Source: Burkholderiales bacterium
GTDB lineage: Bacteria; Pseudomonadota; Gammaproteobacteria; Burkholderiales; Ga0077523
DNA: 52,877 bases
Assembly: GCA_036771335.1 (NCBI GenBank)
Contig: DAIPHN010000001.1
Span: 1 to 52,877 of the forward strand
Direction: 5' to 3'
A model generated the notes under the pieces. It made no database searches. It was not told where the DNA came from and saw nothing but the letters and a program-made list of their open reading frames with translations. The position numbers and the translations under genes were made by a program. This document shows positions 1 to 52,877 of the stretch, piece after piece (the first letter of the stretch is position 1; the number at the start of each line of letters is the position of its first letter).

Positions 1-275
1 ACGTGCTGCTGCTGGACGAACCCTCCAACGACCTGGACGTGGAAACTCTGCGGGCCCTGGAAGACGCGCTGCTGGAGTTCGCGGGCTGCGTGCTGTGCAT
101 CTCCCACGATCGCTGGTTCCTGGACCGCATCGCCACTCACATCCTCGCCTGCGAAGGCGATTCCCAGTGGGTGTTCTTCGACGGCAACTACCAGGAATAC
201 GAAGCCGACAAGCGCCGGCGGCTGGGCGAGGAGGGCGCCAAGCCCCACCGCATCCGCTTCAAGCCGTTGAAGTGA
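1..275 (+). CDS. ettA: ABC-F ATPase, EttA-like, C-terminal fragment (5' end lies outside the window)
   Basis: The ORF is open from the window edge. LLLDEPSNDLDVETL (Walker B/D-loop) and ISHDRWFLDRIATHIL are typical of the second ABC domain of EttA/YjjK. Stop is TGA at 273-275. Confidence 0.8.
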   Translation, partial: VLLLDEPSNDLDVETLRALEDALLEFAGCVLCISHDRWFLDRIATHILACEGDSQWVFFDGNYQEYEADKRRRLGEEGAKPHRIRFKPLK

Positions 276-284
276 GACGTGGCT

Positions 285-310
285 GGGCGCCGGGGGCGCC
301 CGGTGTTTCC
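285..310. terminator. GC hairpin between convergent ettA and the SDR gene, a possible bidirectional terminator
   Basis: GGGCGCC (285-291), loop GGG, GGCGCCC (295-301), then GGTGTTTCC. Confidence 0.4.
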
Positions 311-326
311 GGCGCGGCGGGCGGCC

Positions 327-1082
327 TCAGCCCCGCCCCACGAACGGCATCTTCGTGGCCATGATGGTCATGAACTGCACATTGGCCTCGGCCGGCAGGC
401 TGGCCATGTGCAGCACCGCGCGGCCCACGTGGTCCACGTCCATGAGCGGCTCCACGGCGATCTCGCCGTTGGCCTGGGGTACGCCCTTGGCGGCGCGGGC
501 GATCATCTCTGTGGCGGCGTTGCCGATGTCGATCTGGCCGCAGGCGATGTCGTACTTGCGTCCGTCAAGCGAGGTGGACTTGGTGAGCCCCGTGATGGCG
601 TGCTTGGTGGAGGTGTAGGGGGCGGAATTGGGGCGAGGCGCGTGGGCCGAGATGGAACCGTTGATGATGATGCGTCCGCCGCGCGGGTCCTGGTCCTTCA
701 TCAGCCGGAAGGCCTGCTGGGTGCACAGGAAGACGCCGGTGAGGTTGATGTCCACCACGTTCTTCCACTGCTCGTAGGTGAGGTCTTCCAGCGCGATGCC
801 GGGCGCATTCACCCCGGCGTTGTTGAACAGCACATCCAGCCGGCCGAAGGCGGACTTCACCGTGTCGAACAGTGCCTTCACCGAAGCCGGATCCGCCACG
901 TCGGTTGGCACGGGCAACGCCCGGGCTCCAGCGCCCGCCTGCGCCGCCACCTGTTCCAGTGCATCACGGCGCCGGCCCGCCAGCGCCACGCTGTAGCCGT
1001 CGGCCAGAAAGGCGAGCGCCACCGACTTGCCGATGCCCGTGCCCGCGCCGGTGATGACGGCGATCTTGCCCTTGGAATTCAT
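327..1082 (-). CDS. Short-chain dehydrogenase/reductase (SDR) family oxidoreductase
   Basis: Internal Met at [20 protein letters not shown] (TGxxxGxG Rossmann motif). NNAG and a Y..TK catalytic region are present. The upstream part of the 396-aa track ORF is Arg/Pro-rich junk. Confidence 0.9.
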
Positions 1083-1225
1083 GCGCTTTTCCCCCTTGGT
1101 ATGACGCGTCCCGGACGGCGCAGAGCGCGCGCCGGGCCGCGATAAAGCCGCGGATGGTAGCGCAGCGCTGCGGTTATGGCGCCGCGGCGCAACACCCCCG
1201 CGGCGGGGGGGCGTCCGCGGGGGCC

Positions 1226-1363
1226 TCACATGCCCGTGGCCACCTTGGTGGGGCAGGCCACCATTCGGGCTTCGATGTCGTCGTCGGCAACAACGGCGGC
1301 ACAGGGCAGCGTGAGGCTGGCCGCCAGGACAGAGGCGGGCAGGGAAACGCGAAAGGGGTTCAT
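1226..1363 (-). CDS. Candidate 45-aa small exported peptide ([45 protein letters not shown])
   Basis: ATG at 1361-1363 is preceded by AAGGAGAAGACGCC, a strong SD at good spacing. The N-terminus looks like a signal peptide. It lies 143 nt upstream of the SDR gene on the same strand. Confidence 0.3.
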
Positions 1364-1552
1364 GGCGTCTTCTCCTTGAAGTGCGCGGAAAGGCTCTGTG
1401 CATCCCGAAGCGCGACCGATTTCCCGCCCGCCACCCGGCTGGTGCGTCAAAGGGGCGGCGTGCTCGGCTCACGCTGAAGGCAAGGCGCCCGCACCTGGCC
1501 CCATGACGATGCTGCACGGCGCGGCGCCACGGTCAACGCATGGACTCGCACC

Positions 1553-1665
1553 GATTCGGAGGTTCCGGAAGGGTGAGGGCTGACCCTCTGCGGGATGCCG
1601 CCCCGGGGCTGTTGGGGGGGTGTTCAACCGCGACCAGGTCGCACCCGAAGATGCCGGTCCATCGC
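1553..1665 (+). repeat. Repeat copy E (short, degraded, weakest copy)
   Basis: GATTCGGAGGTTCCGG and CTCTGCGGGATGCCGCC match blocks of copies A and B (B has ATCTGCGGGATGCGGCC). TTCAACCGCGACC resembles the TTGACCGCTCGAACC promoter block. It ends at the pnkp stop codon. Confidence 0.35.
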
Positions 1666-4218
1666 CTACAGCCGCGGGTCCACAGGCTCGCTTTCCATTG
1701 CCAGCACTCCGAAGACACACTCGTGTACGCGGCGAAGGGGCTCGCCCCTTACAAATCGCTCAAGTCCCTCGATGCCGAGCGCAAACTCGCGAATCGCGAG
1801 GCTTCGCTTTCTTGCGACGCTGCGTTCCCTCAGGCGGCCGAGATTGTCAGGCCGCGTGTACTCGGGGCCGTAGATGATCCGGAGGTACTCCGGACCGCGC
1901 GACTTGATCGCGGGCTGGCTGAGCCCCCGCGCGCCCATGTGGACAAATGCAGCTGGCTTGACCACCATGCCCTCACCTCCAGCGCTGGTGAGTTGTTCCC
2001 ACCAATCGATGACAGCGCGAGTCTGCGCCTCATCCGCCAATCGCGCGGTCAGGAACGGGGTTGCGCTCAGCAGAGACGGGTCGGCTTCACACAGACGGTG
2101 GAGCATCGTCATGTGCCAAACGTGGTCTTTGTCCACGTGGACGGCGCCCTCGCTCGCAAGCAGGTGGAATGGCGCCACGCGGATGTCATTGATGCCCGCA
2201 ACAGGCCAGCAGTAACGTCGGTATGCTTGAACGTACTGTCGTGCGGCTGTCTCGCGCTCACTGAGGGATTCAATCAGTCCCGCGACTTCAAGCCCCCGTG
2301 ACGCCGCCTGAGCTGCCAGGGCATGAGCGGCGCCCAAAGCAGCCGTGGCGGCCGCGCCCGTGGGCGCGTACTGCGTCCGCAGCAAGTCCTCGGCCTTGAC
2401 TGACCAAGGCATCACTTCGCAATCAAGGCAAAACCAGTCTGAAGCGAATTCGGACCAGAAGCCAACCCCCTCCAGCGCTTCACCAAGTCGGTCTAGCACC
2501 GCCGCCTGGAGGGCGGCGTCCGCGAAGAACCGCCGCCCGGTTCGGGTGTAGACCATTCCGCGCGCGCCGTCGTCGACACCAAACCGCGACCTCGCGACCG
2601 ACGAATCCCGCGCGATGACGACGACAGCCCGCGAGCCCATGTGCTTCTCTTCGCACACCACGCTATCCACGCCCACGCGACGGAAATAATCGAGGGCTTC
2701 TTCCGGGCGTTCGAGGAAGCCTTCCGCCGTGCTCGTTTCGCTCGGCGACATGGTGGGGGGCAGGTAGATCAGCCACTTGGGGTTCGCCGCGAAGCGACTC
2801 ATGACTTCCAGCGCCGCGATCGCGTTCTCTTCCCGGACCGTGATCGTCCGGCACAAACGGGTATCGATGATTCGCTTACCGACCACATCCTCCAGATCGA
2901 GGAGATCATCCTGCGCCTGTTGCGCCGTCAGACCATCACTCTTGGCTGGGCGTAGTGGGCGCAGCGGCTCGTAGTAAATGCGCTTGGCGGCAACGGCAAC
3001 GAGCTCTCGCTCCGGATACCGCAGGGCGGTGAGCCTGCCGCCAAACACGCAACCCGTGTCGATGCAAATGGTGTTGTTGAGCCACTGCGCTTCGGGAACG
3101 GGCGTGTGCCCGTACACGACCGTTGCCTTGCCGCGGTACTCGGACGCCCAGTTGTAGCGCACCGGCAGCCCGTACTCGTCGGTCTCTCCGGTCGTCTCGC
3201 CGTACAGGGCGAACTGGCGCACCATTGAGGACCCGCGGCCGTGCATTGTTTCGCGCAGGCCAGCGTGCGCCACTACGAGGCGCCCGTCGTCGAATACATA
3301 ATGGCTCACGAGCCCGTCGAGGAATTCGGCGCAGAAGGCACGGAACTCATTGGGGTGGCGCTTCATCTGCTCCATGGACTCCGCCAGCCCATGGGATAGC
3401 TTCACGTCCCGTCCGCGCAGGGCACGGGACAGCTTTACGTCGTGGTTGCCAGCCACGCAGAAGCCCTGACCCGCCGCGACGAGATCGGACACCAGGCGAA
3501 TCACCTCGGGAGAGTCCGGACCTCGATCGACGAGATCGCCGACGAACACCAGTTTGCGTCCCTGTGGGTGTTGAACCCTGAAGTGGCCGTCTTCCGTTTC
3601 GCAGCGATACCCGAGCAAGCCAATCAGCTCAAGTGTTTCGGCCAGACAGCCGTGTACATCGCCGATGATGTCGAACGGGCCGCGTTCGGCCTTTTTGTTG
3701 TTCCACAAAGGCTCACGGCGAATCGTGAGGCCGGTCAGGTCCTCGGGAGAGCGGAACACGTGCACATGCCGAAAGCCCTCGCGCTCGAGACCGCGAAGGG
3801 ACCGCCGCAATTGGGACACCTGATTGCGGATGACGTGGTCGCCGAAGTCGCGGTCGGGCCTTGCCTCGTTGCGCTGTCGGCAGAGCGCCTCTGGCATGTC
3901 GAGTACGAGCGCCACTGGGAGGCAGTGGTGCTCACGGGCGAGCGCAACCAGTGGCTTGCGCGCCTCGGGCTGGACGCTCGTCGCGTCGATCACGGTGAGG
4001 CGGCCAGCCCGGAGGCGGCGCGCCGCGATGAAGTGCAGAACCTCGAAGGCGTCCTTGGTGGCTTCCTGAGCATTTTCGTCGTCGGAAACCATCCCGCGGC
4101 ACGCGTCGGACGACACGATCTCGGTCGTCCTAAAGTGCTGGCGCGCAAACGTCGACTTCCCCGACCCCGAAGCACCGATGAGAACGACGAGAGCGAGTTC
4201 GGGGATCTGGATTTCCAT
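1666..4218 (-). CDS. pnkp: Polynucleotide kinase-phosphatase (bacterial Pnkp: kinase + metallophosphatase + ligase-like adenylyltransferase)
   Basis: N-terminal P-loop GASGSGKST. Calcineurin-type phosphatase motifs GDVHGC, GDLVDRGP and GNHD. A C-terminal nucleotidyltransferase region with EEKHMGSR. Length 850 aa. Its start lies 3 nt after the hen1 stop. Confidence 0.9.
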   Translation of the reverse strand: MEIQIPELALVVLIGASGSGKSTFARQHFRTTEIVSSDACRGMVSDDENAQEATKDAFEVLHFIAARRLRAGRLTVIDATSVQPEARKPLVALAREHHCLPVALVLDMPEALCRQRNEARPDRDFGDHVIRNQVSQLRRSLRGLEREGFRHVHVFRSPEDLTGLTIRREPLWNNKKAERGPFDIIGDVHGCLAETLELIGLLGYRCETEDGHFRVQHPQGRKLVFVGDLVDRGPDSPEVIRLVSDLVAAGQGFCVAGNHDVKLSRALRGRDVKLSHGLAESMEQMKRHPNEFRAFCAEFLDGLVSHYVFDDGRLVVAHAGLRETMHGRGSSMVRQFALYGETTGETDEYGLPVRYNWASEYRGKATVVYGHTPVPEAQWLNNTICIDTGCVFGGRLTALRYPERELVAVAAKRIYYEPLRPLRPAKSDGLTAQQAQDDLLDLEDVVGKRIIDTRLCRTITVREENAIAALEVMSRFAANPKWLIYLPPTMSPSETSTAEGFLERPEEALDYFRRVGVDSVVCEEKHMGSRAVVVIARDSSVARSRFGVDDGARGMVYTRTGRRFFADAALQAAVLDRLGEALEGVGFWSEFASDWFCLDCEVMPWSVKAEDLLRTQYAPTGAAATAALGAAHALAAQAASRGLEVAGLIESLSERETAARQYVQAYRRYCWPVAGINDIRVAPFHLLASEGAVHVDKDHVWHMTMLHRLCEADPSLLSATPFLTARLADEAQTRAVIDWWEQLTSAGGEGMVVKPAAFVHMGARGLSQPAIKSRGPEYLRIIYGPEYTRPDNLGRLRERSVARKRSLAIREFALGIEGLERFVRGEPLRRVHECVFGVLAMESEPVDPRL

Positions 4219-4221
4219 GGG

Positions 4222-5634
4222 TCAGGCGGCTTCAAAGACGGCCATCTGCGTCGGGGGGCCAACGGTCTCGTCCACTGCACCAATGGCGTCGTACCGAACC
4301 GTGTAGCCGAATCGCGCCGCAATGGCTTCAGACCATTTCAAGAATTCTTGCCTCGTCCACTCGAAACGATGGTCGGGATGCCGGAACTGGCCGGCGGAAA
4401 GCGTCTCAAACAGCACGTTGTATTCGGCGTTCGGTGTGGTCACCACAACAGCGCGGGGCCGGGCATGCTCGAACACCACACGCTCCATGGCCCGAAGCCG
4501 TGCGGAATCGAGGTGTTCAATCACCTCGATCAGGGTGGCCACATCCAACCCCTCAAGGCGGCGATCGCGATACATCAGAGACCCGTGAATGAGCGTCACC
4601 CTGCTGCGAGCGGACGGCGCCAGTTGGTCGAGCCGAAGACGCTCCGCCGCGCGCTCGAGCGATCGAAGCGATACGTCCATGCCAGTGATTCGGGTGAGCT
4701 GCTTCAACGGCATGAGCGCGCGGATGAGGTGCCCCTCGCCGCAACCCAGATCGGCCACACTCTGCGCACCGAGGAGCGCCACCTCGCCGGCCACTTTCGC
4801 CATTCGTTGCGCGTTTAGACTGATCCCCTTCTCGATCAACTCTTCGCGCCCCGCCAATGGCATTACCGTATCCTCGTGCGCCTCGTCTGTATCTCCGGCG
4901 CTCGACGCCAGGCGATCGATGGCCTCCCGCGCGAGGCTCTTGCGGTGTTTCAGGTAGCGGCGTGCGATGGCTTCGCGCGCCGGATGCAGCGGCAGCCACT
5001 CGCCGCCCCGCCGAAGCAGCTTCTCCACCTCGTCCTCGCCGACCCAGTAGTGCTTCTCGTCGTCAAGGACTGGAATGAGAACGTTGAGATGGGCCAGAAG
5101 ATCCTTCAGCTTCAACGTGCCGCGCAGCCGGAGTTCGCAGTACCTGCTCGGCCCCCATTCCGGGAAACGCTCATCCAGGGGAAGAGGATTAACAGTAACC
5201 GCGTAGCCAAGGGGCTCGAAGAGCTGCCGGACCATGGACTCGCCGCCACGGCTTGGAAGCACAGGCAGGGTCGCCTCCAGAGGGATAGGCGATTCCGCCA
5301 GCGCAGGGCGATCCCTCGAACGGCCCGTGAGTGCGGAGCTGAAGACCTCAGAGATCGCGACCGAGAGGAAGGACGATGCAACGTACGGGCGATCATTCAC
5401 GTACTGAGTAAACACCCCGCCATCGCCGGTCGGCCTGGCCTTGCGGCGGACCACCCCGATGGGGTCAACTTCCAGCAGCAGGCATGCTGTGCACCGCTCG
5501 GCGGTTGCCTCCGGATAGAAGACCGTCGCAGAGCCGAATGACAGATCGAAGCGATGAACCCGACCGGGGTTCTTGAATAGCAGATACCCAAGATCGGTGG
5601 CCGGAGCCGACGTGGATGTGATAGTGAGCAGCAT
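4222..5634 (-). CDS. hen1: 3'-terminal RNA ribose 2'-O-methyltransferase Hen1
   Basis: MLLTITSTSAPATDLGYLLFKNPGRVH is the typical bacterial Hen1 N-terminus. The C-terminal SAM-MTase motif is VADLGCGEGHL. I chose Met73 of the 542-aa track ORF as the start. Confidence 0.9.
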   Translation of the reverse strand: MLLTITSTSAPATDLGYLLFKNPGRVHRFDLSFGSATVFYPEATAERCTACLLLEVDPIGVVRRKARPTGDGGVFTQYVNDRPYVASSFLSVAISEVFSSALTGRSRDRPALAESPIPLEATLPVLPSRGGESMVRQLFEPLGYAVTVNPLPLDERFPEWGPSRYCELRLRGTLKLKDLLAHLNVLIPVLDDEKHYWVGEDEVEKLLRRGGEWLPLHPAREAIARRYLKHRKSLAREAIDRLASSAGDTDEAHEDTVMPLAGREELIEKGISLNAQRMAKVAGEVALLGAQSVADLGCGEGHLIRALMPLKQLTRITGMDVSLRSLERAAERLRLDQLAPSARSRVTLIHGSLMYRDRRLEGLDVATLIEVIEHLDSARLRAMERVVFEHARPRAVVVTTPNAEYNVLFETLSAGQFRHPDHRFEWTRQEFLKWSEAIAARFGYTVRYDAIGAVDETVGPPTQMAVFEAA

Positions 5635-6041
5635 CTTCGAATGATGGCACAGGCCTTGGAAATCCGGCATTGCGAACTCAAGCGAAAAGCCTTCCGGGTT
5701 GTAGATCTGCAAGCAGGGTTTCCAGCACTCCAGGTGGCCGGGAACGTGTAGCAGACCCGGCGGCCTTTCAGCGCCAGTGCCATTCCAAATCCGGGGATCG
5801 GACCCGCGTTCGCATGGTGGTTGAAATGGAGGGTTCGGCAGCCACGTCATTTTCGGCGGCGAGGTCGGTGAGCCTCCGATTCGTCAGGGCGCAGTGTTGT
5901 TCAATCAAGGTATGGATTCGCTCAACCATGGCATTGCCGGCAAAACTGTGTCCGCGTCATCCCGTACCCACATCTTCCCTTCCGGCCAAGGCCCGAGCCA
6001 GCTGCGCCTCTGATGTGCGGCGCGCTCGTTTTGGAGACCCC

Positions 6042-6590
6042 ATGCACGACGTCCCAGCACTCGAGCAGCTTGAATGCCGTGTCTGGACCGAACTGGTCCG
6101 GGCGGTGGTTGACCGTCACCACGAATGGCGCACGCCGGTTCTGGCGAGTGTCGATGCCGGCGGGTTCCCTCAGGCGCGCACGGTGGTGCTGCGCCGGGCC
6201 GATCCGTCAGCGCGTGTGCTGGAGGTGTTCACTGACCGGCGCACGCCCAAAGTGGTGCAGTTGCAGACTGTCCCACAGGCTGTGGTGGTGTTCTGGAGCA
6301 GTCGCCTGCACTGGCAGTTGCGGGCGCAAGCCAGGGCGGAGGTACTGGCGGATGGGCCAACCGTCGACGAAGCTTGGGCGAGGCTTGCCCAGGGTGCCTC
6401 GGCGGCGGACTACCTCGCGCCCCGTACGCCAGGCACGCCCCTCGGGGTGGACGCCGGCGAGTCTGGTGGCGGCCACCATCTGGCCGTGCTGCGGTTCGAG
6501 GTGCTGAGCCTGGACTGGCTGGCGCTGCGGCGCGAAGGTCACCGGCGGGCGCGCATAGATACTGCTGGAGCCGTGTGGCTCGAGCCTTGA
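6042..6590 (+). CDS. Pyridoxamine 5'-phosphate oxidase-like (FMN-binding split-barrel) family protein
   Basis: ATG at 6042 is preceded by GGAG. The MHDVPALEQLECRVWTELVRAVVDRHHEWRTPVLASV...VVLRRAD pattern is typical of PNPOx-related proteins. Confidence 0.7.
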   Translation: MHDVPALEQLECRVWTELVRAVVDRHHEWRTPVLASVDAGGFPQARTVVLRRADPSARVLEVFTDRRTPKVVQLQTVPQAVVVFWSSRLHWQLRAQARAEVLADGPTVDEAWARLAQGASAADYLAPRTPGTPLGVDAGESGGGHHLAVLRFEVLSLDWLALRREGHRRARIDTAGAVWLEP

Positions 6591-6592
6591 CG

Positions 6593-6618
6593 GGTGTCGC
6601 GGCCTGAGCCGCGACACC
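6593..6618 (+). terminator. Perfect 11-bp stem hairpin directly after the PNPOx-like gene
   Basis: GGTGTCGCGGC / loop CTGA / GCCGCGACACC. There is no U-tract, which is common in high-GC genomes. Confidence 0.45.
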
Positions 6619-6646
6619 ATCCGCCCCCAGGCCTGAAGGCGCGGAG

Positions 6647-6935
6647 CATGCGCGCTGCAGCGCTCGCGCGAACCGGTGCGGGAATTGCCGTTGGAGCTCG
6701 GAGTCTGATCCGGGAGGAGCACGGCAACGGTTCCGGCAGAAACGAAAAATGCGCTCGGTCAGCCGACGCTCAGGGGCCGCAGGATGCGTCCGGTAGACGC
6801 TTATCCGGGCCAGTGCCCTGCTCGAATCGCAGCATAGGGGGAGGTCCGCCTTTCCAGTGCGGTTGACCGCTCGAACCGCGTTGAATAGACTGCGAAAACG
6901 GTTTCCCCATTCTCGAAATCTGAGGTGTTTCTCCG
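6647..6935 (+). repeat. Repeat copy A (full length, promoter intact)
   Basis: It aligns without gaps to copy B at an offset of 5235 nt (6678-6813 vs 11913-12048). By hand count about 107 of 136 positions are identical. It shares blocks with copies C, E and F. Confidence 0.8.
6863..6891 (+). promoter_or_regulatory. Sigma70-like promoter inside repeat A (TTGACC - 17 nt - TAGACT), facing the cyclase/PEGA gene
   Basis: The -35 is TTGACC at 6863-6868, the spacer is 17 nt, and the -10 is TAGACT at 6886-6891. Nearly the same sequence is present in copy C. Confidence 0.5.
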
Positions 6936-7058
6936 AAGCAAGCACGCTCGGGTCCAGGAGACGCAGCGAGTTGCGTTTTGCTCTAAACCCCCGTTGAAGC
7001 CAATTCGAGGGGACATGAAATGATCCAAAGGACCGTTCTTGTTCTGATTGCGTCGGTT

Positions 7059-7077
7059 ATCCGGCGCCGCGCCGGAT
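7059..7077 (+). other. Strong 8-bp hairpin in the putative 5' leader of the cyclase/PEGA gene
   Basis: ATCCGGCG / CCG / CGCCGGAT. Confidence 0.4.
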
Positions 7078-7138
7078 CGGGCGGGAACCGGTCGCCGCGC
7101 GGCCCTATGGCCCACGGATCATTCGGCGCGCGCCCGGT

Positions 7139-8506
7139 GTGAGCGGCTCCACGAACCGGATGCCCATGCCACCGAGCGGCGTTTTTGAAATCATGCCCAC
7201 GCCGCCCGAGGATATCCCCGCGCATGCCGCGGAAAGTGCCGCCGCCGACCTCGATGCGCCAGCCGGGGGCACCGATCGAGACGCAGCAGCTGACGGCATC
7301 GATCGCACCTTCGTCTGCAGCGTGTTGACGGTCGACATCGCGGCTTACGCGCGCAAGCCGGTGTCTGAGCAGATCCTGCTGAGGGAGCGATTCAACGCAA
7401 GGGTAGCGGACGCCATCGCCGACCTTCCGCCCGACGATCGCATCATCCTCGACACCGCAGGCGGCGTGGCCATCAACTTCCTTGGTGATCCGTCGGATGC
7501 CCTTTCCGTAGGCATTGCGCTGCGCGACGCGTTTCGCCGTCCCGGCAGGAATGGACCGCGCCTGGAGGTGCGCATGGGCTTGAACCGCGGACCCGTGCGA
7601 CTCGTCAAGGGCCCTGAGGGCCAGCCCAGCATCATGGGAGACGGGATCGATGTCGCCCAGCGCCTGATGACCTTCGCGGAGCCGGGGCAGGTAATCGTGT
7701 CGCGGTCATTCTTCGACGCGGTTTCCCGGTTATCTGCGGACTTCGCGCAGATGTTCGAGTACGTCGGCCTCCGCACGGACGAGCACGTGCGCGAGCATGA
7801 GGTGTGGGAAGCGGTCGACGGCACCCCCAGTGAGGAGACCGCAGGCTCGGGTCATGCCCGCGTCGGGCGAGGTGCCCGGGCCGGCTCGGCGCAGCCCAAG
7901 CCGCCGCCCCGTTCTCCCTGGCTGCGCAACCGGCGTCTCGCCTACGCTGCCTCGGCTGTCTCGGTGGTGCTCCTCGTCAGTGTGGTGATGCTCTCGCTGC
8001 CGCGCGGGCAATCCGATCCACCGGCTGCCGAGACGGCCATTGTCGACGCGACGCCCGCGCTCCAGCCGCTAGCCCCGCCTGCACAGACGCAGACCCGGGT
8101 GGTAGATCGGCCTGCGGACACGAAGCCACAGGCGCCAAGGGCAGCCAGCTCTCCGGGCCGTGAACCCGGTCACACCACCACCACCGCCGCCGCCGCCGCC
8201 GCGCCGAGCCGCGCCGCGAAGCCCGACCAGCGGGCCGACCCCGGTGCCGACAAGGCTGCCGGCTCCGCGCGAGCGTCCGCTCCGGTCAATACCGTGGAGA
8301 AGGCGGAGATCACGCTGGCCGTGAGCCCATGGGGCGAGATCTACGTGAACGGCGCCCGGGTGGGTGTGACCCCCCCCATGCACGCGGTGGAGGTTGCTCC
8401 CGGCCGAGTGGAGATCGAGATCCGTAACGGCAGCTTCCCAAGCCATGTGACTATCCTGGATCTCGAGCCGGGGCAGCGGGTGCGCCTGAAGCACAAGTTT
8501 TACTGA
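7139..8506 (+). CDS. Membrane protein with an N-terminal class III nucleotidyl-cyclase homology domain, one TM helix, a Pro/Ala-rich linker and a C-terminal PEGA-like domain
   Basis: FVCSVLTVDIAAYARK...RMGLNRGPVRLV...IMGDGIDVAQRLMTFAEPGQVIVS resembles the cyclase fold. The TM helix is AYAASAVSVVLLVSVVMLSL. The C-terminus ITLAVSPWGEIYVNGARVGVTPP...GRVEIEIRNGSF is PEGA-like. The start is uncertain (GTG 7139, or ATG 7160/7166). Confidence 0.7.
   Translation: MSGSTNRMPMPPSGVFEIMPTPPEDIPAHAAESAAADLDAPAGGTDRDAAADGIDRTFVCSVLTVDIAAYARKPVSEQILLRERFNARVADAIADLPPDDRIILDTAGGVAINFLGDPSDALSVGIALRDAFRRPGRNGPRLEVRMGLNRGPVRLVKGPEGQPSIMGDGIDVAQRLMTFAEPGQVIVSRSFFDAVSRLSADFAQMFEYVGLRTDEHVREHEVWEAVDGTPSEETAGSGHARVGRGARAGSAQPKPPPRSPWLRNRRLAYAASAVSVVLLVSVVMLSLPRGQSDPPAAETAIVDATPALQPLAPPAQTQTRVVDRPADTKPQAPRAASSPGREPGHTTTTAAAAAAPSRAAKPDQRADPGADKAAGSARASAPVNTVEKAEITLAVSPWGEIYVNGARVGVTPPMHAVEVAPGRVEIEIRNGSFPSHVTILDLEPGQRVRLKHKFY
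8174..8200 (+). repeat. In-frame trinucleotide repeat (ACC)4(GCC)5 within the cyclase/PEGA linker
   Basis: Read directly from the sequence. It encodes TTTTAAAAA. Confidence 0.9.
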
Positions 8507-8707
8507 TCCGACCCGATGATGTGGTTGCGCGGTGAATCTGACGATCAGGACCTGCAAGCAGCTGCGGACCGGGTCGCAGCCGGTGGCGAGGATTGCATGT
8601 TTTCGCCGCTTCGGTGGGCGCCTTGCCTTCGTTCGCCCCGGCTTCTGAGAATGGATGGCCCGGTTTAGGTAGGTGTCGAGCCGCTTGTCGAGGCGGTGTG
8701 TGAGCAG

Positions 8708-9274
8708 CTAGAGCACCTCGATGTCCCGCCTGGTGTCGGCCGGCCTAGCCTTCATGGGTTTGCAGTGATGGGCCACGGGTTTGCCAGGATTAGGAAAGAC
8801 ATTCTTGCGCCGGCAGCTGCGTTTGCCCGCCAGCACCTGCAGGCACCTGATCGGCCTTTCGCGGTGTAAGGCCCCGACAACGATCATCCAACTCGCGCGG
8901 CCCTGCGTATTGGAAGTGGAGATCATCGACAGCGCCTGGCGCGTACCACCCGGTTCCGTCATCACCGGCGTAGCGCCACGCCGGTCTTGGCGGGCGTCGC
9001 GTGCGCTGGTGTTGACCAGTATCGTATTGTTGCCCCAGTGAATCTCGTCACCTTTGGCGCGACTGGCCCGCCCGGGGCGCAGGGGTTGCCCGTTCCCTTC
9101 AGGCGGACCTCGGTCTGCGGGCTTGATGCCCGGCCAGCTCAGTACGGCATGCAGATCGATGATCTTGCGTACCCTCAAGCGGCTCAGGGCTGTCACGACC
9201 ATGATGTCCACACTCGCGGTACCCAGCAAAGGCAGTTCCGCGACCGGCTTGCGCCTCTCGTGCAATTGCGCCAA
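8708..9274 (-). pseudogene. Degenerate ORF of foreign-looking, lower-GC DNA. It could be a helicase-type or mobile-element gene remnant, but its identity is unresolved.
   Basis: The frame opens immediately after a stop with only a TTG start. The composition is unlike its neighbours. There is only faint resemblance to SF2 helicase motifs V/VI (IMVVT...Q.LRPGRASR). It sits between two functionally related genes. Confidence 0.25.
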
Positions 9275-9727
9275 GCTTTAGCAGCGAGCGTGTTTCTTGC
9301 CCGCGAAGCCCCTTCTCTATTGGGCTCCAGAAGTCCAGATTTCATGCGACCCGCTTAACAGGAGCCCGCAAGGGAAGGTCATTCGATACGCTGGATTCGA
9401 GCAGGCTAACCGTGATCGAAGCAATTCAACGCGTTCCCCGAGCAGCCTTGGGGCTTGCCGGTCTTGTTGCGGCGCCTCGCCGGGCGGAGGGTGCGACGCG
9501 CCCGCACGGCGCGCTCAGGCTGCGCGAGCGATTTCTCGAGCGAACCGCCCGGACGGTTTCCGGGCAGCCAAAACCGCAACGGAGGCGACGGCAGGCGCAC
9601 CGAGCCTCGATCGAGACGACCGAATCCGCGCCACGGATGGCACGCCACGTGCTGGGCTCCCGTGCGCTGTTCCCGGCCAAACGCCGCACGGCAGCGGCGA
9701 TCGATGCGCATGCGGGCAGCTAGAGCC

Positions 9728-10147
9728 ATGGGCGCCCGAATGGCTCTGTCGAGCCTGTTGCCGCTGCTTGCCGCGCTGGTGCTGGCAGGGTGCGCGGCCG
9801 ACCCTGTCAGGGAAGCCCGGAATACCGTTCGCAACCTCTCGAACCCGTTTGGCAAGAGCCAAGCCCAGCGTACCCTCGAAGATGGCATCCTTGATTATGA
9901 AGAGGGGCAGTACATGTCCTCCGCGCGCAAGCTTCGCGTGGCCATCGACGAGGGGCTTCGGCCGAGCGACCGCATCACGGCTCACAAGTATCTCGCCTTC
10001 ATCAGCTGCGTTTCGAATCGCGAGAGCCAGTGCCGGGAGGAGTTCAGGCGGGCGCTTCAGCTCGACGCGCGCTTCGAGCTCTCCCCCGCGGAAGCGGGCC
10101 ATCCCATCTGGGGCCCGGTGTTCCGCAACCTCAAGGCCTACCGGTGA
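9728..10147 (+). CDS. Lipoprotein with a conserved C-terminal HKYLAF..C....C..F..AL....F.L...E.GHP.WGPVF motif. It resembles lipoproteins I associate with kinase/T6SS-linked families (TssQ/TagQ-like), but this is tentative.
   Basis: The signal peptide has the lipobox LVLAGC. The stop TGA at 10145-10147 overlaps the GTG start of the kinase gene (GTGA). Alternative starts are at 9704, 9710 and 9740. Confidence 0.75.
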   Translation: MGARMALSSLLPLLAALVLAGCAADPVREARNTVRNLSNPFGKSQAQRTLEDGILDYEEGQYMSSARKLRVAIDEGLRPSDRITAHKYLAFISCVSNRESQCREEFRRALQLDARFELSPAEAGHPIWGPVFRNLKAYR

Positions 10148-11418
10148 GCCAGGCCGTCCAACGCCCAATCTCGGGAGGGGGGGGCGCTCGCCCCTTTGAC
10201 GCGTCTGCGTCCGCCCTTGCCCCAGTGGTCAGCCAGCTCGGCCGCTACGAAGTCGTGGCTCGCCTCGGAGAGGGGGCCATGGGCACGGTGTTCAAGGCCC
10301 GCGACCGGCTGCTCGATCGCCTGGTCGCCATCAAGACGATAAACCTTACCTCTCCCATAGAGGACATGGCCGAGGTCGAAGCGCGCTTCTACCAGGAAGC
10401 GCGGGCCGCCGGTGGCCTTAACCATCCAAACATCGTGGTGATCCATGACGTGGGCAAGATCGGTGAAATTGCGTTCATGGCCATGGAATACCTGGAGGGG
10501 CAGGAGTTGCGCGCCCTCCTGTCCCGGCGCGGCGCGCTGCCCGCGGCGGAGGCCGTGAGTATCGCTGCGCAGGTGGCGGAGGGGCTTTCCTTCGCCCATG
10601 CGCGCGGCGTGATCCACCGCGATATCAAGCCCAGCAATATCATGATCGGGCGCGACGGCCGCGCGAAGATCACCGATTTTGGCATTGCCCGCCTCTGCAC
10701 TTCCGAGATCAAGACCATGACGGGGGCAATCTTCGGCTCGCCGCGCTACATCTCGCCGGAGCTGGTAGCGGGGAGGCGCGCCGACCACCGCAGCGATATC
10801 TTCGCCCTGGGAGTGGTGCTCTACGAGATGCTCGCTGGCGAGCCGCCCTTCCAGGCAAACAACTTGCACGGCCTGATGTACCAGACCATGAACGCTGAGC
10901 CGCCAGCGCCCAGCAGCCTCCGCCCGGCGATTCCTCCCATTCTCGACTTCGTGGTGGCCAAGGCTCTCGCGAAGTCCGCCGACACGCGTTACCAGCATGC
11001 GCGCGAGTTCGCCGAAGACCTGCGCGCAAGCGTTGAGGAGGGCCGCGCCAGCGCCGTCGAGCAGCGTATCCGGGCGAGCCTCGCGAGGCCTGCCTCGCCG
11101 CGCCTGCCGGAGTCGGAGACGGGCCGCGCCGGTGGCGACAGCAGCGCCCCCGCCCCGGCGGGACCGGTCATCCTGAATCTGGTCGCCTCCCCGCCCGCGT
11201 ACACGCTGTCCAGGGCATTCGACTCCACCGATGCCACCATGCGCCTCGTCTCCCTGGGCAGCCGGCCAGTGGAGCAGCCCGCTGGGCAAGCGCCCTCCCC
11301 GGGGGCGCAGCTCCTTGCGGAGAGACCTGCGTTTTCTCCTACCAGGTTGACCAAGTGGCTCTGGGCCGTGGCCGCCTTTGGGACGGTGGCCACCGTGGGC
11401 ATCCTGCTGCTGCGCTGA
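10144..11418 (+). CDS. Hanks-type Ser/Thr protein kinase with a single C-terminal transmembrane anchor
   Basis: GEGAMGTVFKA, VAIK, HRDIKPSN, DFG and SPE motifs are present. The last 20 residues, WLWAVAAFGTVATVGILLLR, form a TM helix at the extreme C-terminus. The in-frame GTG at 10144 was chosen because no Met precedes the kinase domain. Confidence 0.9.
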   Translation: MSQAVQRPISGGGGARPFDASASALAPVVSQLGRYEVVARLGEGAMGTVFKARDRLLDRLVAIKTINLTSPIEDMAEVEARFYQEARAAGGLNHPNIVVIHDVGKIGEIAFMAMEYLEGQELRALLSRRGALPAAEAVSIAAQVAEGLSFAHARGVIHRDIKPSNIMIGRDGRAKITDFGIARLCTSEIKTMTGAIFGSPRYISPELVAGRRADHRSDIFALGVVLYEMLAGEPPFQANNLHGLMYQTMNAEPPAPSSLRPAIPPILDFVVAKALAKSADTRYQHAREFAEDLRASVEEGRASAVEQRIRASLARPASPRLPESETGRAGGDSSAPAPAGPVILNLVASPPAYTLSRAFDSTDATMRLVSLGSRPVEQPAGQAPSPGAQLLAERPAFSPTRLTKWLWAVAAFGTVATVGILLLR

Positions 11419-11720
11419 GCGCGTCATATCGCGCCGGCGCTGCGGCACAGCAGAGCCGGCAGCGAGGTAAGAGGGTTGTGCTCCGGACCGGGGTGAGGCG
11501 CCGCGGATTGACGCGAGGATCTGGTCCAGGAGCATCTGGAACGCAACCACCCGCCGCCGCTGGCCGTCCTTATTGGCCACGATGCACGGACCAGTACCTC
11601 CGGCACTACCGGGCGAGGAACATGGCTGAGGGGGTGGAATCGCTCTGGACCTGGTTGTGCCGGACGCGAAGAGCCCTTCCGCGACGGCACCTACCGCATC
11701 GTCATGTGCCAGCAGGGATA

Positions 11721-12175
11721 CATGCAGCGCGCTGCAGGGCTGGCGCCATGGATGAGCAGGGCGCGGCTACTCAATCTTGTGCTCCACATCGACACGGGGC
11801 GCAGCGCGCTCGGGGGCCCGCTGAGGAGCCTCGCGTCGGTGGCAGACCCGGTGGTCGCGCGCATGCCCCGCACGGGGTCTGCCTGCGCCCCGCAGTGCCC
11901 CCCTGTACCCGCGCGGGAATTGCCGCTCGCCCTCGGAGGCTGAACTGGGAGAAGCACGACAAGGGTGCAGGCAGAAACGACAAGCGCGCTCGCTCGGCCG
12001 AGGCCCGGGATCTGCGGGATGCGGCCGGTAAACGCTGATCCAGGCCGGAGCCACGCGTGAGTCGCTGCTTCACGGGAGGAACCTTCGCCCTGCCGAGCGG
12101 GCGACCGGACCGAGGCACAGGAACGACGGTAGCAGGCTGCGCAAGAACTTTTCGGGATTCGTATTCGCTTCGCGG
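11721..12175 (+). repeat. Repeat copy B (full length but degraded, with an internal insertion of about 170 nt and a decayed promoter)
   Basis: See copy A for the alignment. TGCAGCGC lies at 11723-11730. The -35 is changed to GCGACC and the -10 region is disrupted. Confidence 0.75.
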
Positions 12176-12205
12176 TGCCGGCCCTGCGCCCCATGCGCGC
12201 CCGCA

Positions 12206-12415
12206 TTACTGCCGCAACCCGCCGGGTGCCGTGCGCGCCAACCGCCGCCCGAGCCAGAGCGCGACACCGGCGCCCGCCACTAGGGGGAACACGACCCACT
12301 GCACGATCGCGCTGAATGCCGCCATGTCGCGCAGATCGCCAGAGTAGACAAACGCGCCGATCATGGGTGCCGCCGCCACGTGCAGGTTACGGATGAGACG
12401 GTACGGTAAGCGCAT
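12206..12415 (-). CDS. Candidate small membrane protein (69 aa)
   Basis: The hydrophobic stretch AAFSAIVQWVVFPLVAGAGVALWLG is present. I recognise no family. Confidence 0.3.
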   Translation of the reverse strand: MRLPYRLIRNLHVAAAPMIGAFVYSGDLRDMAAFSAIVQWVVFPLVAGAGVALWLGRRLARTAPGGLRQ

Positions 12416-12505
12416 TGCAGGACTCCTCTGTGAGTTTGAAGTAACGGGTGGGCCGACGAATGGGTGGCGCTGGGACGGTGGACTCGGCGAAGCCGGTTTG
12501 GGGCA

Positions 12506-13114
12506 TCACGCGGCCTCCTCGTGGGGGTCAAGCGGCCGCAGCAACCGTTTGGACACCGCCGCCGCGAATGCGCGCGGCGTGAAGCGTCTGACAAATACAA
12601 GCATGCTCCTCGCGCACCTGACCGCCCTCGCCATACCGCCGTCGGGCGTCAGATCCGCGCTACCGCGCGGGTTTGCGCAGCTTGCCTCGCCGAAAGGGTG
12701 CCAGCCGGCAATGCGCCGTGGGTCGACCCCGTCGAACAACGTGGTATCGGTCGAATCAGGCGACTGGCCGCTGATGCGGCCCCCGAAATCTTCGATCTCC
12801 CTGGCCAGCGCATCGGAGAAGTTGACCGCCAACGCCTTGGATCGACCGCGTGCCGTGAAGAACGGCGCCAGCCAAGAGGCGGCCGACAACGCGACGTTCA
12901 GGACCCGCCCCGGCCGTAGCCGTTTCATCTGTGCACCGTACCGGTGGGAGGACCCGGCAACGCCCATCACGTTAAGCTGCAGCATCTGCCGCAGGCTTGC
13001 CAGATCGAGACCGTTGCCGTTGCCGGCCCCGGTCAGCAGCGTTGTCGTATTCGAGTGCAATCGCGCCTCCTTCGTGCGGGGAGACTCACCATTTGTCAGA
13101 AACATCGTTACCAC
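12506..13114 (-). pseudogene. Decayed SDR-family oxidoreductase remnant
   Basis: LLTGAGNGNG (glycine-rich NAD motif) is followed almost at once by LNVMGV...RVLNVALSAAS...SKALAVNFSDALAREI. About 70 residues between the motifs are missing and the catalytic Tyr position is not Tyr. Confidence 0.45.
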
Positions 13115-13180
13115 AGAGACAAAGAAAGTGCCTGCTTGCGTCGATGCCGCTGAAACGGCCGGCTGAACCCGGGGCGCGCA

Positions 13181-13702
13181 TCAGTACCTCATGCTCACCC
13201 GCAGAATCACGGGCTCCCCGCTCGCAACGGCGAATTTGGACTCATCCCATTTCGGGCTCGACAGCGCATGGGTGCGGTTGTTGGTTACGCCGTAGCTCTC
13301 GGTAGGTATGCCGACGAAGTTCTTGTCGAGCTTGCCGTTGCTGTTTTCGTCGTGGAAGACTGCCACCGCGTAGGTTCCCGGCCTGAGATTGCTGAAGGTG
13401 CACACGCCCTGCGTGCCATCAATGGGCGCGCGCACCGTGGCTGTGCCTTCGCCGTCGGGAAAGCTGCTGGCCTTGGTGAACAGACCGCAGTTCAGCGTGC
13501 CCTTGGTATTGCGAAACGACGATACCTCCACGCGCAGGGTGGCGCCGGTGTCGTCATTGGCCAGGGCGGAGGGCCTAGGCAAGGCCGCGAGCAGTGCAGC
13601 CGCGAGGGCCGCAATCGTGGTGCGCGTCGCGGCCGAGAGTTGCCCCGCTGGCGATGATTGCGCGCCGCGACGCCGGTTGATTCGATACGCGCTTGTCTTC
13701 AT
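13181..13702 (-). CDS. DUF2141-family secreted protein
   Basis: The signal peptide is followed by TLRVEVSSFRNTKGTLNCGLF...PGTYAVAVFHDENSNGKLDKNFVGIPTESYGVTNN, which matches the DUF2141 pattern. Confidence 0.85.
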   Translation of the reverse strand: MKTSAYRINRRRGAQSSPAGQLSAATRTTIAALAAALLAALPRPSALANDDTGATLRVEVSSFRNTKGTLNCGLFTKASSFPDGEGTATVRAPIDGTQGVCTFSNLRPGTYAVAVFHDENSNGKLDKNFVGIPTESYGVTNNRTHALSSPKWDESKFAVASGEPVILRVSMRY

Positions 13703-13742
13703 CGTTGATGCTTGCTTGGTCGTGGGAGGCTTTATCAGGGGT

Positions 13743-14378
13743 CTATTTCGCTGGCGCCGAAAGCCCCAGCCCGGACAGCGCGTCGGCGACCGCCAGCCGC
13801 GCGAGCCGCTCTCCTTCGGTGTCGAACGGGGTGATGCCTTCAAGCTCCAGCGAGACGGGGCCGTGCACGGCGGCCCAGAGCCGAACCGCCGCCTCGCCGT
13901 GATCCGCGGACCCGGCGCCGAGCGCGGCGCGGGCCTGGGCCACCGCCTCTTCCAGCGCGCTGAGCGCGAGTTGCGCCTGCTGGCGTGAGAAGTCTGTGGG
14001 CACGTGGTCCGGCAGCGCATTGCCGAACATGACGTGAAACAACGCCCGGTTACAGAGCGCGAACGCGCGGTACGACAGCACGACGGGAACGAGCGCGCGC
14101 ACCGGGTCTCGATGGCGCCTCCGCTCGCGCTCGACCGTGAAGCGCAGTAGGGCGAAGCCTTCAACCTTCAGGCCTTCACTCAAGCCGTTCTTGCCGCCGA
14201 ACAGCGTGTAGACCACCTTGGTGGAGCAGTTGACCCGCTGGGCCAGGGTGCGCAGCGTCAGCGCCTGCGGTCCTTCTTCGGCTAGTAGCATGGCCGCGGC
14301 ATCGAGCAGGCCGCGTCGCACTGCGGCGTCGCCCTCGTGTCGGCCGATCTGGTAATCGAACGAAGCGTCGGTGGTCAT
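13743..14378 (-). CDS. TetR/AcrR-family transcriptional regulator
   Basis: The N-terminal HTH is LLDAAAMLLAEEGPQALTLRTLAQRVNCSTKVVYTLFGGKNGL. Confidence 0.9.
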   Translation of the reverse strand: MTTDASFDYQIGRHEGDAAVRRGLLDAAAMLLAEEGPQALTLRTLAQRVNCSTKVVYTLFGGKNGLSEGLKVEGFALLRFTVERERRRHRDPVRALVPVVLSYRAFALCNRALFHVMFGNALPDHVPTDFSRQQAQLALSALEEAVAQARAALGAGSADHGEAAVRLWAAVHGPVSLELEGITPFDTEGERLARLAVADALSGLGLSAPAK

Positions 14379-14380
14379 GA

Positions 14381-14395
14381 GGTAACAATGTTACC
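14381..14395. promoter_or_regulatory. Perfect 7-1-7 palindrome GGTAACAATGTTACC, a candidate TetR operator
   Basis: It lies 3 nt upstream of the TetR start codon, in the divergent TetR/ansA intergenic region. Confidence 0.5.
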
Positions 14396-14681
14396 AAAGC
14401 ATGCGCGCTTTTCAAGCCTGTGTCACACAATCACCGGTTCGCCCGGTCCGGGCGCCCGGTATCCGCGGGCGAAGCCCGGTACACGTCGGCTGAGGCCCGT
14501 CGTGGTTCAGTCGCAGCGAAAATCCCATGAGGTGGCATGCGCGCCGCCGGTCCGTAGCCGCAACCGGCAAGCTCCTGCGTGCTGATGCCGTGCCACCCGC
14601 GCTCCCGTCGCCGTGTGCAAGGCCTCGGTGAGCCATCCCGGCGGTGCCCTCCAGGGCCCGGACAGCGTTAGACTTCCAAGG

Positions 14682-15779
14682 ATGATCGACACCGAACCGA
14701 TCCCGCGGACCTTGCTCGTGCTCCATACCGGGGGCACCATTGGCATGCGCCCGGGGCCCCGGGGCTTCACGCCCTCGCGGGGGGCGCTCCTCGAAGCGAT
14801 TGCCCGGACGCCGCAGTTGCATGACCCGGCCGTGGGCATCGGTGAGCACGGCGGGCGGCCGAGCTTCACGACGGCCCCGTTCGCTTCGGGAGCGCGTGTC
14901 CGTTACGAGGTCATCGAGTACGACCTGCTGCTCGACTCCGCAAACCTCGAGATCTCTCACTGGGCCCGCGTTGGCGAGGATCTCGGGCGCATGCACGATG
15001 AATTCGATGGCTTCGTGGTACTGCACGGCACCGACACCATGGCATTCACTGCATCGGCACTGTCCTTCATGCTCGAGGGATTTGCCAAGCCGGTGGTGCT
15101 CACGGGCTCGCAGATTCCGCTCGGCCACCTGCGCAGCGACGCCCTGGGCAACTTCCTCGGGGCCCTGGAGCTCGCGGCGCTCTACCCGATCCCCGAAGTT
15201 ACACTCTACTTTCACCACAAGCTCCTGCGCGGCAACCGGGCGATCAAGCACGACGCATCGAGCCTCGACGCGTTCGACTCGCCCAATCTTCCGCCGCTCG
15301 CCACCGTGGGCATCCACGTCAATCTAAATGAGGCTCTGCGCCTGCCGGCCGATGCGCGGTTGTTGCGGGTGCGGACCGAGCTGAGCGCTCATGTGGCCTC
15401 GCTGCGGCTCTACCCGGGCATCACCTCCGCCGTCCTCGAGAACTTCCTCCGACCTCCGCTCGAGGGTCTGGTGCTCGAGACCTACGGCTCCGGCAACGCC
15501 CCCGAGCGTGCCGATCTCCTCGCGGTGTTGCGCGAAGCAAGTGCCCGGGGCGTCCTGATTCTCAATGTCACGCAGTGTCCGCGCGGCCAGGTGCGGGGCG
15601 ACTACCAGGTGGGTCGGGCGCTAGCCGACGTCGGCGTGATCGCTGGCAGGGACCTCACCTCGGAGGCGGCCATGGCCAAGCTCGCCCTCGTCCTGGGACA
15701 GCGCGCGGCCGCCGGCTGGACGCGCGAGGCGCAGGTACGCCTCCTCCAGACCCCGCTCCGCGGCGAGATGAGCAGCTAG
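14682..15779 (+). CDS. ansA: Type I L-asparaginase
   Basis: LLVLHTGGTIGM (catalytic Thr motif), VVLHGTDTMAFTASAL and VVLTGSQIPL are present. Confidence 0.9.
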   Translation: MIDTEPIPRTLLVLHTGGTIGMRPGPRGFTPSRGALLEAIARTPQLHDPAVGIGEHGGRPSFTTAPFASGARVRYEVIEYDLLLDSANLEISHWARVGEDLGRMHDEFDGFVVLHGTDTMAFTASALSFMLEGFAKPVVLTGSQIPLGHLRSDALGNFLGALELAALYPIPEVTLYFHHKLLRGNRAIKHDASSLDAFDSPNLPPLATVGIHVNLNEALRLPADARLLRVRTELSAHVASLRLYPGITSAVLENFLRPPLEGLVLETYGSGNAPERADLLAVLREASARGVLILNVTQCPRGQVRGDYQVGRALADVGVIAGRDLTSEAAMAKLALVLGQRAAAGWTREAQVRLLQTPLRGEMSS

Positions 15780-15789
15780 ATCGCTGAAC

Positions 15790-16088
15790 CGGCAGGCCGC
15801 TGCGGCGGACGCGTTCATCGCGCGTGGCGCCAGGGTCAGCCAGCCCGCACTGGCTCAGGCCATGTGGGTGCTCGCGAAGGTTTGCGAGCGCGACGCGTGC
15901 AGCATCGCCGCCGCGGCGGCACTGGTCCTGAATAACGAGCAGCTGCTGCTTCAGCACGCCGACGTGGTGACTCGGGCGCCGGACCTTTCCGGGAAGCGGC
16001 CCGCTCCGGGATTTTTCGACTGCCTCATGCCGGCGACCGCGAGCAGGTCCGGGCACGTGCCGCTCTGGCGTTTCGATCGCGCGCTTGT
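15790..16088 (+). pseudogene. PIN-domain (VapC-like) toxin remnant lacking its N-terminus
   Basis: My own translation gives ...FIARGARVSQPALAQAMWVLAKV...FFDCLMPATASRSGHVPLWRFDRAL. This matches the C-terminal two thirds of VapC-type PIN proteins. It begins right after the ansA stop, with no start codon and no antitoxin. Confidence 0.4.
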
Positions 16089-16220
16089 AAGGGGGGCGGC
16101 GCTAAGGGGCATTTGCAGCGCTTGCCGGGATCCGCGCCACGGCCCGCGCATATGTGCCAGGAGAGATACGACAGCGGTGTCGCCGTTACCGGCACGCGGG
16201 TTCGGCCAGCGGTTCCCGGC

Positions 16221-16256
16221 AGTACCGGCGGTACCGGTGGTACCGTGGGTTACGCT
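16221..16256 (+). repeat. Four tandem 9-mers (AGTACCGGC GGTACCGGT GGTACCGTG GGTTACGCT) inside repeat C
   Basis: Read directly from the sequence. The region has three KpnI-like GGTACC cores. Confidence 0.8.
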
Positions 16257-16321
16257 GATCCTGAGCCAAGCGGCGTTGAATGGTCACTGCGGAGGAGGAT
16301 GCCGGGCGCGGCTGGGCAAGG

Positions 16322-16350
16322 TTGACCGTGCGAGGCACGGTGAATAGAGT
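16322..16350 (+). promoter_or_regulatory. Sigma70-like promoter inside repeat C (TTGACC - 17 nt - TAGAGT), facing the SNF2/SWIM operon
   Basis: The -35 is at 16322-16327 and the -10 at 16345-16350. The architecture matches the promoter in copy A. Confidence 0.5.
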
Positions 16351-16702
16351 CCAGGGATGCGGGAACTTCAGCTCGAACTCCCTCTTTACCGCTGCCATGC
16401 CAGCCGGCCCAAAGTGGCGCGTTTACTCGCGTTGCGGGGCAAGGGGGCGACCTGAGCGATGCAACGTCGACCGTCCGTCGGCAGCCTGGCCGGGCGATCG
16501 AATGGCGCATGCGCTGCCTGGAACGCGGGGGCGGGCAGGTCTGTTGTGCAACGGGCGGGTTGCGCCACGCCACGGAGCGATCCGTCCGGGCATCATTCCC
16601 GTCTTCCGCCGCGCCAGTTCTCCCCCCTGGCGTCCTCTGGAGCGCCGATGATGCTGCCGGAATCATGCGACGGGAGCGCCTGCCGCTGTTTCCCGGTGAA
16701 GC

Positions 16703-19438
16703 ATGGGAAGCGTTGCCGGGGGGCGAATGGCGATGACGGCCGCAGCCGCGAAGGGGCGCCTCACCCCGGTGCTCACACCCCACGGTCGTCTTGCTGTTGT
16801 CCCGCAGGACGATGCCGCGGCGCTCGAACCGTTTCTCGCGGCGAGGATCCGCGAGGCGTTCGACCGCGGCAGTGGTCACGGAATCCTGCATCTCGGCGCA
16901 GCCGAGGTAGGTCAGGTCTTGCCACCCGCGTTCACTTACTGGCAAGAGCTCGGCGTGCGCTTCGTGACCGCGCTTTGCACGAGACCGGACATCAAGGAGC
17001 GCGAGACCCAGCTTCCCGCGCCCCCGGACGATCTGAACACGCTTGCCGCCGCATCGCCCATGATGCCGGGCGCCGAGTACCTGACAGCCGATGTGCTTCG
17101 GGGCCTCTGGGCCGACCTCGGCGAAGCCTTCGCTGCCGAGCACTCACGATCGAAGCTCGCGCTCCCGGACTTCCTGAAGCGGCTGAATCCCGCCTGGAAC
17201 GTGGTCGGTCGCGTGTATTTCAATCTCGCTGAAAACCCCAAGGACGAGCAGGCACCGTTCGCCTTCCTCGCCACCTACACCCATCGGCTCTCGATCCACG
17301 GAAAGGCGCAGCACCTGCCGCTCGGTCACGCCCTGCGCCAGTATTCATCCTCCGCCAACAAGGACAAGCTCCTGTCGCTACTCCTGCCGGTGCAGCGCGC
17401 GGCCGGTCACTGCCCCTGGCTTAGGGAGATGGTCGATTCCGGCGAGATTTTCCATCCGCTTCGATGGTCGCCTCAGGAGGCGTTCCAGCTGCTCGGGGAT
17501 GTGACGCTGTTGGAGCATGCCGGGATCATGATCCGTATGCCGGCGCGCTGGCGCGCGGGACGACCGGTGAGGCCTCAGGTGGCAGCCACGGTCGGAGCCC
17601 AAGCGCCATCATCGCTGGGTACCGATGCGTTACTCGACTTCCACATGGAGGCCACTCTCGACGGCCAGACGCTCACGCGGGCCGAGCTGAAGCAGCTCCT
17701 CGCTGGCGCGAGCGGTCTCGCGCTGATTCGGGGCCAGTGGGTCGAGGTCGACCGCGAGCGGCTGGCGCGGATGATGGACCGCTTCCAGAGAGTCGAGCGG
17801 CTCGCGGCCGAGGGCGGCCTGTCATTCGCCGAGGCCGTGGGCATGCTCGCCGGCGCGGCGCTGGGAAAGGGTGCGGCAGCCACCCCGGATGATCCCGACT
17901 GGTCTAGGGTGGTCGCCGGCCCCTGGCTTGCCGACACCCTCAGGGCGCTGCGTTCGCCCGACGGGCTCGCCAAGGTCAGTCCGGGCCGTGAACTCAAGGG
18001 CACGTTGCGTCCCTACCAGGAGGTGGGAGTGCGCTGGCTGAATCTGCTGTCGCGTCTCGGGCTCGGTGCATGCCTCGCGGACGACATGGGCCTCGGGAAG
18101 ACCATCCAGGTGCTCTCGCTGCTTCTCGTGCTGCGCCGAACGCAGCGCGATTCCGCGCGGCCCAGCATTCTGGTGGCGCCGGCCTCGCTGCTCGCCAACT
18201 GGGCGGCCGAAATCGAGCGTTTCGCACCGACGCTGAAGGCGATGATCGCGCACACTTCGGCCATGACCGGTAACCAGCTGAAATCCGCCGAAACCGCGCG
18301 CCTGGATGGCATCGATCTCGTGATCACGAGCTACGGTTCGCTGCTGCGCGTCCCCTGGTTCACGGCGACGCAATGGCGCCTGGCGGTGCTCGATGAGGCC
18401 CAGGCCATCAAGAACCCGCACGCCAGGCAGACGCTAGCAGCGAAAAGACTCGCAGCGCGGGCGCGTATCGCGCTCACCGGCACGCCCATCGAAAACCGTC
18501 TCGGCGACCTGTGGTCGATCTTCGACTTCATCAATCCGGGCCTGCTCGGCTCGGCCAAGACCTTCACGAACTACACCAAGGGCCTGGCCGGAAAGCCGAA
18601 CCCTTACGGCCCGCTGCGCGAGCTCGTGCGGCCGTACATACTGCGCCGGCTCAAGACCGACCGCAGCGTCGTCGCTGACCTGCCCGACAAGACCGAAGTC
18701 AAGGCGTTCTGCCAGCTCACCCGCGGGCAGGCGGCGCTCTACCAGCAGGCGGTCGAGGCGCTGGCCGAGCAGCTTGACGACGCCGAGGGCATCAAGCGCC
18801 GGGGGCTGGTGCTCGCGTTCTTGATGCGCTTCAAGCAGATCTGCAACCACCCCTCGCAGTGGCTGGGTGACGGGGCGTGGGCCGAGAACGATAGCGGCAA
18901 GTGGACCCGCTTGCGCGAGCTGGGCGAGGTGATCGCCGCGAAGCAGGAGAAGGTGCTTGTGTTCACCCAGTTCCGCGAGATCACTGCGCCGCTCGCGGCG
19001 TTCCTCGGCGGTGTGTTCGGCCGGCCCGGGCTGGTGTTGCACGGCGAGACGGGGATCAAGAGACGCCGGGCGCTGGTCATGCAGTTCCAGGAGGATGAGT
19101 CGGTGCCGTTCTTCATCCTGTCGCTCAAGGCTGGCGGGTCAGGCCTGAACCTCACGGCGGCCTCGCACGTAATTCACTTTGACCGCTGGTGGAACCCGGC
19201 GGTGGAGAATCAGGCTACGGACCGCGCGTTTCGCATCGGGCAAGCGAAGAACGTGCTGGTCCACAAGTTCATCTGCCGGGGCACGGTCGAGGAAAGGATC
19301 GACGAGCTAATCGAGTCGAAGAAGCAGCTCTCGCAGGAGCTGCTCGAAGGCGGCGCAGAGCTGAACCTGACGGAGATGAAGGACGAAGATCTGATCAGGC
19401 TCGTCGCGCTGGATTTCAACGCCGCGATTGAGGAGTAA
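16703..19438 (+). CDS. SNF2-family helicase/ATPase with a long bacterial-type N-terminal extension
   Basis: LADDMGLGKT (motif I), DEAQAIKN (II), LTGTPIENRL, FILSLKAGGSGLNLT and QATDRAFRIGQ (VI) are present. The start could instead be ATG 16727. Confidence 0.9.
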   Translation: MGSVAGGRMAMTAAAAKGRLTPVLTPHGRLAVVPQDDAAALEPFLAARIREAFDRGSGHGILHLGAAEVGQVLPPAFTYWQELGVRFVTALCTRPDIKERETQLPAPPDDLNTLAAASPMMPGAEYLTADVLRGLWADLGEAFAAEHSRSKLALPDFLKRLNPAWNVVGRVYFNLAENPKDEQAPFAFLATYTHRLSIHGKAQHLPLGHALRQYSSSANKDKLLSLLLPVQRAAGHCPWLREMVDSGEIFHPLRWSPQEAFQLLGDVTLLEHAGIMIRMPARWRAGRPVRPQVAATVGAQAPSSLGTDALLDFHMEATLDGQTLTRAELKQLLAGASGLALIRGQWVEVDRERLARMMDRFQRVERLAAEGGLSFAEAVGMLAGAALGKGAAATPDDPDWSRVVAGPWLADTLRALRSPDGLAKVSPGRELKGTLRPYQEVGVRWLNLLSRLGLGACLADDMGLGKTIQVLSLLLVLRRTQRDSARPSILVAPASLLANWAAEIERFAPTLKAMIAHTSAMTGNQLKSAETARLDGIDLVITSYGSLLRVPWFTATQWRLAVLDEAQAIKNPHARQTLAAKRLAARARIALTGTPIENRLGDLWSIFDFINPGLLGSAKTFTNYTKGLAGKPNPYGPLRELVRPYILRRLKTDRSVVADLPDKTEVKAFCQLTRGQAALYQQAVEALAEQLDDAEGIKRRGLVLAFLMRFKQICNHPSQWLGDGAWAENDSGKWTRLRELGEVIAAKQEKVLVFTQFREITAPLAAFLGGVFGRPGLVLHGETGIKRRRALVMQFQEDESVPFFILSLKAGGSGLNLTAASHVIHFDRWWNPAVENQATDRAFRIGQAKNVLVHKFICRGTVEERIDELIESKKQLSQELLEGGAELNLTEMKDEDLIRLVALDFNAAIEE

Positions 19439-19441
19439 GGC

Positions 19442-20374
19442 ATGGGATACCACAATGGTTATGGCTTTCCTCGCTACGTGTCCGTCGCCGAGGGGCGTCG
19501 CAAGGCCGCGCGCGAGTTGCGACAGATCGAGAAGAAGGGCCATTCCACCTCCCCGGTGGTGATCGAGGGCCACACCATCGCCAGCACGTTCTGGGGCAAG
19601 GCCTGGTGCGAGAATCTGCGCCGTTACAGCGACTTCTCGAACCGCCTGCCGCGTGGGCAAACCTATTTGCGCCATGGCGCGGTCGTCGATTTGCAGATCG
19701 CGGCTGGCAAGGTCACAGCGCTTGTCGCCGGCTCCAGCCTCTACAGGGTGGCTGTGAAGGTGTCGGCCGTGCCACAGGTGCGCTGGGCCTCGATCTGTAC
19801 CGACTGCGTGGACGGGATCGAATCGTTGGTTGATCTGCTGCAGGGCCGCCTGTCCCGGAGCGTGATGGCGCGCCTTTGCCAGCGGGAGCGCGGGCTTTTC
19901 CCTGCGCCCGCCGAATTGGAGTTCTCCTGCAGTTGCCCTGACTGGGCCTCCATGTGCAAGCACGTAGCGGCGGTGTTCTACGGCATCGGTGCGCGGCTCG
20001 ACAAACAGCCCGAGCTGCTCTTCAAGCTGCGCAAGGTCGACGAGAGGGACCTCATCGCCAAGGCGGGCAGGGGGCTGCCGCTGGCGAAGCGGCGGCCGTC
20101 CTCGGACAGGATCCTGGCGGCCCCTGGCCTCTGCGAATTGTTCGGCCTGGAGCTGGGCGCCCTGCCCAGCGAGACTGCGGTGGAGGCCGCGCCAGCGCCG
20201 GAAAAGGCCGCCCGTGCCCGTCGCGTGGCGAAGTCCCGGGCAGACCCCGCGGCGCTCGCACCGCCAGCAAAGGCCGCGATGCGTCCAGCGTCCACGGGTG
20301 CGAAAGCGAAGCCGCCGAAAGCAAAGGCAGAAGCTGGGGTAAGCGCCAGGAAGAGCAGGACCGTGAAGCGGTGA
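19442..20374 (+). CDS. SWIM zinc-finger protein with a Lys/Ala/Pro-rich basic C-terminal tail
   Basis: The SWIM CxCx(n)CxH signature is FSCSCPDWASMCKHVAA. GGAG lies upstream of an ATG placed 3 nt after the SNF2 stop. The tail is AKAKPPKAKAEAGVSARKSRTVKR. Confidence 0.9.
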   Translation: MGYHNGYGFPRYVSVAEGRRKAARELRQIEKKGHSTSPVVIEGHTIASTFWGKAWCENLRRYSDFSNRLPRGQTYLRHGAVVDLQIAAGKVTALVAGSSLYRVAVKVSAVPQVRWASICTDCVDGIESLVDLLQGRLSRSVMARLCQRERGLFPAPAELEFSCSCPDWASMCKHVAAVFYGIGARLDKQPELLFKLRKVDERDLIAKAGRGLPLAKRRPSSDRILAAPGLCELFGLELGALPSETAVEAAPAPEKAARARRVAKSRADPAALAPPAKAAMRPASTGAKAKPPKAKAEAGVSARKSRTVKR

Positions 20375-20383
20375 GCGCGCCCG

Positions 20384-20533
20384 CCCGGGAGGAAGGGGCA
20401 CGGGCGTTCATCCTCACGCCGGATCCGGGAGATCCGTCGGCCTTCCCGGCCCTAGGGGCTCCGTGGGAGAGCCGGTTACGCGGCAAGGCGGGGTCCCGCG
20501 CCCGCCAGCGCAAGTCCTGCCTCGCCCAGTCCG
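20384..20533 (+). repeat. Repeat copy F (partial), abutting the 3' end of greB
   Basis: GATCCGGGAG at 20422-20431 is identical to A 6707-6716. CCTTCCCGGCC, AGGGGC and CCGGTTACGC (20472-20481) are collinear with A and C, with an internal deletion. Confidence 0.45.
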
Positions 20534-21088
20534 TCAGTCGATGGCCCGATAGGCGACCGACTGGATTTCCAGCACCTCCTCGCCCGCTGGCGTGCGCAGC
20601 GCCACGCTGTCGCCTTCGCGTGCCTTGATGAGGGCGCGGGCCAGGGGCGAGATCCAGCTGATGCGCCCCCGGGCGGCGTCGGCTTCGTCGATGCCCACGA
20701 TGGCGTAGGTGGCTTCGCGGCCGTCGCTGCGGGTCACGGTGACGGTGGCGCCGAAGAACACCTGGTCGGTGGGCTCGCGGGCGGCGGGGTCCACCACTTC
20801 CGCGGCGTCCAGGCGGCGGGTGAGGAAACGGATGCGCCGGGCGATCTCTCGCAGGCGGCGCTTGCCGTAGATGTAGTCGGCGTTCTCGGAACGGTCGCCG
20901 TTGGAGGCGGCCCAGGCGATCACGCGGGTGAGCTCGGGGCGCTCCTTGTCGAGCAGTTGCAGCGCTTCGGTCTTGAGGCGGGCGTAGCCCGAGGGCGTGA
21001 TGTAGTTCTTGGTGCCCGCGGGCAGGGGCGAGGGCTCGTCGACCTCGTCGTCTTCCTGCTCGGTTTCGCGGGTGAAGGCCTTGCTCAT
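20534..21088 (-). CDS. greB: Transcript cleavage factor GreB
   Basis: NYITPSGYARLKTE, SNGDRSENADYIYGKRRLREI and ISWISPLARALIKAREGD are present. I chose the Met at MSKAFTRE as the start. Confidence 0.9.
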   Translation of the reverse strand: MSKAFTRETEQEDDEVDEPSPLPAGTKNYITPSGYARLKTEALQLLDKERPELTRVIAWAASNGDRSENADYIYGKRRLREIARRIRFLTRRLDAAEVVDPAAREPTDQVFFGATVTVTRSDGREATYAIVGIDEADAARGRISWISPLARALIKAREGDSVALRTPAGEEVLEIQSVAYRAID

Positions 21089-21192
21089 GGCGTGGGCGCT
21101 GCTGGGGCTGCGGGAGTGGGCAAAGCAGTATAGCGGCGCCTGTGCGGGGGTAGAATCCGCCGCTTTCGCTGCAACCAACAAGGAGCATCGCC

Positions 21193-21720
21193 ATGACGAT
21201 TCAGGTGGGTGACCGGCTGCCGGCCGGAACGCTGTACGAGTACATCGAGGTGGCCACCGAGGGTTGCCCCGTGGGTCCGGCCGCGGTGGAAGTGGACCAG
21301 GCCGCGGCGGGCAAGAAGATCGCCCTGTTCGGACTGCCTGGCGCCTTCACGCCCACCTGCTCGGCCAAGCACCTGCCGGGTTACATCGAGCACTACGACG
21401 CGCTGCGCAAGGCCGGTTTCGACGAGATCTGGTGCCTGTCGGTGAACGACGCCTTCGTCATGGGCGCCTGGGGCCGCGAGCAGGGTACCCAGGGCAAGGT
21501 GCGCATGCTGGGCGACGGGTCAGCCACCTTCACCAAGGCGCTGGGCCTGGCGCTGGATCTGGAGTCGCGCGGCTTCGGCACGCGCATGCAGCGCTTCTCC
21601 GCCATCGTGGTGGATGGCGTGGTGAAGGCTCTCAACGTGGAGGAGGGCGGCAAGTTCGAGGTCTCCGACGCCGAGACCCTGCTCAAGCAGGCGGAGAAGG
21701 CCATCAACTACCTGCCGTGA
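21193..21720 (+). CDS. Peroxiredoxin, Prx5-like
   Basis: LFGLPGAFTPTCS is the peroxidatic Cys motif. The length is 175 aa. Confidence 0.9.
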   Translation: MTIQVGDRLPAGTLYEYIEVATEGCPVGPAAVEVDQAAAGKKIALFGLPGAFTPTCSAKHLPGYIEHYDALRKAGFDEIWCLSVNDAFVMGAWGREQGTQGKVRMLGDGSATFTKALGLALDLESRGFGTRMQRFSAIVVDGVVKALNVEEGGKFEVSDAETLLKQAEKAINYLP

Positions 21721-21726
21721 GGCACA

Positions 21727-21746
21727 CCCGGGGCGCGTGCCCCGGG
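21727..21746. terminator. GC hairpin between the convergent peroxiredoxin and hydrolase genes
   Basis: CCCGGGGC / GCGT / GCCCCGGG. Confidence 0.35.
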
Positions 21747-21750
21747 GACG

Positions 21751-22539
21751 TCACAGAAACGCGCGCAGGGTGTCCAGCACCTCGTCGGGCTTCTCGGCCA
21801 TGAGCGCGTGGCCGCTGCCGGCGATCTCCACGGTGCGCACCGCGGGCAGCGCAGCGGCAATGGCCTGAGCGGCGCGCGGCGGTGTCATCATATCGCGCCG
21901 GCCGACGATCATCAGCGCCGGGCACTTCACCGCCCTGGCGGCCGCTTCGCCGTTGGCGTAGGCGTTGCAGGCGGCGAAGTCCACGTGCATCACGCCGGGC
22001 CGCTGGCGCTGCATCAGCCGAAGCCCCTCGCCCATCACCCAGAAGCCCGGGCCCGGGTTGCTGGGGTAATGGGCGATGGCGGCATGGGACCAGATGTTCA
22101 CCATGTCCTGGGCGCGCGGTTCGTCGTCGCGGGTGGCTGTGAGCAGCTCGTCGGACACCTTCATGGGAAAGGCGCTGCCCAGCAGCGCGATCTTTGCGAC
22201 CCGCGCCGGGTGGCGCGCGGCGCACTCGATGGCCACCAGGGAACCCATGCTGTGGCCCACCAGCGCCGCGGCCTTCACGCCGGCTGCGTCGAGAACCGCG
22301 GGAATCCCGTCGGCGATGGCCTCCACGCTCGCCAGCGGCGCACCACCGGAGCGGCCGTGGCCAGGCAGGTCAAGGGCGAGCACCCCGAAGCCGTGATGGG
22401 CAAGGTAGCGGCTCTGCAGTACCCACACGCTGTGATCGTTTTCCGCGCCGTGCACGAACACCACGCAGGGCAGGGCGGCATCGAAGGTCTTGCCGCCACT
22501 GTAGGCGTAGACGGCGGCGCCGTTGACGTTGAGTTCCAT
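21751..22539 (-). CDS. Alpha/beta-fold hydrolase
   Basis: VVFVHGAENDHSVW, the GHSMGS nucleophile elbow and a C-terminal GSGHALMAEKPDE are present. It starts 4 nt after metY. Confidence 0.85.
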   Translation of the reverse strand: MELNVNGAAVYAYSGGKTFDAALPCVVFVHGAENDHSVWVLQSRYLAHHGFGVLALDLPGHGRSGGAPLASVEAIADGIPAVLDAAGVKAAALVGHSMGSLVAIECAARHPARVAKIALLGSAFPMKVSDELLTATRDDEPRAQDMVNIWSHAAIAHYPSNPGPGFWVMGEGLRLMQRQRPGVMHVDFAACNAYANGEAAARAVKCPALMIVGRRDMMTPPRAAQAIAAALPAVRTVEIAGSGHALMAEKPDEVLDTLRAFL

Positions 22540-22543
22540 GGGC

Positions 22544-23839
22544 TCAGGCCTTCTGCGAGGCGCGCAGGGCGCCGGAGAGGTCGTCCATGAGGTCTTGCGG
22601 ATCTTCCAGGCCCACCGACAGGCGGATGGTGCCCGGGCCGATGCCGGCGGCGCGCAGCGCCTCGTCGTCCATGCGGAAGTGGGTGGTGCTGGCGGGGTGG
22701 ATCACCAGCGACTTGGCGTCGCCCACGTTGGCCAGGTGCGAGAACACCTTGAGCGATTCGATCAACCTGCGCCCCGCCGGCCGCCCGCCCTTGATCTCGA
22801 AGGTGAACACCGCGCCGCAGCCGCGCGGCAGCAACCGCTTCGCCAGCGCATGGTCGGGGTGCGAGGGCAGTTCGGGATAGCTCACCGCCTGCACCGCCGG
22901 GTGCGCGGCCAGGAACTCCACCACCTTGCGGGTGTTGGCCACGTGGCGCTCCATGCGCACGCCGAGGGTTTCCACGCCCTGCAAGATCTGGAACGCCGTG
23001 GCGGGCGCCATGCAGGCGCCGAAGTCGCGCAGCCCCTCGCGGCGCGCGCGCAACGAAAAGGCCGCCACGGTGGACTCCTCCTGGAAGTCCATGCCGTGGA
23101 AGCCCTCGTAGGGCTCGGTGAGTTCGGGGAAGCGGCCCGAGGCCTCCCAGTCGAAGCGCCCGCCATCCACCAGCACCCCGCCGATGGCCACGCCGTGGCC
23201 GCCGAGGAACTTGGTGGCCGAGTGCATGAGCAGGTCGGCGCCCAGCTCCAAGGGCCTCATGAGGTAGGGCGTGGTGAAGGTGGAGTCGAGGAACAGCGGC
23301 AGCCCGACGGCGTGGGCGATGTCGGCCACGGAGGGTACGTCCAGCACGTCGAGGCCCGGGTTGCCGAGCGTCTCGGCGTACAGCACCCGGGTGGTCGGGC
23401 GGATGGCGGCGCGCCAGGCGTCCGGGTCGCGCGGATTCACGAAAGTGGTGTCGATGCCGAAGCGCCGCAAGGTGTAGTGCAGCAGGTTGTGCGAGCCCCC
23501 GTACAGCGAGCGGCTGGCCACCACGTGGCATCCGGCGCCGGCGATGGTGGCCAGGCCCAGGTGCAGCGCCGCCTGGCCGCTGGCGGTGGCCAGCCCCGCC
23601 ACGCCGCCCTCCAGGGCCGCCATGCGCTCCTCGAGCACCGCCACGGTGGGGTTGGAGATGCGCGAGTACACGTGACCGGCGCGCTCCATGTTGAACAGCG
23701 CCGCAGCGTGGTCGGTGTCGCGGAACACGAAGGACGTGCTCTGAAAGATGGGAACGGCGCGAGCCCCGGTGGTCGGGTCGGGCTGCTGCCCGGCGTGCAG
23801 GGCGAGGGTGTCGAAGCCGGGGTAGCGGGGGCCTGCCAT
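22544..23839 (-). CDS. metY: O-acetylhomoserine aminocarboxypropyltransferase (sulfhydrylase)
   Basis: FDTLALHAGQ, YSRISNPT and HSATKFLGGHG (PLP Lys) are present. The length is 431 aa. Confidence 0.92.
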   Translation of the reverse strand: MAGPRYPGFDTLALHAGQQPDPTTGARAVPIFQSTSFVFRDTDHAAALFNMERAGHVYSRISNPTVAVLEERMAALEGGVAGLATASGQAALHLGLATIAGAGCHVVASRSLYGGSHNLLHYTLRRFGIDTTFVNPRDPDAWRAAIRPTTRVLYAETLGNPGLDVLDVPSVADIAHAVGLPLFLDSTFTTPYLMRPLELGADLLMHSATKFLGGHGVAIGGVLVDGGRFDWEASGRFPELTEPYEGFHGMDFQEESTVAAFSLRARREGLRDFGACMAPATAFQILQGVETLGVRMERHVANTRKVVEFLAAHPAVQAVSYPELPSHPDHALAKRLLPRGCGAVFTFEIKGGRPAGRRLIESLKVFSHLANVGDAKSLVIHPASTTHFRMDDEALRAAGIGPGTIRLSVGLEDPQDLMDDLSGALRASQKA

Positions 23840-24049
23840 GGGAGATCGCCTTGGTGAATGCGAATGGGGAGCGCACTGACGCGTCCGAAGGCCCCGATTC
23901 TAAGGGATCGGGCTTCAAGGGCCGCAGGGCCGTGGCGATGGGTTTGCACGCCTGGCCGGATACGTTTATATTCGAACGTATATAACGAAATCCTCTCGCA
24001 ATCGGCCTTGCTGGCCGGGCCGTCATTCAAGGACATCGCCATTTCTACT

Positions 24050-25573
24050 GTGCTCCTTCGCGCGGTGCTCGCCAGCATCGTCATGACACCGTTAGGCACG
24101 CTCTCGGCCGCAGACGCGCAGCCGCCTGCCCCGGCAACGCAGGCTGCTGCCGCAATCCCGCAGATTTCCGCGGCCGCCACGGACGCGGCCGGCCACGCGC
24201 CCGCGGGCGCGAAGCCGAAACCAGCACCGACGCCGGCGCCGAAGGGCGGCGGCCCGACCGGCAGGTATGTGGAGTCGCGCGGCATCGGCCCCCGGCGCGA
24301 CACGCAACCGCCGCGCTACGTCCGTCAGGCGGACAAGACCGGTATCAAGGCCTTCGAGGGTCTCGACTGGATCGATCTGGGTCTCGACTATCGGGTTCGC
24401 TACGAATACCGCGACAACGACTACCGTCGCAGCGTCCAGACTCTCGACGCCCCATTCCTGCTGCGTACCCGTTTCTATCTCGGCATCAAGCACAAGCTCG
24501 ATCCGCTGCGCCTGGTGCTGGAGGTGGAGGATGCGCGCTGGAGCGGCAGCCAGTTCCCCGACAACGACCGCGACGTGAACACCGCAGAACCGATACAGGC
24601 TTTCGGTGAGCTGTACTTCGCCGATGCCATCGGCAAGAGCCGACCGCTGAGCCTCAAGTTCGGGCGCCAGGCGTTCGAGTACCTCGACCGGCGCTTGCTC
24701 GCGCGCAACGAATGGCGCAACACCACCAACACCTTCGATGGCCTCCGCGCCACCTTCGGCCGGCAGGAGAACGACTGGCAACTGGATCTGCTCGCGCTGC
24801 GCCCGGTCGACCGGCTGCTCTACGAGCTGGACCGCACCAACGCCAGTCGCTGGCTGAGTGGCGTCGTCGGAGACTGGCGGCGCTGGTCGAAGGTGGTGAC
24901 GCTCCAGCCCTATTACCTTCACTTCACGCAGGACGCAGCGCTCTCGCCCGCCCGAGCGGCGCGCGACGTCCACACCATGGGGCTGCGCGCCTACGGCATT
25001 GTCGGCGCTTCGGGATGGGACTGGGATGTGGATCTCGCACAGCAGTTCGGAAAGGACGGGTCAAAGCAGCATCGGGCCCAGGGCCTCGTGGTGGAGGCGG
25101 GCTACTCACCGCTCCATCCCTGGAAGCCGCGACTCAGCGCCAACTACTCCTACGCCAGCGGCGACCGCAACTCCGCCGACGGTGTGAACCAGCGCTTCGA
25201 GCGCCTGTTCGGCTTCTCCCGACCGTTCTCGGCCAACGACTACGTGCAGTGGGAGAACATGAGCGCCCCGAAGCTCAGGATCGAGTTCGACCCCGCCTCC
25301 CAGGTGCGCGTGGACGCAGGCTATAGCTGGTACTGGCTGGCGAGCGCCACTGACCGCTGGGGCGTCACCGGCCTGCACGATCCCAGCGGCGCCAGCGGCA
25401 CATTCATGGGGCAGGAGTTCGACGTGCGGGTGCGCTTCCCTGTCGGTGCGAGGGTGGGGGTCAACGTGGGCTACGCGTGGTTCCGCCCCGGCGCCTTCAC
25501 GCGCGCCACCAGCGGGCGCAGTGACGCCTCGGAATTCCTCTATGTGGAGCTGATGCTCAACGCGTTCCGCTGA
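24050..25573 (+). CDS. Outer-membrane beta-barrel, alginate-export-like porin family
   Basis: The GTG start gives the signal peptide MLLRAVLASIVMTPLGTLSAADA. DLGLDYRVRYEYRDNDYRR and the alternating beta-strand pattern ending in ...ELMLNAFR fit this family. Both the start and the family assignment are tentative. Confidence 0.6.
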   Translation: MLLRAVLASIVMTPLGTLSAADAQPPAPATQAAAAIPQISAAATDAAGHAPAGAKPKPAPTPAPKGGGPTGRYVESRGIGPRRDTQPPRYVRQADKTGIKAFEGLDWIDLGLDYRVRYEYRDNDYRRSVQTLDAPFLLRTRFYLGIKHKLDPLRLVLEVEDARWSGSQFPDNDRDVNTAEPIQAFGELYFADAIGKSRPLSLKFGRQAFEYLDRRLLARNEWRNTTNTFDGLRATFGRQENDWQLDLLALRPVDRLLYELDRTNASRWLSGVVGDWRRWSKVVTLQPYYLHFTQDAALSPARAARDVHTMGLRAYGIVGASGWDWDVDLAQQFGKDGSKQHRAQGLVVEAGYSPLHPWKPRLSANYSYASGDRNSADGVNQRFERLFGFSRPFSANDYVQWENMSAPKLRIEFDPASQVRVDAGYSWYWLASATDRWGVTGLHDPSGASGTFMGQEFDVRVRFPVGARVGVNVGYAWFRPGAFTRATSGRSDASEFLYVELMLNAFR

Positions 25574-25599
25574 GCGAAGCGCGCGGCACCCGCGACCGC

Positions 25600-26715
25600 T
25601 CAGAAAAAAGCGCCGCGGGCGTCTACTGCCCAGAGGCATTCCACCACGCCGCCGCGCACGCCCACGATCCATTCGTGCAGGTTCACGGTGGGGTCGCAGT
25701 GGCCGGGAACGAGGCGGATACGGACGCCCAAGGGCAGTTCGGTACCGGGCGCCAGTTCCAGTACACCGTGTTCGTCCGAGGCGCGGGTGTAGCGCGCACC
25801 GGCGAAGTCCGCCACCAGCGGCATGCCCGAGTCAACGGAATGCGCCTTCAGGCCCGCGTCCACCACGGCGCGCCCGGGTCGCGGCCGGCTCATCACCGTG
25901 GCGAGCAGGTACAGGCTCTGGCGGAAGGTGGACAGGGGTGCGCCGTCAGCATCGAGATTGCGCTGGTAGTCGGCGTCCATGAATACGTAGGAGCCAGGCT
26001 GGATTTCGTTGTAGACGCCGCTGGCGGCCTCCAGCAGGTAGGTGCCCGTGCCGGCACCCGTGACCACCGCCGCGTGCAGGCCGGCGCGCGCCAGCGCTGT
26101 CTGGGTGGCGCGCACGCCCGCGACGGCGGTGTCGATGGCCGCGGCTCGCGCTTCGGGGGTACGCAGGTGCTGTGCCGCCCCCTGGTAGGCGTGCAGGCCC
26201 GCGAAGCGCAGACCCGGCTGCCGCGCCACCAGAGTGGCCAGGGCGGCGGCGGGTTCACCCGTGGGCACGCCGCAGCGCCCCGCGCCCACATCCACTTCCA
26301 CGTACACGTCCAGCCGGGCGCCAGCCCCCGCCACGGCGCCGGCCAGTGCCGCCACGCCCTGCGGGTCGTCCACCCGCCCGCCCACTTGGGCGCGCAAGGC
26401 CAGGGCTGCCAGGCGCGCGAGCTTGCGCTCGCCGATCACCTCGTTGCTCACCACCACGTCGTGGACGCCGCCATCCACCAGCGCCTCAGCCTCGCTCACC
26501 TTCTGGCAGCACACGCCCACGGCGCCGCGCGCCACCTGAAGCCGCGCGATGGCGGCGCACTTGTGGCTCTTGGCATGGGGACGCAGGCGCACTGCCTGGC
26601 CGGCCAGGGAGCGATCCAGGGCCTCCAGGTTGTGCTCGAAGGCGTCCAGGTCCAGCAGCAGGGCCGGGGTGTCCACGGCCTGCACGGGCATGCCCGGTTC
26701 GGCGGGCGGGCTCAT
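25600..26715 (-). CDS. DSD1-family PLP enzyme (D-serine deaminase / D-threonine aldolase-like, alanine-racemase N-terminal fold)
   Basis: DTPALLLDLDAFEHNL...RPHAKSHKC (PLP Lys) and a C-terminal PGHCDPTVNLH are present. Confidence 0.85.
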   Translation of the reverse strand: MSPPAEPGMPVQAVDTPALLLDLDAFEHNLEALDRSLAGQAVRLRPHAKSHKCAAIARLQVARGAVGVCCQKVSEAEALVDGGVHDVVVSNEVIGERKLARLAALALRAQVGGRVDDPQGVAALAGAVAGAGARLDVYVEVDVGAGRCGVPTGEPAAALATLVARQPGLRFAGLHAYQGAAQHLRTPEARAAAIDTAVAGVRATQTALARAGLHAAVVTGAGTGTYLLEAASGVYNEIQPGSYVFMDADYQRNLDADGAPLSTFRQSLYLLATVMSRPRPGRAVVDAGLKAHSVDSGMPLVADFAGARYTRASDEHGVLELAPGTELPLGVRIRLVPGHCDPTVNLHEWIVGVRGGVVECLWAVDARGAFF

Positions 26716-27062
26716 CCGTGAAACCGGGCCAGATAGCCGTAGTAGAACGCCGCCAGGCCCGCGAGCCCGGCCGTGAACCATGCCGCCCCGGCGGCGAAGC
26801 GCAGCGTCGCCCGGGGGTCGGCGGGTGCCGGCGCGGTGCGTTGCCCGGCGCCCGGATCGCCCACGATGCCTTCGGCAGCCAGCCAGGCGCGCGTGGCGTC
26901 GGCGCATAGCAGCGCCCCGGCGATCACGCAGGCGAGCAGCCAGGTGAAGGTGGCCGACAGGCGTAGCGCTTCCTCGGTGGCCAGCTGCCAGACGGCAGCG
27001 AGCGCCAGCAACCCGGCCAGCAGACCCAGGGACACGAACCGCGGCGCCAGCGAGCCGGTCAT
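26712..27062 (-). CDS. Small integral membrane protein (3-4 predicted helices)
   Basis: It has hydrophobic segments and makes ATGA overlaps with both neighbouring genes (27059-27062 and 26712-26715). Confidence 0.55.
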   Translation of the reverse strand: MTGSLAPRFVSLGLLAGLLALAAVWQLATEEALRLSATFTWLLACVIAGALLCADATRAWLAAEGIVGDPGAGQRTAPAPADPRATLRFAAGAAWFTAGLAGLAAFYYGYLARFHG

Positions 27063-27391
27063 TGCGGGCGGCCTGTTTCGCAATCCTTCTTGAGAACCGC
27101 CCCGGCGCTCTGCACGCCCAGGTTGCGGCCGAGGTTGCCGTAAAGGATCTCGATCACGTCAGCCAGGTTGCGCTTCTCCACAGGGTCGCCGTAGGTGCGC
27201 GTCTCCAGGGACGCCAGCGCCTCGTCCCTGGTGCGGCCCTGCTTCTTTTCAGCCATGGTTTCGGAAGCGAAGCGGCCGATGTCCTCGCAGGTCATGGTGC
27301 CCAGCGGGTAGTTGGCAGCCTGGGCGCTGACAGCGGCCAGGAAAAGAGCGAACATGCCGGCCAGGCCGGTGGTGGTGGGGCTGTATTGCAT
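27059..27391 (-). CDS. Small secreted protein (two Cys), family unknown
   Basis: MQYSPTTTGLAGMFALFLAAVSAQA is a signal peptide. It is the first gene of a three-gene overlapping operon. Confidence 0.5.
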   Translation of the reverse strand: MQYSPTTTGLAGMFALFLAAVSAQAANYPLGTMTCEDIGRFASETMAEKKQGRTRDEALASLETRTYGDPVEKRNLADVIEILYGNLGRNLGVQSAGAVLKKDCETGRPQ

Positions 27392-27529
27392 GGGATGGCT
27401 CTCGAAATGGTCCGGGACATGCCGGCCGGGTAGAATCCGTCCACCCCCAGACGCCGCGGACAACGGTCTCCGATTCTAAGTGAAGCCGGACGTTCTCCGG
27501 CCCGCACCCTGCGCACTCAGGCCCCCGCC

Positions 27530-28990
27530 ATGCCCGAGCACTACGGTCCTGCCCATCCCCGCGGCGCCATCGCCGACCTCGCATCCAATCTCGCCGCGGG
27601 CCTGAGCGCGTTCGCGCTGCGGCCGCCCCCGGGGCGGCGCTGGCGCCCCTTCGCCGACCAGGTGGTGCTGCTGGCGCTGCTGGATGCGGCGCTCGGCGTG
27701 GCCGCAGCGGTACAGCGCGGCGGGCCCGCGGGCCGCTTCGCGGTGGAGGCGGTGCCGAGGCTGCTGCTGCCCTTCGCCCTCGCCCTGCTGGCCGGCTGGG
27801 CGGTGGCGCGGGTGCTGCGCCGCCCGGCGCTGTTGCCTCTGGTGGCGGTGTCCTGCCTGGCCACATCCTTCTGGTTCGACTTGCTGGGGGAGCTTCTGCA
27901 GACGGCCATCGACGCGGAGTGGGCCTGGATCCAGGCGCGCGAGCAGACGGCGTGGAGCGTGCTGTTCGCGTGGTGGGCCGCGGCCGTGGGTCTGGCCGCC
28001 GCGCGCGCGGTCGAGGCCCGCTGGCAGCCCCGCCTGGCCGCGTTCGGCTGGACCGCGCTGGTGGCGGCGGCGCCCCTCTGGTGGTTTCCCTACCAGCCCC
28101 TCTGGGAGGCCGCGGAGGACGTGGCGCCGGAGGACCGGCCCGATGCCTGGGCCGCGGTGCGCGAGGACGAGCTCTACCGCCAGGCTGAGCTGCTCGAGCG
28201 GTCGGTGGCGCGGCTCGACGCCCAGCGTCCCGGCACCGCCGACGTGTTCTTCCTGGGGGTGGCGGGATACGCGGCAGAGGACGTGTTCCTCAACGAGGCG
28301 ACTCTCGCCGCCTCGGTGGTGGAGGAGCGCCTCGACGCCCGCGGCCGGACAGTGACGCTTGCCAACAATCCCCGCTCGGTGCAGGCGCTGCCCATGGCCA
28401 GCGTCACGGCGCTATCGCGCGCGGTGCGGTCGGTGGCGCAGCGCATGGACCGCGAGGAGGATTTTTTGCTGCTGTTCATCACCAGCCACGGCTCCGAGAA
28501 TCACCGGGTGGCGATGGAATTCTGGCCGCTGCAGCTGCAGCCCGTATCCCCCCAGGTCCTCAAGGCCATGCTCGACGAAGCCGGGGTGCGTTGGCGCATC
28601 GTGGTAGTGTCGGCCTGCTTCTCGGGGGGGTTCGTCTCCCCCCTGGCCGATGAGCGCACCGTGGTGATCACCGCCGCGGCGGCGAACCGGCAGTCCTTCG
28701 GTTGCGGAAACGGCTCGGATCTCACCTGGTTCGGTCGTGCCTTCTTCGACGAGGCGCTGCGGCGCACGTTCTCGCTGCCCGAGGCGTTTGCCCAGGCGCG
28801 CGCGCTGCCCGCCGATCGCGAGCGCGAGCGCGGCTACCAGGCTTCCGAGCCGCAGATGTTCGTCGGCGCGGAAATCGCCCCGCGGCTGGAGGCCCTCGAG
28901 CAGCGCCTCATGCGCCGCGCAATCCCCGGCACCCGGGAGGCATCGTGCGCGCCTGGCCCTTGTGCAGGGGACGCCCGGCGGGCAAACTGA
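27530..28990 (+). CDS. Membrane-anchored peptidase C13 (legumain-like) family protein
   Basis: The N-terminus is multi-TM. The C-terminus has DVFFLGVAGY...LLFITSHGS...VVVSACFSGGF (His/Cys catalytic dyad context). Confidence 0.8.
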   Translation: MPEHYGPAHPRGAIADLASNLAAGLSAFALRPPPGRRWRPFADQVVLLALLDAALGVAAAVQRGGPAGRFAVEAVPRLLLPFALALLAGWAVARVLRRPALLPLVAVSCLATSFWFDLLGELLQTAIDAEWAWIQAREQTAWSVLFAWWAAAVGLAAARAVEARWQPRLAAFGWTALVAAAPLWWFPYQPLWEAAEDVAPEDRPDAWAAVREDELYRQAELLERSVARLDAQRPGTADVFFLGVAGYAAEDVFLNEATLAASVVEERLDARGRTVTLANNPRSVQALPMASVTALSRAVRSVAQRMDREEDFLLLFITSHGSENHRVAMEFWPLQLQPVSPQVLKAMLDEAGVRWRIVVVSACFSGGFVSPLADERTVVITAAAANRQSFGCGNGSDLTWFGRAFFDEALRRTFSLPEAFAQARALPADRERERGYQASEPQMFVGAEIAPRLEALEQRLMRRAIPGTREASCAPGPCAGDARRAN

Positions 28991-29048
28991 CGCGACGCGA
29001 GGGCGCGGGGGGCTTGCGAGGAGCGATGCGATGGTTCGGGATTCACGC

Positions 29049-29702
29049 ATGAGGGTCACAGTCGCCCTGCTGGCCGCGCTGGTGTGCGGTGCGCCCGCGG
29101 GGCTCGCCGCTGCGGCGCAGCCCTGGAAGGGCAGTCTGACGCGCGCCGAGGCCTTGCGCGACACGGGTAGCGGCCAGCTGGAGCGGCGGCGCCACGCTTA
29201 CCTGCGCCTGGCGGACGTGGGCACCATGGAAGATATCCCAGTGCTGCTGCTGGCGCTGCGCGATGAGGAGGAGCTCATTCGCGGCGTGGCCGAGCAGGTG
29301 ATCTGGGGCATCTGGATGCGGGCCGGCGACAGCGTGGCCGATCCCATGTTCCAGACCGGGCTGCAACTCATGCAGGAAAAGAACTACCTCGGCGCCCGCG
29401 ACAAGTTGTCCCAGGTGATCGAGCTCAAGCCCGAATTCGCCGAAGCGTGGAACCGGCGCGGGGAAGCCAATGTGCTGCTCGACCGCTGGGACGACGCCTT
29501 CGCCGATTTTCACAAGGCCGTGGAGTTGAACCCCCATCACTTTGGCGCGCTCGAGGGCATGGGGCACTGCCGCCTCAACCGCAACGATCCTGTGGCCGCG
29601 GTGGAGTATTTCCGGCGCGCCATCGAGATCACCCCCAACCTTTGGGACGTGTACGAAGTCCTCAAGAGGGCCGAGGCAGCAGCGGAGAAGAGCCGCACCT
29701 GA
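29049..29702 (+). CDS. Secreted HEAT/TPR-repeat protein
   Basis: The signal peptide is MRVTVALLAALVCGAPAGLAAAA. TPR-like repeats include AEAWNRRGEANVLLDRWDDAFADFHKAVELNP. Confidence 0.8.
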   Translation: MRVTVALLAALVCGAPAGLAAAAQPWKGSLTRAEALRDTGSGQLERRRHAYLRLADVGTMEDIPVLLLALRDEEELIRGVAEQVIWGIWMRAGDSVADPMFQTGLQLMQEKNYLGARDKLSQVIELKPEFAEAWNRRGEANVLLDRWDDAFADFHKAVELNPHHFGALEGMGHCRLNRNDPVAAVEYFRRAIEITPNLWDVYEVLKRAEAAAEKSRT

Positions 29703-29758
29703 TCGCACCAGCGCGGGCCCCGCCGAGGGGTTGCGTGATCGAATCGAGGTATCCAGGC

Positions 29759-31429
29759 ATGAGCGCATCGCAACGACCCTGGCTCGCCCAGTATCCGCCC
29801 GGCACGCCCGCGGAGATCGGCCCGCTGCCCCATCCCACCGTACCCGCGCTGGTGGACGCGGCGGTGAAGAAGTTCGGTGACCGGCCAGCCTTCGAAAACT
29901 TCGGCGTGCGGCTGTCCTACCGTGATGTAGACGGCCTGTCGCGCGATTTCGCCGCCTGGCTGCAGCAGGGCCTGGGGCTGAAGAAGGGCGACCGCGTCGC
30001 GGTGATGATGCCCAACCTGCTGCAGTACCCTGTGGCGCTTTTTGGCATCCTGCGCGCAGGCATGGTGGTGGTAAGCGTCAATCCCCTCTACACGCCGCGC
30101 GAGCTGGAGTATCAGCTGCAGGACTCGGGGGCGGCGGCCATCGTCATTTTCGAGGGTGCCGCGGCGGCCCTGCAGCAGGTGCTGCGCGCCACGCCCGTAC
30201 GCATCGTGGTGGTGGCCTCGGTGGGCGACATGCTGGGGTTTCCCAAGGGGATGTTGCTCAACTTCGTGCTTCGCCGCGTCAAGAAAATGGTGCCGGCGTG
30301 GAGCCTCCCGGGGGCGGTGCGCTTTCCCGAGGCGCTGGCGCGGGGGGGTGGCCTGCGCTTCGAGCCGCCGGCGGTGGACACGGAAGACCTCGCCTTCCTG
30401 CAATACACCGGCGGCACCACCGGCGTGTCCAAGGGGGCGATGCTGAAGCACCGCAACGTGCTGGCCGACGTGGAACAGGTGTACTCGCTGTTCCGCGGCA
30501 CCATCAAGGAGGGCGAGGAGGTGGCCGTGGCGCCGCTGCCGTTCTATCACATCCTCGCGCTGGTGATGAACTGCATGATGCACTTCTCGCTGGGCAGCCG
30601 GCAGATCCTCATCACCAACCCGCGTGACATCCCGCGCCTGGTCAAGGCCCTCGATGGCAGCGGCTTCACTTTCTTCGTGGGCGTGAACACCCTCTACAAC
30701 GCCCTCGCCCACAACGCCGATTTCGCGCGTCTCGACTTCAGCGGGGTGAAGGTGTTCGGCGGCGGCGGGGCGCCGTTGCAGATGGCCGTGGCCGAGCGCT
30801 GGAAGCGCATCACCAGCCGCCCGCTTCTGGAGGGCTACGGCCTTACGGAAACCTCCGGGGCTGCCACAATCAACCCGCCCACCATCACCGATCACACCGG
30901 CACCGCCGGCATCCCCACGCCAGGCACGGAGATCGAGATCCGCGACGAGCTTGGTAACGCCCTGCCCCTGGGCGGCACGGGCGAGGTGTGCATCCGCGGC
31001 CCGCAGGTCATGGCGGGCTACTGGAACCGCCCCGACGAAACAGCCCGCGCCATCGGCAAGGACGGATTCTTCGCCAGCGGCGACATTGGCCAGTTCACCC
31101 CTGAGGGCTACCTCAAGATCGTGGACCGGCTCAAGGACATGGTGCTGGTGTCGGGCTTCAACGTCTACCCCAACGAGGTGGAGGATGTGCTCGCAACCCA
31201 CCCAGGCATTCTCGAGGCAGCGGTGATCGGCGTGCCCGACGAGCACTCCGGCGAGGTGGTGAAGGCCGTGGTGGTCCGCAAGGACCCTTCCCTCACCGCC
31301 GAGGCGGTCATCGCCCACTGCCACGCCAACCTCACGGGCTACAAGGTTCCCAGGCACGTGGAGTTCCGCGACACGCTGCCCAAGACTCCCGTGGGCAAGA
31401 TCCTGCGGCGCGAACTGCGCGCACGCTGA
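29759..31429 (+). CDS. fadD: Long-chain fatty-acid--CoA ligase
   Basis: The N-terminus is WLAQYPPGTPAEI. The AMP-binding motif is LQYTGGTTGVSKGA, followed by GYGLTE and KILRRELR. Confidence 0.9.
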   Translation: MSASQRPWLAQYPPGTPAEIGPLPHPTVPALVDAAVKKFGDRPAFENFGVRLSYRDVDGLSRDFAAWLQQGLGLKKGDRVAVMMPNLLQYPVALFGILRAGMVVVSVNPLYTPRELEYQLQDSGAAAIVIFEGAAAALQQVLRATPVRIVVVASVGDMLGFPKGMLLNFVLRRVKKMVPAWSLPGAVRFPEALARGGGLRFEPPAVDTEDLAFLQYTGGTTGVSKGAMLKHRNVLADVEQVYSLFRGTIKEGEEVAVAPLPFYHILALVMNCMMHFSLGSRQILITNPRDIPRLVKALDGSGFTFFVGVNTLYNALAHNADFARLDFSGVKVFGGGGAPLQMAVAERWKRITSRPLLEGYGLTETSGAATINPPTITDHTGTAGIPTPGTEIEIRDELGNALPLGGTGEVCIRGPQVMAGYWNRPDETARAIGKDGFFASGDIGQFTPEGYLKIVDRLKDMVLVSGFNVYPNEVEDVLATHPGILEAAVIGVPDEHSGEVVKAVVVRKDPSLTAEAVIAHCHANLTGYKVPRHVEFRDTLPKTPVGKILRRELRAR

Positions 31430-31469
31430 TGCCCCGGCCTCCGGGAGCGCCCGGCGTCCGGCCGGCCCG

Positions 31470-32648
31470 TTGACCGCGCGCTTCGACGCTATCGTCATCG
31501 GCGCCGGGGCGGCGGGCATGATGTGCGCCGCCACCGCTGGCCAGCGCGGCCGGCGGGTGCTGCTGGTGGATCACGCCGCCAAGCTTGGCGAGAAGATCCG
31601 CATCTCCGGCGGCGGGCGCTGCAATTTCACTAACCTGCACTGCTCGCCGGCGAACTTCATCTCGCGAAACCCACATTTCTGCCGTTCGGCGCTGGCGCGC
31701 TACACGCCGCGGCACTTCATCGATCTGGTGGAGCGTCACGGCATCGGCTGGCACGAGAAGAAGCTCGGCCAGCTGTTCTGCGACGACAGCGCCACGCGCA
31801 TCATCGCCATGCTGAAGTCGGAGTGCGACGCCGGCGGCGTGCAGTGGCGCATGCCCTGCGAGGTGTCATCCATCGCGCGCGTCGCGGGCGGATTCGAAGT
31901 GTCCACCTCCGCGGGCCGTTTCTCGGCGCCGTGCTTGGTGATTGCCACGGGCGGTTTGTCCATTCCCAAGATCGGCGCGAGCCCCTTCGGGTATCGGGCG
32001 GCGGAGCAGTTCGGCTTGCCGGTGGTGCCGCCGCGGCCTGCGCTGGTGCCGCTCACCTTCGATGCGCAGGAACTGGCGAGCTTCGGGGATCTCGCCGGGG
32101 TGTCGGCCGAGGTGGAGGCCAGGGCGGGTGCGGGGCGCTTCCGCGAGAACCTGCTGTTCACCCACCGCGGCCTGTCGGGACCGTCGATCCTCCAGGTGTC
32201 CTCCTACTGGACCCCGGGTCAGCCGATCCACGTGGACTTGCTGCCCGACCATCCGGGCGAGTCGCTGTTCGAGGCCCATCGCTCAAGCCGCGCGCTGCCG
32301 GCCACGGTGCTGGCCGAGGCGCTGCCTCGCCGGCTTGCCCAAGTCTGGTGTGAGGCCGGGGGCGCCGGTTTGCCCCTGGACCAGACGCCCCGCAAGGCGC
32401 TGCACGCCCTTGCCGAGGGCCTGCACGACTGGCGGGTGAAACCCAGTGGCACGGCGGGCTACCAGAAGGCGGAGGTCACCCTGGGGGGCGTGGACACCGA
32501 CGCACTGTCCTCCAGGACGATGGAGGCGCGCCACGTGCCCGGCCTGTTCTTCATCGGCGAGGTGGTGGACGTGACCGGCCACCTGGGTGGGTTCAACTTC
32601 CAGTGGGCCTGGGCCTCCGGCCACGCGGCCGGCAGCGTCATCGGCTAG
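31470..32648 (+). CDS. HI0933/YhiN/BaiN-like FAD-dependent oxidoreductase
   Basis: FDAIVIGAGAAGMMCA, GGGRCNFTN and a C-terminal FIGEVVDVTGHLGGFNFQWAWASG are present. The start appears to be TTG. Confidence 0.88.
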   Translation: MTARFDAIVIGAGAAGMMCAATAGQRGRRVLLVDHAAKLGEKIRISGGGRCNFTNLHCSPANFISRNPHFCRSALARYTPRHFIDLVERHGIGWHEKKLGQLFCDDSATRIIAMLKSECDAGGVQWRMPCEVSSIARVAGGFEVSTSAGRFSAPCLVIATGGLSIPKIGASPFGYRAAEQFGLPVVPPRPALVPLTFDAQELASFGDLAGVSAEVEARAGAGRFRENLLFTHRGLSGPSILQVSSYWTPGQPIHVDLLPDHPGESLFEAHRSSRALPATVLAEALPRRLAQVWCEAGGAGLPLDQTPRKALHALAEGLHDWRVKPSGTAGYQKAEVTLGGVDTDALSSRTMEARHVPGLFFIGEVVDVTGHLGGFNFQWAWASGHAAGSVIG

Positions 32649-32835
32649 CTAGACAGCTGCGCGCGGGGCGCTGCCCCGGGGCCCTCGCCCGGCTCCAGCG
32701 GGCCTTTCGGCGGCACCGCGCGACGCCGGGCGCGGTCGCCCCCTGGCAAGGCCATGCGGGCCGCGCGTTGTGCAAGGGCGCAAGACGGTGGCGCCAGGTC
32801 ATCGGCGCCCAGGCTCACGCCATTGCGGGCTGCGC

Positions 32836-33477
32836 CTAGAACCACGGTTCGGGCAGGGCCTCCGCCTCCAGCGTGGCACGTACCGCCGGCCGCGCCGACA
32901 CGCGTCCGAGCAGTGGCGCCAGCGCGGGCACGGCGCGCGCCGGGCGCCGCATCTCCAGCGTCCAGTGGCACAGCATGAGCAGGAAGGGATCGGCCACGGT
33001 GTACGCATGCCCGCACAGCCACGGCCCGCTGGTGCGGGCAATCTCGCCCGCCACGTAGTCCAGGTCTTCGGCGACGCGCTGCTCGGCGGCAACCTTGACC
33101 TCGGCGGCCGCAGCCTCCGAGGCGCTTACGCGGTCAGGATAGAAGTGGCACAGCATGTGGGCCTGCAGCGTGTTGGTGAGGAACATGAGCCAGCGGTAGA
33201 GCAGGGCGCGGGCCGGGGTGCCGGGCGGCGGCGCCAGTTGCGCGCCGGGATGGGCGTCGGCAAGGTAAAGGCAGATGGCGGCCGCCTCGTACAGCGCCAT
33301 GCCGTCTGCCTCCAGCACGGGGATGCGGCCCAGCGGGTTGAGGTGCAGGAACGCCTCGGCCCGGTTCTCGTCCCGGGAGATGTCCACGGACGCCAGCTCG
33401 AAGGGGGCGCCGGTCTCGCGTAGCACCATGTGCGGCGCCATGCTGCCGAAGCCGGGGAAGTAGTGCAGGCGATACAT
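32836..33477 (-). CDS. Glutathione S-transferase
   Basis: MYRLHYFPGFGSMAPHMVL...LNPLGRIPVLE. The protein is 213 aa from an internal Met of the track ORF. Confidence 0.88.
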   Translation of the reverse strand: MYRLHYFPGFGSMAPHMVLRETGAPFELASVDISRDENRAEAFLHLNPLGRIPVLEADGMALYEAAAICLYLADAHPGAQLAPPPGTPARALLYRWLMFLTNTLQAHMLCHFYPDRVSASEAAAAEVKVAAEQRVAEDLDYVAGEIARTSGPWLCGHAYTVADPFLLMLCHWTLEMRRPARAVPALAPLLGRVSARPAVRATLEAEALPEPWF

Positions 33478-33879
33478 AGGGTTCTCCTGGAGCGTGTGCC
33501 CATCCGGGCCGGCGAGCGCAAGCCCAGATGGTGCCGGGCGGGCGGCGCGGCGTCCACGGGTCCATGTCAAGTTCATCCGCGCGGCGCGCGGATGCGCTCT
33601 GGTGGCGCATAGCCGTCCGTGACCTGGCCCGTTGCCTGCGCTCGCTGGACGGGCGCGCGTCGTCGGGGTGTGCGGGGTCAACGGCCGATGGTGCCGCGGC
33701 AGCCGCCACCCGCCCGGCGGCGCGGCCTTCGGTGTCATGCGTGCCGGGCCGGCTGACCGGTTCCCGCACCCCGCGCCCGGGCCGGTCCTGCCGCCCCCGA
33801 GCACCGGCGGGGCTGCGAAGCGCGGGGCATCGGAGAAACCACGGACGCCCCGACTCATTCGATCAGGAGGAAGTCAGGC

Positions 33880-34701
33880 ATGACCAACGAGATACGCCGC
33901 CGCTTACTGCTCGGCGGAACATCCCTGTTCGCGGTCGCGGCCACAAGCCACGCCATGCGCGCACGGGCCGATTCCCAGGATAAAGGAGCCCTACCCATGA
34001 AGGACGTGAAGGCGCTGATCTACGACGTGTTCGGCACCATGGTGGACTGGCGCACGGGTGTGGCCCGCGAGTCGAGGGACATCCTCGGCCCGCTGGGGTA
34101 TTCCCTGGACTGGATCGCCTTCGCCGACGCGTGGCGCGCCGAGTATCAGCCTGCCATGGAGGAAGTGCGCGCCGGGCGAATCCCCTTTTCCAAGCTCGAT
34201 GTCATCCACCGCCACATGCTCGAGCGCATCCGCCCGCGCTTCGGCCTGGAAAAGCTGTCCGAGCCCGTGCTGCAGAATCTCAACCTGGCGTGGCACCGCC
34301 TGGACGCCTGGCCCGACGTGCCGGCCTCGCAGATGCGCCTGCGCAAGCGCTTCCTGCTGGCGCCGTGCTCCAACGGCAACATCGCCCTCATGGTCGATCT
34401 CGCACGCCGCAACGGCTTTCACTGGGACGCCATCCTCGGCGCCGAGATCGCCCGCGACTACAAGCCCAAGCCCATTGTCTATCTTGCCTCCGCCGAGGCC
34501 TTCAACCTGAAGCCCGAGGAGACCATGATGGTGGCCGCGCACAGCGGCGACCTGCAGGCCGCACGGGCCGTGGGGCTGCGCACGGCCTTCGTGGCGCAAC
34601 CGGATGAGTTCGGGCTCAACACCGGCGAAACCAAGCCCGCCGGTGCAGTGGACCTCGCCGTGCCGTCCTTCACCGCCCTGGCCGACGCGCTGGGCTGCTA
34701 G
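33880..34701 (+). CDS. Haloacid dehalogenase type II (HAD superfamily) with a Tat-like N-terminal extension
   Basis: The HAD motif I is IYDVFGTMVDW. The N-terminal extension is EIRRRLLLGGTSLFAVAATSHA. A second SD-preceded ATG at 33997 would give a leaderless form. Confidence 0.8.
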   Translation: MTNEIRRRLLLGGTSLFAVAATSHAMRARADSQDKGALPMKDVKALIYDVFGTMVDWRTGVARESRDILGPLGYSLDWIAFADAWRAEYQPAMEEVRAGRIPFSKLDVIHRHMLERIRPRFGLEKLSEPVLQNLNLAWHRLDAWPDVPASQMRLRKRFLLAPCSNGNIALMVDLARRNGFHWDAILGAEIARDYKPKPIVYLASAEAFNLKPEETMMVAAHSGDLQAARAVGLRTAFVAQPDEFGLNTGETKPAGAVDLAVPSFTALADALGC

Positions 34702-34766
34702 CGGCAAGGGGGAGCGGCGTTCAACGCCACTCCCGGCGGTGCCTCGGCTCCGTGCGGCCCTTGCCT

Positions 34767-35876
34767 TTAGGGGCGGACGAGGAAGCGGCTGACCGCGTCC
34801 TCGTTCCACGCGATCCCCAGCCCCGGCCGGTCCGGGATGATCACTTGCCCGTTCTCCACGGCGAAGGGCGCTTCCAGGAAGGGGTGCGCCCAGTCGCGCC
34901 ATTCCAGCCAGTGGGCGGTCTCGGCCACCCGCAGCACGTGCGCGGAGGCCTCCGGGTAGAGGTGGCTCGACAGCGGGATGCCCGCCGCGCCGGCGAAGGC
35001 TGCGCAGCGCAGGAAGCCGGTTATGCCGCCGATGCGCATCATGTCGGGCATGTAGAGGTCGGCGGCGTTCTCCTGGACCGCGCGCAGGAAGGAGCGCGGC
35101 CCGTAGATGTTTTCGCCGATCTGGAGCGGCGTCTTCAATTCGCGCGCGAGCTGGGCACAGCCCGCGAAGTTGTCGAACACCACCGGTTCCTCGAACCACT
35201 GCAGGCCCTCGGAATCGAGTGCGTGCAGCCGCACCAGCGCCTCGCCCATGTCCAGCGCCTGGTTGAAGTCCACCATCAGGCGCACTTCGCTGCCCACCGC
35301 CGAGCGCACCGCGTCCAGCGCCGCCACGTCGGCGCTCAGCCGTTCGCGTCCCATGCGCATCTTGATGGCCGAGAAGCCACCCTGCGCCACGAGCGCCACG
35401 GCCTCGTCACGCAGTTGCTCCACGGGCAGAAGCCACAGCCCGTTGGTGTTGTAGGCGCGCAGCCCGCCAATGCTGCCGCCGAGGTATTCCGCCAGGGGCA
35501 GCCCGGCCACCTTGGCGACGGCGTCCCAGATGGCCATGTCCAGGCCCGATGCCGCCACCAGGCCTACGCCCTCGCGCCCCGACAGGTGCATGGCCTTGAT
35601 GGCGCCGGCGTACCAGTCCAGCGGCGCGAGCGGCCTGTCCTTCAGGGATGCGGCGATCGCCTCGATGGCCGGAAGGATGTAGGCCGCGGAGCCGGCCACG
35701 TAGGGCTCGAGGTAGCTTCGGCCCACCACTCCTTCATGGGTTTGCAGGTCGATGAGAATGAAGGGCCAATGGGTGTAGCGGCCCACCGTGGGGTTGGAGA
35801 CGATGGGACGGGTGAGCGGCACGGACAACAGCCGCAGCGTGATACTGCGCAGGGTAAGGCGGTGGGTATGGTTCAT
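34767..35876 (-). CDS. Mandelate racemase/muconate lactonizing enzyme family (enolase superfamily)
   Basis: The 369-aa protein has IKMRMG, VDFNQAL and FEEP motifs. Confidence 0.88.
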   Translation of the reverse strand: MNHTHRLTLRSITLRLLSVPLTRPIVSNPTVGRYTHWPFILIDLQTHEGVVGRSYLEPYVAGSAAYILPAIEAIAASLKDRPLAPLDWYAGAIKAMHLSGREGVGLVAASGLDMAIWDAVAKVAGLPLAEYLGGSIGGLRAYNTNGLWLLPVEQLRDEAVALVAQGGFSAIKMRMGRERLSADVAALDAVRSAVGSEVRLMVDFNQALDMGEALVRLHALDSEGLQWFEEPVVFDNFAGCAQLARELKTPLQIGENIYGPRSFLRAVQENAADLYMPDMMRIGGITGFLRCAAFAGAAGIPLSSHLYPEASAHVLRVAETAHWLEWRDWAHPFLEAPFAVENGQVIIPDRPGLGIAWNEDAVSRFLVRP

Positions 35877-35919
35877 GTTGTGGCGGGAAAGTCCAGGATC
35901 GAGAACCGCCAGGCCAGCG

Positions 35920-36477
35920 TTACTTCTTCGCCTCGTTGGGCTTGTACGAAAACTTCTGGCCCCCGAGCGAAGCCTCGTACATCAGCCCGCCCTTCTCGCG
36001 GATGAACACTGCGGTGCCGTCCTGGTCATAGGATGCCTTGGCAGCCGCGCCCAGGGTAATGGCCACAGCCGAGGCCTGGGCTGCGAACTCCAGCCGGTTC
36101 GCCTTGAAGCGCTCGAAGGCTTGCGCGTCGCGGAAGAACAGCACTTCGCTGTAGGCCTGCCCGCCCCACTGAAAGCCCACGGACAGCTGGGTCATGCTGG
36201 CGCGGCCGACGAACTGCCCCTTCTCGAACACCACGCCGCGGCCGTAGGCGCCGCCGATGCCCACCCCGCCCTTGCCCACGGTGGGAAACACCACGTAGGC
36301 GTGCGCCTCGGCGAAGAACGACTCGATGCCGGGATCGTCCTTCTTGAACGCGGCCATGGTGGCGGCCGCCGCGTCGAGATCCTTCTTGTCCTTCTTCGGA
36401 TCCCAGGCGGCCGCAGCAGGAAGGGCCACCAGGCCGGACAGGAGCACAACCAAGGACCTGCGCCGTGTATCGATCAT
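35920..36477 (-). CDS. SYLF (DUF500/Ysc84-like) lipid-binding domain protein, secreted
   Basis: GKGGVGIGGAYGRGVVF...SVGFQWGGQAYSEVLFF...GGLMYEASLGGQKF. Confidence 0.85.
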   Translation of the reverse strand: MIDTRRRSLVVLLSGLVALPAAAAWDPKKDKKDLDAAAATMAAFKKDDPGIESFFAEAHAYVVFPTVGKGGVGIGGAYGRGVVFEKGQFVGRASMTQLSVGFQWGGQAYSEVLFFRDAQAFERFKANRLEFAAQASAVAITLGAAAKASYDQDGTAVFIREKGGLMYEASLGGQKFSYKPNEAKK

Positions 36478-36681
36478 TTGAGTGGTTCTCCGTGTGTCGT
36501 GTTGAATGGGGTTGCTGGCCTTCGCGGCCATCGGCCGTGATCATATACCGGGTGGCCGGCCCAACGGACCCGGGAGCGCGGCGGGTACGGAGCATCGAGC
36601 ACGCCGGGCGAATCCCCTGTGCCTCGCATGGGTGCCGAGGCCCCGCCGTGCGGGCGGGCAACCGCGGCAGGCTGATGCGCT

Positions 36682-37944
36682 TCAATCGCCCCCGGGCTCC
36701 GCCGCTTCTTCGGGGTCGTTCCACAGGATGTGCGCCTCCACCAGCAGGCGGCGGCGGGATTCCTCCGCCTCCAACCGGGCAAGCGCGGCCTGTAGTGCCG
36801 ATTCCACCGCCGCGCGCCGCGCGATCATCACGTCGGACAGGGCGGCTTCCTTGAGTTGCCAGGAGCGCGTCACCAAGTCGGCGTGGCGTTGCATGCCCGT
36901 AGCGGCGGTGCTGGCGCGCTGCCAGGCGGCGTAGGCGCCGCGCGCCTGGCCCTCCATCATGGCCACTTCGGCGCCCACCCGTTGCAGCACGGCGGCTTCC
37001 TGGCTGGTGGCGGAATCGGCGCGCGCCGCCTCCACGGCCGCAAAGGCGCGCCGCGCCTCTCCGGGGATGGGAACGATGAAGTACACGCCGGCGATGCGGT
37101 CGGCACTGCTGCGGTCCCGGGACAGCCGCGCGCCCACGGCGGGATCGGGGGCCTGGTCGGCGGTGGCGCGCTCGGCGAGCAACCGCGCCCGGCGGCTGAA
37201 GGCGCGCGCCACGCGCACTTCGTCGTTGTGGGCGCGTACCCGCTCGATGTACCAGTCAAGGCCGTGTTCGAGGGGGCGCGGTTCGCCGGGCATGGCGGCC
37301 GCGCCGGCCTCGATGCCGTGATAGGTTCGCTCCAGGTCTGCGCGGGCGCCTGCCTCGCGCCCGCGCAGGCCTGCCACCACCGCCTCGGCCTGGGCCAGCG
37401 CCGCCTCGGCGAGTATCACGTCGATGCGCGGCGCGTCGCCGACCCGGGCGCGCTTGGCCACCACCTCCTGCTGCTGGCGCAGGAAGCCCGTCTGCTTCTC
37501 CCACAGCTCCAGCTGCTGGCGCTCGCGCATCCAGCCGAACCAGAGCTTGAGCAGCAGTCGCGCCGCGTCGCACCAGGCGCTGTAGGCGGCACGGCGGGCG
37601 AATTCCACGCCCTGGGCGCCCAGGGCTGTGTCGATGCGCGCCTTGCCCGGCAGGCGCAGGCCCCGCTCCACGCCCAGGTCCCATTCGGGGAAACGGCCGT
37701 CGGGGATGTTGTGGGCCTGATAGCCACCACGCACCGAGAATTCGTAGGGGCCGGCCTCCAGGCGCCGGGCGTTGGCCTGCTCAGCGCGCACCACGTCGCG
37801 GGCCACCTTCACGGGCGGATAGGCCGACAGAGCCCGCTCTACCGCGGCCAGCGGTGGCAGCCCGGCAAGATCGTAGGCGGCGGTGGACTGGCCTGCCGTG
37901 GCGCCCGCGGCCAGCACCAGCGCCACGCCGCCCAGCGCGGCCAT
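36682..37944 (-). CDS. TolC/CzcC-like outer-membrane efflux protein
   Basis: It starts 11 nt after the RND pump gene. The internal Met gives MAALGGVALVLAAGATA. The coiled-coil-rich OMF pattern is present. Confidence 0.8.
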   Translation of the reverse strand: MAALGGVALVLAAGATAGQSTAAYDLAGLPPLAAVERALSAYPPVKVARDVVRAEQANARRLEAGPYEFSVRGGYQAHNIPDGRFPEWDLGVERGLRLPGKARIDTALGAQGVEFARRAAYSAWCDAARLLLKLWFGWMRERQQLELWEKQTGFLRQQQEVVAKRARVGDAPRIDVILAEAALAQAEAVVAGLRGREAGARADLERTYHGIEAGAAAMPGEPRPLEHGLDWYIERVRAHNDEVRVARAFSRRARLLAERATADQAPDPAVGARLSRDRSSADRIAGVYFIVPIPGEARRAFAAVEAARADSATSQEAAVLQRVGAEVAMMEGQARGAYAAWQRASTAATGMQRHADLVTRSWQLKEAALSDVMIARRAAVESALQAALARLEAEESRRRLLVEAHILWNDPEEAAEPGGD

Positions 37945-37955
37945 GGGGCCAGGCC

Positions 37956-40900
37956 TCACGGCGCCACGCCCTTCAGCGGGTCGCCGCCGCCAGCCGGCAG
38001 GTCGCCAAAGCGCTGGTAGAGCAGCGGCAGGATCAGCAGCGTGAGGGCGGTGGAGGTGACCAGCCCGCCGATCACCACGATCGCCAGCGGGCGCTGTATT
38101 TCCGACCCCGGCCCGGTGGCGGCCAGCAGCGGCGCCAGGCCCAGGGCGGCGATGGAGGCGGTCATGAGCACCGGGCGCAGGCGGCGCCGGGCGCCTTCGC
38201 GTACCACCCGGTCCACGGGCATGCCCGTGGTGCGCAACTGGTTGAAGGTGCTCATGAGCACCACGCCGTTGAGCACGGCGATGCCCAGCAGCGCGATGAA
38301 GCCCACCGAGGCGGGCACCGACAGATACTCTCCGGAGCCCCACAGGGCCACGATGCCGCCCACCATGGCGAAGGGGATGTTGGCGAACACCAACAGCGCC
38401 TGGCGCAGCGAGCCGAAGGTGGCGAACAGCAGCATGAAGATCAGCGCCAGGGCGATGGGAATCACCACCGCCAGGCGCGCCGCGGCGCGCAGCACGTTAT
38501 AGAACATCCCGCCCCAGGAGATGCTGTAACCCACACGCAGCTTAACCTTCGCCGCCACCGCGGCCCTGGCGTCGTCCACGAAGCCCACCAGGTCGCGGCC
38601 CAGAACGCTGGACTGCACCACGGCGTAGCGCAGGGCGTTTTCGCGGTCCACCTTCACCGGGCCGTCCACCCGCGCGAGGCTCGCTACCGCGGCCAGCGGC
38701 ACGCTCTTGCCGTCGGGCATGACCACGTTCTGGTTCTGGAACAGCGACGCCGATTCGCGCAACTCGGCGCGGCCGCGCAGGATCAGCGGCGTGCGCCGCC
38801 CGGCCTCGATCACCGTGCCCACGCGCCGCCCCTCGATCTGGGTGCGCAGGTCGGCTTCGATCTCGTCCACGGTGAGCTTCTGGTGGCCCGTGGCGAAGCG
38901 ATTGATCTCGGCGCGCAGATACTGCATGCCCTCGTTGGTGAGGGTGAACACGTCGCGGTTGCCAGGCACGGCCTTGAGCACCCCCTCGATGTCGCGGGCC
39001 AGGCGGTTGAGCACGGCCAGATCGGGGCCGAAGATCTTCACCGCCAGATCGCCACGCACGCCGGTGAGCATTTCCGCTACGCGCATCTCGATGGGCTGGG
39101 TGAAGGTTACGTTCACCCCGGGAAAGCCGGTCACCACCTGGCGCAGGGATTCCACGATGGCCTGCTTGTCCGGCGAGCGCCATTGTTCACGTGGCTTGAG
39201 CACCAGGAAGGTGTCGGTCTGGTTGAGGCCCATGGGGTCGAGCCCCAGCTCGTCGGCGCCGGTGCGCGCCACCACGCCGGAGACCTCGGGCACCTTTTCC
39301 AGCACGGCCCTTTGCAGGCGCAGGTCCAGATCGAGGCTCGAATCGAGCGAGATGGAAGGCAGCTTCTCCAGCTGCATGATGATGTCGCCCTCGTCCATCA
39401 CCGGCATGAAGGTCTTGCCGGTGGCCAGGTAAGCGCCGGTGGCCGCCGCCAGCATGGCAGCCGCCACCGCTGCCACCAGCCTCGGGTGCCCCAGCGCCGA
39501 CTCGAGCAGCGGCGCGTAGGCCGCCTGGGCCTTGCGCACCAGCCAGGGCTCGCGGTGCGCGCCCGCGCCCACCAGCGCCGAGGCCAACACGGGAATCACT
39601 GTCAGGGCCAGCACCAGCGAGGCGCTCAGGGCGAAGATGATGGACCAGGCCACCGGCTTGAACAGCTTGCCCTCCAGGCCCTCCAGGGTGAGCAGCGGTA
39701 GGAACACGATGACGATGATGGCGATGCCCGAGGCCACCGGCACGGCCACCTCGCGTACCGCCTCGTACACCACGCGCAGCTTCGGGCCGCGCCCCGCATC
39801 ATGGGCCAAGTGGCTCACCACGTTCTCCACCACCACTACCGAGGCGTCCACCAGCATGCCGATGGCGATGGCCAGGCCGCCCAGGCTCATGAGGTTGGCG
39901 CTCATGCCGGCGTGTTCCATGAGGAAAAAGGTGGCCAGGGCCGCGAGCGGCAGGGTGGCGGCCACCACCACCGCGGCGCGCAGGTCGCCCAGCATGAGCA
40001 GCAGCATGACCACCACCAGCACGATGGCCTCGATGAGCGCTCGCGACACGGTGCCCACGGCGCGATCCACCAGCGCGCCGCGGTCGTAGAACACCTCGGT
40101 GCGCACCCCGGGCGGCAGCAGCGGCGCGATTTCCGCGAGCCGCGTGCGCACGCCCTCCACCACCGCGCGGGCGTTGGCACCGCGCAAACCCAGCACCAGG
40201 CCCTGCACCGCTTCGCCGCGCCCGTTGCGGGTGACCGCGCCGTAGCGGGTGAGGCTGCCCACGCGCACCTCCGCCACCTCCGCCACGCGCACCGGCACGG
40301 CATTGCGCTCGCCCACCACGATGGCGCGCACGTCCTCCAGGGCGCGGATGCTGCCCTCGGCGCGCACCAGCAAAGCTTCCTCGCCGTCTTTCAGCCGCCC
40401 GGCGCCGTCGTTGCGGTTGTTGGCCGCCAGGGCGGCTTCCAGGGCCGACAGGGTGATGCCGCGCGCGGCCAGGGCGGCGCTGTCGGGCACCACCTCGAAG
40501 GCTCGCACATGACCGCCCAGGGGGTTGACGGCGGCCACGCCCGGCACGGTGCGCAGCCGCGGCCGGATGGTCCAGTCGAGCAGCGTGCGGCGCTGCGCGA
40601 GAGACAACTCACCGCCTTCGATGGTGAACATGAACATCTCGCCCAGCGGCGTTGTGATGGGCGCCATGCCGCCGCTCACCCCGGCGGGCAGGTCCGGCAG
40701 GACGTTGGACAGGCGCTCGTTCACCTGCTGGCGCGCCCAGTAGATGTCGGTGCCTTCCTGGAAGTCGATGGTGACGTCGGCGATGGCCACCTTGGACACG
40801 GAGCGCAACAGGCGCTGGCGGGGAATGCCCAGCATCTCCAGTTCCACCGGCTGCACGATGCGCGACTCCACCTCCTCGGGGGTCATGCCCGGCGCCTTGA

Positions 40901-41051
40901 GGATGATCTTCACCTGGGTGGACGAGACGTCGGGAAAGGCGTCGATGGGCAGATCCAGCAGGGCCTGCACGCCCAGGGCCGCCATCACCAGCGTGAGCGC
41001 TGCCACCAGCAGGCGCTGGCGCAGACACAAGGCCACCAGGCGGTTCAGCAT
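37956..41051 (-). CDS. Heavy-metal-type RND efflux pump (CusA/CzcA family)
   Basis: The 1031-aa protein has LPIDAFPDVSSTQVKII at its N-terminus, typical of the HME-RND family. Confidence 0.93.
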   Translation of the reverse strand: MLNRLVALCLRQRLLVAALTLVMAALGVQALLDLPIDAFPDVSSTQVKIILKAPGMTPEEVESRIVQPVELEMLGIPRQRLLRSVSKVAIADVTIDFQEGTDIYWARQQVNERLSNVLPDLPAGVSGGMAPITTPLGEMFMFTIEGGELSLAQRRTLLDWTIRPRLRTVPGVAAVNPLGGHVRAFEVVPDSAALAARGITLSALEAALAANNRNDGAGRLKDGEEALLVRAEGSIRALEDVRAIVVGERNAVPVRVAEVAEVRVGSLTRYGAVTRNGRGEAVQGLVLGLRGANARAVVEGVRTRLAEIAPLLPPGVRTEVFYDRGALVDRAVGTVSRALIEAIVLVVVMLLLMLGDLRAAVVVAATLPLAALATFFLMEHAGMSANLMSLGGLAIAIGMLVDASVVVVENVVSHLAHDAGRGPKLRVVYEAVREVAVPVASGIAIIVIVFLPLLTLEGLEGKLFKPVAWSIIFALSASLVLALTVIPVLASALVGAGAHREPWLVRKAQAAYAPLLESALGHPRLVAAVAAAMLAAATGAYLATGKTFMPVMDEGDIIMQLEKLPSISLDSSLDLDLRLQRAVLEKVPEVSGVVARTGADELGLDPMGLNQTDTFLVLKPREQWRSPDKQAIVESLRQVVTGFPGVNVTFTQPIEMRVAEMLTGVRGDLAVKIFGPDLAVLNRLARDIEGVLKAVPGNRDVFTLTNEGMQYLRAEINRFATGHQKLTVDEIEADLRTQIEGRRVGTVIEAGRRTPLILRGRAELRESASLFQNQNVVMPDGKSVPLAAVASLARVDGPVKVDRENALRYAVVQSSVLGRDLVGFVDDARAAVAAKVKLRVGYSISWGGMFYNVLRAAARLAVVIPIALALIFMLLFATFGSLRQALLVFANIPFAMVGGIVALWGSGEYLSVPASVGFIALLGIAVLNGVVLMSTFNQLRTTGMPVDRVVREGARRRLRPVLMTASIAALGLAPLLAATGPGSEIQRPLAIVVIGGLVTSTALTLLILPLLYQRFGDLPAGGGDPLKGVAP

Positions 41052-41064
41052 GGCCGCGCGGCCC

Positions 41065-42228
41065 TCAGCCGCCGATGCCCAGCAGCCGTGCCTTGAGGGC
41101 GGCCACGCCCGCCACGGCGATGGCGTCGCTGGCCTGCAGGGCGCCGGCCACCAGGCTGGACTGGGGGCCTTCCTGCACCAGCGTCACCGCCACGGCGCGG
41201 AAACCTTCAGGGGTGCGGGCGAACACCAGCAGCCGGCTCTGGTGGCGCACCAGCGCCGCGTTGGGCACTCGCCACTGATTGCCATCGCCTGCGGCGCTTG
41301 CCACCGCCGCCTCCACGTACTGCCCGGGGCGCAGCCGGCTGGCGTTGCGCACGATCAGGGCCCGCAGCATCAGCGTCTGGCTCTCCGGCGTGACCGCCTT
41401 GCCCACCGAGATGATCCGTCCGACGGCATCCACCGCGGGCACGCGCACCGCGGCGCCCTCCCGGATGCCCCCGGCGCGCGCCAGAGGCGCCTGGATCTCG
41501 AGCCAGAGCGGATCGAGCTGGGCGATCTTGTAGATGGGCGTGTAGGCCTCCAGGCGCTGCCCGGCCTGAGCCAACTGTTCCACCACCGCACCGCTGGCGG
41601 GCGCCAGGATGGCCACGCTTGAACTGATGGCGGTGCCCGACTGCAGATGGATGACGTCGGCCTCGGACATGCCCGCCAGGCGCAGCACATGACGCCGCTC
41701 GGCCAGCAACGCCGAGGCCTCCACGTGGCTCGCCCGCGTGGACAGCAGCCGGCTCTCGGCGATCAGGCCCTCGGCGGCGAGTTTCTGGTCGCGGTCGAGG
41801 TTGGCGGCGGCCAGCTGCAACTGGGGCTGGTCCTGCAGGTAGCCGCGCTGGGCCTCGGCCAGGGCCGAGCTTTGCATGCGCGCCAGCAGTTGCCCCTTGC
41901 GCACCCGCTCGTTCACGGCCACGTGGATGGATTCCACCAGTCCGGGCAGCGGCGTGCTCACCACGTGCAGCTGGTTGTTGGGCACCATCACTTCGGCCGC
42001 CAGGCCTACCACCTCGCCGCCGGATTCGGCCGCCGGGGCCTGAACGGCAACGCCCAGGGCGCGGGCCTGCTCGGGTGTTAGGGCGACGTCCTGGGCGGGC
42101 GCGCAAGGCGCGAGGATCAGCGCGGCGCAGGCGGTCAGGGGCAGCAGCGCGGGGAGGATGGGGCCGGAGCGGCGCGCGCGCGGCGCGCCTGTCCGGGCGC
42201 TGCGGACGCCGGGGATCATGGCCGCCAT
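41065..42228 (-). CDS. RND periplasmic adaptor (membrane fusion protein)
   Basis: It has a signal/anchor and the HlyD-like lipoyl/beta-barrel pattern. It lies directly upstream of the RND pump gene. Confidence 0.85.
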   Translation of the reverse strand: MAAMIPGVRSARTGAPRARRSGPILPALLPLTACAALILAPCAPAQDVALTPEQARALGVAVQAPAAESGGEVVGLAAEVMVPNNQLHVVSTPLPGLVESIHVAVNERVRKGQLLARMQSSALAEAQRGYLQDQPQLQLAAANLDRDQKLAAEGLIAESRLLSTRASHVEASALLAERRHVLRLAGMSEADVIHLQSGTAISSSVAILAPASGAVVEQLAQAGQRLEAYTPIYKIAQLDPLWLEIQAPLARAGGIREGAAVRVPAVDAVGRIISVGKAVTPESQTLMLRALIVRNASRLRPGQYVEAAVASAAGDGNQWRVPNAALVRHQSRLLVFARTPEGFRAVAVTLVQEGPQSSLVAGALQASDAIAVAGVAALKARLLGIGG

Positions 42229-42296
42229 GGTACGGGGTGTGCGGGGCGGCGGCGATTGACGGCGATCAAGGCCGGTGGAGGGCTACACTGCCGCCC

Positions 42297-43391
42297 ATGG
42301 AGGCTGAGGGAGCGCAGCAGGGGGAATATTTGGTACCGGCGGATTTGCCGGAGCGCATCCGCGCCTGGGGCCGCGCGCTCGGCTTCGATGCCGTGGGCAT
42401 CACCGGCGTGGACCTGGCCGAGGCCGAGCCGGGGCTGCGCGCCTGGCTGGAGGCTGGCTTCCACGGCGCCATGGACTGGATGCAACGCCACGGCATGCGC
42501 CGCGCCCGCCCGGCCGAGCTGGTGCCGGGCACGGTGAGCGTGATTTCGGCGCGTATGAATTACCTCGATGCCGCGGCGGCCGGTGCCCCGGACGTGCTGG
42601 CGCAGCCGGAACTCGGCTACGTGTCGCGCTACGCCCTGGGGCGCGACTACCACAAGATCATGCGCCGGCGCCTGCAGCGCCTGGCCGAGCGTGTGGCCGA
42701 GGCGGTGGGGCCCTTCGGTTATCGCGTCTTCACCGACAGCGCCCCGGTGCTGGAGGTGGAGCTGGCCAGCCGCGCCGGCCTGGGCTGGCGCGGCAAGCAC
42801 ACGCTGCTGCTGGACCGGGACGCCGGCTCGTTCTTCTTCCTGGGCGAGATCTACACCGACCTGCCCCTGCCGCCCGATGCGCCGGTGAGCGCCCATTGCG
42901 GCAGTTGCACGCGGTGCATGGAGGTCTGCCCCACCGGCGCCATCGTGGCGCCCTACCGGCTGGATGCGCGCCGCTGCATCTCCTACCTCACCATAGAGCA
43001 CCCCGGCGACATTCCCGAGGCGCTGCGCCCGCGGCTGGGCAACCGGGTGTACGGCTGCGATGACTGCCAGCTTTTCTGCCCCTGGAACCGCTACGCCCGG
43101 CCGGCGGGGGTGGCCGATTTCCAGGTGCGCAACGGCCTGGACGCGGCCACCCTGGTGGATCTCTTCGGCTGGAGCGAGGCGCAGTTCACCGAGCGCCTCG
43201 CGGGCAGCGCCATCGTGCGCATCGGGCACGAGCGCTGGCTGCGCAACCTGGCGGTGGGGCTAGGCAATGCCCCGCCCAGCGAGCCCGCCCGGCGCGCGCT
43301 GCGGGCCCGCGCCGACCATCCCAGCGCCCTGGTGCGCCGCCATGTGGCCTGGGCCCTGGCGCGCCAGGCGCAGACCGCGGCGCCGGGCTGA
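42297..43391 (+). CDS. queG: tRNA epoxyqueuosine(34) reductase
   Basis: GFDAVGITGVDL, the 4Fe-4S motifs CGSCTRCMEVCPTGA and CDDCQLFCPWN, and C-terminal HEAT-like repeats are present. Confidence 0.9.
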   Translation: MEAEGAQQGEYLVPADLPERIRAWGRALGFDAVGITGVDLAEAEPGLRAWLEAGFHGAMDWMQRHGMRRARPAELVPGTVSVISARMNYLDAAAAGAPDVLAQPELGYVSRYALGRDYHKIMRRRLQRLAERVAEAVGPFGYRVFTDSAPVLEVELASRAGLGWRGKHTLLLDRDAGSFFFLGEIYTDLPLPPDAPVSAHCGSCTRCMEVCPTGAIVAPYRLDARRCISYLTIEHPGDIPEALRPRLGNRVYGCDDCQLFCPWNRYARPAGVADFQVRNGLDAATLVDLFGWSEAQFTERLAGSAIVRIGHERWLRNLAVGLGNAPPSEPARRALRARADHPSALVRRHVAWALARQAQTAAPG

Positions 43392-43402
43392 AGCCCGCGC
43401 CC

Positions 43403-44623
43403 TTACTGGTAGCGCAGGGCCTCGATGGGCTCCAGGTAGGCGGCCTTGCGGGCCGGGTAGAAGCCGAAGAAGATGCCCACGCAGGCCGCCACGCCGAAGG
43501 CCAGCACAATGGAGGCGCTGGTCACCTCCGCGGCCATGCCCGTGAAGCGCGCCGCCACGCTGGCGCCGCCCACGCCCAGGGCCACGCCGATCAGGCAGCC
43601 CAGCACCGACACGAACACCGCCTCGGCCAGGAACTGCAGCAGGATGTCGCGGCGGCGCGCGCCAATGGCCATGCGGATGCCGATCTCGCGGGTGCGCTCG
43701 GTCACCGACACCAGCATGATGTTCATGATGCCGATGCCGCCCACCACCAGCGACACGGCCGCTACGGCGCCCAGCAGCATGGACAGCACGCGGGTGGTCT
43801 GGGCCTGCACCTCGGCGGCGGCGGCGAGGTTGCGCACCGTGAAGTCGTTTTCCACGCCCTCGGCCAGCCGGTGGCGCTCGCGCAGCAGCGCGGTCATGTC
43901 CGCCTCGGCCTGGGCCATGGCGCGCTCCGAGATGGCCTGCACCATGATCATGCGCACGCTGTTGGGCACCGTGGCGCCAAACACCTTGCGCTGCGCCGTG
44001 GACAGGGGAATGAGCACCGTGTCGTCCTGGTCGCGGCCGTCGAAGCTCTGACCCTTGGCCGCCAGCACGCCCGCCACCACGAAGGGCACATTACGAATGC
44101 GCAGGGAGCGGCCCACCGGATCGTCGTCGCCGAACAGCCGGTCGGCCACCGTCTGCCCCAGCACCGCCACGCGGGTGGCCAGGCGCACGTCGGTGTCGGT
44201 GATGGGGTCGCCCCAGGCGAGCTGCCAGTCGCGCACCCCGAAGTAGCTGGCGGTCACGCCGAATACCTGGGTGTTCCAGTTGGCTGCGCCGGCCACCAGT
44301 TGCGAAGTGCCCGGCTGCATGGGCGCCACATCGCCCACGCTGGGCAACTCGGCCAGCGCGGCGGCGTCGGCCAGGGTGAGGGTGGGGGCGCTGCCCGCGC
44401 CGCCGCGCCCCCCGCCCGCGCTGGAGAAACTGGATACCACCATGAACAGGTTGGTGCCCAGGGTAGCGATGGACTGCCGTACGGCGCGCTGCGCCCCCTG
44501 GCCCACCGCCAGCATGATCACCACGGCTGCCACGCCGATCATCATGCCCAGCATGGTGAGGAAGGTGCGCAGCTTGTTCGCCCCCATGGCGAGCCAGGCC
44601 TCGCGCAGCATGGCGAAGATCAC
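43403..44623 (-). CDS. ABC transporter permease, MacB/FtsX-like
   Basis: The N-terminus is ANKLRTFLTMLGMMIGVAAVV, followed by a large periplasmic loop and an FtsX C-terminus. It makes an ATGA overlap with the ATPase gene. Confidence 0.9.
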   Translation of the reverse strand: MIFAMLREAWLAMGANKLRTFLTMLGMMIGVAAVVIMLAVGQGAQRAVRQSIATLGTNLFMVVSSFSSAGGGRGGAGSAPTLTLADAAALAELPSVGDVAPMQPGTSQLVAGAANWNTQVFGVTASYFGVRDWQLAWGDPITDTDVRLATRVAVLGQTVADRLFGDDDPVGRSLRIRNVPFVVAGVLAAKGQSFDGRDQDDTVLIPLSTAQRKVFGATVPNSVRMIMVQAISERAMAQAEADMTALLRERHRLAEGVENDFTVRNLAAAAEVQAQTTRVLSMLLGAVAAVSLVVGGIGIMNIMLVSVTERTREIGIRMAIGARRRDILLQFLAEAVFVSVLGCLIGVALGVGGASVAARFTGMAAEVTSASIVLAFGVAACVGIFFGFYPARKAAYLEPIEALRYQ

Positions 44624-45381
44624 GGCGGCCCGCCCGCGTCGCTTTGAGCCGCCGCCACGGCCGGCGACCAGACCCGGTCGGTCACCGGCGCGTCTTCCAC
44701 CACACGCCCGTCCAGGAAGGCGATGCGCCGCGTGGCGAAACGGGCCACGTCCGCTTCGTGAGTCACCAGCACGATGGTGGTGCGGTCTTCGTGATTGAGG
44801 CGCGCGAACAGATCCATCACCTCGTGGCTGGTGGCCGTGTCCAGGTTGCCCGTGGGCTCGTCGGCGAGCAGCAACTGGGGCCGGTTGGCCAGGGCACGGG
44901 CAATGGCCACACGCTGCTGCTGGCCGCCGGAGATCTGGCTGGGCCGGTGATGGCCGCGGTTGCCCAGGCCCACGCGCTCGAGCAGCTCGCCGGCGCGGCG
45001 CAGCCGCTCGCGCCGCGGCACGCCCGCGTAGACCATGGGCAGGGCCACGTTTTCCAGCACGCTGGCGCGCGGCAGCAGGTTGAAGCCCTGGAAGACGAAG
45101 CCGATGAAGCGGTTGCGCACGCCGGCCAGGGCGTCGCCCGCCAGGCGAGACACGTCGTGCCCATCCAGCAGATAGCGCCCGCCCGTGGGGTGATCCAGGC
45201 CGCCGAGGATGTTCATGAAGGTGGACTTGCCCGAGCCCGAGGGGCCCATCACCGCCACGAACTCGCCCGAGGCCATGGCGAGGCTTACGTCGTGCAGCAC
45301 CGGCACCGGGCCGGCCCCCGTGTCGTAGCGCTTCTCCAGGTGCTCCACCACCACCACGGCATGGCGGGCGGCCGCGCTCAT
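44620..45381 (-). CDS. ABC transporter ATP-binding protein (MacB-type ATPase, encoded separately)
   Basis: [24 protein letters not shown] and [12 protein letters not shown] are present. Confidence 0.92.
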
Positions 45382-46583
45382 CAGAAGGAACGCATGCGCT
45401 GGGCTGGCCCGCCCAGGGGATTGGGCGCCGTGGGCGAGTCGGGCAGCCGGTTCTGCACCGCCACCCGGTCGCCCTCTTTCAGCTCGCCCCCCGTCACTTC
45501 CACCAGGCGGCCGTTGGCGATGCCGGTTTCGATGCGCACCGGCGCGAGTTGCTGGCCGCGCAGCACATACACGCGGCCGCCGGGGCCGCGCTTCTCGCCC
45601 TTTGCCTGGGGCTGTTTGGGTTCGGGCGGGAGATCCTTGGGCCGGAAGCGCAGCGCCGCCGAGGGCAGCAGCAGCGCATCCGCGCGGCGGTCCACCTCGG
45701 CGGTGATGTAGGCGGTCATCCCGGGCATGAGCACCTTGTCCTCGTTGGCCACGGCCACCACCACGTCGTAGCTCACCACGTTCTGCTGCACGATGGGATC
45801 GAGGCGGATCTGCGCCACCTGGCCCTCGAAGCGGCGGCCCGGAAAGGCGTCCACGGTGAAGCGCACCGGCATGCCGAGCTTCACTCGGCCGATGTCGGCC
45901 TCGGCCACATTGGTGTCGATCTGCATGCGCGTGAGGTCCTGGGCGATGCGAAACAGCGTCGGTGTCTGGAAGCTCGCCGCCACGGTCTGGCCCACGTCCA
46001 CCTGGCGCGACACCACGACGCCCGAGACGGGTGAGCGGATCACCGCGAAGCCCAGGTTGGCCTGGTCGCGGGCGAGCTGGCCGCGGGCGGTGCGCAGCTG
46101 CGCCTCGGCCGCCTCGCGGGCCTGCACTGCCTGGTCGAGCTCCAGGCGCGACACGTAATCCTCGTTGAAGAGCTGGCGAAAGCGAGCCTCGTTGGCGCGC
46201 GTCAGGCGCAGGGCGGCCTCGGCCGTGGCCACGGCGCCGCTGCTCTGCTCCACCGCCGCGCGAAACAGCGTGGGATCGAGCTCCAGCAGCACCTGGCCGG
46301 CAGCTACGGTGCTGTTGAAGTCGGCATGCAGCTTCTTCACCGTGCCCGACACCTGCGTGCCCACGTTCACGAGCACCACCGGATTGAGGGTGCCGCTGGC
46401 GGTGACCATCTGGCTGATCTCCCCGCGCGTCACCTCCTGGAACTCGTAGCGCTCCTCCGGGCCGCGCGCCTCGCCGCGCTGGTAGTGGTTCCATGCCCAC
46501 CAGCCGGTGGCGGCCAGGGCCGCCACCAGCGAAAGTCTGAGGAACCAGGACAGCAGGCGCGATGGGTTCATGAGGGCCTTCAT
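45381..46583 (-). CDS. MacA/HlyD-family periplasmic adaptor
   Basis: I chose the start MKALMNPSRLLSWFL. The coiled-coil hairpin region is present. It makes an ATGA overlap with the upstream OMP gene. Confidence 0.88.
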   Translation of the reverse strand: MKALMNPSRLLSWFLRLSLVAALAATGWWAWNHYQRGEARGPEERYEFQEVTRGEISQMVTASGTLNPVVLVNVGTQVSGTVKKLHADFNSTVAAGQVLLELDPTLFRAAVEQSSGAVATAEAALRLTRANEARFRQLFNEDYVSRLELDQAVQAREAAEAQLRTARGQLARDQANLGFAVIRSPVSGVVVSRQVDVGQTVAASFQTPTLFRIAQDLTRMQIDTNVAEADIGRVKLGMPVRFTVDAFPGRRFEGQVAQIRLDPIVQQNVVSYDVVVAVANEDKVLMPGMTAYITAEVDRRADALLLPSAALRFRPKDLPPEPKQPQAKGEKRGPGGRVYVLRGQQLAPVRIETGIANGRLVEVTGGELKEGDRVAVQNRLPDSPTAPNPLGGPAQRMRSF

Positions 46584-48022
46584 CTCGGCGCTGCCGGACT
46601 GGCCGGCAGCAGGGCGGCGTCCAGGTCGCCGATGGCGCGGGCCAGGCCCGCCTTGGCCGCATTCCAGCGGAAGCGGGCTTCGATGCGCTGCAGCTGGGCG
46701 CGCGACAGGGCGGTCTGGGCCACCAGCAGGTCGGTGACTGTGCCCACCCCGGCCCGGTAGCGGCCCAGCGCCACGGCGTAGGACTGCTCCGCGCTGGCTA
46801 CCACGTCGCTGGTGGCTTCGAGGGAGGCGCGCTGGGTACGGACTTCCTGAAAGTTGCGCCACACGTCCAGCGTCACGTCGTTGCGCAGCACGTCCTGCTG
46901 GGCGGCCTGCTGCTCGGCCGTCTCGCGGGCGGCGCGAATGCGGTAGGTGTTCTGGTAGCCGGTGAACAGCGGGATGGACACCTGCACGCCCAGTGCCCCG
47001 GTACGTGGATCGATACCCGGTTCGTTCTGCGTGGCCGAGGCATTGGCGAAAAGAGACACGGTGGGCTTGCTGGCGGACTGCTGCACGCGCACCGCGGCAT
47101 CGGCGGCCCGACGGCGGGCTTCTCCCGCCAGCAGGTCGGGGCGCTGGGCGAGGGCTGTTTCCACCAGCCGGTCCACGTCAGCCGCCGCCAGGCGCTGCGC
47201 CGCCAGATCGTCAGGGGCCACGATGGCAAGCGGGCGGTTGGCGGGCTGGCCAATGCGATTGGCCAGCGGGCCGCGCGCGGTGGCCGCCGCGCCTTCGGCC
47301 TGCACCCGGGCGAAGCGCGACTGGGAGTGGGCAGTCTGGGCCTGCAGCACATCGGCCCTGGTGGCGCTGCCCGCGCGCTGGCGCGCCTCAGCGGCATCCA
47401 GGCTCTGGCGCGCTGATTTCTCCGCCGCCTCGGTGGCCACGATGGCCTCCTCGGCAGCGAACAACTGGTAGAAGGCCTGCACCGTGTCCAGAAGCACCGC
47501 CTGCAGCACGTCGTTGTGGGACCAGTCCGCCGCCAGCAGCGACTGGCGCGCCTGTTCGATGCTGGCCGCGCGCCCGCCGAAGTCGAACAGCAGGTAGTTC
47601 ACGCTCAGGGCGCCCGTGGCCTGGGTGCGCTGACCGGGCAGGGTGGGCGTGGAGCGCTGGTCCAGGCGTTGCACCGTGCCGTTGGCGCTGACGTTGGGCA
47701 GCAAGGTGCCCCGCGCCACGCCCAACTGGGCCGCCTGCGCCTTGGCCGCCGACCAGGAGGCGCGGGTGCGCGGGTTGAAGCACAGCGCCAGATCCACCGC
47801 GTCCACCAGGGCGAGCGGCTGGGGCGGCGCTGGCTGGTCGGGGCAGGGGCGCGGTGAGCTACCCGACCAGCCCGCCGAGGGTGCGGGCGGATGCAGCTCG
47901 CGCACCCGGTAGGGGTCATCCTCGCCTGCCGCGTTGATCGAGCCCGCCGCCAGCGAGAGGGTCAGCAGGCTCGCTGCCAGCGGCCGGCGCATCCCCCCCT
48001 GCTGCGCGAGGCGAGTACTCAT
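46580..48022 (-). CDS. TolC-family outer-membrane efflux protein
   Basis: It has a signal peptide and duplicated OEP repeats. It is the first gene of a four-gene efflux operon. Confidence 0.85.
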   Translation of the reverse strand: MSTRLAQQGGMRRPLAASLLTLSLAAGSINAAGEDDPYRVRELHPPAPSAGWSGSSPRPCPDQPAPPQPLALVDAVDLALCFNPRTRASWSAAKAQAAQLGVARGTLLPNVSANGTVQRLDQRSTPTLPGQRTQATGALSVNYLLFDFGGRAASIEQARQSLLAADWSHNDVLQAVLLDTVQAFYQLFAAEEAIVATEAAEKSARQSLDAAEARQRAGSATRADVLQAQTAHSQSRFARVQAEGAAATARGPLANRIGQPANRPLAIVAPDDLAAQRLAAADVDRLVETALAQRPDLLAGEARRRAADAAVRVQQSASKPTVSLFANASATQNEPGIDPRTGALGVQVSIPLFTGYQNTYRIRAARETAEQQAAQQDVLRNDVTLDVWRNFQEVRTQRASLEATSDVVASAEQSYAVALGRYRAGVGTVTDLLVAQTALSRAQLQRIEARFRWNAAKAGLARAIGDLDAALLPASPAAPR

Positions 48023-48052
48023 GGAGGGATTCTAGCGGCGCAGTGTGAAAGA

Positions 48053-48922
48053 TCAGCGCGCGTCAGCCGGGGGGGCAGCCGCCGGCTCGGCGGGCGGCGG
48101 GCGTCGCTGGGCCAGGAACGCCTCCACATGGGCCAGGGCCTCGGGCTTGCGCGCCTCCACCGCCTCCACCACCCGGCGCAACACGCCGTCGATGGTGACA
48201 ACGAGCTCGCTCGATACCTTCTTGGCCACCAGGCGCACGTACTTCACGCCGGGGCAGTAGCGGTTCTCGGGGCTGCAGGCCACGAACTGGAAGGCCTCGG
48301 GGTTGCGCTTGGAGAATTCCAGTTCGTTGTCCTTCCTGGGGATCTTGGGCACGGCGATGCGTTGCAGCTCCTTCTGCTCGGCCTCGGCGCCCGGCATGTC
48401 GTACTGGAACTGGTTGGTGTAGGTGTAGCGAAACAGCACCGTCTCGCTCAGGAACCAGTCCATGAGGGCAAGCTGCTCCTTGCCGGCGTCGGATTCGAAA
48501 TGGCTGGCGATCACGTCGGCCTCTTCGCCATCCAGGCCGGTGACGGCCGCCTCGGTCCACACGTTGCGCAGGCGCAGGTCGTCGGCGAAGGCGGCGGTGA
48601 TGAGCGGAGGGCTGTCTCGCACCATAGCCGCCTCCGCGGCGTTCCAGTGGGTGTCGCCCAGTTTCCAGTCCGCACCCAGGTTGCGCTCGCGGCCCAGGTT
48701 CCAGAGATGCTCGCGGGCGGTGCGCAGGGCCGCCTGCCGCAGCACGAGCCGCGCGGTGGCGGTGATCATGGTGAGGTCGTGCGCTGCCGCCACGCGGTTC
48801 ACGGCCGTGCGCTGTTGCTCCCGTCCCTCGGTCTGATCTTCAGGCGGCGCGGCGAAGGCCGCGGCGGTCCACAGCGCCCACGACAGCATCGCAGCCCCGG
48901 CGGCCGCTCGACCCAACCCCAT
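48053..48922 (-). CDS. Secreted hypothetical protein, family unknown
   Basis: The signal peptide is MGLGRAAAGAAMLSWALWTAAAFA. The composition looks coding. I recognise no motif. Confidence 0.55.
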   Translation of the reverse strand: MGLGRAAAGAAMLSWALWTAAAFAAPPEDQTEGREQQRTAVNRVAAAHDLTMITATARLVLRQAALRTAREHLWNLGRERNLGADWKLGDTHWNAAEAAMVRDSPPLITAAFADDLRLRNVWTEAAVTGLDGEEADVIASHFESDAGKEQLALMDWFLSETVLFRYTYTNQFQYDMPGAEAEQKELQRIAVPKIPRKDNELEFSKRNPEAFQFVACSPENRYCPGVKYVRLVAKKVSSELVVTIDGVLRRVVEAVEARKPEALAHVEAFLAQRRPPPAEPAAAPPADAR

Positions 48923-49010
48923 CGCTTCCCGTATCCCCGCAGTGGCGAGGCGCGATTCTAACCGCGGCCACGCGACCGGGCGCCCCGGGCGCTGGCCGCT
49001 GCCCATCGCC

Positions 49011-49601
49011 TCAGCGCTGGGTGGTCTTGCGAATGTCCTTGGTGTCGCTCCACTCCTCGATGCCGGTCTGCACGTTGGTGAGCGACAGGAACAGCTGGTA
49101 GTACACGTCCTTCACGTCCTTGGTTTCCTTGACGATGGAGCTGATCTCGCCCGAGAGGCGGAAGCCGGCCCCCACCATCTGGCCGATCTGGGCCGATTGC
49201 TCCTGCTTGTAGTACTCGGATTGCTGGCGCTGCAGCTCGGAGATCTGCTTCTTCATGTCCGCCTCGTCCGCCGCGAAGCGCACCCTGCGGCTCTTCTGCA
49301 GCGTGGCGCGCATGCGGTTGGTGATGGTGCGGGTGTCGATGTATTCGCTGGTCTTGTTCTTCACTTCCTGGATGGTGACGATGGGCAGGTTGCCGCTGCT
49401 GATCACCGGCGCCTCGGAGAGCATGGATTGGGACATCTGCTCGGCCAGCATCTGCAGGTCGGTGGAGCCGAACTGGTTGGTGACCGTCTCCACGGCGCCG
49501 GCATCGCCGTAGCGCGTCTTGGGCTTGGCGCAGCCGCTCAGGACGATGCAACCGGCCAGGGCGGCCACCGACAGCAGTCGAAGGGTGAGGTTTGCTTGCA
49601 T
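49011..49601 (-). CDS. LpoB-family (COG3417) lipoprotein
   Basis: The lipobox is LSGC. LPIVTIQEVKNKTSEYID...FRLSGEISSI...YYQLFLSLTNVQTGIEEWS resembles the LpoB globular domain. Confidence 0.8.
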   Translation of the reverse strand: MQANLTLRLLSVAALAGCIVLSGCAKPKTRYGDAGAVETVTNQFGSTDLQMLAEQMSQSMLSEAPVISSGNLPIVTIQEVKNKTSEYIDTRTITNRMRATLQKSRRVRFAADEADMKKQISELQRQQSEYYKQEQSAQIGQMVGAGFRLSGEISSIVKETKDVKDVYYQLFLSLTNVQTGIEEWSDTKDIRKTTQR

Positions 49602-49605
49602 GGCG

Positions 49606-50043
49606 TCAGTCCTGTCCCATGATGATGAATCTGAAGTCGCGCGCCTTGGGGTTGGGCGCCACGGTGGTGACGATCTGCCGGGAGTTGCCGTACATGAGCA
49701 GCGGCTTCCAGGACTCTTCTTCGGCGGCCCGCATGCCCTCGGCGTCGATCCAGCGGAACTTGTACATCAGGCGCTCCACGTCGGACTCGTCGTTGTAGAC
49801 GCCCACGTCGATCTTCAGCAGCTCGCCGGTGGTGGTGCAGCGCACTTCCTCCACTTCCACATCGGGGCTCTTGCCGCCTTCCCGCACGGTCTTGGCCTTC
49901 ACCAGGTCGGACATGGAAGAAATCTTCTGGTCGCCGATGGGGCAGCCGAAGGCGAATCCGGGCTTCTCGAAGCCTTTCTTGGTGCCGCAGGCCGACAAAG
50001 CCAGGGCGGCGAACAGCATCACGATCACGGTCAGGGGTTTCAT
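49606..50043 (-). CDS. YcfL-family (DUF1425) lipoprotein
   Basis: The lipobox is LSAC. The YKFRWIDAEG motif corresponds to YRFYWYDARG of E. coli YcfL. Confidence 0.78.
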   Translation of the reverse strand: MKPLTVIVMLFAALALSACGTKKGFEKPGFAFGCPIGDQKISSMSDLVKAKTVREGGKSPDVEVEEVRCTTTGELLKIDVGVYNDESDVERLMYKFRWIDAEGMRAAEEESWKPLLMYGNSRQIVTTVAPNPKARDFRFIIMGQD

Positions 50044-51578
50044 CAGGGGATCCTCCGGGAGGCAAGGGAAGTGCTGCGGTCCAACTGCTGGATGCTTACG
50101 ACCGCCGTCGCGCCAGGCGCGGGGTCGATCATGGCGGATTTCGCGTCCGCTGGCGGCAGCGGCTGGCCGGGAGCCACAAAGAGCCGGCCACCCGCTACGC
50201 GTACAGCCACCACGGCGTGGGAGGCGGACAGGTTGACATCGAAGCTCACCGCCCCCGAGCTGGTGTCCACTTGCACGGAGTGCACACCCCGCGACAGGCG
50301 GCCCCGGGCCACGGTGACATGGGCCGGCAAAGAGCGCCAGGTGCGCTCGTCGGCGGACTCGAGAACGATGCCGCCGATCTGCAAGGCCAGCAGTCCCAGC
50401 GCCATGCCCAGGTTATCCTCGTCGCGGTTGCGGCGGCGTCGCTCTTCCATTTGCCGCTGCATCTCGTACTGGGCCAGGGCCCGCGAGGCGGAGCGGGCGA
50501 AGGTGCGCAGCATGATGCCGGGCATCTCGTCGGAAAGGGCGCGCCTCGCCATGGCGTCCACGTCGAGGGCGTGGGCGGAGCCCAACCCGAGCGAGCGGTC
50601 CACCGTGACCGCGGGCGCAGTGTAGGCTGTCCGGTCCGTTAGCACGGGGAAGGAGGCGCTCACGTAAATCCACCGCCCATCGGGGCCCACGGGAATGGGC
50701 AGATTGAAGTCCCGAGAGGCTCGTGCCGGCGCAAGACCCGTCTCGATCACGAACAGCGTGTCGCACTTGCCGTCGTCGTCCAGGGCCATGCGCTCGTCAA
50801 GCCCGCCCAGGGAGTCCTCCAGCAGCGCTTGTCCGGGGCGCAGTTCGATGGCGGTGCGATAGCCTGGTGCCGCCAGGCTGCCCTCGCCCAGGGCCTCGTA
50901 CACGAAGCCGGCCAAGTAGTGGGAGAGGGCGTTCTGGTAGCCGTTCTTCAAGGCGAGGGCTTCGGGTACCTCCAGGGTCTGCACTGGGTAGCCGCCGATC
51001 TCCTTGAAGCTCTGCCGGGCGCCCTTGCGCTCGGCATCTTCCCGGATCTCCACGTACTGTTTCGCCCGTACCTCCGCGATAAGCGCCTCGCGTTCATGGG
51101 TGCGCTTGATGTGCACCCGGGCGTTGTCCCAATCGCCCAGGGCCAGGTGGTCCATGGCCATGCGGGTGGTCACCATCACCTTTTCGTAGTCGATGCCTTG
51201 GTAGACACGCACCTTGTCGTTGACCAGAAGACTGGCCACCGAGCCCGAGAGCTTCGAAGGGTCGAGCTTCGCGGTCTGCTCCCAGGCCTGAATCACGGCG
51301 TCTGCCGTCCGGAAGGCCTCGAGGCTGCGCGGGTACTCGCCGTTGAGGCGCCGCAACTCACCGAGTTCCAGGTGGAACAGCAGGTCGCGATCGCTGCCCT
51401 TATTGTTTTTCTCCAGAACCTTGATGGCGCCCGGCACATCGCCGGCCACCACCCGGCGGAGGGTCACATCCATCTCCTGGCGGTAGGTACGCAGGCTGCC
51501 GCAGCCGGCGAGGTGCAGTGCCGCTGCTGCGAGCAGCAGCAAACGCAGCGCGAAGCCCGCGTGGAGTCGATTGATCAA
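50043..51578 (-). CDS. Large TPR-like lipoprotein (COG3014-type)
   Basis: The lipobox is LAGC. The protein is 511 aa with an apparent TTG start. It overlaps the ycfL-like start by 1 nt. Confidence 0.72.
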   Translation of the reverse strand: MINRLHAGFALRLLLLAAAALHLAGCGSLRTYRQEMDVTLRRVVAGDVPGAIKVLEKNNKGSDRDLLFHLELGELRRLNGEYPRSLEAFRTADAVIQAWEQTAKLDPSKLSGSVASLLVNDKVRVYQGIDYEKVMVTTRMAMDHLALGDWDNARVHIKRTHEREALIAEVRAKQYVEIREDAERKGARQSFKEIGGYPVQTLEVPEALALKNGYQNALSHYLAGFVYEALGEGSLAAPGYRTAIELRPGQALLEDSLGGLDERMALDDDGKCDTLFVIETGLAPARASRDFNLPIPVGPDGRWIYVSASFPVLTDRTAYTAPAVTVDRSLGLGSAHALDVDAMARRALSDEMPGIMLRTFARSASRALAQYEMQRQMEERRRRNRDEDNLGMALGLLALQIGGIVLESADERTWRSLPAHVTVARGRLSRGVHSVQVDTSSGAVSFDVNLSASHAVVAVRVAGGRLFVAPGQPLPPADAKSAMIDPAPGATAVVSIQQLDRSTSLASRRIP

Positions 51579-51674
51579 GGCAGTGGAGGAGGGCGCGAGA
51601 AAATCGCCCCTATTCTGGCATGGGGCGAGCGCCTGCGGCGCCGGTTGCTCCCGGCAGGCACCAGGCCGGTCCGG

Positions 51675-52616
51675 TCAGCGGATCACCACCCCCCAGGGGA
51701 TCTCGCCCACGGGAATGTCTCTCAACTTGCGGTTCGTGGCCGTATCGATAACGCTCACGGAGTTATCCCTGCCGTTGGCCACGTACAGCTTGGCGCCGTC
51801 CGGGGTGATGGCCATGTTCCAGGGCCGCTTGCCCACGGCGATCGTGGCGGTGATGGTGTTGGTGGCGGTGTCGATCACCGACACGCTGGCATCCTTGCCA
51901 TTGGACACGTACACGCGTTTGCCGTCGGGGTGGACGGTGACGCCGTTGGAGAAGGTACCCGCCTTGATCTCGGCCACCACCTTCTGGGTGGCCACGTCGA
52001 TGGCAAACACCTTGCTGTCGAACTCGCAGGCCACGTAGGCGCGCGAGCCATCGGGCAGGAAGGCGATGCCGCGCGGGCGCTTGGCCACCTTCACCGAGGC
52101 CACCTGCTTCTGGGCGGCCACGTCCACGATGTCCACCTGGTCGGCCTCCTCGGCGCTCACGTACAGCCAGCGGCCGTCTGGGCTGAACACGGCGTGCTCC
52201 GGGTTTTCGCCGCGGGTCTTGACATTGAACTGCTTGCGGCCCGAGGCGGTGTCGATGAAGGCGGCGCTGTTGCTCATCTCCACCGCCACCACCACCCACC
52301 TGCCGTCGGGCGAGCGGCTCACGCCCTCGGGCGATTCGCCCAGGTCGATGGTGCCGGCCACGGCTCGCTTCTCCAGGTCCACCACCAGCAGCGCGTTGGC
52401 GGGCTGGTCGCTCACGTACAGGGTGCGGCCATCGGTGGCCACGGCCTGGCCGCGGGGCTTGGTGCCCGCCTTGATGGTGCCTACCACTTCGTCGGTGGCC
52501 GTGTCGATGATGGAGATGGTGCCCGATTTCTCGTTGGCCACGTAGGCCAGCGGGGCGGCTGCCGCCTGCAGGGCGCAGAAAAAGCCCGCGGCAAGCGCGG
52601 GCAGGAGGCGTTTCAT
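51675..52616 (-). CDS. YVTN-repeat beta-propeller protein, secreted
   Basis: YV.N....VSVID repeats recur about seven times (for example LYVANGRDNSVSVIDTAT). I chose the signal peptide start MKRLLPALAAGFFCALQA. Confidence 0.85.
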   Translation of the reverse strand: MKRLLPALAAGFFCALQAAAAPLAYVANEKSGTISIIDTATDEVVGTIKAGTKPRGQAVATDGRTLYVSDQPANALLVVDLEKRAVAGTIDLGESPEGVSRSPDGRWVVVAVEMSNSAAFIDTASGRKQFNVKTRGENPEHAVFSPDGRWLYVSAEEADQVDIVDVAAQKQVASVKVAKRPRGIAFLPDGSRAYVACEFDSKVFAIDVATQKVVAEIKAGTFSNGVTVHPDGKRVYVSNGKDASVSVIDTATNTITATIAVGKRPWNMAITPDGAKLYVANGRDNSVSVIDTATNRKLRDIPVGEIPWGVVIR

Positions 52617-52662
52617 GGTGAAGTGATCCTCGTGGTGGTTACCGGCCACCGCTAGAGACAGT

Positions 52663-52877
52663 TCAGCGCGGCTGGCGTTCGAGGAAGTATCGCACGCCGA
52701 TCCAGGCGGCCCGGGGCGCGCCCGGGCCGTAGAAGGTTTCGCGGGCCCAGTCGCCGGAGTTGGTCTGGAACACGCCCGCAGCGTTGAAGGGAGTTTCGGC
52801 CAGGATGGCGGCGGTGTTTAAGCGGTTGTCGAACACGTTGTTGATGCGCCCGATGAGCTGCCACTGGGAGGTGAGCT
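52663..52877 (-). CDS. TonB-dependent receptor, C-terminal fragment (5' end lies outside the window)
   Basis: My own translation gives ...LTSQWQLIGRINNVFDNRLNTAAILAETPFNAAGVFQTNSGDWARETFYGPGAPRAAWIGVRYFLERQPR*. This is the typical TBDR terminal strand. It is absent from the ORF track because it has no start codon in the window. Confidence 0.7.
   Translation of the reverse strand, partial: LTSQWQLIGRINNVFDNRLNTAAILAETPFNAAGVFQTNSGDWARETFYGPGAPRAAWIGVRYFLERQPR

Follow-up and report, generated by a model that had tools for sequence, protein, structure and literature searches.

[quoted passage not shown] In the TagQRST-PpkA-Fha1-PppA pathway of the Pseudomonas aeruginosa H1-T6SS, input likewise passes from an outer-membrane lipoprotein across the periplasm to a Hanks kinase in the inner membrane (see also PMC12607579). 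An equivalent ppkA / TssQ-PEGA / tssQ / fha / pppA block is present in Acidovorax sp. NCPPB 3576 and in a Delftia-like genome; in the former, a TssQ-like/PEGA protein and a TssQ_fam lipoprotein are encoded between ppkA and fha, and PpkA itself ends in a PEGA domain. Single proteins combining a TssQ-like and a PEGA part are also found inside T6SS clusters (262 aa in locus L108, 272 aa in locus L111), and clusters with such fusions appear to match the published Acidovorax locus. The candidate for TssW would be the TssQ_fam protein, as suggested by synteny and a similar C-terminus (..KKAP* versus ..RKTP*).

The window analysed here (the whole stretch of 52,877 nucleotides) holds an operon that is related to this switch for turning on type VI secretion. 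It encodes (i) a cyclase-homology protein with a PEGA-type ectodomain, (ii) a TssQ-family lipoprotein, and (iii) a tail-anchored Hanks-type kinase. The operon is widely conserved, though previously unstudied, and the window is atypical for it in two ways: it is split by an IS630-family element and its cyclase domain is degenerate. We take the three genes to be one conserved operon for an envelope-spanning signalling unit that is degenerate in this genome, a reading to which we assign a probability of roughly 0.6. The features are collected in Table 1. The three open reading frames, found where the preliminary description had placed them, are intact with a coding-type GC3 of 0.79–0.80; the source's own gene call starts gene 1 at the Met codon at 7166 (covering residues 10–455). 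The lipobox and the overlap of the gene 2 TGA stop with the GTG start of the kinase gene (GTGA at 10144–10147) were likewise as described. The promoter match in Table 1 is the only sigma-70-like one upstream of gene 1, and no promoter or terminator match was found in the stretch that separates genes 1 and 2. The three-gene module is bracketed by the two copies of a non-coding direct repeat.

Table 1. Features of the three-gene locus and its surroundings (window positions; residue numbers refer to the protein concerned).
Feature	Positions	Strand	Remarks
Non-coding direct repeat, copy A	6646..6844	+	74% identical to copy B
Sigma-70-like promoter match TTGACC-17-TAGACT	6863..6891	+	consensus match alone; at end of repeat copy A
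Gene 1, cyclase-homology/TM/linker/PEGA protein	7139..8506	+	455 aa from GTG at 7139
Class III cyclase-homology domain, degenerate active site	7301..7822	+	residues ~55-228; fold and residue census
Gene 1 transmembrane helix	7922..7993	+	residues 262-285; AlphaFold2 helix 260-285, hydropathy 2.41
Gene 1 disordered Ala/Pro/Thr-rich periplasmic linker	7994..8302	+	103 residues, pLDDT <50
Gene 1 PEGA-type beta-sandwich ectodomain	8303..8503	+	residues ~389-455
Decayed IS630-family transposase gene	8528..9298	-	alignment to IS1471-family transposase
Gene 2, TssQ-family lipoprotein	9704..10147	+	lipobox LAGC, Cys codon 9791-9793; TPR-like mature domain from ~9848
Gene 3, Hanks-type Ser/Thr kinase	10144..11418	+	kinase domain ~10246-11043; tail-anchor helix 11356-11412
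Non-coding direct repeat, copy B, downstream of kinase	11881..12079	+	74% identical to copy A

Conservation of the gene order was assessed in 80 related loci. A TssQ-like gene lies directly downstream of the gene 1 homolog in 77 of these and a kinase gene directly downstream in 74, with intergenic gaps usually below 25 bp (median ∼9 bp). In the relatives, genes 1 and 2 are −23 to 46 bp apart, except for a single locus with 234 bp; for TssQ and the kinase, a −4 overlap (ATGA/GTGA type) is the most frequent layout. The loci are not near-clonal (the gene 1 homologs are 34–47% identical to the window protein), and the flanking genes are unrelated housekeeping genes, common to only 20–30 of the loci. 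The compact syntenic trio is carried by many genomes of Burkholderiales, Usitatibacter, Sideroxydans and Gallionella. The gene 1 family comprises 540 representative clusters at E≤1e-30; within the genus of the window organism, the gene is carried by only 12 of 24 genomes. Overall, the three genes are a widely conserved membrane signalling operon of Betaproteobacteria. The proposal that they form a module is thus supported: the genes are adjacent in nearly all relatives, the window cyclase domain is not canonical and the C-terminal hydrophobic helix of the kinase is conserved, so that none of the three outcomes that would have spoken against it was found. Their description as one unit holds for the relatives, but in the window the unit is interrupted by the IS630 remnant.

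The architecture proposed for the gene 1 product (a cyclase-homology domain, one TM helix, a Pro/Ala/Thr linker and a PEGA-like domain) was borne out by phmmer, AlphaFold2, Foldseek and composition, the C-terminal part being a probable PEGA-type beta-sandwich. The cyclase-homology domain matched PDB entry 3mr7 with an E-value of 1.5e-7 (phmmer) and was modelled with pLDDT >90 over residues 57–225. The top 50 Foldseek PDB matches for the gene 1 model were all class III cyclases (target TM-scores 0.64–0.80, two full-length fusion chains excepted), and the protein has the CHD fold of a class III nucleotidyl cyclase. The single TM helix has an Arg-rich flank on its N-terminal side, which suggests an N-in/C-out topology. 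The linker contains 26 Ala, 16 Pro and 10 Thr, and the PEGA region (residues ∼389–453) was modelled with seven strands at pLDDT >90. Profile searches recovered the kinase (Pkinase PF00069, 188 bits) and the lipoprotein (TssQ_fam NF038027, 105.1 bits; curated cut-off 65), but Pfam Guanylate_cyc (PF00211) did not match gene 1 of the window even at E 0.1, and Pfam PEGA (PF08308) scored 14 bits against a cut-off of 20.8. An ortholog (L003) also stayed below the PF00211 cut-off (19.9 versus 21.9); for PF08308, orthologs reach 33 bits and most homologs have a precomputed match.

The domain had been described as a pseudo-cyclase lacking the second metal-binding Asp and carrying Asp for the transition-state Asn, and the phmmer alignment to 3mr7 agrees on both residues. 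The former is replaced by Gly108 (DTAGG, versus DTGDG in the family and TTGDG in 3mr7) and the latter by Asp171 (GDGIDVAQRL); the first metal Asp (D66) and Arg175 are kept. The family-invariant residues that have changed are F64T, S71A, G107A, D108G, D158G, N160E, N164S and N171D. At near-invariant family positions the window copy deviates in 12 of 67, the next worst of 200 sequences in 4, and all 12 deviations fall within the cyclase domain (12/57 columns), with 0/10 in PEGA and 0/15 in TssQ. With eight invariant residues lost, the second metal Asp and the transition-state Asn among them, the product of gene 1 in the window is almost certainly not a cyclase. The term pseudo-cyclase applies to the window copy and a minority of lineages, but not to the family: among 199 close homologs the second-metal-site Asp is kept in all but one and the Asn in all. 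Dead cyclase domains are present in 24 of 147 family representatives and reflect at least 11 changes on the family tree; in the two cases examined at the DNA level, such lineages retain the compact three-gene operon. The pair of residues that specifies the substrate is usually Lys/Asp (ATP) or of the Glu/Cys type (GTP). It is Leu/Asn in the family and Leu104/Ser164 in the window copy, and members with canonical-looking sites may therefore not make cAMP or cGMP either.

The gene 2 product has a signal peptide and the lipobox LVLAGC, which is conserved in nearly all of 77 homologs. The mature part has a predicted fold of a small, TPR-like domain (pLDDT >93; TPR matches to 1na3 and PilF, 2ho1). 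Since no Asp is present at position +2, the lipoprotein would be sorted to the outer membrane by the E. coli rule. TssQ_fam was not found in any of 14 control genomes. The kinase has all catalytic motifs in its translation (LGEGAMG for GxGxxG, VAIK, HRDIKPSN for HRD, and DFG), and TIGR03903 (TOMM system kinase/cyclase fusion) matches only its kinase part. Its sole hydrophobic segment is formed by residues 405–423 of 424, with the TM helix ending one residue before the C-terminus. The C-terminal helix is kept in every complete ortholog examined, with 0–6 residues beyond it, so that a periplasmic sensor domain is absent from the window kinase and its orthologs, in line with the preliminary description.

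The 1197-bp gap that follows gene 1 holds an IS630-family element in opposite orientation, which inserted there and then decayed. The remnant aligns to residues 3–79 and 165–345 of a 345-aa IS1471-family transposase (37–43% identity), lacks ∼85 internal residues and is broken by an in-frame stop at position 8708. Terminal inverted repeats were looked for, and none was convincing. The element is single-copy in this assembly and absent from the corresponding gap in all relatives. Other decayed genes, for example a truncated SDR, lie nearby. Identity to outgroups was 60.8% for the cyclase domain of the window copy and 79.0% for that of its closest congener, a much larger drop than for PEGA (57.9 versus 65.4%), TssQ (55.5 versus 60.8%) or the kinase (67.4 versus 76.2%). 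The kinase deviates at 6/95 conserved columns, the most of 70 orthologs; two of these changes, S221A and Q207L, lie in the activation loop. This mild excess is equally compatible with decay of the entire unit and with rewiring. One could suppose that the whole module is decaying: the IS630 element uncoupled gene 1 from genes 2 and 3, selection was relaxed, and the cyclase changes mark the first stage of pseudogenisation and not a scaffold. The IS remnant, the lower outgroup similarity of all four domains, the kinase deviations, the decayed neighbours and the patchy presence within the genus agree with this. However, the three reading frames are intact with a coding-type GC3, the changes cluster in the cyclase domain, and other dead-cyclase lineages keep the compact operon; we therefore regard general decay as possible but rather unlikely. 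The cyclase-homology domain of the window has either been kept as a scaffold or sensor or is heading to loss.

The preliminary description did not recognise the combination of genes, but its lipoprotein belongs to the TssQ family, annotated as T6SS-associated, and the module thus has known T6SS-linked relatives. Kinase-TM-PEGA proteins followed by a TssQ_fam gene occur in other Burkholderiales (L108, L109 and L110), in line with the earlier remark that PEGA is commonly fused to Hanks kinases; the L109 kinase is 56% identical to that of the window, as close as true orthologs. The recurrence of TssQ and PEGA in kinase fusions and in T6SS clusters makes the pair look like a reusable envelope sensor. 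From the NCBIfam name, one might expect the lipoprotein and kinase to regulate, by threonine phosphorylation and in trans, a T6SS encoded at another locus, and the TssQ_fam score above the curated cut-off and the T6SS-embedded relatives (L100, L108 and L111) point that way. Yet the three-gene unit occurs without a T6SS: the sheath gene TssC, used as marker of T6SS presence, is absent from this 92%-complete genome, and of 30 other carrier genomes just one has it. No FHA, PP2C or TssC match was found on this contig, as noted previously, and the operon lacks a T6SS-type Fha or PppA. The single PP2C of the genome and the FHA genes map to other contigs (C36, C39 and C143), and T6SS-linked PpkA kinases are only ∼29–31% identical to the window kinase, which makes regulation in trans very improbable. 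Least credible of all is that gene 1 is unrelated and lies upstream of the pair by chance, as the wide gap with its oppositely oriented IS remnant and the lack of a promoter or terminator match there might suggest, because the synteny data contradict it (adjacency in 77/80 loci, single-digit gaps or overlaps, several families, differing flanks).

We thus return to a single envelope-spanning unit as the preferred reading. The lipoprotein, at its predicted place in the outer membrane, would bind the PEGA domain, which the ∼100-residue linker would allow to reach across the periplasm, and the contact may be relayed via the TM helix of gene 1 to a cytoplasmic cyclase-homology dimer. The tail anchor would hold the ectodomain-less kinase at the membrane, where kinase and cyclase-homology domain may work together: the kinase would either phosphorylate the domain or be docked on it and under its control. 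Such a unit would be a split version of the kinase-TM-PEGA plus TssQ receptor with which Acidovorax and Delftia drive T6SS assembly, with the ectodomain on a cyclase-type protein and without an FHA or PP2C partner in the operon.

With the Acidovorax axis, the locus shares neighbouring genes for a putative outer-membrane partner of the TssQ family (taking TssW as TssQ_fam by synteny), a PEGA ectodomain and a Hanks kinase. It differs in that the cyclase-homology protein instead of the kinase carries PEGA, the kinase has a tail anchor and no ectodomain, Fha, PppA and a T6SS are lacking, and the kinase domains have the low identity given above. Compared to the P. aeruginosa pathway, TagR/S/T, Fha and PppA are missing, and PpkA has a periplasmic domain whereas the window kinase has none. 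The orphan kinase-TM-PEGA plus TssQ modules (e.g. L109) include the closest kinase relatives and likewise have a TssQ partner, PEGA and no T6SS genes nearby; in these modules the kinase itself carries the ectodomain, and they also have divergent FHA and PP2C genes, whereas here the ectodomain is on a cyclase-type protein without linked FHA or PP2C. Class III cyclases (Silicibacter pomeroyi 3mr7, M. tuberculosis Rv1900c 1ybt/1ybu and RhGC 5oyh/6sir) share the fold (target TM-score 0.7–0.8), the first metal Asp and the phosphate-binding Arg with the window copy, and also the second Asp and the Asn with most family members; the window copy lacks the latter two, the whole family departs from them at the specificity pair, and the Pfam Guanylate_cyc threshold is not reached. 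Kinase/cyclase fusions (TIGR03903) and animal receptor guanylyl cyclases (ectodomain-TM-pseudokinase-cyclase) likewise combine a protein-kinase-type and a cyclase-homology domain within one signalling unit. In the present locus these domains belong to two different membrane proteins, and the dead partner in the window is the cyclase, not the kinase.

Three adjacent genes on one strand encode a cyclase-homology/TM/linker/PEGA protein (gene 1), a TssQ-family lipoprotein (gene 2) and a tail-anchored Hanks kinase (gene 3), and the preliminary description had proposed that they belong together. A scan of species-representative genomes placed relatives of gene 1 at more than 560 loci, and at E≤1e-30 the family falls into 540 representative clusters (50% identity). 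Synteny was analysed in the best 80 of the more than 560 loci, every one of them from betaproteobacterial MAGs (labelled Burkholderiales, Usitatibacter, Sideroxydans, Gallionella or Nitrosomonadales). When the window proteins were used as tblastn queries, a TssQ-like gene was present in 77 and the kinase in 74 of the 80 loci, always on the same strand and directly downstream; several of the loci without a hit are short or truncated contigs. Gene 1 and the TssQ gene are typically about 9 bp apart (median; −23 to 46 bp, and one of 234), and the TssQ-kinase junction, a 4-base overlap in 14 loci, is under 25 bp in nearly all. This compact, co-oriented arrangement bears out the proposal: the three-gene module is real. 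Beyond the trio, no further conserved operon member was found in the 80 loci. The flanking genes are housekeeping genes (fadD/ETF/ACAD upstream, radA/alr downstream) that are common to only 20–30 loci, and the ORFs 3' of the kinase that had looked conserved proved to be artefacts, read antisense to radA. The TssQ gene is doubled in some lineages. Two tandem TssQ domains within one ORF, extending about 240–275 residues past the lipobox Cys, were seen in L036, L037, L041, L055, L060, L068, L069, L071, L076 and L077, loci of the Usitatibacter type and of some other Burkholderiales. We found no paper describing the trio; literature searches on PEGA, cyclase and kinase in combination yielded no papers, and those on tail-anchored Hanks kinases and on "T6SS-associated lipoprotein" nothing relevant.

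Positions of the module and of neighbouring features in the window
Feature	Position	Strand	Remarks
Pnkp/Hen1 RNA-repair pair	1666-5850	minus	complete, just upstream of the module; PNKP_ligase 586 bits, Hen1_L 371 bits
Direct repeat, copy A	6646-6844		non-coding, 199 bp; brackets the module with copy B (A/B 74% identical)
Promoter-like site	6863-6891		at the end of repeat copy A; the only one upstream of gene 1
Gene 1, cyclase-homology/PEGA protein	7139-8506	same as genes 2 and 3	455 aa; ORF listing and family scans; source's gene call begins at 7166
Linker run in gene 1	8174-8200		TTTTAAAAAA, encoded by a trinucleotide microsatellite
Decayed IS630-family (IS1471-like) transposase gene	8528-9298	minus	alignment to an IS1471-family protein
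Gene 2, TssQ-family lipoprotein	9704-10147	same as gene 1	lipobox LAGC
Gene 3, Hanks kinase	10144-11418	same as genes 1 and 2	Pkinase 188 bits
Direct repeat, copy B	11881-12079		non-coding, 199 bp
Short-chain dehydrogenase, truncated	12506-13114	minus	only adh_short profile positions 88-188 match; probably a gene remnant
Direct repeat, copy C	about 16105-16365		more diverged
SNF2-family helicase (with DUF3670), then SWIM zinc-finger protein	16703-20374		

Since the Pfam Guanylate_cyc model gave no match to gene 1, the cyclase fold was established through sequence and structure searches against the PDB. The protein aligned with the solved class III cyclase 3mr7 (E 1.5e-7), and in an AlphaFold2 model based on 67 homologs pLDDT exceeds 90 for residues 57–225 and 389–453. 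The top 50 Foldseek matches of this model are all class III cyclase domains, with target TM-scores of 0.64–0.80, bar two full-length fusion chains. The model contains a single helix (residues 260–285), from which a disordered stretch leads to a C-terminal beta-sandwich. The latter scored 14 bits against the PEGA model, which is under threshold in the window copy; orthologs pass it (33 bits), and the precomputed PF08308 assignment is present in most homolog matches. The window domain is plainly homologous to that of the PEGA-passing orthologs. In the family, PEGA has the invariant motifs PWGE and GxSPP; the segment RTDKHVREHE of the gene 1 protein is likewise invariant, and its T213 is a candidate site of phosphorylation by the kinase. 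The length of the linker varies widely among homologs.

Gene 2 scored 105 bits (cut-off 65) against NCBIfam NF038027, "TssQ family T6SS-associated lipoprotein". Its mature part is predicted to form a short TPR-like helical domain (pLDDT above 93), for which the closest folds, both at a weak E-value near 0.04, are the designed TPR 1na3 and PilF 2ho1. All of 47 homologs share two Cys residues and the motif AEAGHPIWGP, and none of the homologs listed in the alignment carries an Asp at position +2. An identity with the Bacteroidota TssQ was rejected; that protein is a different one, elongated and helical in shape and with a TM helix (PMC10781749). The stop codon of gene 2 overlaps the start of gene 3 in GTGA, as initially read. 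The kinase has an intact Gly-loop, VAIK, HRD and DFG, and its sole hydrophobic segment comprises residues 405–423 of 424. The tail anchor recognised in the preliminary description is kept in the topology of every complete ortholog examined.

The name TssQ suggests a role in type VI secretion, but for the trio the evidence points the other way. TssC is absent from the window's genome (92% complete) and, among 30 other carriers, was found in a single genome; the module is independent of the T6SS. Of 401 genomes sampled from the order, 146 carry the TssQ family (about 36%, counting all three genomic contexts together and not the trio alone); an even sampling of 400 genomes across the class gave only 2, the window's genome being one of the two. 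These contexts are true T6SS clusters, orphan units and the present trio. In the T6SS cluster of a Delftia-like genome (L108) the order is hcp, kinase-TM-PEGA, a 262-aa TssQ-like+PEGA protein, TssQ, Fha, PP2C, TssJ, TssK and TssL; this order recurs in Acidovorax sp. NCPPB 3576 (L111), where PpkA has a C-terminal PEGA domain. An orphan unit (L109) consists of divergent FHA and PP2C genes followed by kinase-TM-PEGA and TssQ, with no T6SS genes nearby, and its kinase is 56% identical to that of the window, as near as the trio's own orthologs. The kinase-PEGA and TssQ-like/PEGA fusions provide domain-fusion evidence that TssQ, PEGA and kinase work together.

The exported 262–272 aa protein between ppkA and tssQ in the two T6SS clusters (L108:7279-8067, L111:5181-5999) is a TssQ-like domain (52.7 bits, below cut-off) fused to PEGA. 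It appears not to be described in the work on TssW of A. citrulli (PMC12607579). [quoted passage not shown] By synteny, TssW should be a TssQ-family protein. The paper's text and primers are only suggestive of this identity: the TssW C-terminus deduced from the primers (..LPGKKAP*; PMC12607579) resembles that of Acidovorax TssQ (..NRKTP*). At four other loci (L101:6508-7779, L102:8537-9814, L105:8505-10397, L107:6359-7951) TssQ-family genes adjoin 420–630 aa proteins that end in a PEGA-like segment, with N-terminal parts without any Pfam match; the neighbours include rpoC (L101, L102) and gltB (L107). At these loci the TssQ/PEGA pair may be wired in a fourth way.

In the window, genes 1 and 2 are separated by 1197 bp, and the otherwise compact operon is split by the transposase relic. 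The relic aligns with residues 3–79 and 165–345 of the IS1471-family protein (37–43% identity), about 85 internal residues are deleted, and there is one in-frame stop. It is the sole copy in the assembly and is missing from every relative; likewise, the 1.2 kb insert is neither repeated in the genome nor common to relatives. The relic has no convincing terminal inverted repeats, and no match to a promoter or terminator was found between genes 1 and 2. Blastn revealed no further copies of the direct repeat elsewhere in the genome, and the window gave no hits in Rfam or tRNA scans. Neither the genome's sole PP2C match nor any of its FHA genes or four further Hanks kinases is on the window's contig. 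The PP2C match adjoins an FHA-domain protein (contig C36:13552-15139), and this pair may partner the Hanks kinases in trans.

The preliminary description had called the cyclase domain non-canonical at the second metal-binding Asp (D108) and the transition-state Asn (N171), and the departure proved to be broader. Among 199 close homologs, F64, G107, D158, N160, N164 and N171 are invariant and S71 and D108 are each present in 198; none of these eight residues is kept in the window protein. Of the 67 columns conserved in 98% or more of the other sequences, 12 are changed in the window gene 1, against 4 in the next worst of 200 sequences and a median of 0. All 12 changes fall within the cyclase domain; none was found in the 10 conserved columns of PEGA or the 15 of TssQ. 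In the closest congener (L088), whose kinase and TssQ are 71% and 74% identical to those of the window (tblastn), the cyclase residues are canonical. The mean identity to eight outgroups was 60.8% (window) versus 79.0% (L088) for the cyclase domain, 57.9% versus 65.4% for PEGA, 55.5% versus 60.8% for TssQ and 67.4% versus 76.2% for the kinase, indicating an acceleration that is specific to the cyclase domain. Homodimeric class III cyclases depend for catalysis on the two metal-binding Asp residues together with the Asn/Arg pair. With required residues missing, the window copy is, judged from its sequence, almost certainly inactive.

Such losses recur across the family. Canonical D66 (the first metal-binding Asp), D108 or N171 is lacking in 24 of 147 representatives with a complete domain. 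No fewer than 11 changes are required to explain this pattern on a tree for which the trait columns were masked. Within the window's genus, another genome (L096) has DTDNG, N164A, N171D and S71A and is not close to the window copy. TssQ and kinase are kept directly downstream in two non-canonical representatives (L113, L114), and the gene layout of a third is the same. Even in canonical-looking members Leu/Asn replaces the Lys/Asp or Glu/Cys specificity pair, so that the product, if any, is not predictable. The repeated loss of catalysis and the retention of the operon in L113 and L114 lead us to the tentative view (probability about 0.3) that, rather than working as an enzyme, the cyclase-homology domain mainly serves the tail-anchored kinase as membrane scaffold or regulatory partner; the window would then hold a natural "kinase + pseudo-cyclase" receptor, fed by an outer-membrane TPR lipoprotein via PEGA and independent of the T6SS. 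For the window's genome the main rival, itself less likely than not, is plain decay of the module after IS insertion. It draws on the presence of gene 1 in only 12 of 24 congeners and on a mild excess of changes in the kinase (6 of 95 conserved columns), which, compared with 69 orthologs, differs at the near-invariant positions Y50F, P55R, Y78V, Y111F, Q207L and S221A, the last two within the activation loop.

In the mechanism proposed for the trio, the lipoprotein would reside in the outer membrane and touch the PEGA domain, borne on a linker of about 100 residues; this contact may be relayed to a cytoplasmic dimer of cyclase-homology domains, on or with which the tail-anchored kinase would act. 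In the trio, unstudied so far, a Hanks kinase and a cyclase-type domain bring two kinds of signalling chemistry together within a single membrane unit. The TssQ family is common in the order, and the cyclase/PEGA protein belongs to a large family, whose putatively dead copies, the window's among them, are natural mutants that could show which function the cell keeps. For annotation, pipelines will call the lipoprotein "T6SS-associated" in genomes without a T6SS. The trio also widens the range of a known sensor: the TssQ/PEGA envelope pair is known so far only in T6SS control, and in the trio it is wired to a different output. Overall, the module resembles the TssW/PpkA type as an envelope input module of a Ser/Thr kinase, here combined with a class III cyclase-homology domain. 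If the scaffold reading is true, the window's receptor would be the mirror image of the animal receptor guanylyl cyclases, in which a pseudokinase is joined to a cyclase.
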